64,000 nucleotides of DNA from Ignavibacteria bacterium (GTDB taxonomy: Bacteria > Bacteroidota > Ignavibacteria > Kapaibacteriales > UBA2268): assembly GCA_012518115.1 (NCBI GenBank), contig JAAYTD010000002.1, positions 13,710 to 77,709 on the forward strand, given 5' to 3'. The notes below the pieces were generated by a model. The model worked only from the letters and a program-made list of their open reading frames with translations. It was not told the DNA's origin and did not search any database. Positions within the stretch are counted from its first letter, which is position 1. The number at the start of each line of letters is the position of its first letter. The position numbers and the translations under genes are program-made. This document shows, piece by piece, positions 1-64,000 of the stretch.

Positions 1-1
1 T

Positions 2-2833
2 GAACATACTTTTAATGCAGGAGTTATTACAGGCTCAAGTAACTTTACAGATACTGGACTTGGATTAACAGAACAAAAGCAATACGAATTTAATGTACTA
101 CTTCATGATAATTCTGATGTAAGTTTCGCTTTATCTGAATTTAACAAACTGTGGGAAGAAGCTGAAGGCTGTATGATTTTGCCACAAGAAATTGAAAAAG
201 CGAAAGATAACACATATCTTGCTAAAGATATTACTCCGTTCGAATTATATATAAAAATGCTTATTGAGTATTTTGGAGATAGAATTAGCTATGATACTGA
301 GAGTTTTTATGATTTTCCTGAAGGATTTAAAAAAATGGAATATCAGATTGAAGCAGTTGACGAAGGTTATAAAAAATTATTACGGTATGACGGGTTTTTC
401 CTTTCCGATGTGGTTGGACTTGGAAAAACAGTTATTGCTACAATGATAGCTAAGCGCTTCAGTATTGAAAATGGTAGGGATAGAACAAAAATTCTAGTTG
501 TATATCCACCTGCGGTAGAGAAAAACTGGAAAACAACGTTTGACAGATTTGGAATTACTAATGTAAAATTTGTATCAAACGGAAGTCTTGAGAAAGTGCT
601 TGATACTGATAATATTGATTATTGGAATGCTGAAGAATATGATTTGGTTTTGGTTGATGAAAGTCATAAATTTAGAAATCATGAAACAAGGATGTTTAAA
701 CAGCTACAAGATATTTGTAAAAGTCCGCGTATCAACAAAGGAAGTATTGAAGGCTACAAAAAGAAAGTAATATTAATTTCTGCCACACCATTAAACAATT
801 CTCCAGAAGATCTGTATAATCAAATCTTACTATTTCAAGACCCCAGAAGATCAAACTTGGATGGAATTTCTAATTTAACAGCTTTCTTTTCACCAAAAAC
901 AGTTGAGTATAAACGTTTTAAGTCTCAACCTAAATTAAACGTTATAGCGGTGAAAAAATTATATGAAGAAATAAGAAATAAGGTTGTTAAACCGTTAACC
1001 ATTAGACGTACACGTACAGATATAGAAAAAATTGAACGATATAGAAAAGATGTGGGTGATTTTCCAAAAGTAGAAAAACCGCAAAAAATCGACTACCTAT
1101 TGGATGACAGTCAGGCTAAACTTTTTCAAGAAACTATTGATGTTTTAACAGAAAAGTTAACTTATAACAGATACCAAGCTATTGTGGGATTAATTCCTGA
1201 AATTAGAGAGCAGTATTACGAAAAGGCAGAGCTAGTATCAAAATCGTTGGCATACATTATGAAAACCCTTTTAGTCAAACGACTTGAAAGTAGTTTTTAT
1301 GCATTCAAAAACTCTTTAGACCGATTTAGGATTGCTAATGAACGAATGATTGAAATGTTTGAAAACGATAAGGTCTTTATAGCTCCAGATTTAGATATAA
1401 ATAAATTCTATGAAAAAGGATTTTCTGAAGAAGAAATTGAAAAAGAAATAAATAAGGCTCAAGAGGACAATCCTAAAAATGGAGTTTTTAAGTCTGATGA
1501 TTTTGTAAATGACTTTTTACCACAACTAAAAGCAGACCAAGAGCTGTTAAATAATCTTTGTAATAAATGGGAAGAAGTTACGACTGATCCAAAGTTAGAT
1601 AAGTTTCTTGAATTATTAAACAATAAGTTGTTTGACAAACAGTTAAATCCCGGGCAAAAACTTGTTGTCTTTTCAGAATCTACTGATACAATTAACTATC
1701 TCAATGAAAAAATAACAAGAGACGATGTGCTTACTATTTCTGCATCAAACAGAAGTAAAAGTTTTGAAACAATAGAGGAGAATTTTGATGCAAACTATCC
1801 GAAGGAGAAGCAAAAGAATGACTTTAATGTAATTCTTACTACTGATGTACTTGCAGAAGGAGTAAATTTGCATCGTAGTAATATTATCATCAATTATGAT
1901 ACACCTTGGAATTCGACACGATTAATGCAACGCATTGGACGTGTAAACCGAATAGGATCTAAATTTAAAAACATTTACAATTACGTATTTTATCCTTCAG
2001 CAGAAGGAAATTTACAAATAAATTTAATAGGAACATCACTTATTAAAATACAATCGTTCCATACTGCTTTGGGTGGAGACAATCAAATTTACTCACCTGA
2101 TGAAATCATCGACACTAATTTAGATAAATTGTTTGAAGCATCTATTGAAAAAGAAGAAGTCAACAAGGAATTGGAGTACTTGGAAAAACTGAGAGATTTC
2201 AAAAAAGAAAACCCGAAAGAATTTATTAGAATTGAAAAAATGAACTTGAGAAGTAGAACCGGAAGAAAACGACGAGAAGTAAATAACACAGAACTTCATA
2301 AATCTTCTTTAGTATTTTTAAAAACAAACGATAGGAATAATTTTTATTTGGTTGATACAGAAAAAACTCGAGAATTATCGTCCTTAGAAGCAATGGAATT
2401 TTTTGAAGCTAAACCAGAAGAAAAATCTGTGGATAGAATTGAAGAACACCATGAACAAGTAAATAGAGCAAAAGAAAGCTTTAAATCTAAACGCCAAATT
2501 GAGTTTCAAGAAACATCTGCTGTACGCGCGGCAGGAAAACACGTAAGTAGTGCCAGAAATTTAATACGAGAGTTAATTAGACTTATTGATGTTTCAGAAA
2601 CAAAAATCAAGTTAGAGCGACTTTCTAAAATGGTTGAATGGGGAACAATAACAAGCCTTGCTGTAGATTTGAATAGAACAGAGAAAAAATTAATGAAAGA
2701 ACAAATAACTAAGGAAGATTGCTTGTCGTTAGTTATAAATCTTGCTGAAAAATATGAATCTTACTATTTTAATGAAGTCAAAAAAGAAGACATTGTAGAA
2801 CCTATAATTATATTATCAGAATCTTTTAACTAA
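2..2833 (+). CDS. PLD-like nuclease domain / SNF2-family helicase fusion protein (5' end outside window)
   Basis: The reading frame is open from the window edge (phase of nt 2) through the ATG at 173, so that ATG is internal. The visible N-terminal residues VITGSSNFTDTGL fit the GSxN part of the PLD HxK(x)4D(x)6GSxN motif. Helicase motifs follow: GLGKT (I), LVLVDESHKFRN (II, DESH), ILISATPLNN (III), TDVLAEGVNLH and QRIGRVNRIGS (VI). Confidence 0.85.
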   Translation, partial: EHTFNAGVITGSSNFTDTGLGLTEQKQYEFNVLLHDNSDVSFALSEFNKLWEEAEGCMILPQEIEKAKDNTYLAKDITPFELYIKMLIEYFGDRISYDTESFYDFPEGFKKMEYQIEAVDEGYKKLLRYDGFFLSDVVGLGKTVIATMIAKRFSIENGRDRTKILVVYPPAVEKNWKTTFDRFGITNVKFVSNGSLEKVLDTDNIDYWNAEEYDLVLVDESHKFRNHETRMFKQLQDICKSPRINKGSIEGYKKKVILISATPLNNSPEDLYNQILLFQDPRRSNLDGISNLTAFFSPKTVEYKRFKSQPKLNVIAVKKLYEEIRNKVVKPLTIRRTRTDIEKIERYRKDVGDFPKVEKPQKIDYLLDDSQAKLFQETIDVLTEKLTYNRYQAIVGLIPEIREQYYEKAELVSKSLAYIMKTLLVKRLESSFYAFKNSLDRFRIANERMIEMFENDKVFIAPDLDINKFYEKGFSEEEIEKEINKAQEDNPKNGVFKSDDFVNDFLPQLKADQELLNNLCNKWEEVTTDPKLDKFLELLNNKLFDKQLNPGQKLVVFSESTDTINYLNEKITRDDVLTISASNRSKSFETIEENFDANYPKEKQKNDFNVILTTDVLAEGVNLHRSNIIINYDTPWNSTRLMQRIGRVNRIGSKFKNIYNYVFYPSAEGNLQINLIGTSLIKIQSFHTALGGDNQIYSPDEIIDTNLDKLFEASIEKEEVNKELEYLEKLRDFKKENPKEFIRIEKMNLRSRTGRKRREVNNTELHKSSLVFLKTNDRNNFYLVDTEKTRELSSLEAMEFFEAKPEEKSVDRIEEHHEQVNRAKESFKSKRQIEFQETSAVRAAGKHVSSARNLIRELIRLIDVSETKIKLERLSKMVEWGTITSLAVDLNRTEKKLMKEQITKEDCLSLVINLAEKYESYYFNEVKKEDIVEPIIILSESFN

Positions 2834-2847
2834 AAAAACCCTAAATT

Positions 2848-5800
2848 ATGAATTATTTATTCCAACATAAATATACAAGAGATAATTATACAACAATAAT
2901 ACGTGATGTGTTTCCACACTATGAGGAGTTATCAAACCCTGAGCAGATAACTGAAATTAACAATTCTCTAGCGAAAAAAGCATATAAACTTGGAGATATA
3001 AAATTAGCATGTGGAAAAGAAATAGCTGTATATGAAACTGTTTTATCTTCAAATTGTAATTTATCTCGCAACCGAGTGGGCATAAGAAACTTGTTAAGGA
3101 ATTCATGGAAGTTGTACGATGGTGCTTTTATTGCAAGCTATAAACCTGCAGAAAATGAATGGAGATTTTCTTTTTTGAGTGAAACCAAAGGTTTTGATGA
3201 TAAAGCTACTTATGCCAAACATGCTACCCAAGCGAAACGATATACCTATCTTTTTGGAGAAAAACATCCTTGCAGAACAGCAAATGAAAGATTTGAAATC
3301 TTAAAAGCAAGTAATAAAGAACTAAAAGATATAATTGAAGCTTTTTCTGTGGAGACACTTTCCAACGAGTTTTTTCAAAAATACAAAGAAATATATGCTG
3401 ATTTTGTCCAATATATTACCGGAAAAAGATACATCAAAAAAGGCTCAAAATGGGAAGAAAAACTTGTTGGAAAACCTAACAAAAAGTTGTTAGAAGATAC
3501 TTTTAACAATGACGAAAAAGCGGTTAGAGACTATGTAAAAAAAATGATGGGACGGCTTGTGTTTCTACAATTTTTGCAGAAAAAAGGTTGGTTAGATGTT
3601 CCTGTTGACAAAGACTGGGGAGTTGGAAACAAAAATTATCTTCAAGATTTATTTAAAAACAGTAAGCACCAAGATAATTTTCTTGAAAAAGTATTAGAAC
3701 CTCTTTTTTTCAAAGTATTAAACAAAGAAAGAACAAATGATATAGCTACAAATATTCCAGAAACTAACGGCAAATTTCCTTATTTAAATGGTGGTTTATT
3801 TGAAAAAGATATTGATGATGAAAGAGAGGTAGTCTTTCCTAAAAGGTACTTTAAAAATTTGATTGAATTTTTGGGAGAATATAATTTTACCATTGACGAA
3901 AATGACCCTAATGACTTAGAAATAGGTATTGATCCCGAAATGCTAGGAAAAATTTTTGAAAACCTGCTCGAAGATAATAAGGATAAAGGAGCATATTATA
4001 CGCCAAAAGAAATTGTGCAATATATGTGTCAAGAATCTTTGGTTGCTTATTTGTTGGAAAGTAAAGATGACGATAAAAAAATACGCTCGTTTGTTACTAC
4101 TCATAACACTGAAGATTTTACTACAGACGAAAAAAAACACCTTATCCAAAAACTAAAAGATGTAAAAATATGCGACCCAGCTATTGGCTCCGGTGCTTTT
4201 CCGATGGGAATGCTCAATGAACTTTTTGCTTGTAGAACTGCATTAGAAGGCGACACTCCAAATTTGGCTCAAATAAAACGCGAAATAATTCAAAACAATA
4301 TTTACGGTGTAGATATTGAAAAAGGTGCAATTGATATTGCAAGATTGAGATTTTGGCTTGCAATAGTAGTGGATAGCGATGTACCTGAACCACTTCCCAA
4401 CTTTGATTATAAATTTATGCAAGGCAATAGCTTGATAGAAAACTTTGAAGACATAGATTTAAGTAATATTTTCGAAGAACAGTCGGAAGGCAAACAAATG
4501 AAAATGATGTTTGACGAAGAAAACTATGCAATTAAACTCCTGCGAAAAAACTTAGATATCTTTTTTAATGAAACGAATCATTATAAAAAGCAATCAATCA
4601 AGAAAGAACTAAATAATAATGTCAAACAACTTATAAGAGCAAAAACAGATAAAAAAGATGTTCTAAAAAAACTTGAAAATATAGATGTTTCTGCAACTGA
4701 CAAATTTTTCCTTTGGCATACTTGGTTTGCCGATGTGTTTTATCCGGCGTCAAAACAAGGTGGGTTTGATATAGTGATTGGAAATCCGCCGTATGTGGAA
4801 GCGAAAAAATTAAAACATATTGCAAGTACACTTAAAGAGTGTTTTCTAATCTATTCGGGAACAGCCGATTTAAGTATTTACTTTATTGAAAAAGGTTTAG
4901 ACCTTCTGAAAAGAAATGGAGTTTTATGTTATATCACAACAAATAAATTCTTCAACACCATATATGGTGAACCTGTAAGAGAACTGTTGTCTAAGCAAAA
5001 CATTAATCATATAATAAATTTTGAACAGGTTGAAGTTTTTGAAGGAATTTTAGTTTCAAGTGTAATTTTAAATATTCAAAACTGTCATTCTGAAAAAAAC
5101 AATAAGTTTATTTATGAAAAATTTTACAAACTTAAGGCTAAAGAATTTAAAGTAAAGTTTTTGGAGAGGCAAAATTCATTTGGTAGTTATCGGCAAAAGT
5201 ATCTTGATAAAAACGAGTGGTCTTTTGCTGATGTTTCAGAGCTACTTTTGAAAGAAAAAATTGAAAAAAATGCGATTAATTTAAAAAATATTGATGGTGT
5301 GTCTGTGTATCGTGGTGTGACAACTGGTTTCAATCCTGCCTTTATTATTTCAGATAAAAAGAGAGATGAACTTATTGAAAAAGACACTAATAATGCACAA
5401 GTAATAAAAAAATTGTTGCAAGGTAGAAATATTAGAAAATGGTATTATAATGAAAGTGATGAAAATCTAATACTTACAAGAAGAGGAATTAAAATTGCAG
5501 ATTATCCAATTATAGAGAGTTATTTGCGCCAATTCTTTAACAAATTAAAACCTAAAACAAAATCAACTGAGGAAGAGGGCAGAAAGCCTGGTAATTACAA
5601 ATGGTTCGAGATTTTAGATAATACAGCATACTACAAACATTTCGAAAGATCAGAAAAAATTATTTGGGGATTGACAGCTGATAAATGGGCTTTTGCATAT
5701 GATGACAAACAACACTATTTGCCGAGTAATGGTTATATTTTAACATCAGAAAATGTCTCTGTTAAGTATTTATTAGGATTGTTAAACAGCAAGTTGTTAC

Positions 5801-6051
5801 AATATTATTTTGGATTTATTGGAGTTATGACAGCTGGAGGTGCATATACATTAAAAGCAGCAACAATAGAAGCTTTACCTATTATTATATCAAACGAGCA
5901 ACCAATTATTTCTCTTGTTAACAAAATTTTAAATGCCAAACAAGAAAACCCACAAGCTGACACTTCCGAATGGGAAAAAGAAATCGATCAGTTGGTATAT
6001 CAGCTTTATGGACTTACGGATGAAGAAATAAAAGTGATTGAGGAAAAGTAG
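2848..6051 (+). CDS. Large Eco57I/MmeI/PglX-like N6-adenine DNA methyltransferase (type IIG-like architecture) with a C-terminal TaqI-like target-recognition region
   Basis: AdoMet motif I is ICDPAIGSGAFP and catalytic motif IV is IVIGNPPYVEAKK. Family signatures are present: LVFLQFLQKKGW, FPYLNGGLFE, YNFTIDEND, GAYYTPKEIV. The C-terminus ends LYGLTDEEIKVIE. The gene starts 14 nt after the helicase stop, which suggests an operon. I could not assign a clear PD-(D/E)xK nuclease motif in the N-terminus. Confidence 0.85.
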   Translation: MNYLFQHKYTRDNYTTIIRDVFPHYEELSNPEQITEINNSLAKKAYKLGDIKLACGKEIAVYETVLSSNCNLSRNRVGIRNLLRNSWKLYDGAFIASYKPAENEWRFSFLSETKGFDDKATYAKHATQAKRYTYLFGEKHPCRTANERFEILKASNKELKDIIEAFSVETLSNEFFQKYKEIYADFVQYITGKRYIKKGSKWEEKLVGKPNKKLLEDTFNNDEKAVRDYVKKMMGRLVFLQFLQKKGWLDVPVDKDWGVGNKNYLQDLFKNSKHQDNFLEKVLEPLFFKVLNKERTNDIATNIPETNGKFPYLNGGLFEKDIDDEREVVFPKRYFKNLIEFLGEYNFTIDENDPNDLEIGIDPEMLGKIFENLLEDNKDKGAYYTPKEIVQYMCQESLVAYLLESKDDDKKIRSFVTTHNTEDFTTDEKKHLIQKLKDVKICDPAIGSGAFPMGMLNELFACRTALEGDTPNLAQIKREIIQNNIYGVDIEKGAIDIARLRFWLAIVVDSDVPEPLPNFDYKFMQGNSLIENFEDIDLSNIFEEQSEGKQMKMMFDEENYAIKLLRKNLDIFFNETNHYKKQSIKKELNNNVKQLIRAKTDKKDVLKKLENIDVSATDKFFLWHTWFADVFYPASKQGGFDIVIGNPPYVEAKKLKHIASTLKECFLIYSGTADLSIYFIEKGLDLLKRNGVLCYITTNKFFNTIYGEPVRELLSKQNINHIINFEQVEVFEGILVSSVILNIQNCHSEKNNKFIYEKFYKLKAKEFKVKFLERQNSFGSYRQKYLDKNEWSFADVSELLLKEKIEKNAINLKNIDGVSVYRGVTTGFNPAFIISDKKRDELIEKDTNNAQVIKKLLQGRNIRKWYYNESDENLILTRRGIKIADYPIIESYLRQFFNKLKPKTKSTEEEGRKPGNYKWFEILDNTAYYKHFERSEKIIWGLTADKWAFAYDDKQHYLPSNGYILTSENVSVKYLLGLLNSKLLQYYFGFIGVMTAGGAYTLKAATIEALPIIISNEQPIISLVNKILNAKQENPQADTSEWEKEIDQLVYQLYGLTDEEIKVIEEK
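4746..4795. repeat. Left inverted repeat (IR-L) inside the methyltransferase gene, covering the ASKQGGFDIVIGNPPY codons
   Basis: Sequence: ggcgtcaaaacaaggtgggtttgatatagtgattggaaatccgccgtatg. Its reverse complement recurs at 7161-7213. Perfect blocks of 18 bp (ggcgtcaaaacaaggtgg) and 16 bp (ggaaatccgccgtatg) flank a diverged middle. Confidence 0.9.
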
Positions 6052-6147
6052 AGAAATTTCTCTCTAAATTAATAACGAACCTCATATTTGCTTTAACGGC
6101 ATACTTGGGGCTTAAAACTTATTATATTTTATATACTTCAATTGCTT

Positions 6148-7224
6148 TTAACTCTCTGATATTCTAAATTCTATTTCATAATTTTTTATAAATTCTGTTT
6201 CTTCTTGTGTTAGCCCATAAAGAGGACAAATTAAATCATCAATTCTATCAATAATAGACTTTGATTTGCCAATTTTGTATTCTTTGAAGGATGCAACATT
6301 ATAACTGGAATTTCCTGACGAAATTCGCTCATTGACATTTTCTTCAATATCTATCAAATACTCTTCGTATAATTTTGTAATTTCTATAATTTTCTTTGGA
6401 GTAAGTTGTTTAAACGGAATTGTAAATGATTCTATTTCATAATTTTTCCAATTTAGATTGTCTGAAAAAATCTGATAAAACCAGAATGAAAGATTACTGC
6501 TTAACACACAACCTATTACGTTTGCGATATCTTTATCGAAGTAAATTTTTCTTTCAGCAGAAGAACCTGTTGAATAATTAGTAATTACTTTATAATATCG
6601 TCCTCCTGCAAAACGATAATAGATAGGTACACCTTTTTCTCGAATAAAATCTCTAATAGGTTTATGGCGGAAAATTTTTTCAAGGATACTTTTCTCCATC
6701 TCTTCGCTTATTTTAGGTATTCTACCGTATAGTTTCAAGTTTTTTACTTCTGCAAACTTTAAATTTTCAATCAATCTCTGTAAATTAAAGCCCTTACCTT
6801 TTCGATGCATTTTAGTGGAGAAAATTTGTTCGCAAGGTGTAAGCGTTTTGACAAATTGAATAATTGAAGTATTTACAAATGCATTGTCAAAAACAGGTTG
6901 AGGTCTAACTGAGTAGGATGATAAGCGTATTGTGCGGCAATTGCTTTCTAGTAACCTATGAACACCGGTCAGAGCATCGCTTGAAGTTACCGAAATTGGC
7001 ACAATGAAAATAAGATTTCCATTTTTTACAAGCAAATTATAACCCTGTTCAATGAACAGCGTATAAGTATCTATAGAACCTTTTTGTACTCCTCTAATAG
7101 TTTTTGCTGTTTTATAATTTTTGTTATAAAATTTTTTCTCACTTTCATCAAGTTTTGCACCATACGGCGGATTTCCGATTACAATGTCGAAGCCACCACC
7201 TTGTTTTGACGCCCTATTTAACAA
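6148..7224 (-). CDS. Silent alternative 3' cassette of the methyltransferase gene (motif IV plus a different TRD-like C-terminal half), inverted relative to the expressed gene
   Basis: It encodes ASKQGGGFDIVIGNPPYGAKLD..., almost identical to ASKQGGFDIVIGNPPYVEAKK of the 2848-6051 gene, then diverges and ends in the same LYGLTxEE motif. It has no motif I or N-terminal domains. The track start is TTG and there is no ATG in the first 138 codons. The frame opens two codons after the recombinase stop. Confidence 0.8.
   Translation of the reverse strand: MLNRASKQGGGFDIVIGNPPYGAKLDESEKKFYNKNYKTAKTIRGVQKGSIDTYTLFIEQGYNLLVKNGNLIFIVPISVTSSDALTGVHRLLESNCRTIRLSSYSVRPQPVFDNAFVNTSIIQFVKTLTPCEQIFSTKMHRKGKGFNLQRLIENLKFAEVKNLKLYGRIPKISEEMEKSILEKIFRHKPIRDFIREKGVPIYYRFAGGRYYKVITNYSTGSSAERKIYFDKDIANVIGCVLSSNLSFWFYQIFSDNLNWKNYEIESFTIPFKQLTPKKIIEITKLYEEYLIDIEENVNERISSGNSSYNVASFKEYKIGKSKSIIDRIDDLICPLYGLTQEETEFIKNYEIEFRISES
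7161..7213. repeat. Right inverted repeat (IR-R) at the 5' end of the silent cassette
   Basis: The reverse complement reads ggcgtcaaaacaaggtggtggcttcgacattgtaatcggaaatccgccgtatg. It matches IR-L except for one extra GGT codon and six synonymous-type substitutions. Confidence 0.9.
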
Positions 7225-7230
7225 TTTCTT

Positions 7231-7884
7231 TTATAAAAATATTTTATTTTCAACCCAAGACTTTCGTTTGCAATTTGTTGGATAAAATAAATCCGTATAA
7301 ACTAAATATCGATAAAGTGTTGAAATTGACACTTTCAAGGTTTTTGCAATTTTTTGTTTAGGCACTTCTTTTTCCAACTGCTTAACAATCCAGTTATGTT
7401 TTAGAGCACATTTAGAATTTAATCTACAACGTACACCCTTTGTACGTCCCAAAAGCACACCCTCTGCTTTCTTTCTCGCCAACGCTTCTTTTGTTCTTTG
7501 GCTTATTAAATTTCGTTCAATTTCGGCACTCAATCCAAATGCAAATGCAAGCACCTTGCTTTGTATGTCGTCGCCAAGTCGGTAGTTATCCTTTATAGTC
7601 CAAACCCTACATTCCTTGTTCATACAGATATTTAAAATTTCCATAATCATAAACAAGTTTCTTCCAAGTCTGGAAAGTTCAGCACAAATAATTAAATCAT
7701 CTTTTTTTACTTTTTTAAGTAATTTGCCAAGTTCTCGCTTGTCGTAAGATTTTGTACCGCTTATAGTTTCTTCTATCCAACCGTCAATAATTAAATTTTT
7801 CTTTTCACAAAAATTATTGATTTCAAATCGTTGGTTTTCAACCGTCTGTTTATCGCTACTTACGCGAATGTATCCATAAATCAT
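7231..7884 (-). CDS. Small serine recombinase (resolvase/invertase family)
   Basis: The N-terminus MIYGYIRVSSDKQ carries the catalytic Ser motif. LSRLGRN and the SxxxERxLIxxRTKEAL E-helix region are present. The C-terminal HTH is IAKTLKVSISTLYRYL. The 217-aa size is typical of Hin/Gin/resolvase-type enzymes. Confidence 0.9.
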   Translation of the reverse strand: MIYGYIRVSSDKQTVENQRFEINNFCEKKNLIIDGWIEETISGTKSYDKRELGKLLKKVKKDDLIICAELSRLGRNLFMIMEILNICMNKECRVWTIKDNYRLGDDIQSKVLAFAFGLSAEIERNLISQRTKEALARKKAEGVLLGRTKGVRCRLNSKCALKHNWIVKQLEKEVPKQKIAKTLKVSISTLYRYLVYTDLFYPTNCKRKSWVENKIFL

Positions 7885-7974
7885 AATCGTTTTTGTTATA
7901 GAGTAATGAAAAAGAATACAAAATTGGCAAATCTAAAGCCATAATCAAACACTTTAACGATTTAATTTGTTAAT

Positions 7975-8450
7975 CTAATCACATAAATCACACTTCTGAC
8001 AAAAAAAATATTATGTCACCCCTACGGGGTTTATTTGTTGGTGTGCATTATTTTTTCTATAATAATGTCACCCCTACGGGGTTTGTTGTTAAATTCTCCT
8101 CTTTGAGAGGAGTACCCGCGCCAGCGGGGGAGGTGTGGTAATAGACTACCCCGTCAAGCTGACGCTTGCCACCCCTTCGTCCCGAAGGGGAATTTGCTCC
8201 CAGCGAAGAGTAGAAAATTCTCCTCTAGCTTCCGTCTTCTTTGCGTCCTTCGCGTAAGTCTTTGTGTTCTTTGCGGTTAAAAAATCTGTCTTCCAACTTC
8301 CGACTTCTGTCTTCCGTCTCCAAATGACCACCCCGTCAAGCTTCGCCTGCCACTCCTTCGCAGAGGGGAATTTGCAGCCCGACATTCAGAAAAGTTGTAT
8401 TTTAAAAATCTTGCTAATCCTTTAATCCTATTAATCCTAGTTCAGACAAT
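7975..8450. repeat. Intergenic mosaic of hairpin repeat modules (locus A)
   Basis: It contains a 20-bp direct repeat atgtcacccctacggggttt at 8014-8033 and 8066-8085. Module U1 is at 8093-8139 (aattctcctctttgagaggagtacccgcgccagcgggggaggtgtgg). Module U2 is at 8145-8198 and 8327-8376 (gac[tc]accccgtcaagc...gcc...ccttcg...ggggaatttgc). It also carries the accgcaaagaacacaaaga module (reverse) and the gttcagacaa module. The same modules recur at loci B-F. Confidence 0.8.
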
Positions 8451-8510
8451 AAAAAAAACAGATTTTTTTATCTAAAATCCGCTTTTTTCTATTCTTATTT
8501 TCTTAAAAAA

Positions 8511-9086
8511 TCATTTAGCAAATCCAATAGTTAAGGCTAATGTAGCCCAGCATTGTTCAGAAAGTTCAAGAGTCTTGCCAATTAAATCATGGTCTATCAT
8601 AAGTCTTACCACACAAGCTAGTCCTTCGGAGCTACAATACAAATAAGCATTTTGTGATATAAATCCTGCATCTGCACTAGCTGTAATTTTCTTATCAAGT
8701 TCATTAACTTTATCTACTTTAGCTAAATCTGAAATAAGCAAGATATTAAGCGGAGCTTTTTGCGAGTACTCTTGTTTTCCTGCAATATGTCTTAAGTCAC
8801 CAGATTTCAATAGAATTAAAGAATGTTCTTTATGATTATAATGATAAGTAGCTTCTTTTGTAATAATATACATTTCATTAGATTGCCAGTTTTTAGCAGA
8901 AGGTGCTGTTCTCTTCCCTGTCTCTACACGGTTTATTCCGAACATCGCCCAAAGTAAATCTGACAATTGTTGCATAGAAATTAATTTATCAGAAAATTCT
9001 TTAATTGATTTTCGTTCTGCCAACGCCTGCATTATCGGCATTCCACCTTTCATATTAGGTTCGGGTAATTTTATTATTTTTTCCAT
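8511..9086 (-). CDS. Nitroreductase-family protein
   Basis: The N-terminal ALAERKSIKEFSD...LSDLLWA is typical of the nitroreductase fold (RxSxR/K-type FMN site). The size is about 190 aa. The track start at 9092 is TTG; the first ATG is at 9086. Confidence 0.65.
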   Translation of the reverse strand: MEKIIKLPEPNMKGGMPIMQALAERKSIKEFSDKLISMQQLSDLLWAMFGINRVETGKRTAPSAKNWQSNEMYIITKEATYHYNHKEHSLILLKSGDLRHIAGKQEYSQKAPLNILLISDLAKVDKVNELDKKITASADAGFISQNAYLYCSSEGLACVVRLMIDHDLIGKTLELSEQCWATLALTIGFAK

Positions 9087-9279
9087 CTCCAATTACATTA
9101 ATTTTAGATTTATATTAAATTTTAGTTCAAGATATTTTTAACATCTCACTTTTTTAACAAATATAACACTTTTATTACATATTTCAATATCAAATTGGCT
9201 TGATAAACAAAATAAATAAAAATAAAATCATTACTTATTCGTCATAAAAAATTGTAAGTAAGTATAAATTAAATAACAA

Positions 9280-9987
9280 ATGAATATCACAATAATTAGT
9301 TCGGAATCGCGGAGCGACAAAATTGGTATTACAAAAAAAATTACTTCTGCTTTTTTAAAAGGCATTGAAGAAAAAGGTGGTAGAACTAACATTTTTTATA
9401 TGAACGATTTAGATATACAAGAATGTCAAGGCTGTACAAGTGATATAAATTTCACGCCAAAAGAAGTTTGTAAAATTAACGACTCTATGCAAGATTTATA
9501 TAAATTTTTCAGAGAATCTACTATTTGGGTATTCATTTTAAACTTTATTTCGCCTATAACTTACAAGAATTTTCACAACTTACTCGATAGATTAGAACCA
9601 CTTTTCCAACCAAAAACAAGCCGACCGGGTAAAATTGCAACAATTATGACTTCAGATTTAGACAACCAAAAACAAGCCGATACAGCAATAAAACAAATAA
9701 AAATAACAGCAGATATTTTTGGAAAAACATTAATGACACCTATTTTACGAAAGCAATTCTCCTTGTTAGAATTTTTAGATAGAAAAAATGCATTAAAAAT
9801 TGAAGAAAACAACATCTTTAAAGCATTTGAAAAATTAGGTAGTCAAGTAATTAGTTGCAATGATTTTGATGCAGAGACAGTAAAAGTTGCTTCACAAATA
9901 TTTGAAGTACCTGAAAATTTTATAGAACATTACTGGAAAGTAGAATTATTTGATAAAAATAAAATACAAAAAATGTTGCCATCTTAA
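9280..9987 (+). CDS. Flavodoxin-like fold / NAD(P)H-dependent FMN reductase-like protein (iron-sulfur flavoprotein-like)
   Basis: The N-terminal beta-strand plus phosphate-loop-like ITIISSESRSDKIGITKKI and a CQGC motif resemble Isf/multimeric flavodoxin family members. This is a weak, motif-level call only. Confidence 0.45.
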   Translation: MNITIISSESRSDKIGITKKITSAFLKGIEEKGGRTNIFYMNDLDIQECQGCTSDINFTPKEVCKINDSMQDLYKFFRESTIWVFILNFISPITYKNFHNLLDRLEPLFQPKTSRPGKIATIMTSDLDNQKQADTAIKQIKITADIFGKTLMTPILRKQFSLLEFLDRKNALKIEENNIFKAFEKLGSQVISCNDFDAETVKVASQIFEVPENFIEHYWKVELFDKNKIQKMLPS

Positions 9988-10025
9988 ATGTCTATAAATA
10001 TATTATAAATAAGTATCTTATAAAA

Positions 10026-10078
10026 AAAACGACTTTACATTCAATTCCATATTTCTAATGAATATAAAGTCGTTTTAG
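10026..10078. terminator. Hairpin terminator between the flavodoxin-like gene (+) and tRNA-Lys (-)
   Basis: aaacgactttacattc ... gaatataaagtcgttt forms a 16-bp stem with one mismatch. It is flanked by an A-run on the left and a T-run on the right, so it could act in both directions. Confidence 0.6.
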
Positions 10079-10082
10079 TATG

Positions 10083-10156
10083 TACACGCGGCGGGGCTCG
10101 AACCCGCGACCCTCTGATTAAGAGTCAGATGCTCTGGCCAGCTGAGCTACGCATGC
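10083..10156 (-). tRNA. tRNA-Lys (anticodon CTT)
   Basis: Cloverleaf folded by hand (74 nt). The acceptor is GCATGCG/CGCGTGT (two G-U pairs). The D arm is GCTC-AGCTGGCCA-GAGC. The anticodon arm is TCTGA-CTCTTAA-TCAGA. The variable loop is GGGTC. The T arm is GCGGG-TTCGAGC-CCCGC. The discriminator is A and CCA is not encoded. Confidence 0.9.
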
Positions 10157-10242
10157 ACTACAAAAATACTTCTTTTTTTTTATTAATCAAACAAAAAATA
10201 TTTATTCTGAAAATATTTATTTTTTTTCTCAATAAAAAGTGT

Positions 10243-10250
10243 TATTTTTG
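10243..10250 (+). promoter_or_regulatory. Candidate -7 promoter element (TAnnTTTG) for the greA leader
   Basis: TATTTTTG matches the Bacteroidetes-type -7 consensus TAnnTTTG. It lies about 110 nt upstream of the greA ATG and upstream of the leader hairpin. The motif is frequent by chance in AT-rich DNA. Confidence 0.3.
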
Positions 10251-10295
10251 AAATTAAATTTTTCATAGATATTTTATTAAATTATTTTATTGTTT

Positions 10296-10338
10296 GAAAT
10301 CTCCTGAGGGATTTTCCGCGGGAGGTTTCTCTTTTTTA
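10296..10338 (+). terminator. Intrinsic-terminator-like hairpin plus T-tract in the greA 5' leader
   Basis: gaaatctcc-(16 nt)-ggaggtttc forms a 9-bp stem including one G-U pair. It is followed by tctctttttt and lies 23 nt upstream of the greA start. Confidence 0.5.
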
Positions 10339-10360
10339 TTATATTTTTGGAATTTATATA

Positions 10361-10837
10361 ATGTCAGATGTAGTTTATTTAACAAAACAAAGAATGAAAG
10401 AGATAGAAGATGAGTATCAACATCTTACGACAGTAGCAAGAAAAGAAATAGCACAAAAAATTGCAGATGCTCGCTCTCATGGCGACTTGTCTGAGAATGC
10501 AGATTATGATGCAGCTAAAGAAGAACAAGGCTTATTAGAATTAAAAATCAGTCAGTTAGGTGAATTACTTGCAAAATCTCAAATAATATCTTCTAGTGAT
10601 TTTCCAACAGATAAGGTATATATTTTATCGAAAGTTACAATTAAAAATTTAGGAACTAAATCTACAGAAACTTATTCGTTGGTAAGTGCTGCTGAAGCAG
10701 ATTTTGAACAAAACAAATTAGCTGTAAGTTCCCCTTTAGGAAAAGCCTTGTTAGGAAAAGTAGTTGGAGATATTGTAGAGATAACAACCCCAGCGGGAAC
10801 AAACAAATTTGAAATTATAGAAATAGGAAAAATATAA
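10361..10837 (+). CDS. greA: Transcription elongation factor GreA
   Basis: The 158-aa protein has an N-terminal coiled coil with ARSHGDLSENADYDAAKEEQG (acidic tip motif) and a C-terminal FKBP-like domain with SPLGKALLGKVVGD. Confidence 0.95.
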   Translation: MSDVVYLTKQRMKEIEDEYQHLTTVARKEIAQKIADARSHGDLSENADYDAAKEEQGLLELKISQLGELLAKSQIISSSDFPTDKVYILSKVTIKNLGTKSTETYSLVSAAEADFEQNKLAVSSPLGKALLGKVVGDIVEITTPAGTNKFEIIEIGKI

Positions 10838-10875
10838 AAAAGCAAACAATACTATTTAATTATATTTGCATTAAA

Positions 10876-10921
10876 AACTTTAAAAACGACTTTTAATAAT
10901 CATATTTATAGGTCGTTTTTT
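10876..10921 (+). terminator. greA terminator
   Basis: aaaaacgac ... gtcgttttt forms a hairpin followed by a T-run, about 40 nt after the greA stop. Confidence 0.55.
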
Positions 10922-11073
10922 ACTTATTTATAATAAAACAAATAATTGCAAATAACAAAGTTTATTATTTCACAATTTTACAAAAAAAACATAGTATTTA
11001 TAATATTTCTATAAAATTTCAATAAAATTTAAAAAAAACACAAATAAAGTTGTATTTAAAAATATAAATTTTG

Positions 11074-11081
11074 TACTTTTG
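11074..11081 (+). promoter_or_regulatory. Candidate -7 promoter element (TACTTTTG) upstream of the epimerase gene
   Basis: It matches TAnnTTTG and lies about 50 nt upstream of the ATG at 11134. Confidence 0.3.
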
Positions 11082-11133
11082 TATGAAGTATTTAATGTAA
11101 ACACGTCATAATTTATAAAGAATATAAATTAAT

Positions 11134-12057
11134 ATGAAAATTTTAATTACAGGAGGAGCTGGTTTTATTGCTTCTCATATAGCAGATGCTTATATAAAAC
11201 TTGGACACGATGTTGTAATTATAGATAATTTAAGCACAGGTTTTGAAGAAAACATCAATCCTAAAGCAAAATTTTACAAATTAGATATTACTTCACCTGA
11301 AATCATAGAAGTATTTGAAAAAGAAAAATTTGATATTATTTCGCATCATGCTGCCCAAATGAATGTGCGTTTTTCAGTTGAAAATCCTATTATTGATTCT
11401 AATATCAATATATTAGGTAGCTTAAATCTATATGAAGCGGCAGTAAAAACAGGTGTAAAAAAAGTTATTTTTGCTTCAACAGGTGGCGCTGTTTATGGCG
11501 AAACGGATATAATTCCGACACCAGAAACAACGGAGCTCCGCCCTTGTTCACCTTATGGAATTTCAAAACTTACAAACGAAAAATTCTTATTTTATTACAA
11601 TCAAGTTTACAATTTAGATTATACTATTTTAAGATATGCAAATGTTTTCGGTTCAAGACAAAATCCACAAGGTGAAGCGGGAGTGGTTGCAATATTTATC
11701 AATAAAATGCTTAGCCGCGAACAACCGATTATCAACGGCGACGGACTTTATACTCGTGATTATATTCATATTTCTGATGTAGTTGGCGCAAATATATTGT
11801 CTTTAAATGATAATAAGCCTAATATTTACAATATTGGCACAGGAATTGAGACTACAACAAATGAAATTTTTAGAATAATTAAAAATTCTATCAATGCAGA
11901 TTGTTCTGAAGTCCATGGTGAAGCTAAAAAAGGCGAACAAAGACGTAGCTGTATTAGCTATAAAAAAATAAAGCAAGAACTAAATTGGGAACCTAAGGTT
12001 TCGTTAGAACAAGGCATTAAAGAAACTGTAGATTTTTTTAGAAATAAAAATCTATAA
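11134..12057 (+). CDS. NAD-dependent epimerase/dehydratase (GalE/UDP-sugar 4-epimerase-like SDR)
   Basis: The Rossmann motif is ILITGGAGFIASH. The catalytic YxxxK is in SPYGISKLTNE. The 307-aa size fits the family. Confidence 0.9.
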   Translation: MKILITGGAGFIASHIADAYIKLGHDVVIIDNLSTGFEENINPKAKFYKLDITSPEIIEVFEKEKFDIISHHAAQMNVRFSVENPIIDSNINILGSLNLYEAAVKTGVKKVIFASTGGAVYGETDIIPTPETTELRPCSPYGISKLTNEKFLFYYNQVYNLDYTILRYANVFGSRQNPQGEAGVVAIFINKMLSREQPIINGDGLYTRDYIHISDVVGANILSLNDNKPNIYNIGTGIETTTNEIFRIIKNSINADCSEVHGEAKKGEQRRSCISYKKIKQELNWEPKVSLEQGIKETVDFFRNKNL

Positions 12058-12150
12058 AATAATTACATTTTTATTAAATATTTTTATTATTTTGCAAAAT
12101 TATTTTTATTATACATATATTTTTTTTACTAAATTAAATTATATTATAAA

Positions 12151-12510
12151 ATGAAACTTAATACTATGTTAAAAAAAGACATCGCTTTATTATTAGTATA
12201 TCAAAAAATACTACAAGTTATTATTAGTAATAATACTAAATCAAATAATCTATATTTTTTGTATTTAACATATTTTAACAACTTTTCTATAGCTTCTAAG
12301 AAGAAAAAAGATGTAGATGAATTTGATGATTTTGATGACGATGAATTTGATGATAATAACGACTTTCAAGATGACAGATATTTTGAAAATGAAGACGAAG
12401 ATGAATTCAAAGACGATGAGCTATTTGAATTTGACGACGATGACTTTATTTTCAATGATGATTTTGATGATGACGAACTGTTTGAAATCGACGACGATGA
12501 TGATTTTTAA
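12151..12510 (+). CDS. Hypothetical extremely acidic D/E/F-rich small protein
   Basis: The 119-codon ORF has a C-terminal 70 aa that is almost only D, E and F, ending ELFEIDDDDDF. A strong bidirectional terminator follows it. A second frame is also open across the gat-rich tract, so coding status is uncertain. Confidence 0.35.
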   Translation: MKLNTMLKKDIALLLVYQKILQVIISNNTKSNNLYFLYLTYFNNFSIASKKKKDVDEFDDFDDDEFDDNNDFQDDRYFENEDEDEFKDDELFEFDDDDFIFNDDFDDDELFEIDDDDDF

Positions 12511-12530
12511 TTAATTTCAATACAAAAGTA

Positions 12531-12580
12531 AAAAATCTGTCTGTTTTATTATTTACTTATAAAACAGACAGATTTTTTTA
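12531..12580. terminator. Bidirectional terminator between convergent genes
   Basis: A perfect 18-bp stem, aaaaatctgtctgtttta / taaaacagacagattttt, encloses an 11-nt loop. It is flanked by an A-run and a T-run. Confidence 0.8.
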
Positions 12581-12603
12581 TTGCAACTACAATATAAAAG
12601 CTA

Positions 12604-14106
12604 TTACTTGAAAAAATACACAAATGATTTTGAATATTTTTTATCCATTTCAATTTTATTTGTTCCAAGAGTTGCTTCACTAACTTCCGATACAAATGTT
12701 CCTATTGCACATATATTGGAATTGCTTACACAAAAATCTTTAATTTTTGTTTCTCCATTTGCTTCAATAATATCACAAGAGGAAACTTCCCAATTAGCAT
12801 CATATTTTATAATGAACGGAAAGTATTTTTGGCGACTTATAGTTCTATTTGATGTAGATACATATTTTTTGCCATCTCCTATGTCCATATTTCCTGCAAA
12901 ATTACCAATTAACACATAATTATTCCCTACTTGTTGAAATCCTGCAATCTCTACGTAACAGTTTCTAGTTTCTCCTGTTTTTGTATTTTCAATTTCCCCT
13001 TCTTGACTTACTTGTGTAATAAAGAAAGTTGTTCTTCCGTTGTTTTCAAATTTATTTAGTTCTTTCTCCCCTGCTTTATCCCATATAGCTAAGCTCTTTG
13101 AAAAGCTTCCTGTTACATATATTTTACTTTCATCTTCCGATAATGAAACCTTAAAAGCTTTGGGACGAGAATGTGCTACCGATAAATTTGACCCCATATT
13201 TGCCGCCATTACGCAATTTCCTTCAACATCATATTTTGCTAAGAAAACGCAACCATAAGCTGGAGAAGAAGTAATTCCCGTTGGCAAAGGTAAACTAGCG
13301 CCACTTAAATTTAATTTACCGCCCGAAAATTCGCCAACTATATACAAGTTAGATTCTTTATCCAACACGGCACTTTTTGCAATACTTGCACTTCCCGCGC
13401 CTTCGCTTACCGTGCCTTTTATCCATAAAGCATTTCCGTCTTTATCAAAACGAATTATAATAGCTGATGAGTAGCTGCCCGGACGATTATAAGTAATTTT
13501 ATCTTGCTTAATTCTCCGGATATTTTGAGTTACTGAAGTTACAACAACAATATCCCCTGCCTGACTTACTACTAAATCAGTCTCTTCAACATTGTTAAAA
13601 GCTTCTATAGATTTTCCCCATATAAGCTCACCATTTTCATTGAACTTAGCAAGAAAAGCAAAAGCATCTTTTCCTGTTTTATGTATTGTTGTGTTGTCAA
13701 TAGTTACCGACGATGTTGAAGCACCTAATACATAAATATTCCCCTCAGCATCAGTACGAACACGAATGACTGGATTATCAGCATCATCTTTCGAACCGAA
13801 AGTTTTTGCCCAAATAAATTTACCGGCAGAAATTCTTGCTAAATAGATTTTACTTCTATCTTGCGAAACTAATTTTGAAGCATCTGTAATAGAGCTCAAA
13901 TTTATATCGCCCAAAACAACTTCATCTGCCTTATATTGCCCAACAATAACTAAATCACCGCTAGGTAAACTAGCTACATAACTCCCGAATGAACCTGAAT
14001 TATTAACACCCTTCGTAGTAACAAGCGTAGTCCAAGTATCAGCAGACAAAAAACAACTTGCAAATAAATAAAATATACAAAACAAACAAATTGATTTAAA
14101 TTTCAT
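12604..14106 (-). CDS. Secreted beta-propeller repeat protein (hypothetical)
   Basis: The signal peptide is MKFKSICLFCIFYLFASCFLSA. Repeated motifs such as NIYVLG/LYIVGEF/IYVTGSF followed by DAF.AK...G resemble the SBBP-like repeats in the 23575-28776 protein. The track start at 14118 is GTG. The ATG at 14106 has an AGGTGG 8 nt upstream. Confidence 0.6.
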   Translation of the reverse strand: MKFKSICLFCIFYLFASCFLSADTWTTLVTTKGVNNSGSFGSYVASLPSGDLVIVGQYKADEVVLGDINLSSITDASKLVSQDRSKIYLARISAGKFIWAKTFGSKDDADNPVIRVRTDAEGNIYVLGASTSSVTIDNTTIHKTGKDAFAFLAKFNENGELIWGKSIEAFNNVEETDLVVSQAGDIVVVTSVTQNIRRIKQDKITYNRPGSYSSAIIIRFDKDGNALWIKGTVSEGAGSASIAKSAVLDKESNLYIVGEFSGGKLNLSGASLPLPTGITSSPAYGCVFLAKYDVEGNCVMAANMGSNLSVAHSRPKAFKVSLSEDESKIYVTGSFSKSLAIWDKAGEKELNKFENNGRTTFFITQVSQEGEIENTKTGETRNCYVEIAGFQQVGNNYVLIGNFAGNMDIGDGKKYVSTSNRTISRQKYFPFIIKYDANWEVSSCDIIEANGETKIKDFCVSNSNICAIGTFVSEVSEATLGTNKIEMDKKYSKSFVYFFK

Positions 14107-14240
14107 AGCCATAACCACCTTATATAAAAAAATTAAACAAATTTATATACAAAGATACAAAAAAAAAATTAAATAGTCTTATTTTAGTATTACTATTTGA
14201 AAAAGTTTGAAAAAAATACTATCTTTAAATGTCTTTTTTG

Positions 14241-14248
14241 TATATTTG
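14241..14248 (+). promoter_or_regulatory. Candidate -7 promoter element (TATATTTG)
   Basis: It matches TAnnTTTG and lies about 57 nt upstream of the ATG at 14305. Confidence 0.3.
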
Positions 14249-14304
14249 TATATTCGTTCTTATTAAAGTTGAATATATCTATAAAAATGTAGAATATTAA
14301 AAAT

Positions 14305-16767
14305 ATGAAGCAAACTTTATCAATCGTGTTTTTTTTCATACTACTATCTCAACTTAAATCTGCAACTTACGTCGAAGATTTCTATTGGGAAGCAATGGAA
14401 ATTACTCCTAGAGCATTTAATAGTATATACTGGTATGAAATATATTTCCTGCCTCAAAACCCTCAATATGGCTTTGTTTGCGGAGATTACGGTTCATTTG
14501 CTAAAACTACAGATGGTGGAAAAACTTGGCAAGCTAGTCAAATTACAACAGAGTACTTCCATGCCGAAAGTGTTTTTTTTGCAAATGAATACATAGGCTA
14601 CGTATCCGGAGTAGAAGGTATATTCAAAACTACAGACGGTGGAAACTCTTGGAATAAATTAAAAATTCCACTTTTAGTTGATAAATCTGGGAAAAAATTA
14701 CCTTATACAAATTGGGGACACTACATTATAGGACCCGATAATGTATGGTTAGTTGCCGGTGATTGTCAGAGCGGTTCGCAACAAATTGCACGCTCCCATG
14801 ATGGCGGAATAACTTGGCAGGACACTGTCTTCTATGTAGACGACTCACGCCTTACCGATATTACAATTTACGATAAAAACGGACTTGGCTACGCTATAGG
14901 AAGTGGCTATATTTTTAGGACCTTAGACGGCGGTAAATTTTGGGAATTATTTGCTTCTACTCCTGTTTTTTCTTGGATTGATCCGTACATGCAGGTAAGA
15001 ATTAGCTCTTCTTTTAACTGGCATGAAGATATACAAAACTATAAACAATCTTTCATCATTCCCGTTTCTATGACCTGTCCCGGTTCAACTCACGCACCTG
15101 GTGGCATAGCTTTTTCCGAAAATAATGGCAAGACTTGGAACATAAAAAACACCAAAGCTTCCATGTTCGGTACATTTATTCTTGATGAAAAAACTGGATT
15201 TGCTTGCGGAAAAGACAACGAAATTTATTATACAACTGATGCTGGAAAAACGTGGCAAGACTTTAATTGTGGAATCCCGCCAAATAGACATCTTGATGAT
15301 TTATTCTTTATCAATGATACTACAGGTTTTGTTGTCGGGCAAGGAATTTACCAACTCAAAAGAAAAAACAAAGTATTAACTACATCAGGCAAATTAAATA
15401 TTTGCAAAGATAAAGATAGCTATACTGTTTTAAAGGCAAACGAAAAATTTAATTATTATAACTGGTATCAAATTAAAGATAATGATACAAATTTAATCAG
15501 TACAGAAGATACTGCACATATATCAGAAGAAGGAAAATATTTTGTTGAAGGATTTGATTTTGACTGCTATAAAGTTTTTTCTAAAGTTTTAGAAGTTACA
15601 TTTTTACCGGGTATTAAAGTAGAAATTAAAACCGACAAGCAAAAATACTGCTCAGGTGATACTGCTTTTGTAACATTTGAAAAGAGCGATGAAATTTTAG
15701 ATTTTACATGGTATGACAACTCAAAAAAAGATACTATTCAAATTACAGAAAGCGGTAATTATTGGATAGATTTTATTGATACAAACGGTTGCAAAACGAA
15801 AATAGAATTTTCTTTAGACTTTACTAAACTAGAATCACCTAATCTAGCTGTTCGCGGGAAAAAGAAATTTTGTATAGGTGGAACAACCACTATTTTTATT
15901 GAAAATCCTGATGAATACTCTGATATAATTTGGTTTTGTAATGACAAAGAAATAGACAGAAATAAAAATGAAATCACTGCTAGAACTGAAGGCAAATACT
16001 ACGTCTATGTATCAAAAAACAATGACTGTTACGCTTTTTCCGACACAGTGTTAATTGAAGTTATATATGAAAAAAACACTTTAAGTTTTGAGTTAAATGA
16101 CAATCCTGTCTTCATAGATTCTGTTGCATTTCCACAAATGAGCTGCAAAGATCTAATTATAACAAACAATAGTAACAAAGAATTTGTGCTTGAAAATGTT
16201 TTATTCTTCCATAAAATTTCTTTCACTGCACCAATGACGCAATTTCCACTGAAAATACCTGCAAACAGTAAAGCAAATTTAACTATTTGCTATTCACCTC
16301 AAGCTCTGAGTTGTGAATATGATACTTTATTTTTTGATGATATTTGTTCCGAGCATTTAATAGGACTTTCGGGCTGCGGTCTTCCTCGCAAAGATAGCAG
16401 TATAATTCATTGCGGACTTCCTATAAAGATTTCTACAAAAGAAATTATTAGAAAAAATAGATTTCATACGGAAAATCCTTTTCCTAATCCTATTTTAACA
16501 AAAACCTCTATTAAGTTTATTGTTTTTATTGATAAACAAAATAATAGTCTTGATGAAAATGCGATATTTATTTCATTAAAAAATACTTTAGGCGAAAATA
16601 TACCTATTGAGAAAAACATACGAATTGATGGTTACCTATATGAACAAGACGGAACATTTATAAGTGGTGAAATACAAATATCACCAAATGATGTTTCTTC
16701 AGGTGTCTATTTTCTACAAATAATGTACGCAAGTACAAACTATTTCTATAACTTAATTGTCAATTAA
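14305..16767 (+). CDS. Secreted Ycf48/BNR-repeat (sialidase-like propeller) protein with T9SS C-terminal sorting domain
   Basis: A signal peptide is present. Repeated TTDGGKTWQ / TTDGGNSWN / SHDGGITWQ / TLDGGKFW / SENNGKTWN / TTDAGKTWQ are BNR/Asp-box motifs. The C-terminus NPFPNP...SSGVYFLQIMY...LIVN is T9SS CTD-like. Confidence 0.7.
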   Translation: MKQTLSIVFFFILLSQLKSATYVEDFYWEAMEITPRAFNSIYWYEIYFLPQNPQYGFVCGDYGSFAKTTDGGKTWQASQITTEYFHAESVFFANEYIGYVSGVEGIFKTTDGGNSWNKLKIPLLVDKSGKKLPYTNWGHYIIGPDNVWLVAGDCQSGSQQIARSHDGGITWQDTVFYVDDSRLTDITIYDKNGLGYAIGSGYIFRTLDGGKFWELFASTPVFSWIDPYMQVRISSSFNWHEDIQNYKQSFIIPVSMTCPGSTHAPGGIAFSENNGKTWNIKNTKASMFGTFILDEKTGFACGKDNEIYYTTDAGKTWQDFNCGIPPNRHLDDLFFINDTTGFVVGQGIYQLKRKNKVLTTSGKLNICKDKDSYTVLKANEKFNYYNWYQIKDNDTNLISTEDTAHISEEGKYFVEGFDFDCYKVFSKVLEVTFLPGIKVEIKTDKQKYCSGDTAFVTFEKSDEILDFTWYDNSKKDTIQITESGNYWIDFIDTNGCKTKIEFSLDFTKLESPNLAVRGKKKFCIGGTTTIFIENPDEYSDIIWFCNDKEIDRNKNEITARTEGKYYVYVSKNNDCYAFSDTVLIEVIYEKNTLSFELNDNPVFIDSVAFPQMSCKDLIITNNSNKEFVLENVLFFHKISFTAPMTQFPLKIPANSKANLTICYSPQALSCEYDTLFFDDICSEHLIGLSGCGLPRKDSSIIHCGLPIKISTKEIIRKNRFHTENPFPNPILTKTSIKFIVFIDKQNNSLDENAIFISLKNTLGENIPIEKNIRIDGYLYEQDGTFISGEIQISPNDVSSGVYFLQIMYASTNYFYNLIVN

Positions 16768-17790
16768 ATGGGAAATAACATTTTCAAGTATAACGAAATT
16801 ATATTGCAAAAAGCTATAGAAACTTTTTTCCAAAACAACACTCAACAATTTACAACTACTAATGGAAAGAAGTTACAGATTATCTCTATTGGTGATTTCA
16901 ACCCAGATTTTGGACCTGATTTTCGCAATAGCTGCATTTATATTGACAATGAAATTAAAATAGGCGATGTTGAATTTCATAAGAAAAGTTCGGAATGGAT
17001 TAAACATAATCATCATACAAATCCAAATTACAATAAAGTCATCTTACACATAATCTTACAAAACGATATAGAATTAACTGAAAAAATTAAAGTAAAATTT
17101 GATACTTTACTACTAGACGAAAAAGCTCTTTGGAACGAGCTCCACAAACCAAACACTTCAATTAAATCAAACGAAATAACACAAAGAGAATTTGCCCTAT
17201 TACGCCTTTTGAAAAAAACTATAGAAACATATTATTTGTTAAAAAATAATTCTATAGAAGAAGTACTTTCTGTAAATACAAATTCTTTTTTATCAAGATA
17301 TTTTCATAGACGCAGACGATATAATCTCTATAATTTAGAAGAGATACAAAATTTAACTAAGAACATAGCCAGTTCAAATTTTTCATATTTTTTAACAAAC
17401 ATCTACTCTAACAAAATAAATCTTTCTCAAGATGAAATTTCTAAATTATTAGCTAAATCAATTCTAAATGAAGGCAAACATTTACGAACGGAATTATTTG
17501 TTAATGTAGTCTTACCTATTTCTTTTTGCATTGCAAATAACTCACAAAAAGAAAATATATTAGATTGGTATTGGAATGCTAAAACAGTTTGCAAATACAC
17601 TAGTTTATATAAATTCTTTCCTGAAGAAACTCAAACTTATATTTGGCAACAACAAGCTTTAATAGAAATTTTGAAAACTAATCAACACAAAATAAATAAT
17701 GATGAGATTTACAGAAATGAATTTAATTTTTTAAAAAATATAAGAATGGCTAATTTGAATAGTCCACCATTCTATATGAAAATCAATTAG
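16768..17790 (+). CDS. DUF2851-like protein
   Basis: GPDFRNSCIYIDNEIKIGDVEFHKKSSEWIKHNHHTNPNYNKVILHI resembles the DUF2851 signature as I remember it. The ATG directly abuts the upstream stop codon. Confidence 0.45.
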   Translation: MGNNIFKYNEIILQKAIETFFQNNTQQFTTTNGKKLQIISIGDFNPDFGPDFRNSCIYIDNEIKIGDVEFHKKSSEWIKHNHHTNPNYNKVILHIILQNDIELTEKIKVKFDTLLLDEKALWNELHKPNTSIKSNEITQREFALLRLLKKTIETYYLLKNNSIEEVLSVNTNSFLSRYFHRRRRYNLYNLEEIQNLTKNIASSNFSYFLTNIYSNKINLSQDEISKLLAKSILNEGKHLRTELFVNVVLPISFCIANNSQKENILDWYWNAKTVCKYTSLYKFFPEETQTYIWQQQALIEILKTNQHKINNDEIYRNEFNFLKNIRMANLNSPPFYMKIN

Positions 17791-17792
17791 TG

Positions 17793-18158
17793 TTTTTTGT
17801 CTGAATTATGATTTAAAATTTCCCATTCTGTGAATTGTCGGGGCGTATTGCATACGCCCTTTTTTTATCTGAACCGCAGATTAATGTGATTATGGATTAG
17901 TAGGATTGTGCCGTAGGCACAAAATTTCGGTAAAAGAAATGTAATCTAACTCATCTCGTCCCATACGGGACGAAACATAAGCAAGTATAAGTTTTTACCG
18001 ATATTTAATCCCTACGGGATTTTATAGGATATATAATTCATAGCCACACCTCCCCTGCTACCGCAGATACTCCTCTCAAGAGGAGAATTTTCCGCTCAGC
18101 GAACGACGCAAATTCCCCTTCAAAGAAGGGGTGGCAAACGAAGTTTGACGGGGTAGTC
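17793..18158. repeat. Composite hairpin-module repeat (locus B), colinear with the reverse complement of locus D
   Basis: The module order is gtctgaa, terminator hairpin ggggcgtattgcatacgccc, tgtgccgtaggcaca, tcgtcccatacgggacga, aatccctacgggatt, U1 (reverse) ccacacctcccctgctaccgcagatactcctctcaagaggagaatttt, then U2 (reverse) gcaaattccccttcaaagaaggggtggcaaacgaagtttgacggggtagtc. Confidence 0.85.
17840..17867 (+). terminator. Terminator hairpin carried by the repeat (downstream of the DUF2851-like gene)
   Basis: gggcgtat-tgc-atacgccc is followed by ttttttt. Confidence 0.6.
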
Positions 18159-19052
18159 TATTAATAAAACAATTGCATTATAGAAAATTTTTATAAGATC
18201 ATTTTTTCTTATTTTCGGCCGCTTTTCAAATATATTTTTTTCTAATTTTTCAATTTCTTTTAAAACAAAATTTCCACCTGAAATTATCATCGCAAGTTCT
18301 ACTCTAAAACGGAAGTTAGATATATTTTGCAATAATTTCTCTCCTTTTTTCATCATTTCCCGTGTAAATACTATCAGTTCTTTCAACATTTCATTATCTT
18401 CTAACTTCACGTATTTCTGAGATATTTCTAAAGGAATATAAGAACGATTTCTTTTTAAATCAATGGACAAATCTTGCCAAAAATTTATTAGCTGCAAGCC
18501 CGAACAAATATAGTTAGATAGGATTAAATTCTCCTCGTTATATTCATTATGAAGTCGCAAAAGTAACTCGCCTATAGGATTAGCAGAATTATCGCAGTAA
18601 TCAAGCACATCTTGAAATGTTTTGTAAGGTGTGAAATTAATATCACTTTTAAATGCGATTATTAATTTTTCAAACGTTTTTTTCGGGATATTAAATGTAT
18701 GTATAGTTTCTCTTAACGCAAAGAAAATAGGATTAGTTACTGTTGCATCTTTATTATCATATATCCAATTTAATGAAGAGTTAAATTCGTCTAATACCTG
18801 CAACGCTATTTCTTTAGTTTTTATTTTTGATAATTCATCTGCAATATCATCAGCTATTCTTGCAAAGGCATAAATTGAAAAAAAATGTTTTCTCAATTTT
18901 TTAGATATTAAAATTGAGCCTACAGGAAAATTTTCATAATGTCCGAGTGCTATTTTTTTACAAAAATCAAAAGCTTCATCTATGCCCTTTACCGCAAAAA
19001 TTCCGCCGCTGATTTTAGCTAGCTCCTCTAATTGATTTTTTTCTATAACCAT
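18120..19052 (-). CDS. Squalene/phytoene synthase family protein (HpnC-like)
   Basis: HYENFPVGS...FFSIYAFARIADDIADE carries the first Asp-rich motif, and DVLDYCDNSANPIGELLL the second region. The last 15 or so codons (DYPVKLRLPPLL) lie inside repeat module U2. Confidence 0.7.
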   Translation of the reverse strand: MVIEKNQLEELAKISGGIFAVKGIDEAFDFCKKIALGHYENFPVGSILISKKLRKHFFSIYAFARIADDIADELSKIKTKEIALQVLDEFNSSLNWIYDNKDATVTNPIFFALRETIHTFNIPKKTFEKLIIAFKSDINFTPYKTFQDVLDYCDNSANPIGELLLRLHNEYNEENLILSNYICSGLQLINFWQDLSIDLKRNRSYIPLEISQKYVKLEDNEMLKELIVFTREMMKKGEKLLQNISNFRFRVELAMIISGGNFVLKEIEKLEKNIFEKRPKIRKNDLIKIFYNAIVLLIDYPVKLRLPPLL

Positions 19053-19054
19053 AT

Positions 19055-20164
19055 TTAACTAAAGACCTTATCCCAATCTTTCCATACTGCTTCATAGCCA
19101 TGTTGTTTGATTGCTGCTTCCAATTCACTAGCTTCGCGATTATCATTAACTTCAAATTGTTCTAATTCAGTTACACAGCTAGCATATCCGCCCGGCTCAG
19201 TTTTAGAACCTGCACTCATTGAAGTAACTCCTAAAGTCATCATATTATCTCTAAAGTTTTGACTTTCACGCGTTGATAAAGAAATTTCAACATCTTCATC
19301 AAAAATACGAAAAGCCCATATAAGTTGTGCTAATTCCTTTTCAGACACTGGGTTAGGTGGTAGAAATTGCCCTTCGTATGGTCGCATTCTTGGGAAAGAC
19401 AAAGAGTATTTTGTTTTCCAAAATCTTTTTTGCAAAAATCTTAAATGTAGAGCCATAAAAAATGCTTCAACTCGCCAATTTTCTAAGCCTAACAACGCTC
19501 CTAAACCTATACGATAGATACCTGCTTCTCCCAGACGTTCTGGCGTAGCTAGTCGATAAGCAAAATCACGTTTCTTTCCTTTAAGATGATAAAAAGGATA
19601 TTTTTCTTGATTATAAGTTTCTTGATAAATATAAACAGAATTCAAACCTGCCGCAATAAGTCGTTTATATTCTTCTACTTCAAGAGGTTGAATTTCTGCT
19701 GAAATTGATGCAAAGCTAGGTTTAATTAATTTAATAGCATTTTCTAAATAATCAACTCCTACTTTTTTGCTTGCCTCCCCTGTTACCAACAAAATATGTT
19801 CGTATCCCATTTGTTTTATTGCAGTTACTTCTTGTAGGATTTGCTCATCGCTAAGAATTATTCTTTTAATTTTATTAGTATGATTAAAACCGCAGTAAAC
19901 ACATTGATTAGTACAAACATTTGATAAATATAGAGGTAGATATAATTGTATTGTTTTGCCAAAACGTCGTTGAGTTCTTTCTTTACTTTTTTTAGCAAAA
20001 ATTTCTAAATAATTTTCTCCTGCTTTTGAAACTAATGCTAAGAAATCTTGTTCAGAAATTACTTCTTTTTCAAGAACTTTTTCAACATCTTGCGGAGTTA
20101 TTTTATCAATTTTTTCTCCAATTTCGTCCCAATTAAACTTTGATAATATTTCTAAAAAATTCAT
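19055..20164 (-). CDS. thiH: ThiH-like radical SAM enzyme (2-iminoacetate synthase family)
   Basis: LYLSNVCTNQCVYCGFNHTNKIKRIILSDEQILQEVTAIKQMGYEHILLVTGE closely resembles the E. coli ThiH CxxxCxxC region as I remember it. The 369-aa size fits. Confidence 0.75.
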   Translation of the reverse strand: MNFLEILSKFNWDEIGEKIDKITPQDVEKVLEKEVISEQDFLALVSKAGENYLEIFAKKSKERTQRRFGKTIQLYLPLYLSNVCTNQCVYCGFNHTNKIKRIILSDEQILQEVTAIKQMGYEHILLVTGEASKKVGVDYLENAIKLIKPSFASISAEIQPLEVEEYKRLIAAGLNSVYIYQETYNQEKYPFYHLKGKKRDFAYRLATPERLGEAGIYRIGLGALLGLENWRVEAFFMALHLRFLQKRFWKTKYSLSFPRMRPYEGQFLPPNPVSEKELAQLIWAFRIFDEDVEISLSTRESQNFRDNMMTLGVTSMSAGSKTEPGGYASCVTELEQFEVNDNREASELEAAIKQHGYEAVWKDWDKVFS

Positions 20165-20205
20165 TGTATCTCTAATTATAAAAATAAGTTATAAAGATAA
20201 TACTT

Positions 20206-21612
20206 TTACTTTTTTTCCAATACTGTTACTACTTCAATATGATAAGTATGTGGAAACATATCCACAGGAAAGACTTCTTTTATATTGTAATCTTCTGCAA
20301 GAATCATTAAATCTCTTGCTTGTGTAGTTGGATTACAGCTAACATAAACTATTTTTTTAGGTGCTATTTTTAATAAATTTAGAATTAGATTTTTATTTAT
20401 TCCACTGCGTGGCGGATCTAATATCACAACATCAGGTATTTTCAATGAGTTAAGTAAGCTATCTATTTCTTTACGATGTAAATCAGCTACATAAAATTCA
20501 GCATTATTTATATTATTAAATTTAGCATTTTTCTTGGCATCTAAAATAGAAGTTTCAACTAATTCAACGCCATAAATTTCTTTACATTTTTTAGACATAG
20601 GCAAAGTTATAGAGCCCGTTCCACAATATAAATCCCACACTATATCATTTTCATTTAACTTAGCAGAATTACAAATCAAATTAATAAATTTATCTAATTG
20701 ATAAGAATTTGTTTGAAAAAAAGAAAATGGCGAAATTCTATAATCAATCCCTAAAATACTTTCAGTAATAAATTCCTTGCCACCAATATAAACAATTTCG
20801 CCTACGTTCACAGAATTATTAGGGTTAACTGCATGTACAATAGAAATAATATTTGGAAAATCTTCTTGAAATTGTTTTTTATACCAATCTAAAAATTTTG
20901 TATCTTCTTGTGTCGCAGGTGGATTTGTTACTAAAATAGCCATAGTTTCATTGTTTTTCAATGAATTACGCAAACATAATCCTTTTAAAAAACCTTCATT
21001 TTTATGTGTATTTAATACGCTTATGTCTAATTCTTTAGCTTTTCTGCGTACTGCATCTAAAATTTCATTCCATTCTATAGGTTGAATTTTACATTCTTGA
21101 ATATCAATAACTTTATCATAACGCCCGGGAACATGAAGCCCTAAAGCAAAATTTTTATCAAAGTTATCCCCTGTATTTATTTCTTCCGTTGTTAGCCAGC
21201 GAGAAGCTGAAAAAGAAAAGTCCATTTTATTACGATAATGTAAATTTTGCTCTGCGGGCATAACATCATTATATTCCTTGACTTCCAATTTACCAATTCT
21301 TTCATAAGCATCAATAACTTGCTTTTTTTTCCATTCAAGTTGTTTTTGATAAGTCAAGCATTGCCAGCTACACCCTCCACAATTACCGAAGTATTTACAA
21401 AATGGTTCTATCCTATCTTCTGATTTTTTAAGTATATTTTTTATACTAGCTTCTATATATGTCTTATGTTTTTTACGTAATTGTGCTATAACAACATCGC
21501 CCGGCAAACCACCTTTTACAAAATAAACCTGTCCATCTTTCCTAGCTATAGATATTCCTTCAAAACCTAGGCTTTCAATTTCTAATTCCAACAACACTTC
21601 TTTTTTATTCAT
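20206..21612 (-). CDS. rlmD: 23S rRNA (uracil-C5)-methyltransferase RlmD/RumA family
   Basis: An N-terminal TRAM-like domain is followed by the Fe-S cluster cysteines CKYFGNCGGCSWQ. The AdoMet motif is DLYCGTGSI. The C-terminus has DPPRSG and YVSCNP (catalytic Cys). Confidence 0.85.
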   Translation of the reverse strand: MNKKEVLLELEIESLGFEGISIARKDGQVYFVKGGLPGDVVIAQLRKKHKTYIEASIKNILKKSEDRIEPFCKYFGNCGGCSWQCLTYQKQLEWKKKQVIDAYERIGKLEVKEYNDVMPAEQNLHYRNKMDFSFSASRWLTTEEINTGDNFDKNFALGLHVPGRYDKVIDIQECKIQPIEWNEILDAVRRKAKELDISVLNTHKNEGFLKGLCLRNSLKNNETMAILVTNPPATQEDTKFLDWYKKQFQEDFPNIISIVHAVNPNNSVNVGEIVYIGGKEFITESILGIDYRISPFSFFQTNSYQLDKFINLICNSAKLNENDIVWDLYCGTGSITLPMSKKCKEIYGVELVETSILDAKKNAKFNNINNAEFYVADLHRKEIDSLLNSLKIPDVVILDPPRSGINKNLILNLLKIAPKKIVYVSCNPTTQARDLMILAEDYNIKEVFPVDMFPHTYHIEVVTVLEKK

Positions 21613-21636
21613 AATAACTCTTTATTAAAATTAAAG

Positions 21637-22608
21637 TTACATCATTTTTAATATAGAAACTCTTACAAATATCTCTATAATTAATAATAAAACAGAGACT
21701 AACAATATATAATAAGTTAAATATATTTCTTTATTTTCTATAGTAACATTATGTTCGTTTTTTTCAAGTTTATCTATTTCTGTATAAACTTTCTCAATAT
21801 CTTTTAATGAGCTCGCTTGAAAATAAGTTCCATTTGTTTCTTGAGAAATAGTTTCTAACATCTGCGTACTTTCAACTACTTCTTGATTATTATCTTTTAT
21901 ATATTTCCTTTTTCCAATAAATATTGAATAAATTTTGATATTATAAAATTTAGCTGCATCAACCGCTTCTTCAGGCGTAATTTCGTTAATGTTATTAAAG
22001 CCGTCAGTTAATAAAATAATAATCTTGGTTTTATTTTTTGAAAGCTTTAATCGTGAAACAGCGCTAGCAATCCCGCAACCAATAGCAGTTCCATCAGCTA
22101 ATCTATTTGTCCTTAATTTACTAATATTTTCTATAACTGAACTATGTTGCAATGACAAAGGATTCATAGCTATACTTTCCCCTGCAAAAGCTATAAGTGC
22201 AATTCTATCATTCTCACGTTTTTTTACAAATTCAATAGCTGCTACTTTAGTTGCTTCAAGTCTATTTTTAACACTACGAGTTTTTTGCATAAAGCCATCA
22301 ATTTCTTCCAACATAGATTGAGAAACATCTAAACAAATCGCAATATCAATTCCTTCTACGTAAGTATCTTTATTTTTTACAGTTATAACCGGTTGCATAA
22401 GAGAAATTATTAGCATTACAACTATTATGCTCCTCAGAAAAAAACTGAAATATACAAAATAAATCTTCTTACTGTTTTTATCTATATTAGCGCTAACTAT
22501 TGGAATTACAAATTCTTGCTCATTTTTTTTATGATTTTTTATATAAAAAAAAAGTATTGGCAAAAATATACCTAGCAATATAAAGTAAGGCGTTTGAAAT
22601 TCTAACAT
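21637..22608 (-). CDS. VWA domain-containing membrane protein (BatA-like)
   Basis: There are N-terminal TM helices and a vWA MIDAS motif DVSQSM...TAIG...LLTDG. A C-terminal TM helix is present. The 323-aa size fits. Confidence 0.75.
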   Translation of the reverse strand: MLEFQTPYFILLGIFLPILFFYIKNHKKNEQEFVIPIVSANIDKNSKKIYFVYFSFFLRSIIVVMLIISLMQPVITVKNKDTYVEGIDIAICLDVSQSMLEEIDGFMQKTRSVKNRLEATKVAAIEFVKKRENDRIALIAFAGESIAMNPLSLQHSSVIENISKLRTNRLADGTAIGCGIASAVSRLKLSKNKTKIIILLTDGFNNINEITPEEAVDAAKFYNIKIYSIFIGKRKYIKDNNQEVVESTQMLETISQETNGTYFQASSLKDIEKVYTEIDKLEKNEHNVTIENKEIYLTYYILLVSVLLLIIEIFVRVSILKMM

Positions 22609-22628
22609 TTATAATATAAGCACAAGAT

Positions 22629-23390
22629 TTATTTACGAGATACAACTGTAGCTGAAGCTTGTGCTGTCGGCGTTACTATAATTTCACGTAAATCTACATG
22701 TGGAGGTCTTGTTGCGACAAATAAAGCAATGTCTGCTACATCTTTTCCCGTCAGTGGCTCTAATCCGTTATAAACATTTTTCGCTCTTTCGGCATCACCA
22801 TGAAAACGCACAAGAGAAAATTCTGTTTCCACCATTCCCGGATCGATAGAAGTAACACGAATATTGGTGCCATTTAAATCCATTCCCATACCTTTAGATA
22901 TGGCATTTACAGCGTGCTTTGTCGCACAATACACACTTCCGCCCGGATAAACTTCATGTCCAGCTATTGAACCTATATTGATTATAGTGCCGTAGTTTTG
23001 CTTGATTAACATAGGCATAATAACTTTTGAAACATATAGCAATCCTTTTACATTCGTATCTATCATTTCCTCCCAATCATCTAATTTCCCCTCTTGTATT
23101 TTTTCTATACCTAGCGCTTTACCAGCATTATTTATAAGAACATCTATTTTTTGAAACTCTACAGGCAAATTTTCAAATTCATACTTTACCTGTTCGTAAT
23201 TTCTTACATCCATTTGAATTGTATGAATATTCACATTGTAAGATTTTTTTAGAGCTTCAGCATTCTTTTGAAGTTTTTCTATTCTACGCGCAGTTAAAAC
23301 TAAATTTGCTCCATTTTGAGCAAAAACTTCCGCACAAGCTGCTCCTATACCTGCAGAAGCACCTGTTATAACAACATTTTTACCTTTCAT
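22629..23390 (-). CDS. SDR-family oxidoreductase (YdfG-like NADP-dependent dehydrogenase)
   Basis: TGASAGIG is the Rossmann motif. NNAG and the catalytic YCATKHA (YxxxK) are present. The protein is 253 aa. Confidence 0.9.
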   Translation of the reverse strand: MKGKNVVITGASAGIGAACAEVFAQNGANLVLTARRIEKLQKNAEALKKSYNVNIHTIQMDVRNYEQVKYEFENLPVEFQKIDVLINNAGKALGIEKIQEGKLDDWEEMIDTNVKGLLYVSKVIMPMLIKQNYGTIINIGSIAGHEVYPGGSVYCATKHAVNAISKGMGMDLNGTNIRVTSIDPGMVETEFSLVRFHGDAERAKNVYNGLEPLTGKDVADIALFVATRPPHVDLREIIVTPTAQASATVVSRK

Positions 23391-23574
23391 AATTATTCCT
23401 TAAATGATTTATACAATATGATTAAAAAGTCAAAATTAATGTATTTTTTCTAAAAAAACACTATATTATACTATAAAATCTACAATAATTTAATTTTTTA
23501 TGGTATTTATTTTCTCAATATTTGCTATATTTCATCCGAAACTAGTTAGGAATATTATATATTTTTAATAATTT

Positions 23575-26500
23575 ATGAAATTATTTATCCAAAGAATTTT
23601 TATTTTACTTGCTTTCTTTGCTATATATCCAACTATCTTATTGTCTCAACAAGACTTACTTAAATTTATTGAAAATCGTGGACAATGGGAAAAAGAAGTA
23701 AAATATCTGCTAAAAACAAAATCTTTTAATGCGTGGATTACAGATTCAGCATTAATTTATGATTATTATTCATTAGATTTCAATAAAGATAATAAAAGCA
23801 TTGACAAAGTTAAAGGTAATGTTATTTCAATGCACATTTTAGGAACAAATTCTAAAAGTAAATTTACTCCTACCAAAAAGCAAACAACAACTTTTAACTA
23901 TTTTATTGGAAACGATCAAAATAAATGGAAATCAAATGTATCTATTTATCAAGAAGTTCTTGTTGAAAACATTTACGATAAGATTAATTTACGTTACTAC
24001 TTAGATAAAGATTTCCCCGAACATTTACGCTATGATTTTGAAGTCAAAGAAAATGCCGACTTAACACAAATAGAGTTCAATATAAAAGGTGCCGACAGTG
24101 TAGCTATTAATGAAAACAATGAGTTAATTATCATAACACAAGAAAACACTTTTTCTCACAAGAATATTTATGCTTATCAAAGTATTGACAATATCAATAA
24201 ACAAGTACCATGTTATTTTTTGCGAAAAGACAATGGTGCAATTGGATTTAAAGTAGATGATTACGATAAGTCTTATCCCTTGATTATTGATCCCTTAATT
24301 TATTCCATTTTAATTGGTAGTATTAATGCGGATTATGCTTATTCTATAGCTGTAGATACTTTAGATGCAGCATATATTACAGGTGAAACCTATTCACCAC
24401 GTTTCCCAATAACTTCAGGAGCTTATGAGTCGTATTTCAACCAAAACTATAGTCAGCATGGTAGTATTGATTGCTTTGTTGCTAAAATTTCTCCTGATGG
24501 CAAACAGCTTCTACATTCTACTTTTATTGGTGGAAGTAAAAGAGAGCGCGCAAATCACATAGCATTGGATTCAGAGCAAAATATTGTTATCGTTGGTGAG
24601 ACGGAATCGGCAGATACTATTTCGCCACATACAGGTTTTCCATTAAAAAGCAGCAATCCTAATTTTGCAAAATATAATGGTGGCTGGGATGTTTTTATAG
24701 CTAAATTCAATAATTCTTGTAGTGAGTTAATTTTTTCTATATTGCTTGGGTCTGATCTTTATGATATTTCAGGAGCTCTAGCTATTGATTCATTAGATAG
24801 AATTTATGTTGCTGGTCAAACACAAGCTTCTTCTTCAAAACAATTTCCAACAACTACAGGCGCTTATTCGCAAACTTATCAAGGCGGAAATAATGATGCT
24901 TTTATTTCCGTTATTAATCAAAGTGGTAATGAGCTGCTTTATTCTACTCTTTTTGGTGGAACGAAAGAAGAAGCACCTACCGCTATTCTTATAGATTCTT
25001 ATAAAAACATTTGCATTGTCGGCAACACAACTTCTTCAAATTTGCCGATAACTCCTAATAGTTATCAGCAGTTACATCGTGGTAAAACAGATATTTTTTG
25101 TACAAAATTTGATTCTACGTTAACAAATATTCTTTACTCAACTTTTATTGGCGGAAGTGATGACGATATTGTTAAAGATGCAAGTATTGATAATCTTAAT
25201 CAAATCTATTGCACAGGTTATGCAATATCAAACAACTTCCCTACTACTAACGGTGCATATTGTACTCAATCTAGCGATTCCACAGATATTATAGTTTTCA
25301 AATTGAATTCAACTTTTTCGGACTTACTTTTTTCTACAACAATTACTTCAAATTCACATAGTTACGCTACAGGAATAGCGCTTGATAGCAATAAAAATAT
25401 ACATATATCTGGCTATACAAAATCAAATGATTTCCCTACTACTGCAGATGCTTTTTTTATAGACTATTCCAAATATGGCGACATAGTTTATGTCGTTTTT
25501 GATTCATCTGGCACACATTTAAATTATTCAAGTTATATTGGTGGGAAAAATTATGACTATTCCTATGGAATTGCTTTAGATAAAGCAGGTTCTGCATATC
25601 TTGTAGGAACAACAACTTCAAATCAAGATTTTCCACACTCTAGAATTTTTACTGATACTTTAGTTATAAACAATCAAATTCGTACTTTAGATAGCTATGA
25701 TGCAGTAGTGTTCAAAGCAACGGACAAACCTTATCCCGGTGAGATGGAAACAAATATCAATAGTTTTGGAAACGAATTTTGTCCGGGAACTTCGCAGCTT
25801 ATACGGATTTTTACACCACATTCTTTTTATTTACCCGGAAATATTTTTTCAGTACAACTTTCAGATTCAGCAGGTACTTTTAACTCACCGACAATAATAG
25901 GAACGGTAGAAGCTACGGCAACTACAGATGTAAGTATTCAATTTCCCAAAAACTTACCTAAAAGTGAAAAATACAGAATTCGTGTAGTTTCCTCTAGACC
26001 TCGCTCAATAAGTAATGACAACGGACAAGATATTAAAATTAGAGATAGCTTCTTGCATTTAGAAAGTATTGACACAACGAAAGGATTTTGCACGGAGGAA
26101 AACGTCCAGCTTGTCGTTTTGAAAAATAATTGTTTTGAAAAAAATAATAAATTTCAAGTTGAACTATCTGATGAAAACGGCAATTTCAGTCAGCCGACTA
26201 TTATAGCAGAAAAAGATATAGACAAAAACATAGATACAGTAATTGTTGAAATACCTCAGATTACTAAAAGTGGTGATTATAAAATCAGAATATCCTCTAC
26301 TAATCCAAAAATAACATCTGAAGAAAGAAGTATTAAATTATTTAAGCCTGAAATTAATATTGTAACAGATCAAAATTTAGTATTTTGCGCTAATGAAGTT
26401 TTTGAACTTAATTTTTCTGCTAACCACTGTTTTAAATCTGACAACAATTTTTATCTTATACTTTCTAACGAAAATGGTAATTTTGATAATCCTAATGAAA

Positions 26501-28776
26501 TTGATACAATTGGTGTAGCTAGTAACGAAGCGCTAGAAGATTCAATTCCTTCAATTATTTGTAAAATTCCCGAAGACATTATTAGTAGCGAAAATTATAA
26601 AATAAAACTACTAGCTACGAGCCCTTTAACTGAAATAATTTCAACAACAAAAATAGAGCTCGGCACCCCTAAAGTATTTGTAACTAAATTAATAAACAAA
26701 CAGTTTTGCAAAGGCTTTACTTTTGATATTGAAATTGAGGCAAACGACTGTTTTGAGCAAAACAATAAGTTTACTTTCTTCTTGAAAATTGGTGAAGACT
26801 GGCAAAAGATCGGCGAAAGTATAGAAAATAATAATGCTAAAATATCAATTCCCGATATACAAGAAATTGAACAAGGAAAATATCTAATGAAAATATCTTC
26901 ATCTGCTCCAACAACTGAAACCGAAGATTTTACAATTGAAATAGCTACTCCATATATTCAAATTGAAGAAATATCTCCTAATATTATTTGTGCTGGCAGA
27001 ATAGTACAGCTAAAATACTCATCTAATAAATGCTTTCTCGGAAACGATATTTTTCATATTGAATTATCCGATGAAAAAGGTGAGTTCAAAAATCCTGTAA
27101 AAAAAATAGGAAGTTTCACATTTAGCACAACAGATACTGTTGTTTCCGTTACCATTCCCGATAATTTAAGCGCTAGTGATTATAAAATCCGTTTGAGATC
27201 GGAAAAACTTACTTCTAAAGAATTCTCAATAAAAATTGAAAAAGCAAAAGTTGATTTAGATTTTGAAATATCGGATACAAAAGTTTTCTGTACAGGAACG
27301 GAAATACAACTTGATTATACTGCAAATGGTTGTTTTAATTTTGACAATGTTTTCACTTTTGAAATTTCTGATGAAAAAGGTGAATTTAATCTTTCAAAAC
27401 CTATAATTGTTGGCGAAGTTATATCTTCCAAAAGCGGTTCTTTAATTATTACAATACCGAATACTCTTGCACCAAGCGATAAATACAAATTAAAAGTTAC
27501 TTCTTCTTCACCAAAGAACACTTTCATTTTTGATAAGTATTTAAGTTTAGAAACTCCAAGAATAGAAATAGATTCACTGAAAAATTTACAGATTTGTATA
27601 AATACAGAAAAAAAAGGTGGAAAATCTGTTTTAAATTCAGAAATTCCTATAAAAATACCATTTTTCGCAAGCGATTGTTTTGACAGCACAACAAAATTTA
27701 TTTTGCAACTAGCTGCAAATAATGATTTTACGCAAGCTATGAACATAGATACTTGCAATTGGAATGAACGTTTTTTTGAATGTTTTTTCCCAAATGATTT
27801 AGAGGACTTACCGTATAGAATGCGTGTAATTTCTACTAATCCTAAAGTTGCAAGCAAAGATAACGGAGTTGATATTAAGTTTGCTAAACCCGACATCCAA
27901 TTTGCTAACTTCGTTCCTATATCTGTTTGTAAAAACGCATCAACTAAATTTGAATATTTAAGTACAATTTGCTTTAATGAAGATAATACTTTTTATTTAG
28001 AAATATCTGATAACACAGGAAATTTCTCTTTATCTCGAATAATTGCTCACAGTTCAGCGCTTGGTGAAGGTGTTTTCACTGCCGTTTTACCTGAAGATGT
28101 TCCAGCGGGCAATAGCTATAAATTGAGAATTCGTAGTACTTCACCTGCGAAAATTTTTGATAACGATAATTTACTTTTTATTGTCTCTGAACCAGAAATT
28201 TTAACAGGTAATTTGCATCGCACTGCTCTATCTCGCAATGATACAATTTATGTTCCATTCAACACGAATTGTTTAGAAAAAAATGAAACAGCTTTTATCG
28301 TGCAACTTTCCGACCCGTTTGGTAATTTCCGTTATCCTTTAGAGATAGGAAAAAGAACTGGTTGGGAAACGGAAGGCACAATACTAGCTAAAATTTCACA
28401 AAAAGCAAATAACGGTTCTAAATACAGAGTGCGAGTTATTTCAACGGATCCTAAGTTAATTATTGGAAATGACAATCAAAAAAATATTTCTATTTACGGT
28501 GATGTCGCACTCGAAGAAGAATTGAATAAATTGGAGATATTTCCTAATCCATTTACAGATAAAATAACTGTTAAAATAAATTCTAATGAATTGTTTAATT
28601 ATGATGAATTTAGTATAGAATTACAAGATTATCTTGGCAACACAATAGAACGTTTGGAAGCTATAGATAATTTGAGTTGCACAATTTCTACAAAACATTT
28701 AACTGCAGGCGTATATTTTTTAACAGTTTCCTCTCGTGATTTTATAAAAAAATACAAGCTTCTACGAATTAATTAA
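23575..28776 (+). CDS. Giant secreted protein: SBBP-like beta-propeller repeats plus nine ~95-aa Cys-pair repeat domains plus T9SS C-terminal sorting domain
   Basis: A signal peptide is present. Repeated YITGETYS.. FPTT.GAY....G..D.F..K motifs span aa ~240-720. Nine repeats of the pattern FC...CF....F.(L/I)SDE.G.F..P..I......IP....YKIR..S..P follow. The C-terminus LEIFPNPFTDKITVKI...LTAGVYFLTVSS is T9SS CTD-like. Confidence 0.7.
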   Translation: MKLFIQRIFILLAFFAIYPTILLSQQDLLKFIENRGQWEKEVKYLLKTKSFNAWITDSALIYDYYSLDFNKDNKSIDKVKGNVISMHILGTNSKSKFTPTKKQTTTFNYFIGNDQNKWKSNVSIYQEVLVENIYDKINLRYYLDKDFPEHLRYDFEVKENADLTQIEFNIKGADSVAINENNELIIITQENTFSHKNIYAYQSIDNINKQVPCYFLRKDNGAIGFKVDDYDKSYPLIIDPLIYSILIGSINADYAYSIAVDTLDAAYITGETYSPRFPITSGAYESYFNQNYSQHGSIDCFVAKISPDGKQLLHSTFIGGSKRERANHIALDSEQNIVIVGETESADTISPHTGFPLKSSNPNFAKYNGGWDVFIAKFNNSCSELIFSILLGSDLYDISGALAIDSLDRIYVAGQTQASSSKQFPTTTGAYSQTYQGGNNDAFISVINQSGNELLYSTLFGGTKEEAPTAILIDSYKNICIVGNTTSSNLPITPNSYQQLHRGKTDIFCTKFDSTLTNILYSTFIGGSDDDIVKDASIDNLNQIYCTGYAISNNFPTTNGAYCTQSSDSTDIIVFKLNSTFSDLLFSTTITSNSHSYATGIALDSNKNIHISGYTKSNDFPTTADAFFIDYSKYGDIVYVVFDSSGTHLNYSSYIGGKNYDYSYGIALDKAGSAYLVGTTTSNQDFPHSRIFTDTLVINNQIRTLDSYDAVVFKATDKPYPGEMETNINSFGNEFCPGTSQLIRIFTPHSFYLPGNIFSVQLSDSAGTFNSPTIIGTVEATATTDVSIQFPKNLPKSEKYRIRVVSSRPRSISNDNGQDIKIRDSFLHLESIDTTKGFCTEENVQLVVLKNNCFEKNNKFQVELSDENGNFSQPTIIAEKDIDKNIDTVIVEIPQITKSGDYKIRISSTNPKITSEERSIKLFKPEINIVTDQNLVFCANEVFELNFSANHCFKSDNNFYLILSNENGNFDNPNEIDTIGVASNEALEDSIPSIICKIPEDIISSENYKIKLLATSPLTEIISTTKIELGTPKVFVTKLINKQFCKGFTFDIEIEANDCFEQNNKFTFFLKIGEDWQKIGESIENNNAKISIPDIQEIEQGKYLMKISSSAPTTETEDFTIEIATPYIQIEEISPNIICAGRIVQLKYSSNKCFLGNDIFHIELSDEKGEFKNPVKKIGSFTFSTTDTVVSVTIPDNLSASDYKIRLRSEKLTSKEFSIKIEKAKVDLDFEISDTKVFCTGTEIQLDYTANGCFNFDNVFTFEISDEKGEFNLSKPIIVGEVISSKSGSLIITIPNTLAPSDKYKLKVTSSSPKNTFIFDKYLSLETPRIEIDSLKNLQICINTEKKGGKSVLNSEIPIKIPFFASDCFDSTTKFILQLAANNDFTQAMNIDTCNWNERFFECFFPNDLEDLPYRMRVISTNPKVASKDNGVDIKFAKPDIQFANFVPISVCKNASTKFEYLSTICFNEDNTFYLEISDNTGNFSLSRIIAHSSALGEGVFTAVLPEDVPAGNSYKLRIRSTSPAKIFDNDNLLFIVSEPEILTGNLHRTALSRNDTIYVPFNTNCLEKNETAFIVQLSDPFGNFRYPLEIGKRTGWETEGTILAKISQKANNGSKYRVRVISTDPKLIIGNDNQKNISIYGDVALEEELNKLEIFPNPFTDKITVKINSNELFNYDEFSIELQDYLGNTIERLEAIDNLSCTISTKHLTAGVYFLTVSSRDFIKKYKLLRIN
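25780..28495. repeat. Nine tandem in-frame repeat domains (~95 aa each) within the 1733-aa ORF
   Basis: Counted by eye from the translation. Each unit starts near a conserved Cys (FCxG/FCxN) and ends with YK(I/L)R(I/V)xSxxP. The boundaries are approximate. Confidence 0.6.
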
Positions 28777-28826
28777 AATGAAAATCGAAAAAATAAATGA
28801 AGTAGGAAATATTGAATTATTTTTAC

Positions 28827-28834
28827 TATATTTG
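28827..28834 (+). promoter_or_regulatory. Candidate -7 promoter element (TATATTTG) upstream of lpdA
   Basis: It matches TAnnTTTG and lies about 46 nt upstream of the ATG at 28880. Confidence 0.3.
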
Positions 28835-28879
28835 TGAATATAATTTTTAGAAAAAATAATAATCAAAGGAATAATTACA

Positions 28880-30283
28880 ATGAATACTCATAATGCTGAT
28901 GTTGTTGTTATAGGTGCTGGACCGGGCGGATATGTTGCTGCGGTTCGTTGTTCTCAACTTGGATTAAAAACTATTTGTGTTGAAAGAGAACATCTTGGAG
29001 GTATATGTTTGAATTGGGGTTGCATCCCTACTAAAGCCTTACTTCGTAGTGCAGAATATATGCATTTTTTAAAAAAGCCTGATGAATTCGGTTTTACTAT
29101 TCCAAATTACGATGTAGATTTCGGTAAAGTTGTAGAACGAAGTCGCACCGTATCAAGCAGAATGTCGCAAGGCATAGCTTTCCTATTTAAAAAATATAAG
29201 GTTGAAAGTATTAGCGGACATGGCACAATCACTTCCAAAAATACTATTGAAGTTAAAGACGCTGATGGAAAAATAACGGACAAAATTGAAACAAAAAATA
29301 TAATCATAGCTACAGGCTCTAGACCTAGAATGTTTCCGGGTATAGAAGTTGACCGCGAAAAAGTTATAACAAGTCGCGAAGCAATGATTCAAAAGCAAAT
29401 ACCAAAATCTTTAGTTGTAATGGGAGCGGGCGCTATCGGCGTAGAGTTCGCTTATTTTTACAATGCTTTTGGAACTCAAGTAACAATAGTAGAAATGCAA
29501 GACCGCATTTTACCTATAGAAGATGCTGATATATCTAGAGAATTAGAAAGAAATTACCGTAAAGAAAAAATTAGAATTCTAACTAAAACACGAGTTATTT
29601 CGGCAAAAACTGTTGGAGATCAAGTAGAAGTTGTAGTACAAAAACAAGACGGGACAGAAGAAACATTAGTTGCTGATTTAGCACTCAATGCTATTGGAAT
29701 TCAAGCAAATATAGAAAATATAGGATTAGAAAATATTGGTATCCACATTGAACGCGGTTTCTTACCTGTCGGCAAAGATTTACGCACAAACGTTCCTAAC
29801 GTTTTTGCTATTGGTGATATAGCAGGAGCTCCTTGGCTTGCTCATAAAGCTAGTGCCGAAGGCGTTGCTGTTGCAGAAATTATTGCAGGAAATAATAATA
29901 AATTTGTTGATTATAAAAACATTCCGGGCTGCACTTATTGCCAACCGCAAGTAGCTTCTGTCGGAATAAGTGAAGCAAAAGCAAAAGAACTTGGATTTGA
30001 CGTAAAAATCGGGAAATTTCCTTTTACAGCTTGCGGAAAGGCACATGCTATCGGCGAGGCACGCGGTTTTGTAAAATTAGTATTTGATGCAAAAACAGAT
30101 CTACTTTTAGGAGCTCATTTAATAGGACCTGAAGTTACTGAACTTTTAGGCGAATTATCGCTAGCAAAAGCTAACAACTTAACAGCTAGACAAATTGTTG
30201 ATACTATACATGCTCATCCAACATTAAGTGAATCTGTTATGGAAGCAGCAGCTCAAGCATTAAATGAAACAGTTAATTTATAA
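28880..30283 (+). CDS. lpdA: Dihydrolipoyl dehydrogenase
   Basis: The FAD motif is VVVIGAGPGGY. The redox-active disulfide is GGICLNWGCIPTK. The NAD motif is VVMGAGAIGVE. The C-terminal interface is HAHPTLSE. Confidence 0.95.
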   Translation: MNTHNADVVVIGAGPGGYVAAVRCSQLGLKTICVEREHLGGICLNWGCIPTKALLRSAEYMHFLKKPDEFGFTIPNYDVDFGKVVERSRTVSSRMSQGIAFLFKKYKVESISGHGTITSKNTIEVKDADGKITDKIETKNIIIATGSRPRMFPGIEVDREKVITSREAMIQKQIPKSLVVMGAGAIGVEFAYFYNAFGTQVTIVEMQDRILPIEDADISRELERNYRKEKIRILTKTRVISAKTVGDQVEVVVQKQDGTEETLVADLALNAIGIQANIENIGLENIGIHIERGFLPVGKDLRTNVPNVFAIGDIAGAPWLAHKASAEGVAVAEIIAGNNNKFVDYKNIPGCTYCQPQVASVGISEAKAKELGFDVKIGKFPFTACGKAHAIGEARGFVKLVFDAKTDLLLGAHLIGPEVTELLGELSLAKANNLTARQIVDTIHAHPTLSESVMEAAAQALNETVNL

Positions 30284-30353
30284 AAAATAATTAGTTAACA
30301 AATCAATTGTTTCTGAAACTTTTATTTATATAAACAGTACAGTAGTATCGCTT

Positions 30354-30361
30354 TATTTTTG
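30354..30361 (+). promoter_or_regulatory. Candidate -7 promoter element (TATTTTTG)
   Basis: It matches TAnnTTTG and lies about 43 nt upstream of the ATG at 30404. Confidence 0.3.
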
Positions 30362-30403
30362 ATAATTTTTTAATTTTATAAATAATTTTTATGAGGATAT
30401 TCA

Positions 30404-32425
30404 ATGAGAAACTTCTTCCTATTGATATTTTTTAATTTAATTTTAATAGTTGCTAGCACTAATTTAGAGTTAAATGCTCAAGTTGAATCAAATCGTTTAG
30501 CAGTTGGTGGTCATTATAATGGAACAAAATACTGGGGTGAACTATCTGATAATCAATTTTGGATGGGTGGTGATCTTTTTGTACGTTGGAACATAACAGA
30601 ATTTCTTTCTCTTCATGGAACATTCGGCGTTAATCAAATTAGAATGAAAACTGATGCGATAAAAAAAGATTATCCTGATTATTTCGACAAATACTATCCT
30701 GAAGGAGTTGGTCTGCAAGATTACTTTTCTAACAGATTGATTACTGCTGATTTAATGGCAGCTATACATATCTTCCCTAGCGAAGGTTTTGTTCCATATT
30801 TATTTGGTGGAATTGGCTACTTAAATCATGATCCTAAAGCCGACAAAACGGGCAGTGCAAATAATAGCACTAAAAATATATTTGATGCTGGAAAAGAAAA
30901 AGAACGTAACGGAATTTCTTTCCCTGTAGGTTTAGGAATAGAGTTCTATCTAACTGACGATTTAGTAATGAACATCAAGGGTACTTATAGAATTTTGACA
31001 ACAGATTACATTGACGACATTCCTGACGAAGCTGCTGGCAATGGTTTTGGCTGGAAAAACTCTAATGCTCCTGAACCAACTAGAGTTGGAAAAAATGGTG
31101 TTGACAAACTTCTAACTTTTGGACTTGGATTTTCATACTATATCTTTGGCGAAACTGATTACGATAAAGATGGACTTTCAAACTCGCTTGAAAAAACATT
31201 AGGCACAGATCCTTTAAATCCTGATACTGACGGAGATGGAATAACGGACGGTGATGAGTATTATAAATATAAAACTGATCCGTTAAATCCTGATACTGAC
31301 GGAGACGGAATAAATGATTATGATGAAATTTTTAAATATAAAACTGATCCAAACAGAGCAGATTCAGATAATGACGGATTAAACGATTACGATGAAATTT
31401 TCCGCCACAAAACTGATCCTTTGAATCACGATACTGACGGAGACGGAGTAACAGACGGTGACGAAGTAAATATTTATAAAACGAACCCATTGGTTGCCGA
31501 TACTGACGGAGACGGAATAAATGATTACGACGAAATTTTCAAATATAAAACAAATCCGTTATTAGAAGACACTGATCAAGACGGAATAAATGATTACGAT
31601 GAAATTTTCAAATATAAAACTGACCCGCTCAATAAAGATACTGATGATGACGGATTATCTGACGGTGATGAGATAAATAAATATAAAACTGATCCGCTCA
31701 ATAAAGATACTGATGGTGACGGATTATCTGACGGTGATGAGATAAATAAATATAAAACTGACCCGCTTAATAAAGATACTGATAATGACGGATTAACTGA
31801 CGGAGAAGAAGTAAATATATACAAAACAAACCCATTAGATCCTGATACCGATAAAGATAAATTAACAGATGGGCATGAAGTTAACGTAACAAAAACAAAT
31901 CCATTAGATCCTGATACTGATAAAGATGCAATTATTGACGGCGAAGATGATTGTCCGTTAACACCAGGTGTTGTAAGTGATGAACCGGGTAAAAATGGTT
32001 GTCCAGCTGTCGTAAAAGTTGGAACGAAAATGGATTTCCCTGACATCTTATTTGTTGTAGGTAAAGCTGAATTTAACTTTGAAGAGCCAGCAACAGCATT
32101 AAATCTTGCTAAACTTCTTCAATATGTTAACCAATGTGATAGTTTACAAGTAAAGATAGAAGGACACTCCTCATCAGAAGGAAACGCTAAAAGAAATCAA
32201 ACACTTTCTGAACAAAGAGCTAAAAAAGTTATTGAGTGGTTACTTATGCAAGGCGTTCTTCCAAGTAAAATTGTAGGCGGAGTTGGATACGGTTCTTCTC
32301 AACCAAAAGTACAAGAGCCAACAAAGAAAGAAGCTCGTAATATGACTAAAGAAGAAATTGAAAATATACGTAAACAAAACAGAAGGATTACTGTTGAAGT
32401 TGTAAGAACTTGTGGTGATATTTAA
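30404..32425 (+). CDS. OmpA-family outer-membrane protein with thrombospondin type 3 (calcium-binding) repeats
   Basis: A signal peptide and an N-terminal beta-barrel-like region are present. About 14 repeats of DTDGDG(I/L)xDxDE...YKTDPLN follow. The C-terminal OmpA-like domain has IEGHSSSEGNAKRNQTLSEQRAKKV. Confidence 0.85.
   Translation: MRNFFLLIFFNLILIVASTNLELNAQVESNRLAVGGHYNGTKYWGELSDNQFWMGGDLFVRWNITEFLSLHGTFGVNQIRMKTDAIKKDYPDYFDKYYPEGVGLQDYFSNRLITADLMAAIHIFPSEGFVPYLFGGIGYLNHDPKADKTGSANNSTKNIFDAGKEKERNGISFPVGLGIEFYLTDDLVMNIKGTYRILTTDYIDDIPDEAAGNGFGWKNSNAPEPTRVGKNGVDKLLTFGLGFSYYIFGETDYDKDGLSNSLEKTLGTDPLNPDTDGDGITDGDEYYKYKTDPLNPDTDGDGINDYDEIFKYKTDPNRADSDNDGLNDYDEIFRHKTDPLNHDTDGDGVTDGDEVNIYKTNPLVADTDGDGINDYDEIFKYKTNPLLEDTDQDGINDYDEIFKYKTDPLNKDTDDDGLSDGDEINKYKTDPLNKDTDGDGLSDGDEINKYKTDPLNKDTDNDGLTDGEEVNIYKTNPLDPDTDKDKLTDGHEVNVTKTNPLDPDTDKDAIIDGEDDCPLTPGVVSDEPGKNGCPAVVKVGTKMDFPDILFVVGKAEFNFEEPATALNLAKLLQYVNQCDSLQVKIEGHSSSEGNAKRNQTLSEQRAKKVIEWLLMQGVLPSKIVGGVGYGSSQPKVQEPTKKEARNMTKEEIENIRKQNRRITVEVVRTCGDI
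31190..31930. repeat. In-frame TSP3-type Asp-rich repeat array
   Basis: There is a repeating 23-aa unit of about 69 bp. Several adjacent copies are nearly identical at DNA level, for example gataaataaatataaaactgatccgctcaataaagatactgat. Confidence 0.7.
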
Positions 32426-32454
32426 GTCATTTTACACTTCTTAATTAAAAACAC

Positions 32455-32495
32455 AAAAACTCACTTGAAGTAAAAATTCAAGTGAGTTTTTTCAA
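32455..32495 (+). terminator. Intrinsic terminator after the OmpA/TSP3 gene
   Basis: aaaaactcacttgaa-gtaaaaa-ttcaagtgagttttt forms a 15-bp stem with a T-run. Confidence 0.8.
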
Positions 32496-32585
32496 ATTAT
32501 TATTTTTAATCATTTTTTTTTATTATATTGCACTTCTAATTTTATTAATTTTAAAATTTTATAAATTTTTTATTCAAAAAGAGGT

Positions 32586-35513
32586 ATGAACATGCGCTAT
32601 ATCAACTTTTTACTGATAACATTATTATCTTTTTTCTCTCATATTGCTATAGCAGAAACTAATATGAAAATATTTGAATTGCAAACAAAAGACGGAATTC
32701 AAAAAATCCAGATTCAAGAAAGAAATGAAGTATTTCTTCCACAAGAAATAATATCAATATCTAATGCAGACATTAAATTTAACGATAAATACACTCGTTC
32801 TCTTTCGCAAGTACGTAAAAATAATGGACGATTTGTCAATATAGGTGCTGTTGATGAAAATACTGATATTGAAACAGTTTGCCGTAACTTTTTAGAGAAA
32901 AATTACGATCAATTATCTATTGATCACAACAATTTACAATTGAAGAAAGCAGAATTTGCAGGTAATCGCTGGTATGTTATATTTAATCAAATACATAATG
33001 GTATTTCAGTAAAATCTTCTTCTGTACGTTTTACTATAGCTAAAAATGGAAATATCCAAACTTTTGAAGCTACCTATTTTGATGACATTACTTTATCTGC
33101 CGATAAACCTTCTGTATCAACTTTAGAATGTAAAAAAGCTGCTATTATAGGCTTACCGTCTTCGGAAGAAAATTATAATTTCAAGAGACTAAACAATGAT
33201 AGCCCAGTTATAGTTCCATATTTATTAAATGGCAAATACTCCTATCGCTTAGCTTATGAATATGAAGTTACGAATATGATTGAATTTTATACTGCTCTTG
33301 TTGATGCTAAAACAGGCGCGCTTTTATCACGTTACAATCATACAAATGAAGCTTTTGCTAAGGGTGATGTTTATAATAACCCTAATGCCCCATTAGTTAA
33401 TTCACCTATAGGAAATGCTACATTTTCAATAGCTGGCAAAAATTATATAAGTAATAGAAATGGCAGTATAGATTTACCTGCTGGATCTGCAAACAAACAG
33501 TTTACAACTAATTTGTCGGGGAAATTTGCTAAGATGTACACTACAGATAAATTAGCAAAAGACGGAAGTACACAAATAAAACCGTATTCTTTTACTGGAA
33601 CAGTTAATGATGACGGTATAAATATGATAGGTAAGACAGATAATTTTGATGAAGTTGTAAGAACTTTATATTACCACACAAACTTTATTCATGATTATAT
33701 AACAAATATTGATGGACAATTTAATGCATATTTAACAGAATTTCCCTGCATTGTAGAACTTTTACCTGCAAGTAGTTTGGAAAAAATTACTGGAATTACT
33801 TTTAATGCTTTTTCAAGTGGCGACAAATCAATATCTTTTTATGCTGCTAACCATAATATTATATTAATAGGACGACTTCCTTCTGTTATATACCATGAAT
33901 ATGGACATTCCATAAATTATGTAATGTATTCTAATTGGAGTAAACATGGTAGAATGATAAGTTCAACATGTAATGAAGCACTTGCTGATATTACTGCTGC
34001 TTTTGCTCTTGATAGCCCTGATATATTTGAAAATGCTGTAGCTCCTGGTTACGAACAATATTTATCTCGATATAATTTAACAAGAAATCTTGATAATGAT
34101 TATACCTATCCTGAAATATTAATTCACGAATGTCATCACGATAGTCAAGTTTTATCTGGAGCATTATGGGATTTACGTAAAGCTATAGGCATAGAAATGG
34201 CAGAATTAATTGTACATTTTGCACGTCGTGAAGCTCCTGACGCTTTTACATTAGATGCAGCGTTAGCAAATTGGTTTGAAGCAGTTGTAAAAGCTGCTGA
34301 TGGTGGCATGGGCGAATTCCTATATTTTGATGAAATTTTGCAAGCTTTTGATAGACATAAAATCGGTTTCAATTTGTTAGCAAAAACTCGTTTTGAACAT
34401 AAAGGAACAGACGATAGTGAAGATTTAATATCACTTCCTATCGTTGCACAATTGCCTGAACTCTATATGCCAAAACAAGTTGAAGAAGTTTTTGTAAATT
34501 ACTATACAAATTGGGACAGTGAAGTACAAACAATAGCTTTGACAAAAAATGGTGATACATATGAAGGAAAATTACCTAAACCGGATAAAGTAACACGATA
34601 TTACTATTATTTTACAATGAAAAATCCTTATAACGGAGAGTTAATAAGAAGTCCAAGAAATCATATTGCATTTGTAGGTTATAAAAAACTCTATGAAAAC
34701 AATTGTGAAACTATAGCAAATTGGGAAGTAACTAATGAAAATAACACTGAAAGAGGTTGGATAAACAAAGAACCTACTTATGCTTTTGTTAGTTCACCAG
34801 AAGCTTTATTAAGCCCCATAGTAGATCATACAACTGGACAAGGAAAATGTTGGAGAACCGGATATGAAGTAGTAAATTATGCTATAAAAACTTTACATAG
34901 TACATCAACACTAACGTCACCTACTATTACATTTTCAGGTGAATATCCTATATTTTCATATTACTACTATTTATTGAATACAAATACTTATAGTGGTTCA
35001 TTAAAAATTGAATTTAGTTTTGATAATGGACAAACTTGGGTGTTAGCTAAAGAATACAGTAAACAAGTACATTTCCCTGAAGCTTGGACATGGAAACGTG
35101 ATTTTATTCATATAAGAAAATTTGCAGGTGAAAATCCAAATTATAGTAATATGAAAGTAAGATTTGTAGCTTTCGGCAACTCAACCTCAGGATATTTTAC
35201 ATTCTTTGTTGATGATATCGCTATATATAATACTGATACACCCGGTAGCATTGATGTTGATAAAATTGTAAATAATATTACTATTTCACCAAATCCTGCA
35301 TCTTATGAAGCTGAATTGAAGTTTAACAGAGAATTAATAAATCCTGAAATTAATGTAATAGATGCTCTTGGAAATATCATTTACAGCATTAAAACAGATG
35401 GTAATTATTCAACTTTCCCATTAAATGTAAATAATCTTGAATCAGGTGTTTATTTCTTACAAATTAATTCGGGCAAAACTACTTTACAAACTAATTTAAC
35501 TGTTGTTAAATAA
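32586..35513 (+). CDS. Secreted zinc metalloprotease (HExxH) with FTP/PepSY-like propeptide and T9SS C-terminal sorting domain
   Basis: A signal peptide is present. The propeptide-like region is RWYVIFNQIHNGISVKSSSVRFTIAKNGNIQTF. The zinc motif is VIYHEYGHSI (HEYGH). The C-terminus ITISPNPASYEAELKF...LESGVYFLQINSG is T9SS CTD-like. The ATG at 32592 has better SD spacing (AGAGGT) and may be the true start. Confidence 0.7.
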   Translation: MNMRYINFLLITLLSFFSHIAIAETNMKIFELQTKDGIQKIQIQERNEVFLPQEIISISNADIKFNDKYTRSLSQVRKNNGRFVNIGAVDENTDIETVCRNFLEKNYDQLSIDHNNLQLKKAEFAGNRWYVIFNQIHNGISVKSSSVRFTIAKNGNIQTFEATYFDDITLSADKPSVSTLECKKAAIIGLPSSEENYNFKRLNNDSPVIVPYLLNGKYSYRLAYEYEVTNMIEFYTALVDAKTGALLSRYNHTNEAFAKGDVYNNPNAPLVNSPIGNATFSIAGKNYISNRNGSIDLPAGSANKQFTTNLSGKFAKMYTTDKLAKDGSTQIKPYSFTGTVNDDGINMIGKTDNFDEVVRTLYYHTNFIHDYITNIDGQFNAYLTEFPCIVELLPASSLEKITGITFNAFSSGDKSISFYAANHNIILIGRLPSVIYHEYGHSINYVMYSNWSKHGRMISSTCNEALADITAAFALDSPDIFENAVAPGYEQYLSRYNLTRNLDNDYTYPEILIHECHHDSQVLSGALWDLRKAIGIEMAELIVHFARREAPDAFTLDAALANWFEAVVKAADGGMGEFLYFDEILQAFDRHKIGFNLLAKTRFEHKGTDDSEDLISLPIVAQLPELYMPKQVEEVFVNYYTNWDSEVQTIALTKNGDTYEGKLPKPDKVTRYYYYFTMKNPYNGELIRSPRNHIAFVGYKKLYENNCETIANWEVTNENNTERGWINKEPTYAFVSSPEALLSPIVDHTTGQGKCWRTGYEVVNYAIKTLHSTSTLTSPTITFSGEYPIFSYYYYLLNTNTYSGSLKIEFSFDNGQTWVLAKEYSKQVHFPEAWTWKRDFIHIRKFAGENPNYSNMKVRFVAFGNSTSGYFTFFVDDIAIYNTDTPGSIDVDKIVNNITISPNPASYEAELKFNRELINPEINVIDALGNIIYSIKTDGNYSTFPLNVNNLESGVYFLQINSGKTTLQTNLTVVK

Positions 35514-35543
35514 GTATAAATCTTTTATAAGTTAATAAATTAG

Positions 35544-35579
35544 GGCTGTTTCCATTTTTCGGAATACAGCCTTTTTTTT
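35544..35579 (+). terminator. Intrinsic terminator after the metalloprotease gene
   Basis: ggctgtttcc-atttttc-ggaatacagcc (one bulge) is followed by tttttttt. Confidence 0.65.
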
Positions 35580-35615
35580 GCTTGACTTTGCCGTTAGACT
35601 GACGAAGTAGTTATT

Positions 35616-35768
35616 TTGTTGTCTGAACTATAACTTATATGATTAGCGTGATCTTGAAATTCCCTTCCCAGAAGGGGCAGGCGAAGCCTGACGGGATAGT
35701 CAACAAACCACACCTCCCCTGCTACGCAGATACTCCTCTCAAGAGGAGAATTTTCCGCTCAGCGAAGT
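35616..35768. repeat. Hairpin-module repeat mosaic (locus C)
   Basis: It contains gtctgaac. U2 (reverse) is gaaattcccttcccagaaggggcaggcgaagcctgacgggatagtc. U1 (reverse) is ccacacctcccctgctacgcagatactcctctcaagaggagaattttccgctcagcgaag. The module order here is U2 then U1, opposite to locus B. Confidence 0.8.
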
Positions 35769-35923
35769 TGTCAAATTAGTATAACAATTTAGAGATAAAA
35801 AACTGTTTTTGATAAAAAATGTAACATTAATTTTAATTTATTTTTTTAATTCGTATTATTTCTGTATTTTTTAAACAGCTGAAATTAATCAACCAAATTA
35901 ATAATAACTATGGAGATTTTCTT

Positions 35924-38900
35924 ATGAATATGAAAAATTTAATCAATCGTATGTTAATGCCTTTGGCATTATTTATTTTACTTTCTTATGCTGCATTTGC
36001 CAAACCTATCAGTTTAGAAGAAGCAAAAGAAATAGCTATGCAGCATAATTTGCAGATAAACAAATACTCAATTGAACTGCAAGATCCTTCAGCATATAAA
36101 TTGATAGCTTCTTCGCATGATGTTTTTAGTAAAGCTACTAAAAATCCTACATTCTATATTTACAATTTCCCACAAAAAGGCTGGGTTATTGTTGCGGGCG
36201 ATGATATTGCACGTCCTATTTTAGCATACTCAAAAGAAGGTAGCTATAGCTTAGAAAATCTTAACGATAACGCTAAATACTGGTTAGAAATATATGATAG
36301 TGCTATTTCAGAAGCTATAAAACAAGGAGTTTCGCAGTCAGAAAAGATAGCTAACGAATGGCTAATGGCAAGAAATCCTAAAAAAAGAATTTCTTTATTA
36401 GATGAAGTTGTACCGGCATTAATAAAAACAAAATGGGGACAATACTCACCTTATAATAATTTATGTCCTTATGACGAAAAAGCGAACAACCGAACAGTTA
36501 CAGGTTGTGTAGCAACAACAATGGCACAAATAATGAAGTACTGGAGTTTTCCTGTAAGTGGAAGAGGAGAAAAAACATATACTGATAATAAATACGGCGA
36601 ACTATATGCTGATTTTGCAAATACAACCTATGATTGGGATAATATGACAAACGAATACAATCAAAATTCAACAGATGAACAAAAAACAGCAGTAGCTACT
36701 CTTATGTATCATTGTGGAATTGCTTTATCAATGCGTTATGGAGTAGCAGGTAGTAGTTCTATTAACGGACACATCGCAAGTTCTTTAAAAAGTTATTTTA
36801 TGTATGATACTGATACAATAATTACCCGTTCTAATTATGATGACAATACTTGGGCAGATATATTAAAGGAAAACTTAGATAATAGTCAGCCTATAGCATA
36901 TGGAGGAAGAAACAGAAATTTTGGTTCCCATTCTTTTATTTGTGACGGTTATGATACTGATGGTAGATTCCATTTCAATTTAGGCTGGAATGGTAATTCT
37001 AATGGATATTATTATATAGATAGTATTAGCACATTAAAATTTAATTTATCGCAAGAGGCTGTTATTAATATAAAACCTATTAAAGAATTAAACTCACAAG
37101 TATCTTTGCTCAACCCATTAGAACTTAAACAAGAAATTGTTTATCAAAATAGTACTGTAAAAATAGATGCAAACATAGTAAATAACAAAGTAGAAAGTTT
37201 TTCGGGCAGCATATCATTACGCTTATTTGATGCTGAAGATAATTTTTTAATGAATATCGCCGAGCAAAAAATAGATAATTTAGAAGTTAATAATCCAACA
37301 GAAGTAACATTTGAAACTAATCCTTTATTTAATACATCTGTCGGTAACTACTATGTTAAATTATATTATAAGCATGATATATCACATAATTGGTTACTTT
37401 CTTCGGGCAATAATAAATTAGAGATTAATGTTCAAAAAGCTTTAAGTTCAGAAAGTCAACTTTCTTTATACTCATCACCTATTCTTGAAGCATATAAAAT
37501 TGATAAAGAAAAAGTAAGTAATATTAAAGCTACTGCAAGTTTTATAAATACCAGTGAAGAAGATTTTACAGGTGTTATTTCAGCCTCAATTTATGATGAA
37601 AAAGGTACTATAATTAAAGAGCTAGCTAGTTATAATGTAACGGAAGCTATTGCTCCCAGTGATCATATTGAAAATATAGAATTTTCCAACACTATTTTAG
37701 ATTTAGATTGTGGTATTTATTTTATTGGATTTAGGAGTAAATATGAAGGCGGAGAATTTGCTCTTATTAACACAAATAATTTTATTTCATTTGTTAAATT
37801 TGAAATAGTTCCACCTGAATTAATAACAGATTTACAATTAAAAAAATGGATAAAATTTAATATACACAAATTACCTGAAGTTGTTGTAAATGAAGATGGT
37901 GGAATATATAATACTACAGAAAATTTAGAAGCGTTAGCAAAAATAGAGAATTTAAACTGCACTAATTCCGAGCTTATTAGCATAGATGAATTAATTAGAC
38001 ATATGCTGAATTTGAAGATATTAGAATGTAACAATAATTCTTTGATTGAATTAGATTTAAGCAAAAATATAGAACTAACTACATTACAATGTAATAATAA
38101 TCAAATAAATAACTTAGATTTAAGTAAAAATATAGAACTAATTACATTACAATGTAATAATAATCAAATAAATAACTTAAATGTAAGCAAAAATATAGAA
38201 CTAATACAATTAATTTGTTTTAAAAATCAATTAACTAACTTAGATTTAAGTAAAAATATAAATTTAACATCTTTATCTTGTTATGAAAACCAATTAACTA
38301 ACTTAGATCTAAGCAAGAACATAGAACTGACGTACTTAACTTGCTTTGATAATCAATTGATTAACTTAGATTTAAGTAAAAATACAGAGTTAGAAAGATT
38401 GTATTGTACAAATAATTCACTAGTTAACTTAGATTTAAGTAAAAATATAGAGTTATATAGTTTGTATTGTGATGAAAATCAACTAACTAACTTAGATCTG
38501 ACTAAAAATATAAGGTTGAGTGAATTGGTTTGTAAGGACAACATTCTTAATAGCTTAAATATTAGCCCACTACTAGATTTAGTGGTACTAAACTGTTGTA
38601 ATCAAGCAGAAGGTTTTATTCTATATCTAACTAATAAACAAAAAAACATATTTAATGAATACCATTATTGCGATGCTATTCTTAAAGAAAAAGACGGTAG
38701 TATTTGTGAAATAGAATGGTTAGATATTTATCCTAATCCTACTGCGGGTAAGTTTTTTATTGATAGTAAATTCTTTGCTGGTGAAATAAAAATATTAAAT
38801 TTAGCAGGTAAAATTTTATATAGAGAAACACTTAGCGCTGAAAAAACAGAAATTGATATTTCAAATCTGCCTGCAGGAGTATATTTTGTAATAACAAAAG

Positions 38901-38929
38901 GAAAGATAGGAAAAGTTGTAAAAAATTAG
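35924..38929 (+). CDS. Peptidase C10 (streptopain-family cysteine protease) with leucine-rich repeats and T9SS C-terminal sorting domain
   Basis: A signal peptide and a Spi-like N-terminal prodomain are present. WGQYSPYNNLCP...TGCVATTMAQIMKYW carries the catalytic Cys and GSHSFICDGYD the catalytic His. About 10 LRR units of 21 aa follow (LDLSKNIELTxLxCxxNQLTN). The C-terminus IYPNPTAGKFFID...LPAGVYFVITKG is T9SS CTD-like. Confidence 0.8.
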   Translation: MNMKNLINRMLMPLALFILLSYAAFAKPISLEEAKEIAMQHNLQINKYSIELQDPSAYKLIASSHDVFSKATKNPTFYIYNFPQKGWVIVAGDDIARPILAYSKEGSYSLENLNDNAKYWLEIYDSAISEAIKQGVSQSEKIANEWLMARNPKKRISLLDEVVPALIKTKWGQYSPYNNLCPYDEKANNRTVTGCVATTMAQIMKYWSFPVSGRGEKTYTDNKYGELYADFANTTYDWDNMTNEYNQNSTDEQKTAVATLMYHCGIALSMRYGVAGSSSINGHIASSLKSYFMYDTDTIITRSNYDDNTWADILKENLDNSQPIAYGGRNRNFGSHSFICDGYDTDGRFHFNLGWNGNSNGYYYIDSISTLKFNLSQEAVINIKPIKELNSQVSLLNPLELKQEIVYQNSTVKIDANIVNNKVESFSGSISLRLFDAEDNFLMNIAEQKIDNLEVNNPTEVTFETNPLFNTSVGNYYVKLYYKHDISHNWLLSSGNNKLEINVQKALSSESQLSLYSSPILEAYKIDKEKVSNIKATASFINTSEEDFTGVISASIYDEKGTIIKELASYNVTEAIAPSDHIENIEFSNTILDLDCGIYFIGFRSKYEGGEFALINTNNFISFVKFEIVPPELITDLQLKKWIKFNIHKLPEVVVNEDGGIYNTTENLEALAKIENLNCTNSELISIDELIRHMLNLKILECNNNSLIELDLSKNIELTTLQCNNNQINNLDLSKNIELITLQCNNNQINNLNVSKNIELIQLICFKNQLTNLDLSKNINLTSLSCYENQLTNLDLSKNIELTYLTCFDNQLINLDLSKNTELERLYCTNNSLVNLDLSKNIELYSLYCDENQLTNLDLTKNIRLSELVCKDNILNSLNISPLLDLVVLNCCNQAEGFILYLTNKQKNIFNEYHYCDAILKEKDGSICEIEWLDIYPNPTAGKFFIDSKFFAGEIKILNLAGKILYRETLSAEKTEIDISNLPAGVYFVITKGKIGKVVKN
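37950..38610. repeat. 63-bp (21-aa) LRR tandem array, about 10 units
   Basis: Counted from the translation. The boundaries are approximate. Confidence 0.7.
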
Positions 38930-38969
38930 TAGAAAATAATTTCATAAATATACCTTTGGAGAAATAAAA

Positions 38970-41900
38970 ATGATTAAGCTTTTTAGTAATCGTGTACTAA
39001 TGCCTTTGGCATTATTTATTTTACTTTCTTATGCTGCATTTGCCAAACCTATCAGTTTAGAAGAAGCAAAAGAGATAGCTATGCAGCATAATTTGCAGAT
39101 GAACAAATACTCTATTGAACTGCAAGATCCTTCAGCATATAAATTAATAGCTTCTTCACATGATATTTTCAGCAAAGCTACTCAAAATCCTACTTTTTAT
39201 ATTTATAATTTCCCACAAAAAGGCTGGGTTATTGTTGCGGGCGATGATATAGCACGCCCTATTTTAGCATACTCAAAAGAAGATAGCTATGGCTTAGAAA
39301 ATCTTCCTGATGCTGCTAAGTATTGGTTAGAAATATATGATAGTGCCATTTCAGAAGCTATAAAACAAGGAGTTTCGCAGTCAGAAAAGATAGCTAATGA
39401 ATGGCTGTTGGCAAGAAATCCTAAAAAAAGAAATTCTTTATTAGCTGAAGTTGTGCCGCCACTAATAAAAACAAAATGGGGACAAAAAGCACCTTATAAT
39501 AATTTATGTCCTTTTGATGAAGAGGTGATAGGACGAACACTTACAGGTTGTGTAGCAACAACAATGGCACAAATAATGAAGTATTGGAATTTTCCTAAAA
39601 ACGGAAAAGGGGAAAAAACTTATACTCATCCTAAATACGGTAAACTATCTGCTGATTTTGAAAACACAACTTATGATTGGGATAACATGACAAATGAATA
39701 CATTTACAATTCAACCAAAGAACAAAGAAAAGCAGTAGCTACTCTTATGTATCATTGTGGAGTTGCTTCAGAAATGTATTATGGAGTAGAAGCCAGTGGT
39801 ACTCATGAATTTTACATAGTAAGTTCTTTGAAAACTTATTTTATGTATGATCCCGCTATTAGAAGAATGAAACGTTCTAATTACAACGACAATACTTGGA
39901 CAGATATGTTAAAGGAAAACTTAGATAATGATCAACCTATGGCATATTCAGGAGGAGATGCTTCTTCTGGTCATTCTTTTATTTGTGATGGTTATGATAC
40001 TGACGGCAGATTTCATTTTAATTTTGGTTGGGATGGTATGGGTAATGGATATTATTATATTAATAATGTTACTCTCAATTCTGATGATTATAGTTTAATG
40101 CAATATGCTATTATCAACATAAAACCTCTTGAGAATTTTAATGCACAAATATCTTTACTCAAACCATTAGAACTTAAACAAGAAGTTGTTTATCAAAACA
40201 GTAGTGTAAAAATAAATGCAAATATAGTAAACAATGAATCAGAAAGTTTTTCGGGTAGAATATCATTACGTTTGTTTGATGCAAAAAATAATTTTTTAAT
40301 GACTATTGCTGAACAAAAAATAGATAATTTAGAGATTAATAAACCAACAGAAATACCATTTGAAACTAATCCTTTATTTAACACATCTGTCGGTAAATAC
40401 TATATTAAATTATATTATAAAAATGATATATCATACAAATGGTTGCTTGCTTCGGGTGATAATAAATTAGAGATTGACATTCAAAAAGCTTTAAGTTCAG
40501 AAAATAAACTTTCTTTATACTCATCACCTATTCTTTCGGCATATAAAATTGATAAAGAAAAAGAAAGTAATCTTAAAACTACTGCAAGTTTTATAAATAC
40601 CAGTGAAGAAGATTTTAAGGGTATTATTTCAGCCTCAATTTATGATGAAAAAGGAACTATAATTAAAGAACTAGCTAGTTATAATGTTACGGAAGCACTT
40701 GCTCCTAATACTTATATTAAAGATATAGAGTTTTCTAATGCGATTTCAGATTTAGATTATGGCACTTATTTTATTGGATTTAGAAGTAAAGATGAGGGAG
40801 GAGAATTTGCTCTTGTTAATACAAATAATTTTATTTCATTTGTTAAATTTGAAATAGTTCCACCTGATTTAATCACCGATTCACAATTAAAAAAATGGAT
40901 CAAATCTAATAAAGGTCAATTATCTGAAGTTATTATAAATAACGATGGTGGAATAGATAGTACTACAACAAACTTAGAAGCATTAGCAAAAATAGAAGAG
41001 CTAGGATGCTCTTCTTTCGAGCTTATTAGTATAAATGAATTAATTAGACATATGCCGAATTTGAATACGTTAATATGTAATAATAATTCTTTAATTGAAT
41101 TGGATTTAAGTAAAAATATAGAACTAACGTACTTAGATTGTTCTGAAAATCAATTGATGAATTTAGATGTAAGCAAAAATATAAAATTAATTGAATTGGA
41201 TTGTTATGATAATCGACTAAATGAATTAGATTTAAGTAAAAATATAGAATTAACGCACTTAGATTGTTCTGAAAATCAATTGAGTAATTTAGATGTAAGC
41301 AAAAATATAAAATTAATTGAATTGGATTGTTATGATAATCAACTAAATGAATTAACTATAAGTAATAACATAGAATTAGAATTTTTGGATTGTCATGCTA
41401 ATCAATTGACTAATTTAGATATGAGCAAAAACATAATATTAGAAAAATTGTATTGTTGGAGTAATCAATTAATTGACTTAGATGTAAGCAAAAATATAGA
41501 ACTAATGTTGTTAGATTGTTCTGAAAATCAATTGACTAATTTGGACATAAGCAAGAACATAATATTAGATTCCTTATATTGTTCTAAAAATAAAATAAAT
41601 AATTTAGACCTTACAAACAATATAAATTTAATAAATCTAGATTGTTCTGAAAATCAATTGACTAATTTAGATATAAGCAAAAACATAATATTAGAAAAAT
41701 TGTATTGTTGGAGTAATCAACTAAATAACTTGAATGTTACTAAAAATATAAATTTAACATTTCTACTTTGTTTTGAAAATCAATTAAGTAACTTAGATCT
41801 TATAAATAACATAAACTTAACATTTCTACTTTGTTCTGGAAACCAATTAAACAACTTAGATCTAAGTAAAAATATCAATATAGAAATATTAGAATGTTCT

Positions 41901-42419
41901 AAAAATCAAATAAATAATTTAGACCTTACAAATAATATAAATTTAATGTCCTTAGGTTGTTCTGGAAACCAATTAAGTAACTTAGACCTTAAAAATAATA
42001 TGAATTTAATTGGAATAGTTTGTTCTGATAATCAACTAAGTAGCTTGGATGTTAGTCCGTTAACAAATTTATGGGTACTAAACTGTTGTAATCAAGCCGA
42101 AGGGTTTATTCTGTACTTGACTGATGCACAAAAAGGCACATTTACTGAGGAAAACTATTGCAATGCTATACTTAAAGAAAAAGACGGTAGTATTTGCGAA
42201 ATAGAATGGTTAGATATTTATCCTAACCCTACTGCAGATAAATTTTCTATCGAAAGTAAATTCTTTGCTGATGAAATAAAAATATTAAATTTAGCAGGTG
42301 AAGTTTTATATAAAGCAACACTTAATTCTGAAAAAACAGAAATTGATATTTCAAATCTGCCGGCGGGAGTATATCTAGTAATAACAAAAGGAAGAATAGG
42401 AAAAGTTGTTAAAAATTAA
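38970..42419 (+). CDS. Peptidase C10-LRR-T9SS protein, tandem paralog of the upstream gene with an expanded LRR array
   Basis: The N-terminal ~390 aa and C-terminal ~100 aa are mostly identical to the 35924-38929 product. The same TGCVATTMAQIMKYW and GHSFICDGYD motifs are present. There are about 17 LRR units. GGAG lies 8 nt upstream of the ATG. Confidence 0.8.
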   Translation: MIKLFSNRVLMPLALFILLSYAAFAKPISLEEAKEIAMQHNLQMNKYSIELQDPSAYKLIASSHDIFSKATQNPTFYIYNFPQKGWVIVAGDDIARPILAYSKEDSYGLENLPDAAKYWLEIYDSAISEAIKQGVSQSEKIANEWLLARNPKKRNSLLAEVVPPLIKTKWGQKAPYNNLCPFDEEVIGRTLTGCVATTMAQIMKYWNFPKNGKGEKTYTHPKYGKLSADFENTTYDWDNMTNEYIYNSTKEQRKAVATLMYHCGVASEMYYGVEASGTHEFYIVSSLKTYFMYDPAIRRMKRSNYNDNTWTDMLKENLDNDQPMAYSGGDASSGHSFICDGYDTDGRFHFNFGWDGMGNGYYYINNVTLNSDDYSLMQYAIINIKPLENFNAQISLLKPLELKQEVVYQNSSVKINANIVNNESESFSGRISLRLFDAKNNFLMTIAEQKIDNLEINKPTEIPFETNPLFNTSVGKYYIKLYYKNDISYKWLLASGDNKLEIDIQKALSSENKLSLYSSPILSAYKIDKEKESNLKTTASFINTSEEDFKGIISASIYDEKGTIIKELASYNVTEALAPNTYIKDIEFSNAISDLDYGTYFIGFRSKDEGGEFALVNTNNFISFVKFEIVPPDLITDSQLKKWIKSNKGQLSEVIINNDGGIDSTTTNLEALAKIEELGCSSFELISINELIRHMPNLNTLICNNNSLIELDLSKNIELTYLDCSENQLMNLDVSKNIKLIELDCYDNRLNELDLSKNIELTHLDCSENQLSNLDVSKNIKLIELDCYDNQLNELTISNNIELEFLDCHANQLTNLDMSKNIILEKLYCWSNQLIDLDVSKNIELMLLDCSENQLTNLDISKNIILDSLYCSKNKINNLDLTNNINLINLDCSENQLTNLDISKNIILEKLYCWSNQLNNLNVTKNINLTFLLCFENQLSNLDLINNINLTFLLCSGNQLNNLDLSKNINIEILECSKNQINNLDLTNNINLMSLGCSGNQLSNLDLKNNMNLIGIVCSDNQLSSLDVSPLTNLWVLNCCNQAEGFILYLTDAQKGTFTEENYCNAILKEKDGSICEIEWLDIYPNPTADKFSIESKFFADEIKILNLAGEVLYKATLNSEKTEIDISNLPAGVYLVITKGRIGKVVKN
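41000..42100. repeat. 63-bp LRR tandem array, about 17 units, with near-identical internal 126-bp duplications
   Basis: Segments 41100-41225 and 41226-41351 encode LDLSKNIELT(Y/H)LDCSENQL(M/S)NLDVSKNIKLIELDCYDN(R/Q)LNE, with only a few nucleotide differences between them. Confidence 0.75.
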
Positions 42420-42455
42420 CAATGAAATAATTTTTACTTAATTTTCACTTTCTAT

Positions 42456-42495
42456 AAACTGCTTATTGATTTCTTCAGTAAGCAGTTTTTTTTAT
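42456..42495 (+). terminator. Intrinsic terminator after the second C10-LRR gene
   Basis: aaactgctta-(13 nt)-taagcagttt is followed by ttttttt. Confidence 0.65.
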
Positions 42496-42496
42496 T

Positions 42497-42890
42497 GACT
42501 GCTCCGTCAAGCTAGCGCCTGCCACCCTTCGTACCAAAGAGGAATTTGCTAACTTCGCAGAACGGAAATTCTCCTCTTTGAGAGGAGTACCCGCGAAGCG
42601 GGCGAGGTGTGGTTATGAATTATTTATCCTCAAAAATCCCGTAGGGATTAAATATCGGTAAAAACTTATACTTGCTTATGTTTCGTCCCGTACGGGACGA
42701 GATGAGTAAGATTACATTTCTTTTACCAAAATTTTGTGCCTACGGCACAATCCTGTTAATCCCGGTTCAGACAATTATTGACTACCTCGTCAAGCTAGTG
42801 CTTGCCACCCCTTCGTCCCGAAGTGGAATTTTAAATCACAGTTCAGACAAAAAAAGGGCGTATGCAATACGCCCCAACAATTCAAGGAAA
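42497..42890. repeat. Composite hairpin-module repeat (locus D), the reverse complement of locus B plus one extra U2 module
   Basis: The order is U2, U1 (aattctcctctttgagaggagtacccgcgaagcgggcgaggtgtgg), aatcccgtagggatt, tcgtcccgtacgggacga, tgtgcctacggcaca, gttcagacaa, a second U2 (gactacctcgtcaagctagtgcttgccaccccttcgtcccgaagtggaatttt), gttcagacaa, then gggcgtatgcaatacgcccc. Confidence 0.85.
42849..42875 (-). terminator. serC terminator supplied by the repeat element
   Basis: On the minus strand it reads ggggcgtattgcatacgccc followed by ttttttt, about 60 nt downstream of the serC stop. Confidence 0.6.
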
Positions 42891-42937
42891 TAGAATTTTA
42901 AAAATACAATAAAAAACTAACTAAAAGTTAAATTTAA

Positions 42938-44032
42938 CTATTTATTTTCATTCATAAATTCGTTCATAAATTTAACTAATGCTTCAACCCATTCAATAGG
43001 ACAAGAGTTGTAAATAGAAGCACGCAATCCACCTACATCACGGTGTCCTTTAAGGTTAGCCATATTATATTTTGCTCTTGCTTCTTTAACAAATTTCTCT
43101 TCTAACTCTGTATCGCCAGTTCTTATTCTAAAAGTAACGTTCATCAAAGATCTATCTTCTTTTGCTGTTACAGCAGGAACATAGAAACCATTACTTGCAT
43201 CCATAGCATCATAAAGAACATTTGCTTTCTTGATGTTTTTCTGCTCAAGACCTTCCAAACCTTGTTTCATAATCCATTTGAAAGTTTGACCAACAACATA
43301 TATTGGCAAGCAAGGCGGTGTGTTGAACATAGATCCAGCTTTAACATGTACTTTATAATCCAACATTGAAGGGAATTTATCAAGTTTCCTTTGAGCGTTT
43401 TCAAGGAGAGATTTTTTCATAACAATTAAAGTTACACCAGCAGGACCGATATTTTTTTGAGCTCCTGCATAAATTACAGAATATTTGCTATAATCACGAC
43501 GAGTAGCAAATAAATCTGATGACATATCAGCTAAAAGTGGAACTTTTACATTTTCAGGGTCTTTTGCCCAAGCAGTACCATAAATTGTGTTGTTTGTAGT
43601 AATGTGCAAATAGTCTGCATCACTATCAACAGTAAAGTTCTTAGGAATATAATTGTAATTTTTATCTTTTGAAGAAGCAATAACATTTACTTCACCAACT
43701 TTTTCAGCTTCTCTAATAGCTTTTGTTGACCAAACTCCTGTATCAATATAATTAGCTTTTTTGTTTAAAAAGTTAAAAGGTAACATATAAAATTGCATAC
43801 TAGCGCCACCGCCAAGAAACAATACTACATATTCTTCAGGTGATAATCCCATAAGTTTCAAACAATCAGCCTGCGCTTCTTTAATAACTGCATCATATTC
43901 TTTAGAACGATGACTCATTTCCATTATGGACATTCCAAGTCCGTTAAAATCATAAACAGCTTCACGAGTTGCTTCCAAAACTTCTACTGGCAACACAGCT
44001 GGTCCTGCACTAAAATTAAATGCTCTTGACAT
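42938..44032 (-). CDS. serC: Phosphoserine aminotransferase
   Basis: The N-terminus is FNFSAGPAVLP and the PLP lysine region is IYAGAQKNIGPAGVT. GGLRASIYN lies near the C-terminus. The protein is 364 aa. Confidence 0.95.
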   Translation of the reverse strand: MSRAFNFSAGPAVLPVEVLEATREAVYDFNGLGMSIMEMSHRSKEYDAVIKEAQADCLKLMGLSPEEYVVLFLGGGASMQFYMLPFNFLNKKANYIDTGVWSTKAIREAEKVGEVNVIASSKDKNYNYIPKNFTVDSDADYLHITTNNTIYGTAWAKDPENVKVPLLADMSSDLFATRRDYSKYSVIYAGAQKNIGPAGVTLIVMKKSLLENAQRKLDKFPSMLDYKVHVKAGSMFNTPPCLPIYVVGQTFKWIMKQGLEGLEQKNIKKANVLYDAMDASNGFYVPAVTAKEDRSLMNVTFRIRTGDTELEEKFVKEARAKYNMANLKGHRDVGGLRASIYNSCPIEWVEALVKFMNEFMNENK

Positions 44033-44349
44033 AAAAATAAACTCCTGTCTTTATATTAATTAAATTGTGTAAATAAAAAAACTAATTCTATTTTTGTTTA
44101 CCTAACTTATTTGTAAATAAATATTAAAATTTAAAATTAACATTAAATTTTGTAAATAACAAACAATAATTACTAACAATAATTTTTTACTGTCTTTTCA
44201 TACACTCAAATATGCTTTTTATATAAAATATTGATTATAATAATAAAATAGAAAATATCGATTTATTTATATTCTCTTGTTAATAAATTAATAAAAAAAT
44301 ATTATATTAGATAACAATATATTGTAAAAAAAGTAAAGTAAAAAATATT

Positions 44350-46527
44350 ATGTTTTTTAAAGCAAAGAAATTATTAATATTAACTCCAATTTTATTTCTA
44401 TTGTCCATATTAATTACTGAAGCACAGCAAACAAATGACAAAGGAAATACTAGCTCTGAAGTAAAAATTCCTTCTTATTTTTGGGGCGCTTATGCACATT
44501 TTAACTATAATGTTCATTCAGCGAATTTTAATCAGTTATCCTCAGATTATGTGGGATGCTGTCCAGTCTATGAGTCGGCGAGAGGCAGCAAATTTTCGGT
44601 AGGAGCATTATTTGAAAAGAAATTGCCTAACGTATTAGAAGAATTTCTTATCGGCGTTAGATTAGGTTATGCTGATATGAGTGCTGATTTTGCTGAATTA
44701 GAAAACATAGGAAATATAGAATTACGTGAAACAACTGCTCCTTTTGAAACGAAAAAAATTATAAATGCAGAAGCAACTCATTTTCTTAAATCTAAATTAA
44801 GTGCTTTAAGTTTAAATATTTATGCTGCTGATAAATTTTTTGCAGGTTTTACTGGCTCAATAGGACTGAACTTTAACTTTTTGTTAAAAAATTCATTTAA
44901 TCAATATGAAGAGCTAACTAATCCTAGCTATGTAGTTTTTTCTGGCGGTGAATATGACGGACAAAGAGTAAGAAATGTATATCCTGAAGCAGAAATACCA
45001 AATGTCAATAAGTTTCAATACGGTTTATCTTTAGGACTTGGCTACGAATTACCTATAGGAAAAAACTCTTTTCTAACTCCTGAAATTCGTTATAACTTTT
45101 TCTTTACAAATGTTGCTGCTGTTAATTGGAAACCTAACTATCTGCAATTAGGTATGGCAATTAAGTTCCCAATTTATAAATCAGAAACAATAGAAAAAAT
45201 TTATCAACGCGATACTATTATAGAGAAAAGTTTTCATCTTGAAAAAGAATATGTTGAACTTATTGAAACTATCGAAGAAGATAATGTAATCTTTGAAAAA
45301 TATAAATACTATAAAAAAGCCGATGCACGATTAGATATAAATCTTACTGCATTTGGAATTGATACAAATGGAGTAAAACAAGAAAATCCAAAAATCATTA
45401 TAGAAGAATTCTACATGACCGAAAGCTTCCCTATTTTGCCGAATATATATTTTCCTGATGGCAGTGCCGAACTAGCTAGGACTAGAATGGTTTTACTTTC
45501 AGAAAATCAAGCAAATGATTTCAATGAAGAAAATATGGAAATGGATGCTTTAGATGTATATCATAATTTACTAAATATATTTGGAAAAAGACTGCGAGAA
45601 AATCCTAATATCAAAATTACAATAGCAGGATATTCAAGCGGAGAAGGAAAAGATAACAAAGATCCTAACATAGCTAATAAGCGCGCTCAAGCAGTCAAAA
45701 GTTACTTTACAGATGTTTGGGAAATTCCTGACTCTCAATTACAAGTTGAAACTCGTTCAATTCCTCAAAATTTACAAATGAGAAATGCAGATATAACTGC
45801 TGAAAATTCAAAAGTTGAACTAATTCCTTCTAATGGATTTGAAAAATCTTTACCACTATATATGCCTGTAAAATTATCATATATTGAAAAGAAATCAAAT
45901 CCGCCTCTTGTTGAATTTAATATCGACATTCAAGCAGAAGCAAGTTTAGATAACTATACACTTACTCTTCTTCAAGATGAGGAAAAAATTAGAGAAATTA
46001 ATGGTACTACTCAAGATGAAAATCTAAAAATACAATGGCAAATCGAAGACACTCCTTTGCCTATTACAGAGAAACCTGTTATAGCTACTTTGAAAGCTAA
46101 AGATTTAACCGGACAAGAAAAAACAGTACAAAAAGAATTAAATATTGAACAAGTTACTGTTAAGAAAAAGAAAGAAAGAATTGAAAAAGATTGGAAAATT
46201 GATAAATACTCTTTAGTTCTATTTGACTATGATAAGTCTGATATTTCATATGTAGATAAAGAAATTCTTAAAGAAATAAAATCAAATATAGAACCTAATT
46301 CAGAAGTAAGAATAATTATTTCTGGGTTTGCAGATAGAACAGGAGATGTTCAATATAATAAAAATTTAGCACAACGTCGCTGTGAAGAAGTATCTAAGAT
46401 TCTAGATGTAAAAAATGCTAAATTAAAATCTATAGGTAGTAGTAAGTTAATCTTAGATAACGACTTACCCGAAGGACGTGCGCTTTCACGAACAGTCCAA
46501 ATTGAAGTTAGAACACCTCTGAAATAA
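44350..46527 (+). CDS. OmpA-family protein with two OmpA-like peptidoglycan-binding domains
   Basis: A signal peptide is present. ITIAGYSSGEGKD...NKRAQAVKSYF and ISGFADRTGDVQYNKNLAQRRCEEV...GRALSRTVQIEV are OmpA C-terminal-like motifs. Confidence 0.7.
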   Translation: MFFKAKKLLILTPILFLLSILITEAQQTNDKGNTSSEVKIPSYFWGAYAHFNYNVHSANFNQLSSDYVGCCPVYESARGSKFSVGALFEKKLPNVLEEFLIGVRLGYADMSADFAELENIGNIELRETTAPFETKKIINAEATHFLKSKLSALSLNIYAADKFFAGFTGSIGLNFNFLLKNSFNQYEELTNPSYVVFSGGEYDGQRVRNVYPEAEIPNVNKFQYGLSLGLGYELPIGKNSFLTPEIRYNFFFTNVAAVNWKPNYLQLGMAIKFPIYKSETIEKIYQRDTIIEKSFHLEKEYVELIETIEEDNVIFEKYKYYKKADARLDINLTAFGIDTNGVKQENPKIIIEEFYMTESFPILPNIYFPDGSAELARTRMVLLSENQANDFNEENMEMDALDVYHNLLNIFGKRLRENPNIKITIAGYSSGEGKDNKDPNIANKRAQAVKSYFTDVWEIPDSQLQVETRSIPQNLQMRNADITAENSKVELIPSNGFEKSLPLYMPVKLSYIEKKSNPPLVEFNIDIQAEASLDNYTLTLLQDEEKIREINGTTQDENLKIQWQIEDTPLPITEKPVIATLKAKDLTGQEKTVQKELNIEQVTVKKKKERIEKDWKIDKYSLVLFDYDKSDISYVDKEILKEIKSNIEPNSEVRIIISGFADRTGDVQYNKNLAQRRCEEVSKILDVKNAKLKSIGSSKLILDNDLPEGRALSRTVQIEVRTPLK

Positions 46528-46534
46528 AAATAAC

Positions 46535-46572
46535 AAAACCGTTTCTTATGCTTGAAACGGTTTTTTTTTTGA
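46535..46572 (+). terminator. Intrinsic terminator
   Basis: aaaaccgtttc-ttatgctt-gaaacggtttt is followed by a long T-run. Confidence 0.8.
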
Positions 46573-46658
46573 TATATTAAAAAAAAATAACATTTTTTAG
46601 AAAAAAAATTATTATATTATAGACGTTTGCTAAGTAACAATAAAAATAGATTACTAAA

Positions 46659-49600
46659 ATGAAACGAGCTCCACTTCTTATATTATTTTTTATATTCAGT
46701 TTTTTTGCTTCATCTAAGGTGCAAGCAGAGTACTGGCGTAAGATAGAAAATTTACCCAAAGAAGCACGAAACGTTCAATGGTTAGATGTTTTCTTCTTAA
46801 ATTCTAACTATGGCTGGATTTGCGGACGAAGCTATAATGACAATTTTGGACGTGTTTTAAGAACAGTTAATGGTGGAGCGACTTGGCAAGTAAGTCTCGT
46901 TGCAGGTTGGTTTTTAGAAAGCGTTCATTTCGTTGATACTCAGAATGGTTTTTGTTCGGGACCAAGTGGTGTGTTTAAGTCAACAGATGGTGGGGTTACT
47001 TGGCAACCTGTTTCTTATTTGAACTCACTTGTTGCTAGTTACAGCATTGATACTTGGGGCTGTTTTATGTTGAATACCGACACTATTTATGTTGCTGGCG
47101 GCGGCTGTTTACCTCCGAGTACAACATCTTTAGATGACCATCGTATAATTTGGCGTTCAACTGATGGTGGTGTTAATTGGACACCGACTTCCCTTTCTAA
47201 TATCCCTCTTGAAGGTTCTACAGATTATTTTTCGGGCTTAACAGATGTAATGGTTTATCCAAACGGATTGGGCTATGCTTCAAGTAGCGGATTAATATGG
47301 AAAACAAATAATTTTGGAGATACTTGGGAACTAGCTTCACGATCGGGACAAAATTTATCTTGGCAAGAAGAAATAACAAATTATCCGGGTACAAATTCCG
47401 TTTTAGTTCCATTTTCTGGTATTGATTGTGCTGGTGGCTTAGTTAATGTCGGTGGAATGCGTTTTTCAACAGATATAACAAACCCAATGGGCTGGCGTGA
47501 AACAGTAACTTCAGGACCTATGTACGGTTCTTTTCTTTTAGGACCGGCGGAAGGTTGGGCTTGCGGTACAGGGCGTGGAATTTTTTATACAAACGATGGC
47601 GGTATTTCATGGGCTTTGAAAAATTGTGGAATACAAGCTGGCGATAATTTAGATGATATATTCTTTATAACTCCTGAAAATGGTTGGGTTGTTGGTGACA
47701 ATATTTATAGACTTGCTCCTTCTGAACTGTTTGTATCTAAAGATACTGTTGATTTTGGCGATAGCTGTACTGCTCAAAATTTATATGATACATTATTTGT
47801 ACAAAATATGAATTTCAACAGATCTATACTTGATATTTCTATTTTACAAAATAGTCCGTATTTTACCATACTAGCTCCAGAATATCTATATTTTCCTGTT
47901 CCTGCTTGTCATGTAACAAGAATTATCGTCAAATACTCTCCTAAAAGCTTTGGTGAACATAATTTTTCAATAGTTGTTAAAATGACTCCAGATAATGAAA
48001 ATATAACTCATAGCGATACTGTTTTTTACAAAGGTGCTTTAAAAGAATTTACTGCTTGGGCAGAACAAGATACTATTGATTTCGGCGATGTTCCTGTTAA
48101 AACAAGCCGTTACAGAAACTTAAATTGGTATTCAAAAGAAACTGATACTATCTTAAAATACCGCTGTAGCGTCAATAATCTTAATATTACTGACGTAACT
48201 ATGAAAAAACCTTTTGTTATTACGAACGACGAAGCTAGCTCTATGCAGTTCAAAATATCACCACAAGATACTGGAGTAACTTATGTTTCTTACACTTTCA
48301 TTTTTAGCACTTGCGATGAGGAAAGAACAGTTGTTCTAAAAGTTCGCGGTATTTCGCCAATTATAAATACTAATGATTACGAAGACATATCTATAAGTTG
48401 TATAAATGACACAACTATTAAAATTCCTATATATAATTCTGGAAATGCAAGTTTAGAAATTTATAGTATCAATTTAGTAGATTCGGCAGGTTTATTTTCA
48501 CAAGATTTAGCTTCAAAAGCTCATATTTTAGGATTTACAAGCCAGAAAACTTTACCACTTTCTATAGAAGCTCTAAAATCTGACACCTTACTTTTAAGAT
48601 TAACTTCTACAGAAATAGATACATTAAAAGGAAATATTGTCATTGTAAACAATGATAATAAAAGACCTAGTTCTATTCACCCTAACACAGTAAAATTTAC
48701 TGCAATTTTCTATAAAACACTTTTAGATAAAGATACAATAAACATTGACTTTGGAAATGTATGTGTCGGCTCAAGTGCTTTAGAAACAAGAGAATTAACA
48801 AATTTAAGTAATCTTACTGTATCATTTAAAAATGTAAAGCAAGAAAACAATATATTTGAAATAATAGAAGCTCCGAAAAATGCTAACTTTAAACAAAAAG
48901 TTCACTATAAAGTTAGATTTTCACCAAACAAGATAGGAAGATTTAATGATACAATTGAAGTAGATGTTTCACCTTGTAACACTAAATTAGTACTAATACT
49001 TAAAGGTTGTGGTGTTTTGAATAATGTTGAAATAGAACCAGAAAAAATTACAGATAAACTCAATATTAATATTGCTAAAAATTATGAAGTTGCAGTTAAA
49101 TCAAATTCTATACAAGATATTAAAATAAGCGAAGCAAAAATAGTCCCGATTTTGCCTGAAACCGAAATTAGTTTTATAACGGATTTTCCATTAAATTTAA
49201 TTTCTAAGCACACTGAAAAAATAGAACTTACAATTGAATCAAATTCAGAAATTCATTATTCGGGAAATTTAATACTTTATTTAGAAAGTGAATGTCTTGA
49301 CACTATCTATGTCCCTATTGATATTGAATTTATAAATAATAATTTAGAATATACAGATACAAAAGGCGATATTGCTTATAAGTTTAATCATAATTTAACT
49401 TGTGAAAATACAAAATCTTACGATACAATTTTTGTTTCAAACACACAAGCTTATACTTTTGAAGAAGTAAAATTTGATAAAAACACTCCTGAATACAATA
49501 TAATTTCACTTCCTAATTTACCGATGAAAGTAGAAGCTGAAAGTAAAATTCAAATTGTTACTTCTTTTGAAGCAAAATTTGAAGGTAACTTCTCTAACTC

Positions 49601-51026
49601 TCTTATTTTTAAAATGCTTGATAGCGCTACTCAAGAAACACGATTTGACACAATTTATTTTCACAATGAATATCGCAGAAGTAACATTACTTTGCTTGAT
49701 ACAATTTTAGATTTTGGTTTAGTTGAAACTTGTGATTTACCTAAAACTTTATATATACGTTTTCGCAATTCGGGAACTCTATCAGATACTTTGTATTTTG
49801 ATAGAGATGTTTTACCTAACTATTATAAAATTAATGTAAATAGTTTAACTATCTTGCCAGAAACAAAAGATTCTGTTGAAGTTCAATTTTATCCCGAACT
49901 TGTAGAAAGTTTACCAAACAAATCTTTTATACCACTAAAAATCAGAAGTACAGTTTGTCCGAAAAACTTTACAACAAATATAAAATCTCATACTAACTCT
50001 ATTGAACTTAAAATAGAAAATAAAAACTTAGATTTTGGTGAAGTTTGGATAAATACTAAAGAAACTATAGACTTAGAAATTCAAAATACAAGTTTATTTG
50101 ATATTGAAATAGTTGAAATAAAATTAGAACCTGACAATAATTTTTCTATTGATGCTACATTACCACTAGCTATAAAAAGTCAAAGTTCCATTAAAATACC
50201 TGTATCTTTTATAGCTGACAAATCAGATTTTTATACAGCAAAAGTTTTCTTAAGTGCTAAACGTAGTTGCAACTTAAATGATACTTTGAATTTAGCTGCT
50301 TCTGTACCTGTTGAAAAGTATTTTGCTACATTAAAATTTGATTCAACATCTGCTCTGCCGGGTAAACATACAACGATTTCTGCATTTATAGTTTCCCCAG
50401 TAACCGAGCTATTGGCTAAAGAAATTAATTTTACAATTGATATGAACAATTATCTTTTCTTTCCTAAAAAGATGTTTTTAATAGATAAAAACATTAAAGA
50501 AGAAATTGAATTTAATTTTAGTTTAGCTGATGGAATAAGTAGTAAAATTTCTGAAGAACACGCAAATTCTATTTTAAGTACAAAAGGTAAGTTTTTAGAA
50601 ATAGAAGGTTTAGCTCTTTTATATAATCCAAATTCAACAAAAATTTCATTTAAAAATTTTGATATAACAACAGATAAATTATATGAAATTACTCAAGAAA
50701 ATGGTGAGTTTAAGCTATCCGATTACTGTGGAAATTCAGTTGGTTTATACGGTAGAATTAATTTCTTAGCTGAAATTACTCCAAATTACAGCAATGTAAT
50801 TTCGGATAATTTTGATATTAATTTTTCAGCAACGCAAAATAGTTTTGTTAATATAAAAATAATGGACTTGACAGGTAAATGCGTATTTTTTAAGACCTTA
50901 TCTCTTAAAAAAGGCGAAAACAACTTCACATTTCCTATGGACAAAATATCTACAGGAACTTATAATTTACAAATCAATAATGCGTTTTATCTTATTGTTT
51001 CTGATAAGTTATTAATAGTCAAATAA
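46659..51026 (+). CDS. Large secreted Ycf48/BNR-like propeller protein with multiple Ig-like (PapD/ASH-like) domains and a T9SS-like C-terminal domain
   Basis: A signal peptide is present. The BNR/Asp-box motifs are TVNGGATWQ, STDGGVTWQ, STDGGVNWT, TNNFGDTWE and TNDGGISWA. Many repeats of about 100 aa start with DFG(D/N)V. The C-terminus is IKIMDLTGKCVFFKTL...STGTYNLQINN. Confidence 0.65.
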   Translation: MKRAPLLILFFIFSFFASSKVQAEYWRKIENLPKEARNVQWLDVFFLNSNYGWICGRSYNDNFGRVLRTVNGGATWQVSLVAGWFLESVHFVDTQNGFCSGPSGVFKSTDGGVTWQPVSYLNSLVASYSIDTWGCFMLNTDTIYVAGGGCLPPSTTSLDDHRIIWRSTDGGVNWTPTSLSNIPLEGSTDYFSGLTDVMVYPNGLGYASSSGLIWKTNNFGDTWELASRSGQNLSWQEEITNYPGTNSVLVPFSGIDCAGGLVNVGGMRFSTDITNPMGWRETVTSGPMYGSFLLGPAEGWACGTGRGIFYTNDGGISWALKNCGIQAGDNLDDIFFITPENGWVVGDNIYRLAPSELFVSKDTVDFGDSCTAQNLYDTLFVQNMNFNRSILDISILQNSPYFTILAPEYLYFPVPACHVTRIIVKYSPKSFGEHNFSIVVKMTPDNENITHSDTVFYKGALKEFTAWAEQDTIDFGDVPVKTSRYRNLNWYSKETDTILKYRCSVNNLNITDVTMKKPFVITNDEASSMQFKISPQDTGVTYVSYTFIFSTCDEERTVVLKVRGISPIINTNDYEDISISCINDTTIKIPIYNSGNASLEIYSINLVDSAGLFSQDLASKAHILGFTSQKTLPLSIEALKSDTLLLRLTSTEIDTLKGNIVIVNNDNKRPSSIHPNTVKFTAIFYKTLLDKDTINIDFGNVCVGSSALETRELTNLSNLTVSFKNVKQENNIFEIIEAPKNANFKQKVHYKVRFSPNKIGRFNDTIEVDVSPCNTKLVLILKGCGVLNNVEIEPEKITDKLNINIAKNYEVAVKSNSIQDIKISEAKIVPILPETEISFITDFPLNLISKHTEKIELTIESNSEIHYSGNLILYLESECLDTIYVPIDIEFINNNLEYTDTKGDIAYKFNHNLTCENTKSYDTIFVSNTQAYTFEEVKFDKNTPEYNIISLPNLPMKVEAESKIQIVTSFEAKFEGNFSNSLIFKMLDSATQETRFDTIYFHNEYRRSNITLLDTILDFGLVETCDLPKTLYIRFRNSGTLSDTLYFDRDVLPNYYKINVNSLTILPETKDSVEVQFYPELVESLPNKSFIPLKIRSTVCPKNFTTNIKSHTNSIELKIENKNLDFGEVWINTKETIDLEIQNTSLFDIEIVEIKLEPDNNFSIDATLPLAIKSQSSIKIPVSFIADKSDFYTAKVFLSAKRSCNLNDTLNLAASVPVEKYFATLKFDSTSALPGKHTTISAFIVSPVTELLAKEINFTIDMNNYLFFPKKMFLIDKNIKEEIEFNFSLADGISSKISEEHANSILSTKGKFLEIEGLALLYNPNSTKISFKNFDITTDKLYEITQENGEFKLSDYCGNSVGLYGRINFLAEITPNYSNVISDNFDINFSATQNSFVNIKIMDLTGKCVFFKTLSLKKGENNFTFPMDKISTGTYNLQINNAFYLIVSDKLLIVK

Positions 51027-51038
51027 ATGTTAATTATA

Positions 51039-51129
51039 TTGTCTAAACTGTGATTTGTGTGATTTTGAGATGTTTTTAAAATTCCCCTTCGGCACGAAGG
51101 GGTGGCAGGCGAAGCCTGACGGGGTAGTC
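51039..51129. repeat. Hairpin-module repeat (locus E)
   Basis: It contains gtctaaactgtgatttgtgtgatttt and U2 (reverse) aaaattccccttcggcacgaaggggtggcaggcgaagcctgacggggtagtc. Confidence 0.8.
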
Positions 51130-51154
51130 AAATTCAAAATGGTATTGTTTTCAA

Positions 51155-51604
51155 TTACATTCCCGAGCTACCAAATCCACCAGCGCCGCGCTCAGTTTCT
51201 TCAAGTTCTGCGGTTTCTTTCCATTCTACTTTTTCGTATTTTGCAACAACTATTTGTGCTATTCGTTCTCCCCTATTTATAACAAAATCTTTTTTACTGA
51301 AATTTGCTAAAATAACTTTAATTTCGCCACGATAATCGCTGTCTATTGTGCCGGGCGAATTTAGAGCAAATATACCGTTTTTTGCAGCTAGTCCACTCCT
51401 TGAACGCACTTGACATTCAAATCCCGGTGGCAAAGCTATAGCCAAATTAGTCGGTAGCAAACAAACCGCACCAGCAGCAATTTTTTGTGGCTCTGCAATT
51501 GCAGCATATAAATCCATTCCTGCTGAACCTTCTGTTTGATATTGAGGCAATGGTAAGTCTTCAAATTCTTTAGAAATACGCTTTACTTCTACTACTAATT
51601 TCAT
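51155..51604 (-). CDS. dut: dUTP diphosphatase
   Basis: [22 protein letters not shown] and the C-terminal [10 protein letters not shown] are the conserved dUTPase motifs. Confidence 0.95.
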
Positions 51605-51736
51605 TTTCTCAAGCCTTATTATTTTCTATTTGTTACTTTTACACAAATATACATTTTTTTGCTCTTATTATAAAGAAATTCAAAAAAAAATGTTATTTTT
51701 AAATTTATTATTTTAATAACCTATAAATTTATTTGA

Positions 51737-52171
51737 ATGTCAAAACTTAAAACTCCTAAAAATTCTAAATCGTTATCATTGTTCTGTGCAAAACTTGCAG
51801 CTGAAAAACTTGCAGAAAATATAATCATACTTGATTTAACCGATATAGAAACAGCTCCCACAGATTTTTTTGTAATATGTAGCTGTACTTCAGAACCTCA
51901 ACTGCGAGCTGTAACTGAAAATATTATGGAAAAATCAAAAAAAGCCAATTTAGACAGACCACGCACAGAAGGTGAATTAGGAGCAGAATGGGTTTTAATT
52001 GACTACTTTGACGTTGTTGTCCACATTATGCTTGCAGAAATTAGAAGTTTTTATAATATTGAAAAACTTTGGGCAGATGCTGTGTTTTACAAATTTAACT
52101 ACAAAACTTCAAGATTAAACAAAGCTAATCAAACGGAAATTTTAAATATTATTAATAAATACAAACTTTAA
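51737..52171 (+). CDS. rsfS: Ribosome silencing factor RsfS (iojap-like)
   Basis: DFFVICSCTSEPQLRAV...EWVLIDYFDVVVHIM...R.FYNIEKLW is the typical RsfS core. Confidence 0.85.
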   Translation: MSKLKTPKNSKSLSLFCAKLAAEKLAENIIILDLTDIETAPTDFFVICSCTSEPQLRAVTENIMEKSKKANLDRPRTEGELGAEWVLIDYFDVVVHIMLAEIRSFYNIEKLWADAVFYKFNYKTSRLNKANQTEILNIINKYKL

Positions 52172-52203
52172 AACTTATATTTACAAATCAGGCATACAAA
52201 AAA

Positions 52204-53850
52204 ATGACTAATTCTTATCTTACAACAATATTTCTTAATGCTTTAGAAAAAATGCAAGTTAAGCATGAATATAATTTGATTTTTGATATTCCACGCAACA
52301 AAGATCATGGTGATCTATATACCAATATTGCTATGCAACTTGCTAAACCATTAAAAAAATCTCCACAAGTAATAGCTAATGAAATTATTACTAACTTACA
52401 ATATGACAAAGAGTTAATAAGTGAGATTTCTGTTGCAGGTGCAGGATTTATTAATATCAAGTTTACAAATAACTATTATCAAAAGCAGTTATATCAAATT
52501 TATTCAGAAGGTTCTAAATACGGTTACACTGATTTAAATGCAGGGAAAAAAGTCAATGTTGAATATGTTAGCGCTAATCCTACGGGGCTATTACATCTTG
52601 GACATGGTCGCAATGCTGCAATTGGTGATACACTTGCAAATCTTTATAAATGGACAGGTTGGGAAGTAACTCGCGAATACTATTTTAACAATGCGGGCAA
52701 CCAAATGATGAACTTGACTAGTTCCATTTATGCACGCTATATGCAGCTAGCTAGTGATCCCGATTTCCCTTTTCCTGAAGACGGTTATCACGGTTCATAC
52801 GTTATTACAATTGCTGAAGAACTCTTGCAAAAATATTCGCAAGAATTAATAAATGGCACGGAAAAAGATTTAGAAATTATTAGAAAATTTGGTGAGAATT
52901 GGTGCTTTGATAAAATCAAAAAAACTCTCGCAAGAATGAATATTTTTCAAGATGTTTTTTATAATGAAGATTCTCTTTATAAAGATGGTAAAATTGAAGC
53001 TGTATTGAAGGAACTTAAAGAAAAGAATTTGAGTTATGAGAAAGAAGGAGCTACATGGCTTGCGTTCTCAAAACTTGGCTTGGAAGATGATCGAGTTATC
53101 GTAAAATCAACAGGTGAACCAACTTATCGCTTACCGGATATCGCTTATCATCGTGAAAAATTAAATCGTGGCTATGATTTAGTTGTAGATTTATTTGGTG
53201 CTGACCACATTGCAACAGTTCCTGATGTGCTTGCGGGCGTTCGCGCTTTAGGACTTGATGATAGTAAAATTAAAGTTATTATTCACCAATTTGTAACACT
53301 TATGGAAAATGGCGAACAAGTAAAAATGTCAAAACGGACAGGAAAAAGTTATACGCTAGATGATTTACTTGATGATGTTGGTGCTGATGTTGTTCGCTAT
53401 TTTTTAATTATGCGTGGCGTAAATACGCATTTGGAATTTGATTTATCTATCGCAAGAGAACAGAGCGACAAAAACCCTGTTTTTTATTTGCAATATGCTT
53501 ATGCAAGAATATGTTCCATATTGGAAAAAGTAGCGGCTGAGGGCAAAAATATTGATTTTGAAAAAATAGATTTAACATTTTTAAATGAAGTTGCAGAAAT
53601 CAATTTAATTAAGCAACTGATGCTATTTCCTGAAACTTTACAAGTTGCAGCTGAAAAAGCTGAACCGCATATCGTATGTGAATATTTAAGAGAAGTTGCA
53701 GCTGCGTTTCATGTGTTTTATCACGATTGTCGCATTATAGGCACTGACGATGAAATAAAATACGCTAGAATCTTTTTAGCAAATATAACAAAAATTGTTT
53801 TAAAAAACGGAATGTCTGTTTTAGGTGTATCTTCACCTGAAAAAATGTAG
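52204..53850 (+). CDS. argS: Arginine--tRNA ligase
   Basis: VEYVSANPTGLLHLGHGRN is the HIGH region. The KMSKS-like motif is VKMSKRTGK. A DALR anticodon-binding C-terminus is present. The protein is 548 aa. Confidence 0.95.
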   Translation: MTNSYLTTIFLNALEKMQVKHEYNLIFDIPRNKDHGDLYTNIAMQLAKPLKKSPQVIANEIITNLQYDKELISEISVAGAGFINIKFTNNYYQKQLYQIYSEGSKYGYTDLNAGKKVNVEYVSANPTGLLHLGHGRNAAIGDTLANLYKWTGWEVTREYYFNNAGNQMMNLTSSIYARYMQLASDPDFPFPEDGYHGSYVITIAEELLQKYSQELINGTEKDLEIIRKFGENWCFDKIKKTLARMNIFQDVFYNEDSLYKDGKIEAVLKELKEKNLSYEKEGATWLAFSKLGLEDDRVIVKSTGEPTYRLPDIAYHREKLNRGYDLVVDLFGADHIATVPDVLAGVRALGLDDSKIKVIIHQFVTLMENGEQVKMSKRTGKSYTLDDLLDDVGADVVRYFLIMRGVNTHLEFDLSIAREQSDKNPVFYLQYAYARICSILEKVAAEGKNIDFEKIDLTFLNEVAEINLIKQLMLFPETLQVAAEKAEPHIVCEYLREVAAAFHVFYHDCRIIGTDDEIKYARIFLANITKIVLKNGMSVLGVSSPEKM

Positions 53851-53924
53851 TTTTTTAATATTCTACTGATATATTTCACACTAGTTAGCTAGTACAAATT
53901 TATTATTTTACTTGTGTTAGTATT

Positions 53925-55415
53925 ATGAAAAAAACTTTCACTATTTTTCTTTATTTTGCTGTTTTTACTTATTTTGTAAATGCTCAAGAGAATTGTGATA
54001 CAACTTTACTCAATGGCTTTCATTCAATTTCTTCTTTAGAAATTCAATCTTTTGCAGAAACATTATGTCAGCCGAAATGGAAAGGACGACGTGCAGGTTC
54101 ACTTGAATATATGGAAGCAGCACAATTTGTTGCCGATAGTTTCGCTAGCTGGGGACTAAAACCTATAGCGCCTAACGATAGTTGGTTTCAAACCTTTCCA
54201 CACGAACGGATTGAAGTTGAGAGCTCCGGCACTTTGAGTATTGCTTTCCCTATTAACAATGACACATTAATCAAACATTATACATTTCCTGACGATTATT
54301 TTCCGGGTTCTTCTTCTGCAAGTGGGCAAATAACAGCACCTCTTGTATGGGTTGGTTTCGGCATTAGCGCTCCAGAGCTTAATTATGACGATTATAAAAA
54401 TGTAGATGTAGAAGGAAAAATTGTCGTAATAGAGATGGAACTCCCTGTAAATTCTACGCATAAAGATTATGCTCAATGGTCGGAACATTCCAGTACAGCT
54501 TCAAAAGTAAAAAACGCTATTTCTCATGGTGCTATCGGTTTGATTTTTATTGCAAAATTAGCAAATCCTTCTATTCCCTATCACGATAATTTTGTTTATT
54601 GTTATATGAAAGAAGAAGCAACAAATGACCTTTTTTTAGGAACTAGCAAAAAGCGAAAAGAATTGTTACAAGAAATAAAATCTAAATTATCGCCTCAATC
54701 CTTTGATTTATGCAAAACTGCAACAATTTCTGCAAAGACAACTTATTCACCTGATGGTACTTGCTGTAATGTGTTAGGATTACTTGAAGGTAGCGACCCA
54801 AAATTGAAAGATGAAGTTATTATTTTGGGAGCTCATTTAGATGGAGTTGGCAACACTGGCGCTTTTTTCCCTTGTGCTTTGGATAATGCTTCAGGTTGCG
54901 TAGATTTGATGGCTATAGCACAAGCTTTATCAAAATCTAAAGTTACACTAAAAAGAAGTATTTTATTTATTATGTTTGGTGCTGAAGAAACCGGATTGCG
55001 CGGAAGCGATTATTATGTTTCAAACCCTCTTATTGCCAAAAATCAAGTTGTTTGTATGTTCAATTTTGATATGGTTGGAAATGGACGTGATTTAGGTGTT
55101 TGGGGCGGTGATAGCTATCCTGAAATTAATAGACATTTCAAAGAAGCAAACGACAAATATATTCATAGAAAGTTTCACTCTTCTAAATATCATGATGCTG
55201 GTGGCAGAGCTCGTACCGATGGTATGGTCTTCGGACGCGCCGGCTATAAATCTATGGCTGCAATAACGCCAAATGCTGTTAAAAAAGTTTTTTATCATCA
55301 TGATTTAGGCGACACTCCTTCTACTCTTGTTCCAGAAATAATGGAAGATATAAGTAAACTATTTTATTTAGGATTAATCGGTTTAGCAAATGATACGACT
55401 ATAAAGTTAAAATAA
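53925..55415 (+). CDS. M28-family aminopeptidase with PA domain (secreted)
   Basis: A signal peptide is present. NVLGLLEGSD...IILGAHLDGVG...DNASG and FGAEETGLRGS are metal ligand motifs. NFDMVG is also present. Confidence 0.8.
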   Translation: MKKTFTIFLYFAVFTYFVNAQENCDTTLLNGFHSISSLEIQSFAETLCQPKWKGRRAGSLEYMEAAQFVADSFASWGLKPIAPNDSWFQTFPHERIEVESSGTLSIAFPINNDTLIKHYTFPDDYFPGSSSASGQITAPLVWVGFGISAPELNYDDYKNVDVEGKIVVIEMELPVNSTHKDYAQWSEHSSTASKVKNAISHGAIGLIFIAKLANPSIPYHDNFVYCYMKEEATNDLFLGTSKKRKELLQEIKSKLSPQSFDLCKTATISAKTTYSPDGTCCNVLGLLEGSDPKLKDEVIILGAHLDGVGNTGAFFPCALDNASGCVDLMAIAQALSKSKVTLKRSILFIMFGAEETGLRGSDYYVSNPLIAKNQVVCMFNFDMVGNGRDLGVWGGDSYPEINRHFKEANDKYIHRKFHSSKYHDAGGRARTDGMVFGRAGYKSMAAITPNAVKKVFYHHDLGDTPSTLVPEIMEDISKLFYLGLIGLANDTTIKLK

Positions 55416-55449
55416 AATTATATATCGAAAACAATGGACAATAATTTTG

Positions 55450-55552
55450 TAACCGCAAAGAACACAAAGAATTAGGAAAATTTTCCCAAATCATATAAAT
55501 CACAAAAATCAAACAAATCACAGTTCAGACAAAAATAGCAGAGGGGAATTTG
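55450..55552. repeat. Hairpin-module repeat (locus F1)
   Basis: aaccgcaaagaacacaaaga is the reverse complement of 8262-8280. aatcacagttcagacaaaa and gaggggaatttg (a U2 fragment) are also present. Confidence 0.7.
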
Positions 55553-55671
55553 TCTCTACTACGTCCATACCAAATTGTTATTCAAAATGGTATAAATATG
55601 CAAAATCTTTTCTATTTTCTGCTTTTCTACTAACATTTTTTGTAAAAATTTGCAAAAGAGAAGTATTTTCC

Positions 55672-55679
55672 ATATTTTT
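55672..55679 (+). promoter_or_regulatory. Candidate -7 promoter element (TATTTTTG) of sRNA-like unit 1
   Basis: It matches TAnnTTTG and lies about 80 nt upstream of terminator 55760-55797. No protein-coding ORF of meaningful size lies between them. Confidence 0.3.
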
Positions 55680-55759
55680 GTAGTACGAAAAAGAAATTGT
55701 TTCTTTTGGCTGTTGTATTTCAGTCGACCTCGTATTTAGTTGGTAAAAAAAAATGTTTG

Positions 55760-55797
55760 CAAAAGAGCTAGATTTTCGGCTCTTTTGTTTTTTTTTT
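55760..55797 (+). terminator. Intrinsic terminator of sRNA-like unit 1
   Basis: aaaagagc-tagattttcg-gctctttt is followed by g plus 12 T. Confidence 0.7.
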
Positions 55798-55818
55798 TGC
55801 TTTTCTTGTTATTTTTGC

Positions 55819-55826
55819 TTATATTT
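55819..55826 (+). promoter_or_regulatory. Candidate -7 promoter element (TATATTTG) of sRNA-like unit 2
   Basis: It matches TAnnTTTG and lies about 90 nt upstream of terminator 55917-55949. Confidence 0.3.
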
Positions 55827-55916
55827 GTAGTGAAAAAATATTTATTTTTTTTCATTTTAATTTGATATTGATATGTTTCATATCAATATTTTTCCTTAAA
55901 GTTTTATAAAAATCCG

Positions 55917-55949
55917 CAAAAGAGCTGAGTTTTCGGCTCTTTTGTTTTT
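55917..55949 (+). terminator. Intrinsic terminator of sRNA-like unit 2 (paralog of 55760-55797)
   Basis: aaaagagc-tgagttttcg-gctctttt is followed by gtttttt. It has the same stem as unit 1, with two loop differences. Confidence 0.7.
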
Positions 55950-55980
55950 TAAAACTTTTTACTTTTTGTAAAAAGACAAC

Positions 55981-56085
55981 TACACCCTCCCCTGTTTCAC
56001 TAAAATGAAAGCAAAAACCCTCATCTAGAACTCTCAAAAGGAGAATTTTTCGCTCAGCGAAGTTAGAAAAATTCCCTTCAGAACA
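55981..56085. repeat. Hairpin-module repeat (locus F2)
   Basis: The degenerate U1 (reverse) reads tacaccctcccctg...ctctcaaaaggagaatttttcgctcagcgaag. A U2 fragment aaaattcccttcag is also present. Confidence 0.65.
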
Positions 56086-56094
56086 AAATGATAT

Positions 56095-56134
56095 AAAATA
56101 AAAGCTGCTAGAAAAACATATAATTTCTAACAGC
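56095..56134 (-). terminator. ribBA terminator
   Basis: On the minus strand, gctgttagaaa-(9 nt)-tttctagcagc (one G-U pair) is followed by ttttatttt, directly after the ribBA stop. Confidence 0.6.
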
Positions 56135-56158
56135 CTTATTTATTTTATGCTTATACTT

Positions 56159-57361
56159 CTAAATATTTTTTAGAATATGCCCCATTTTCTCTTTTTTAGT
56201 CTGCATATAAAAGCAATTATATTTATTTGTCGGTAATTCAATTGGAATTTGCTCTACAACTTTTAATCCATAGCTTTCTAATCCGACACGTTTTTTTGGA
56301 TTGTTTGTCATAAGCTTCATTTCTCTTACGCCTAAAGCACGCAAAATTTGTGCACCAATTCCGTAATCTCTTGGATCAGCGGGAAAACCTAATTCTAAAT
56401 TTGCATCAACAGTATCAAAACCTTCTTCATCTTGTAATTGATATGCACGCACTTTATTTAGAAGTCCTATTCCCCTACCTTCCTGACGCATATAAAGTAC
56501 CACTCCCGAACCATTTTCTTCTATCATTTCCATAGATTTATGCAGTTGGCTACTACAATCGCAGCGTAAAGAACCAAAAACATCACCTGTTAAGCATTCG
56601 GAATGAACACGCACAAGAGTTGGTTTATCGGGAGTTATTTCTCCTTTTACCAAAGCTACATGCTCTAAATTGTCAAGTAAGTTTTTAAAGCCGAGAAGTT
56701 TAAAAGTTCCGAATTTTGTCGGTAAATTAGCTTTAGCTACACATTTAACAAGAGTTTCTTTCGCTATACGATAGGCTATCAAATCTTTGACTGAAATAAT
56801 TTTCATATCATATTTTTTAGCTAATTCTTTTAATTCAGGCAAACGTGCCATTGTGCCGTCGTCATTTAGAATTTCAATTAGCGCTCCCGCTGGATAAAGT
56901 CCTGCTAAACGTGCTAAATCAACAGCTGCTTCAGTATGTCCTGCACGAACTAAAACGCCACCTTTCCTTGCACGCAACGGATTAATATGTCCGGGTCTGC
57001 CAAAATCTTTTGCTTGCATTTTAGGATTAGCTAAAGCATTTATTGTTGAAGCACGGTCAAATGCTGAAACTCCTGTAGAACAACCATGCTCAAGCAAATC
57101 TACAGTTACAGTAAATGGTGTTTCATGTAACGAAGTATTATTTGCAGATTGCATCTCTAAATTAAGTTCAGAACATCTTTCTTCTGTTATAGGCGTACAA
57201 AGTACTCCACGCCCGTATCTCATCATAAAATTAACTTTCTCAGGAGTTACTTTTTCTGCTGCAATTATAAAATCACCTTCATTTTCACGGTCTTCATCAT
57301 CAACTACAATAACAATTTTTCCATCTTTAATGTCTTGTAGCGCTTCTTCTATTTTATTCAT
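56159..57361 (-). CDS. ribBA: Bifunctional 3,4-dihydroxy-2-butanone-4-phosphate synthase / GTP cyclohydrolase II
   Basis: [12 protein letters not shown] and [13 protein letters not shown] are RibB motifs. [20 protein letters not shown] and [10 protein letters not shown] are RibA motifs. The protein is 400 aa. Confidence 0.95.
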
Positions 57362-57497
57362 TTTTCTTTTATCTAATTATTTGTATAATATTGATATAAA
57401 TTACAAAAATACAAAAAAGATTTGAATATAAATATAAAAATATATCTTATTTAATAATTTTTTCATAAAACCTATAAATAATATCAAGTATTTTTAG

Positions 57498-57505
57498 TAT
57501 TTTTG
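57498..57505 (+). promoter_or_regulatory. Candidate -7 promoter element (TATTTTTG)
   Basis: It matches TAnnTTTG and lies about 30 nt upstream of the ATG at 57535. Confidence 0.3.
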
Positions 57506-57534
57506 TTATTCTTATAATTTACTATTTATATGTT

Positions 57535-58278
57535 ATGGCTGAAGAAACTTATTTTGTATTCGATATTGAGACTGCTCCTACCGATTGGGACGCTTTAAGC
57601 GATAGCCAAAAAGAATATTGGTTACGTGGCACAAATACTGACGAAGAAATTCAAGAAAGAATGTTTTTGCGTTCTCTTACCCCGCTAACGGCAAGAATTG
57701 TATGTATAGCTTGTATGGTTATGCAAAAAGTAGGACAAGATTGGAGTATGTTAAAGCAAGGAGTTTTATCAACTAATCCAAATTTAGAGGATTTACAAGA
57801 ATATGATAAAATTCTTGTAAATGATGTTAAGATGAAACTATGTTCCGAAAAACAAGTAATAGAAGATTTTTGGAAATTACTTATTTATTACAAAAATCCT
57901 ACTTTAGTAAGTTTTAATGGTAGAAATTTTGATGTGCCGTTTGTTATGCTGCGTTCTGCTTATTATAAAATTCGTCCTAAATATAACTTAATGGCTGGAA
58001 CAAAATTTAACTATCCAAATCATATTGACTTGATTGATGAATTAACTTTTTTTTCTCCGACACAGTATGGAGCTACTAAAAGATTTAATTTTGATTTCTA
58101 TGCTCATAGCTTCGGTATTACCTCACCTAAAGCACAAGGAATTGATGGCTCTTTAGTTCCTGAATTTTTTGCACAAGGAAAAATAGAAGAAATTTCTGAA
58201 TATTGTATGCGTGATGTTGTTGCAACTTGGGAGTTATTTAAGTTTTGGAACGATTATTTAAACTTTAAAAAATATTAA
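57535..58278 (+). CDS. RNase H-like fold 3'-5' exonuclease (PolB-exonuclease-like domain protein)
   Basis: FVFDIETAP is an ExoI-like DxE motif. SFNGRNFDVPF is ExoII-like. EYCMRDVVAT is ExoIII-like (YxxxD). This is a motif-level call only. Confidence 0.55.
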   Translation: MAEETYFVFDIETAPTDWDALSDSQKEYWLRGTNTDEEIQERMFLRSLTPLTARIVCIACMVMQKVGQDWSMLKQGVLSTNPNLEDLQEYDKILVNDVKMKLCSEKQVIEDFWKLLIYYKNPTLVSFNGRNFDVPFVMLRSAYYKIRPKYNLMAGTKFNYPNHIDLIDELTFFSPTQYGATKRFNFDFYAHSFGITSPKAQGIDGSLVPEFFAQGKIEEISEYCMRDVVATWELFKFWNDYLNFKKY

Positions 58279-58286
58279 TTATAAAT

Positions 58287-59447
58287 ATGAAAGAAATAGA
58301 ACAAAAAAACATAAAATCAGATGCTTCTTATTTATTTGCACTTATCTATAAACATAAAGTTTTTATTACAGTTGTAACTTTAGTAGCAGCTATTGTTTCT
58401 GTGATAGTATCGCTGCTTTTACCGGTCTGGTATGCTTCAACTGTTAATTGTGTTCCACCACAAGAATCAGGCAGTAACTTTAGCAGTGGACTGTCTGGTT
58501 TGAGTTCCGTAATGAAAGATTTTGGATTATCTAGAATTGGTGGAAAATCTACTCAAGAATACACAATGTTTGTTTTCCTAGAAAGTCGCACCGTTATTGA
58601 TTCTGTAATCAAAAAATATGATTTAGCTAAAGTATATGATATTCCCGATTCATTGATGACAGAGGTACGAAAAGAGTTTCTAGACAACCGTAGTATTGAA
58701 TATACAGATGAAGGCAATTTTGAGATTACAATTTGGGATACCGATAGAAAACGTGCTGCTGATATAGCTAATGATTATATAAAAATTACTAATCATGTAG
58801 CAAATAAAACTTACAAAGAAGAATTAGAAGTTAATTTAAACTATATAAACAATCGTATTTCTTCCATCGATTCTATGATCACTGTAATATCTGCCGAATT
58901 ATCAAAAATTTCTAAAGATAATTTAATGTTCTCACCTGAAGAACAAGCACAATCAGCAAGTAAAGTTTTAGCAGAATTGAAATCTTATGCTTTTCAATAT
59001 GAAATTTTTTATGATTTTTACAAAAAAAATTATGGTGAAGACGACCCAACTACTCAGTTAGCTAAAGAAATGTTTGATGCTGCAAATAGCAAAATTGATG
59101 ATGCTTTTAATAAACCCGGATTAGTTGGAAATTTTTCTTTGCAAGAAACAACTCCTATCGCTGTTGATTATTTAACTAAGTATGCAGATATTGAAGCACT
59201 TACAAAAACTAAAGCTTTGTTAGTAACAACATTAGAAAAAACTATTATTGATAGCAGAAAACATATCAGTAATTTTTTTGTTATAGATAAAGCTATTCCC
59301 GCTGATAAAAAAGACAAACCTAAACGTGCTTTTATCGTAGCTGGTTCAACAATAGGTGCTTTTGTATTGGCTGTGTTTATTCTATTACTTGTAAATAGTT
59401 TTAAGCTTGCGAAAAAAAACATGAAAGAAATAGATACGAAAAATTAG
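58287..59447 (+). CDS. Wzz-like polysaccharide chain-length determinant protein
   Basis: An N-terminal TM helix follows a short cytoplasmic segment. A long coiled-coil periplasmic region and a C-terminal TM helix (AFIVAGSTIGAFVLAVFILLLV) are present. The gene is adjacent to the O-antigen ligase-like gene. Confidence 0.5.
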   Translation: MKEIEQKNIKSDASYLFALIYKHKVFITVVTLVAAIVSVIVSLLLPVWYASTVNCVPPQESGSNFSSGLSGLSSVMKDFGLSRIGGKSTQEYTMFVFLESRTVIDSVIKKYDLAKVYDIPDSLMTEVRKEFLDNRSIEYTDEGNFEITIWDTDRKRAADIANDYIKITNHVANKTYKEELEVNLNYINNRISSIDSMITVISAELSKISKDNLMFSPEEQAQSASKVLAELKSYAFQYEIFYDFYKKNYGEDDPTTQLAKEMFDAANSKIDDAFNKPGLVGNFSLQETTPIAVDYLTKYADIEALTKTKALLVTTLEKTIIDSRKHISNFFVIDKAIPADKKDKPKRAFIVAGSTIGAFVLAVFILLLVNSFKLAKKNMKEIDTKN

Positions 59448-59492
59448 TTTTTCTGCAACATTATCTAACAAATTTATCATTTATAAAAAACA

Positions 59493-60917
59493 ATGCCTTT
59501 ACAAAAATTATATGAAATAGATTCCAAACTTTCACCAGCTATAGTTATCTTAACTCTTTTATTATTTTCAGGATTTTTTGCTTTAGGAATTTATTTTCAT
59601 ATTGAGTTATATGTTTTTTTAGGGGTAACTGCCTTGCCGCTAATGTGGGCTATGGTCAATTATCCTCGCGTTTGGATTTACTTTATTGTTATTATGTTTA
59701 TTGTTTTTTTCCGCGGCGGAGAAACAGAACTTAATGCAACACATATTTTAGCAGCACTATTTTATGACTTATTCTTAATAGTTTGGTTTATTAACAAGTT
59801 GCTCATTAGACGCGAAAAAATTACTCGTGGTATTCACGATCAAATAATTTTATTTTTTTATGGAGTTTTATTATTCCACTCTATAGTTTCAATAAGCCAT
59901 GGTGTAGAATTAATTGATTGGTTACGTGAATATTTTTCTATTTCACTAATACTTTACTACTTCCCGATACGTGAGTATTTTACAGAAAAAAAGCATATTC
60001 TTCATTTGCTATTTTTAATTGGTTTTGTAACAATTATTCTTGATTTTTACGCTTTTTATAATTATTATAACATTCTTAAAGATATAACTTATGCCTATCA
60101 ATTTGCAAGTACTATACGTATCAATCAACAACTTTATGTTGCTGTTGCTTTAGGCGGAATAGCGTTTTTCTTTTATTTTAAGAAATGGCGATATAAACTA
60201 TTTTCTGCTTTAGTTGCAGGATTTACTATTGCTGCTTTAGTTTCAACTTTATCTCGTGCTTTTTGGGTTTCACTGTTTGGCATAATATTCATATTTATAC
60301 TCTACTTACGAATAAAACAAGTTGTTCAATTACTTACTTTTGTTTTAGTTGCAACAAGCATTTTTGTCGTAACTTTGAACACGTATATGCCTGATAAAGC
60401 TAACATGTTCTATAAATATCTTTCTAAAAGATTAATTTCTACAGGTAAAGGAAAGAAAGATATTTCAATAAGAGCGCGTCTCTATGAATATCGTGAAGTC
60501 GTTAAAGGTATAGAAAAAAGTCCTGTTTGGGGAAACGGTTTAAGACATGAATTTATGTTTTATTCAAATTTATCCCAAACCTCAGCGCGAACATCTTTTG
60601 TACATAACGGATATTTAGGTATCGCTTATAAAACAGGCATTCCATTAGCTATCGCATTCTACTTACCTATATTGCTATATTTAATACAAGGATTTCTTGT
60701 TTCTATAAGAACAAGTTCGTATTTACATAAAACTTTAGCAATTTGCGGAATGTTATCCTTGCTTATGCTATTTGCAACAAATTTTGTAACCTCAAGTTTC
60801 TTATTTAAAGATGGACTTATGGTTACTGCCTTAGCAATTGCTTTTATAAGTATTGCAACGGAAAACTATGAAAAAGAAAAATATTCAACTTTAATAAATA
60901 AAAAAAACTATGAATAA
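59493..60917 (+). CDS. O-antigen ligase/polymerase family membrane protein (Wzy_C-like)
   Basis: The protein is polytopic with 10 or more TM helices. It has STLSRAFWVSLFG and a periplasmic loop with NGLRHEF...HNGYLGIAYKTG, typical of the O-antigen ligase domain. Confidence 0.6.
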   Translation: MPLQKLYEIDSKLSPAIVILTLLLFSGFFALGIYFHIELYVFLGVTALPLMWAMVNYPRVWIYFIVIMFIVFFRGGETELNATHILAALFYDLFLIVWFINKLLIRREKITRGIHDQIILFFYGVLLFHSIVSISHGVELIDWLREYFSISLILYYFPIREYFTEKKHILHLLFLIGFVTIILDFYAFYNYYNILKDITYAYQFASTIRINQQLYVAVALGGIAFFFYFKKWRYKLFSALVAGFTIAALVSTLSRAFWVSLFGIIFIFILYLRIKQVVQLLTFVLVATSIFVVTLNTYMPDKANMFYKYLSKRLISTGKGKKDISIRARLYEYREVVKGIEKSPVWGNGLRHEFMFYSNLSQTSARTSFVHNGYLGIAYKTGIPLAIAFYLPILLYLIQGFLVSIRTSSYLHKTLAICGMLSLLMLFATNFVTSSFLFKDGLMVTALAIAFISIATENYEKEKYSTLINKKNYE

Positions 60918-61725
60918 ACTATTATTATTACCAATCACTTTGTTATTATTTACAGCTTGCTCTAAAAATAAAGAAGAAATTGAACAAGCACCGAAAGCAA
61001 AAACGATATCGCTTGCTTCTACTGATTCTAAAAGCAATGACACTTTGTTTTTCTCTGATATTATGTGGCGTATTAGCGAAACAGAAGGAAGTATAAACGA
61101 TGAAATTATTCCATCAAAAGCTGACAATGTCTTTTTAGATAGTCTCGGAAGATTACACTTGCGAATGACTAAACAAAGCGGTGGATTTTATGGGGCGGAA
61201 ATTACTGCCGATACTCTTTTTGATTTAGGAAAATTTACTTTTGAAATCGCTAGCGACTTAGCTAAGTTACCTAAAAATGTGGAATTACGTTTCAGATCAA
61301 TTAATCCAAACGAGATTATTAAAAATGGATTGACTGAAACAGGAATATCTATTAGCTATGAAAATTCAAGCAAAGCATCACCAATTAAGTATTATTCCAT
61401 AAATACCAATTCAAAAGAAATAGAAAAAGTTTATTCCGAAAAAGCTTTTGTGAATAAAAATGTTAAATTTAGAATTATAATGGTCAAAGATGCTGTTTCT
61501 TATGTTTTTTCTGCCAATAATAAAAATATTGAAGAAATAACAAATTCTAAGTACACTAAAAATAGTAATCTTACTTTCTTTACGCCTTCTACAAAGCAAA
61601 AGTTAGTAATATCGGCTTACTATTTTGATGGAAGTGAAAAAGCAGAAGAATTTGAAGTTATTATTTCAAAAGTTAAAACAAAATCTATATTAGAAACACA
61701 AGACAATCTAATAACAAAAAAATAA
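60910..61725 (+). CDS. Lipoprotein of unknown function
   Basis: The lipobox-like signal is LLLFTACSKN. The gene overlaps the upstream gene by 8 nt (ATGAATAA). Confidence 0.5.
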   Translation: MNKLLLLPITLLLFTACSKNKEEIEQAPKAKTISLASTDSKSNDTLFFSDIMWRISETEGSINDEIIPSKADNVFLDSLGRLHLRMTKQSGGFYGAEITADTLFDLGKFTFEIASDLAKLPKNVELRFRSINPNEIIKNGLTETGISISYENSSKASPIKYYSINTNSKEIEKVYSEKAFVNKNVKFRIIMVKDAVSYVFSANNKNIEEITNSKYTKNSNLTFFTPSTKQKLVISAYYFDGSEKAEEFEVIISKVKTKSILETQDNLITKK

Positions 61726-61750
61726 ACTCAAACTATTCTTTAGAACAAAA

Positions 61751-61780
61751 AAAAACTACCTTGTTAAAAAGGTAGTTTTT
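61751..61780. terminator. Bidirectional terminator between convergent genes
   Basis: aaaaactacc-ttgttaaaaa-ggtagttttt. Confidence 0.7.
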
Positions 61781-61829
61781 AAATTCATATAGAGTACTTT
61801 ATGTATTAATTTAATTTGAACATAGTTTA

Positions 61830-63689
61830 TTACATCAATTTTTCAATTTCATCAAGATAACGATTCATCTTTTCAATTGTTTTATTTATTGGCTCTGGCT
61901 TTGACATATCAACTCCTGCTTTTTTCAAAACATTAATCGGAGTATCGGAATTACCAGCACTTAAAAAATCAAGATATCTTTTAATCGCAGGCTCGCCTTC
62001 TGTAATTATTTGCTCTGACAATGCTTGAGCAGCAGCAAATCCTGTAGAATATTGATATACGTAAAAATTATATTGAGTTATATGGTGTATTCTTGCCCAA
62101 GATAAACCTTCTTCTTCGTCTGTTTCCATATCCTCTCCCCAATAGAATTGATAACGTTCAGCAAACAATTTTGATAATTCTTCTGCCGACAAATATTCGC
62201 CTTCCTGAGCTCTCTCATGAATAACCTTTTCAAATTCTGCGAAACGCGCTTGTCTAAAAAAAGTAGCTTGTGCATTTGTTAAAAAAGTCTCATATAAAGC
62301 ACGTTTTTCTTCATTATTTTTTGCATTTTTTAATAAATAATCTAACAGAAGTGCTTCGTTTGTAGTTGAAGCTACCTCCGCTACAAATATAGAATAATCG
62401 CTATAATGGAAAGGTTGTGTTTTTTCTGTAAAATATGAATGGATATTATGCCCCATTTCATGAGCTAGTACAAAAACATCATCTAAAGTACCACCCCAGT
62501 TAAGTAGTATCCACGGATGCACTCCGCAACCACATCCATTTGAATAAGCTCCACTTCGTTTAGCTTTTGTTTCATAAACATCAATCCAACGATTATTTAG
62601 TGCCATTTCAACCGCTTCCATATATTCTTTTCCAAGTGGTGCTAAAGCTTTTTTCAAAATCTCAACACCTTCTTCATAAGTATATTGCTTAGGCGCTGTT
62701 GGAAAGAGTGTAACATAAGTATCGTAAGGATGTATTTTATCTAATTTCAGTGCCTTGCGCTTAATTTCTGCCCATCTGTGCAAAGTACCTACATTATTTT
62801 GTACACTTTTTATCAAATTGTCATAAACTGCAACAGGAATGTTGTTTTCATAAAGTGCTGCCTCAAGTGGTGATTTAAATTTACGAATATCAGCTAATGC
62901 AATTCTCGTTGCAACTCTCCCATTAAACAGTGCAGCATAAGTATTTATAAGGTCGCCATACGCTTTATATATCCCTTTATATACATCTTTTCTATACTGA
63001 CGGTCAGTAGAATAAAGTGCTGCTCTATATCTTCCGTGAGATAATTGGATATCCTCGCCAAATCGATCTTTTACTTTACCTAAAGGTAGTTCTGAATCAT
63101 TTATAACTCCATAGACTTTGTTAGGAATAGATATAACAGGTCCCATCTTGGCTATAACATTTTCTGCTTCTGCCGATAGTGTGTGCAGCTTCATTCGGAA
63201 CATTTGTTCTAAATAATATCTATATGTTTCAAGTTTTGGATTTTTTGTAATAAATTTCTTTACCGCAGAATAATCTACCGATAAAAGTTCAGGCGAAAAG
63301 AAAGAAGTTTTTGCAGAAATATCACTCGCCAATTTCTTTGTACGGTCTGACAATATTTGATTTTCACCATTACTTACATCAGTATCTGCAAGTAAAGAAG
63401 CATACATATAAAGCCTTGCAAAACGTCTCCAAAGCTCGTTATACTCCTGTAATCCTGTTAGTAAATTATCAGCCGATTTTGTAATTTTTCCTTCATGTTT
63501 TTTGAATTTATTAGAAAGATCAGTTACATCTTTAAAATCTTTCTCAAAATCTGCTTTTGATTCATACAAATCACTTAAGTTCCACTTATACTTATCATCA
63601 ATTTGATCTCTTGTTGGAACATCTTTAGCTGTTAGCATAGTAATTCCGAACATTAAAAATAAACTTGTTAAATAAATTTTTAATCGCAT
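61830..63689 (-). CDS. pepF: Oligoendopeptidase F (M3B family), probably exported
   Basis: The zinc motif is LAHEMGHNIH with a downstream E (FVAEVAST). The track start at 63746 is GTG. The ATG at 63689 gives MRLKIYLTSLFLMFGITMLTA, a signal-peptide-like N-terminus. Confidence 0.85.
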   Translation of the reverse strand: MRLKIYLTSLFLMFGITMLTAKDVPTRDQIDDKYKWNLSDLYESKADFEKDFKDVTDLSNKFKKHEGKITKSADNLLTGLQEYNELWRRFARLYMYASLLADTDVSNGENQILSDRTKKLASDISAKTSFFSPELLSVDYSAVKKFITKNPKLETYRYYLEQMFRMKLHTLSAEAENVIAKMGPVISIPNKVYGVINDSELPLGKVKDRFGEDIQLSHGRYRAALYSTDRQYRKDVYKGIYKAYGDLINTYAALFNGRVATRIALADIRKFKSPLEAALYENNIPVAVYDNLIKSVQNNVGTLHRWAEIKRKALKLDKIHPYDTYVTLFPTAPKQYTYEEGVEILKKALAPLGKEYMEAVEMALNNRWIDVYETKAKRSGAYSNGCGCGVHPWILLNWGGTLDDVFVLAHEMGHNIHSYFTEKTQPFHYSDYSIFVAEVASTTNEALLLDYLLKNAKNNEEKRALYETFLTNAQATFFRQARFAEFEKVIHERAQEGEYLSAEELSKLFAERYQFYWGEDMETDEEEGLSWARIHHITQYNFYVYQYSTGFAAAQALSEQIITEGEPAIKRYLDFLSAGNSDTPINVLKKAGVDMSKPEPINKTIEKMNRYLDEIEKLM

Positions 63690-63829
63690 AGTTTTTTTCT
63701 TCTTTAAATAATTTAAAAATATCTTATAAAAATAATAGTTTTTCACTTCAAAACAAAGAAAGTTTTGTAAAAATAAAGCGATATTTTCTATTGTTAATAA
63801 AAATATCGCCTTATAAAATAAACAAAACC

Positions 63830-64000
63830 TTATTTTTTAGTTGTTGCTAATCCTTGATCTAAGAAATCAACAAATTCTTGCATATCTCTTGTAAAAGTTT
63901 TAGTTCCAAGATGTTCACCGTCTGGTGTGATTATCACATAAAGTGGCAGTTCTATTGAACCATAGAGCTCCTGTTGCATTTTTTTATGTGAAATATAAGG
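63830..64000 (-). CDS. Thioredoxin-fold protein, C-terminal fragment (5' end outside window)
   Basis: Hand translation gives ...YGSIELPLYVIITPDGEHLGTKTFTRDMQEFVDFLDQGLATTKK*. The LPLYVIITPDGE pattern resembles the C-terminus of DsbD/thioredoxin-like proteins. The stop (TAA) is at 63830-63832. Confidence 0.4.
   Translation of the reverse strand, partial: PYISHKKMQQELYGSIELPLYVIITPDGEHLGTKTFTRDMQEFVDFLDQGLATTKK

What the first reader, a model, noticed from the sequence alone, without database searches (positions are those of the whole stretch)
2848..7884. Predicted DNA-inversion switch that swaps the target-recognition half of a large N6-adenine methyltransferase
Seen in the sequence:
- A 50-bp stretch covering the codons for ASKQGGFDIVIGNPPY (catalytic motif IV, 4746-4795) recurs as a reverse complement at 7161-7213.
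- The two copies share perfect 18-bp and 16-bp blocks. The middle differs by six substitutions plus one extra Gly codon.
- The distal copy opens a 358-codon minus-strand frame (6148-7224). It repeats motif IV, then encodes a different TRD-like C-terminal half that ends in the same LYGLTxEE motif.
- That frame lacks motif I and all N-terminal domains. It has no ATG in its first 138 codons and starts two codons after the stop of a serine recombinase gene (7231-7884), which lies just outside the repeats.
- Both repeats are in the same codon phase. Inversion of roughly 4796-7160 would therefore fuse the constant N-terminal 649 aa to the alternative half, giving about 987 aa in place of 1067 aa.

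Established knowledge: hsdS shufflons of type I systems and duplicated, inverted pglX cassettes with a recombinase in some BREX loci work this way.

Inference: this locus alternates between two methylation (and probably restriction) specificities, as a phasevarion. What looks unusual to me is the combination of a small serine recombinase, rather than a tyrosine one, with a PLD-SNF2 partner gene.
Basis: partly seen in the sequence, partly recalled or inferred. Interest (0 to 1): 0.85.

Follow-up and report, generated by a model that had tools for sequence, protein, structure and literature searches.

The report
Invertible methyltransferase specificity switch, known type
This is most likely a DNA-flipping switch that lets a restriction-type methyltransferase alternate between two target-recognition halves; it appears intact, but the same design has already been shown to flip in gut Bacteroides, so it is a new example, not a new mechanism.

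Summary
A 50/53-bp inverted repeat at the motif IV codons (4746-4795 and 7161-7213) links the 1067-aa N6-adenine methyltransferase to a promoterless 358-codon minus-strand cassette. The cassette lies directly behind a 217-aa serine recombinase gene. The recombinase passes NCBI's curated model for the Mpi "master DNA invertase" family. The upstream partner is a PLD(HKD)-SNF2 helicase that runs off the window edge.

No assembly of this organism shows the flipped state. However, two related Bacteroidales elements with recombinases 76% identical to this one occur in public assemblies in both orientations. One of them has the same gene order as the window. I mapped both crossovers to the same 11-12-bp core, CGACCCTCAAA(A). 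That core sits at the codons where the window's perfect 18-bp block lies.

The inversion reading is therefore well supported by homology (about 0.75). The claim of unusualness is not supported. Milman et al. 2023 (NAR) confirmed inversions by long reads in a Bacteroides ovatus "Type II RM enzyme + upstream PLD-SNF helicase" locus. They also found Mpi-family serine recombinases 16-fold enriched next to inversion targets.

Verdict: new member of a known kind, moderate-to-low interest.

The parts
1..2833 (+). PLD(HKD)-SNF2 helicase-nuclease gene, with its 5' end cut by the window edge. ATG173 is internal, and the complete protein is 1088 aa.
   Evidence: The frame of ATG173 is open back to base 2 and encodes ...GSSNFTDTGLG..., a PLD tail. 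On 100%-identical contigs L008-L011 the gene is 1088 aa with PLDc_2 (28.7 bits, cutoff 27), SNF2-rel_dom and Helicase_C. PADLOC hits are 'HKD+Snf2' at 1.4e-31 and DrmD at 1.5e-34.
2848..6051 (+). Expressed gamma-class N6-adenine DNA methyltransferase of 1067 aa. It comprises a constant N-terminal part (to about 4755) and variable half A (motifs IV-VIII plus a TaqI_C-type TRD).
   Evidence: Pfam hits: Eco57I 5.8e-39, TaqI_C 1.3e-14 (residues 855-1012), MmeI_Mtase 7.3e-09. PADLOC REase_MTase_IIG 1.2e-124. No N-terminal nuclease domain was detected.
4746..4795 (+). Left inverted repeat (codons ASKQGGFDIVIGNPPY). The predicted crossover core lies in the first 18 nt, 4746-4763, probably in GGCGTCAAAA.
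   Evidence: The position is homologous, codon for codon, to the mapped crossover core CGACCCTCAAA(A) in L002/L003 and L092/L098.
4756..7203 (.). Predicted invertible segment of about 2.4 kb. It holds half A, the 96-nt convergent intergenic spacer and half B.
   Evidence: Inferred from the repeat positions and from the clean 2152-nt and 3545-nt inversions seen in related elements.
6148..7224 (-). Silent cassette B: 358 codons covering motifs IV-VIII, a different TRD and a C-terminal LYGLT helix. It has no motif I and no ATG before codon 139.
   Evidence: It is homologous to half A only over the first ~150 residues (hhalign 97.4%, 31% identity) and unrelated beyond that. Full-length 981-1006-aa relatives carry this type of C-terminal half fused to the constant part.
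7161..7213 (-). Right inverted repeat, 53 nt with one extra Gly codon. The same 18-nt core lies at 7196-7213.
7231..7884 (-). Mpi-family small serine DNA invertase of 217 aa, lying outside the invertible segment and co-oriented with cassette B.
   Evidence: [quoted passage not shown] Pfam Resolvase 3.7e-34 and HTH_7. The best solved relatives are Gin invertase and gamma-delta resolvase. It is 76% identical to the recombinases of elements seen in both orientations.
7911..7973 (+). Relic of a TRD 3' end (…KEYKIGKSKAIIKHFNDLIC*), inverted relative to 6226-6285 of cassette B. It is probably a leftover of an earlier cassette or rearrangement.
   Evidence: The 60-nt inverted repeat is 77% identical, with a core of 27/28. 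It is absent from the related loci L092 and L101.

Best explanation
The locus is a two-cassette invertible switch in a two-gene restriction-like system, made of a PLD-SNF2 helicase-nuclease and an Eco57I/MmeI-like N6-adenine methyltransferase.

Proposed mechanism:
1. The Mpi-family serine invertase (7231-7884) binds two inverted copies of a crossover site. The sites lie in the codons just 5' of catalytic motif IV, at GGCGTCAAAACAAGGTGG (4746-4763 and 7196-7213).
2. It makes the staggered double-strand breaks typical of serine recombinases, rotates the half-sites and religates them.
3. This flips about 2.4 kb.

Predicted consequences:
- The constant ~635-residue N-terminal part (unassigned N-terminal region, MmeI-like helical spacer, AdoMet-binding motifs X-III) becomes joined in frame to either half A or half B. 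Half A gives the present 1067-aa enzyme with a TaqI_C-type TRD. Half B gives a 987-aa enzyme.
- The unused half is parked, promoterless and without motif I, behind the recombinase stop codon.
- The two TRDs are unrelated in sequence, so the two states should methylate different motifs. Together with the PLD-SNF2 partner, they should license restriction of different motifs.

Shown here:
- the anatomy of the locus;
- the recombinase family assignment;
- natural inversions in homologous elements, with the crossover mapped to the homologous core.

Inferred, not shown:
- that this copy still flips;
- that the specificities differ;
- that the partner gene restricts DNA.
For: 1. Repeat and reading-frame geometry are exact.
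2. The recombinase passes the curated equivalog model for Mpi-family master DNA invertases. It carries the YIRVSS catalytic serine motif.
3. The gene order PLD-SNF2 > methyltransferase > one reversed cassette > reversed 217-aa recombinase recurs in a very common Bacteroidales mobilisable element (L092-L097). It also recurs in Treponema, Prevotella and Bacteroides loci (L021, L074, L055).
4. That Bacteroidales element occurs in both orientations. L092 and L098 differ by a clean 2152-nt inversion at 99.9% identity. The three-cassette Parabacteroides goldsteinii element differs between L002 and L003 by a clean 3545-nt inversion.
5. Both crossovers map inside CGACCCTCAAA(A). In L002/L003 this is the only uninterrupted run the two partner sites share. 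In L092 about 45 nt of further near-identity was available but not used. This argues for site-specific rather than homologous exchange.
6. The window's perfect 18-mer lies at exactly those codons.
7. The residues encoded there differ between loci (ASKQGG, RPSKEG, RPSGCNG, RPSDRN...) but match within each locus. The identity is therefore not explained by protein conservation.
8. In the closest relative, L101 (80% nt identity), the core is kept at 22 of 23 nt while the adjacent FDIVIGNPPY coding part has drifted.
9. Cassette B is an intact 358-codon frame in ~30% GC DNA. It is 59-80% identical to cassettes and to the C-terminal halves of full-length enzymes elsewhere.
10. Published long-read evidence exists for inversion in the same kind of locus (PMC9881135; PMC11741434).
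Against: - No flipped copy of this locus was seen. All contigs of this organism retrieved (L001, L008-L011, from at least five samples, plus four similar places not shown) have the window's orientation. These look-ups were by the exact sequence of the native proteins, so they could only recover the native state.
- The 987-aa fusion is absent from the protein database.
- The recombinant junction is absent from two contig collections. One of them does not contain this organism at all. The organism was also not among the 80 best loci returned from the other collection.
- The window's core (GGCGTCAAAACAAGG) matches the family consensus GACCCTCAAAAGAGGG at only about 10 of 16 positions and lacks its CCCTC/GAGGG dyad.
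- Different specificities, restriction activity and any regulatory effect are all untested.
Confidence: 0.75

Rival explanations
1. Frozen switch. The architecture descends from an active inversion system, but in this lineage it no longer flips, or flips negligibly. Possible causes are drift of the crossover core away from what the recombinase recognises, or a recombinase that is not expressed. The organism would then make only the 1067-aa form, and cassette B would be a recent relic.
For: Every retrieved assembly of this organism has one orientation. No recombinant junction or fusion protein was found. The core deviates from the family consensus and has lost its dyad symmetry. A decayed example exists in the family: Treponema parvum L033 has a fragmented recombinase and no second motif IV copy. 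The TRD relic at 7911-7973 shows that this locus has already lost material.
Against: Both site copies share the same derived 18-mer perfectly, and the closest relative keeps it at 22 of 23 nt. The recombinase and the 358-codon cassette are both intact. The contigs are ~100% identical to each other, so they are effectively one strain, and assemblers report the majority orientation. The exact-protein look-ups could only recover the native form. In the Bacteroidales element that demonstrably flips, one state also predominates in the database: 1188 index blocks for the 999-aa form, against a 309-member cluster for the parked form.
Confidence: 0.15
2. Cassette B is a separate gene. It would be translated from TTG7224, perhaps coupled to the recombinase, as a 358-aa protein. 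That protein could act as a stand-alone specificity or regulatory subunit rather than as a silent half-gene.
For: [quoted passage not shown] The frame follows the recombinase stop by only 6 nt, so it is probably co-transcribed.
Against: It lacks motifs X-III, so it cannot bind AdoMet on its own. It has no ATG for 138 codons. In relatives the cassette frame is closed by a stop codon right at the repeat boundary (L074, L055). The same half occurs at 99-100% identity both fused in 999-aa enzymes and as a parked 364-aa frame. This is what a shuffled half-gene predicts.
Confidence: 0.06
3. Coincidental neighbours. The repeat would only reflect two paralogous methyltransferase fragments sharing conserved motif IV codons. 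The recombinase would be a resolvase or a mobile-element gene unrelated to them.
For: FDIVIGNPPY is strongly conserved across the family. The codons GGNAATCCGCCGTAT recur in unrelated loci.
Against: The perfect 18-mer encodes non-conserved residues. The recombinase-cassette adjacency and orientation are conserved across phyla. The recombinase belongs to a DNA-invertase family. Homologous elements have inverted exactly at this site.
Confidence: 0.03

Closest known systems
Long-read-confirmed programmed inversion in Bacteroides ovatus CP083813.1:5322008-5329826, described as 'Type II RM enzyme homologous to Cj0031' with an immediately upstream PLD + SNF helicase CDS (Milman, Yelin & Kishony 2023, NAR; PMC9881135)
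   Same: The system description matches: an Eco57I-type methylase is the inversion target and a PLD-SNF2 gene lies immediately upstream. [quoted passage not shown] It also finds 'Eco57I ... methylase domain-containing protein' 16-fold enriched as a target.
   Different: That target CDS is 1122 aa, against 1067 aa here. I could not read that record, so neither sequence identity nor its recombinase type was checked. The nearest Bacteroidales relatives I could read are about 54% identical (methyltransferase) and 76% identical (recombinase). The window's crossover core is a diverged variant.
Bacteroidales mobilisable-element version of the same switch (loci L092-L098; 999-aa methyltransferase P0217, 'MULTISPECIES Bacteroidales') and the three-cassette Parabacteroides goldsteinii version (L002-L007)
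   Same: The gene order and orientations match. The recombinase is 217 aa in all. The repeat starts at the codons before motif IV. Both orientations were observed here.
   Different: Those copies sit on integrase/relaxase-bearing mobilisable elements, with two extra upstream genes (SLFN_AlbA_2/HATPase_c_4 and a 234-aa protein). The window copy lies among chromosomal genes (nitroreductase, GreA) with no mobility genes nearby. The core is GACCCTCAAAAGAGGG there and GGCGTCAAAACAAGG here.
Serine-invertase switches Gin/Cin/Pin/Min of phages Mu and P1, e14 and p15B
   Same: A small serine invertase encoded next to the invertible segment swaps alternative C-terminal halves onto a constant N-terminal part, through a crossover site inside the coding sequence. 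Gin is the best solved-structure match of the recombinase. The description of the tail-fibre systems rests on established knowledge.
   Different: The target is a DNA methyltransferase rather than a tail fibre. The recombinase belongs to the Bacteroidetes Mpi clade. Dependence on a Fis-type enhancer is unknown.
Mpi, the master DNA invertase of Bacteroides fragilis
   Same: Same curated protein family (NF009949).
   Different: From my own recall, B. fragilis Mpi flips promoter segments of capsular polysaccharide loci in trans, at repeats containing ARACGTWCGT. Here the enzyme is dedicated to an adjacent intragenic site that lacks that motif.
Type I hsdS shufflons and BREX type 1 pglX inversions
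   Same: DNA inversion exchanges target-recognition modules of an adenine methyltransferase system, giving alternative specificities.
   Different: Type I systems shuffle TRDs in a separate HsdS subunit, nearly always with tyrosine recombinases: 98% of the 827 invertases surveyed fall in five clades, four of which are tyrosine-only (PMC7672463). The L. rhamnosus PglX case swaps a middle segment by nested inversions (PMC9881135). Here a single inversion replaces everything from motif IV to the C-terminus.
HKD-Swi2/Snf2 + N6-methyltransferase 'Type-2 BREX-related' systems (PMC12839542) and Type ISP enzymes
   Same: An HKD(PLD) nuclease fused to the N-terminus of a Swi2/Snf2 helicase is paired with a PglX-like N6-adenine methyltransferase and proposed to act as an RM-like effector pair.
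   Different: Those systems also need a DUF499 AAA+ ATPase and DUF3780. Neither is called in the flanks of this locus. Type ISP enzymes carry all activities in one polypeptide.

Membership tests
Mpi-family master DNA invertase (small serine recombinase) | Scores above the curated cutoff of NCBIfam equivalog NF009949 | tested here: met
   335.8 bits against a cutoff of 272, E = 8.5e-101, residues 1-198 on profile positions 1-197 of 203.
Mpi-family master DNA invertase (small serine recombinase) | N-terminal resolvase catalytic domain with the nucleophilic serine, plus a C-terminal HTH | tested here: met
   Pfam Resolvase 3.7e-34 over residues 2-143. The motif YIRVSS lies at residues 5-10. HTH_7 scores 23.2 bits, just under its 23.8 cutoff. 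Gin and gamma-delta resolvase are the best PDB matches.
Mpi-family master DNA invertase (small serine recombinase) | Catalyses inversion between inverted sites | not testable with these tools
   Only indirect evidence: elements with 76%-identical recombinases are found in both orientations.
Gene-altering programmed inversion locus (sense of Milman et al. 2023) | Inverted repeats overlapping the target CDS and a partial paralogue on the other strand, in frame | tested here: met
Gene-altering programmed inversion locus (sense of Milman et al. 2023) | Recombinase gene adjacent to the target | tested here: met
   7231-7884, starting 6 nt from the cassette.
Gene-altering programmed inversion locus (sense of Milman et al. 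2023) | Coexistence or occurrence of both orientations in sequence data of the same organism | tested here: inconclusive
   Only one orientation appears in all contigs of this organism retrieved. No recombinant junction or fusion protein was found. Raw reads are not available, the look-ups were biased to the native form, and one collection lacks the organism altogether.
Type IIG (MmeI/Eco57I-like) single-chain restriction-modification enzyme | Gamma-class N6-adenine methyltransferase domain followed by a C-terminal TRD | tested here: met
   Eco57I 5.8e-39, MmeI_Mtase 7.3e-09, TaqI_C 1.3e-14. PADLOC REase_MTase_IIG 1.2e-124, covering only residues 427-1065.
Type IIG (MmeI/Eco57I-like) single-chain restriction-modification enzyme | N-terminal endonuclease domain in the same polypeptide | tested here: not met
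   No nuclease family hits residues 1-351 even at E <= 1; there is only a weak MmeI_hel spacer match. The nuclease candidate is the PLD domain of the neighbouring gene. The locus should therefore not be filed as a bona fide Type IIG enzyme.
BREX type 1 (PglX) | PglX equivalog score, with brxC and pglZ in the locus | tested here: not met
   BREX_1_MTaseX scores 107.8 bits against a cutoff of 500. No BrxC or PglZ genes are called in the 10-kb flanks.
DISARM class 1 | DrmD and DrmMI equivalogs together with DrmA, DrmB and DrmC | tested here: not met
   DISARM_DrmD scores 140.4 bits against a cutoff of 610. No DUF1998 or DrmA-type genes lie in the flanks.
Type-2 BREX-related (DUF499-centred) system | DUF499 AAA+ ATPase and DUF3780 alongside the N6-methyltransferase and HKD-Snf2 helicase | tested here: inconclusive
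   The HKD-Snf2 and methyltransferase genes are present. The precomputed Pfam calls for the flanking genes in L008-L010 list no DUF499 or DUF3780, and three upstream genes have no family at all. I did not search those proteins individually.
Phasevarion | Methyltransferase switching changes the expression of a regulon | not testable with these tools
   No methylome or transcriptome data are available.

The most novel reading that the evidence does not exclude
The Mpi-clade invertases dedicated to these methyltransferase loci may form a set of co-evolved recombinase/site pairs. Most relatives cross over in a dyad-symmetric GACCCTC-AAAA-GAGGG core. This lineage uses a diverged, nearly asymmetric core, GGCG(T/A)CAAAACAAGGTGGTGG. 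That core is conserved with its closest relative even where the motif IV coding part has drifted. If the window's enzyme is active and specific for its own core, the family would offer naturally orthogonal small serine invertases with short (about 12-18 bp) sites that are tolerated inside coding sequence. It would also make testable how a restriction system survives an instant change of specificity.
Probability: 0.3. Interest if true: 0.45.

Novelty: new member of a known kind. Interest (0 to 1): 0.3.

Why it matters
If active, the switch lets a clonal population hold two methylation and restriction specificities at once. This is a bet-hedging defence against phages and incoming DNA, and possibly an epigenetic regulator. 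That principle is already documented for this gene family in gut Bacteroidales. This locus adds four things:
- a chromosomal, minimal two-cassette example in a different low-GC organism;
- a crossover core mapped from natural variants, CGACCCTCAAA(A), just 5' of motif IV;
- evidence that the exchanged unit includes part of the catalytic domain, not only the TRD;
- a diverged site variant that may indicate co-evolution of recombinase and site.

It also corrects annotation practice. The many 343-364-aa 'Eco57I domain-containing proteins' in databases are parked half-genes, not independent enzymes.

Tried and rejected
1. Search for the flipped form of this organism's locus.
 - The 987-aa predicted fusion found no close match apart from the native 1067-aa protein.
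 - A 160-aa junction peptide gave nothing. That search retrieved only 94 short candidates and missed even the native proteins, so it is a weak test.
 - An exact 43-nt recombinant junction gave 0 hits in genome contigs and 0 in metagenome contigs.
 - A control with the native 32-nt left junction also gave 0 hits in metagenome contigs, so that null result is uninformative.
2. dN/dS on the silent cassette was not feasible. The contigs of this organism are 99-100% identical.
3. I looked for further copies of the core in the 64-kb window, which would indicate a trans-acting 'master' role. None was found, even with up to 3 mismatches.
4. I considered the 60-nt repeat 6226-6285/7911-7970 as a second, nested invertible unit that would flip the recombinase gene. 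I rejected this as the main reading. The outer arm is a 20-codon dead fragment ending in a stop. The repeat has no counterpart in related loci. Inversion there would put the motif IV sites in direct orientation.
5. I considered filing the system as BREX, DISARM, Type IIG or Type-2 BR. Defining components are missing in each case (see the membership tests).
6. The sigma-70 promoter and terminator scan of 5900-8500 gave nothing above background for promoters, and Bacteroidetes-type promoters are not covered by it.

Full report
**What is in the sequence**

- The plus-strand gene 2848-6051 encodes a 1067-aa gamma-class N6-adenine methyltransferase. Its Pfam hits are Eco57I 5.8e-39, MmeI_Mtase, and TaqI_C at residues 855-1012. 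PADLOC gives REase_MTase_IIG at 1.2e-124, but only over residues 427-1065.
- The stretch 4746-4795 recurs as a reverse complement at 7161-7213. It has perfect blocks of 18 nt (GGCGTCAAAACAAGGTGG) and 16 nt (GGAAATCCGCCGTATG). Between the blocks are synonymous third-position differences and one extra Gly codon.
- Each block occurs only at these two places in the 64-kb window. Chance expectation is about 0.01 or less, even with mismatches allowed.
- The distal copy opens a 358-codon minus-strand frame (6148-7224). This frame starts two codons after the stop of the recombinase gene and has no ATG before codon 139. It is in the same codon phase as the proximal copy. It contains only the motif IV-onward part of the Eco57I domain.
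- Joining the constant part to this frame gives a 987-aa protein.

**The two halves**

A profile comparison shows that halves A and B are homologous over their first ~150 residues, which form the rest of the catalytic domain (97.4% probability, 31% identity). After that they are unrelated until the shared C-terminal LYGLTxEE helix. The exchangeable unit is therefore motifs IV-VIII plus the TRD, not the TRD alone.

Full-length enzymes of 981-1006 aa exist elsewhere that combine a homologous constant part with a B-type half. They are 52-59% identical over 100% of the predicted fusion. The fusion is thus a natural architecture.

**The neighbours**

The gene ending at 2833 continues upstream of ATG173 to the window edge and encodes the tail of a PLD domain. 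On contigs 100% identical to the window it is a 1088-aa protein with PLDc_2, SNF2-related and Helicase_C domains.

The methyltransferase has no detectable nuclease domain of its own. The PLD domain is therefore the likely nuclease of the system; this is inference.

[quoted passage not shown] It has the YIRVSS catalytic motif. Its best solved relatives are Gin invertase and gamma-delta resolvase.

**Does this kind of locus really flip?**

Homologues of cassette B are abundant as 343-364-aa "half" frames in Bacteroidales.

- *Three-cassette element.* In Parabacteroides goldsteinii the same exact cassette protein sits in two arrangements of a three-cassette locus. Aligning L002 with L003 shows collinear flanks and a clean 3545-nt inverted block at 99.9% identity.
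- *Two-cassette element.* A very common Bacteroidales mobilisable element has the window's gene order: PLD-SNF2, a 999-aa methyltransferase, one reversed 356-aa cassette and a reversed 217-aa recombinase. Its expressed half also occurs at 99.4% identity as a parked 364-aa frame. The contig carrying that frame (L098) differs from L092 by a clean 2152-nt inversion.
- *Crossover mapping.* Comparing the four junctions in each pair places both crossovers inside CGACCCTCAAA(A), the codons R-P-S-K just 5' of GFDIxIGNPPY. In L002/L003 those 11 nt are the only uninterrupted identity between the partner sites. In L092 about 45 further nearly identical nucleotides were available but not used. This is the signature of site-specific recombination rather than homologous recombination.
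- *Relation to the window.* The window's recombinase is 76% identical to the recombinases of these elements.

**Relation of the window's site to that core**

Codon for codon, the window's perfect 18-mer (P-A-S-K-Q-G-G) lies at the same position, and it shares TCAAAA with the mapped core.

The residues encoded there differ among loci (ASKQGG, RPSKEG, RPSGCNG, RPSDRNRSG) but agree within each locus. In every shufflon-type locus, identity between copies begins abruptly at this point. This is concerted evolution of a DNA site, not protein conservation.

The window's core does differ from the common GACCCTC-AAAA-GAGGG dyad, matching at about 10 of 16 positions. This is a reason for caution. However, the closest relative (L101, 80% nt identity) keeps the variant core at 22 of 23 nt, while its adjacent FDIVIGNPPY coding part has drifted to FNIVISNPPY. 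This suggests the variant core is itself under selection.

By homology, the crossover in the window should fall in 4746-4755 and 7204-7213. That gives an invertible segment of about 2.4 kb and a constant part of about 635 residues.

**Direct evidence for this locus**

There is none.
- All retrieved contigs of this organism have the window's orientation and are 99-100% identical. They come from at least five samples.
- The predicted fusion protein, a junction peptide and an exact recombinant junction were not found.

These nulls are weak for four reasons:
- The look-ups by exact protein can only recover the native state.
- Assemblers report the majority orientation.
- One collection lacks the organism entirely.
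- The junction-peptide search missed even the native proteins.

I put the active-switch reading at about 0.75 and a frozen switch at about 0.15.

**How common and how new**

I examined 80 loci from species-representative genomes.
- A PLD-SNF2 gene lies directly upstream of the methyltransferase in 74 of them.
- An Mpi-like recombinase is present in 8, from Bacteroidota, Spirochaetota and others.
- Extra motif IV cassettes are present in 3.
- Some relatives place much longer repeats (190-320 nt) further downstream in the gene. This is a second design that swaps only the TRD.

The literature already covers the class.
- Milman, Yelin and Kishony (NAR 2023, PMC9881135) confirmed by long reads a programmed inversion in a Bacteroides ovatus "Type II RM enzyme homologous to Cj0031" whose immediately upstream CDS encodes PLD and SNF helicase domains.
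- The same paper noted homologues with repeats in three phyla. It reported 16-fold enrichment of Eco57I-domain methylases as targets and of Mpi-family serine recombinases as neighbours.
- Ni et al. (bioRxiv 2025, PMC11741434) show methyltransferase-gene inversions in Phocaeicola vulgatus and Bacteroides uniformis by long-read metagenomics.
- The HKD-Snf2 plus N6-methyltransferase pairing is described as the effector and modification pair of "Type-2 BREX-related" systems (PMC12839542). The DUF499 and DUF3780 components of those systems are not evident here.

**Verdict**

The inversion-switch interpretation is well supported by comparative evidence but not demonstrated for this copy. The phasevarion and restriction claims remain inference.

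This is a new member of a known kind. The modest additions are the mapped crossover core, the finding that part of the catalytic domain is exchanged, the diverged site variant, and the TRD relic at 7911-7973, which hints at a former third cassette.

Noticed in passing
window 7911-7973 (+), paired with 6226-6285: A 20-codon dead fragment of a TRD C-terminus (…KEYKIGKSKAIIKHFNDLIC*) lies in the recombinase upstream region. It is inverted relative to the 3' end of cassette B (60 nt at 77% identity, core 27/28). Related loci L092 and L101 do not have it. It is probably a leftover of a lost cassette or an old rearrangement.
   Followed up: partly
window 8010-8090 and 8139-8385: This is a GC-rich island (43% against ~30% GC) made of short palindromic repeats. 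It has two copies of ATTATGTCACCCCTACGGGGTTT that look like terminator hairpins. An ~88-nt unit is repeated at 8140-8197 and 8323-8375, and recurs elsewhere in the same genome (L008 1612-1700 and 6402-6487, 88-90% identity). The 79-aa ORF 8146-8385 is probably spurious. The element looks like a REP- or MITE-like repeat.
   Followed up: partly
L008/L010 1-677 (same genome, about 9 kb upstream of the window start): A second, complete MmeI-type Type IIG enzyme lies a few genes upstream of the PLD-SNF2 gene. It is 967 aa with MmeI_N, HSDR_N, MmeI_Mtase and TaqI_C. The locus therefore sits in a small defence island.
   Followed up: no
L099 453-10392 (Logan SRR24555985): This is a variant locus with two small resolvase genes. 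A cassette 72% identical to cassette B is separated from a 1249-aa methyltransferase and a TaqI_C cassette by Fic and HTH genes. The invertible region may carry passenger genes.
   Followed up: no
L043 12141-12462/13815-14136; L067, L081, L033 likewise: Some family members with an Mpi-like recombinase have long inverted repeats (190-320 nt, 73-93% identity). These lie 400-700 nt downstream of motif IV instead of at it. This is a second switch design that exchanges only the TRD. In Treponema parvum (L033) the recombinase is fragmented and no second motif IV copy was detected, so it looks decayed.
   Followed up: partly
L101 (JGI 3300010357), 604-2383: The closest relative of the recombinase + cassette B module (80% nt identity) is followed by an unrelated convergent gene rather than a methyltransferase on its 2.8-kb contig. 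Its motif IV reads FNIVISNPPY while the crossover core is conserved.
   Followed up: partly
protein database hits P0001-P0120: [quoted passage not shown]
   Followed up: partly
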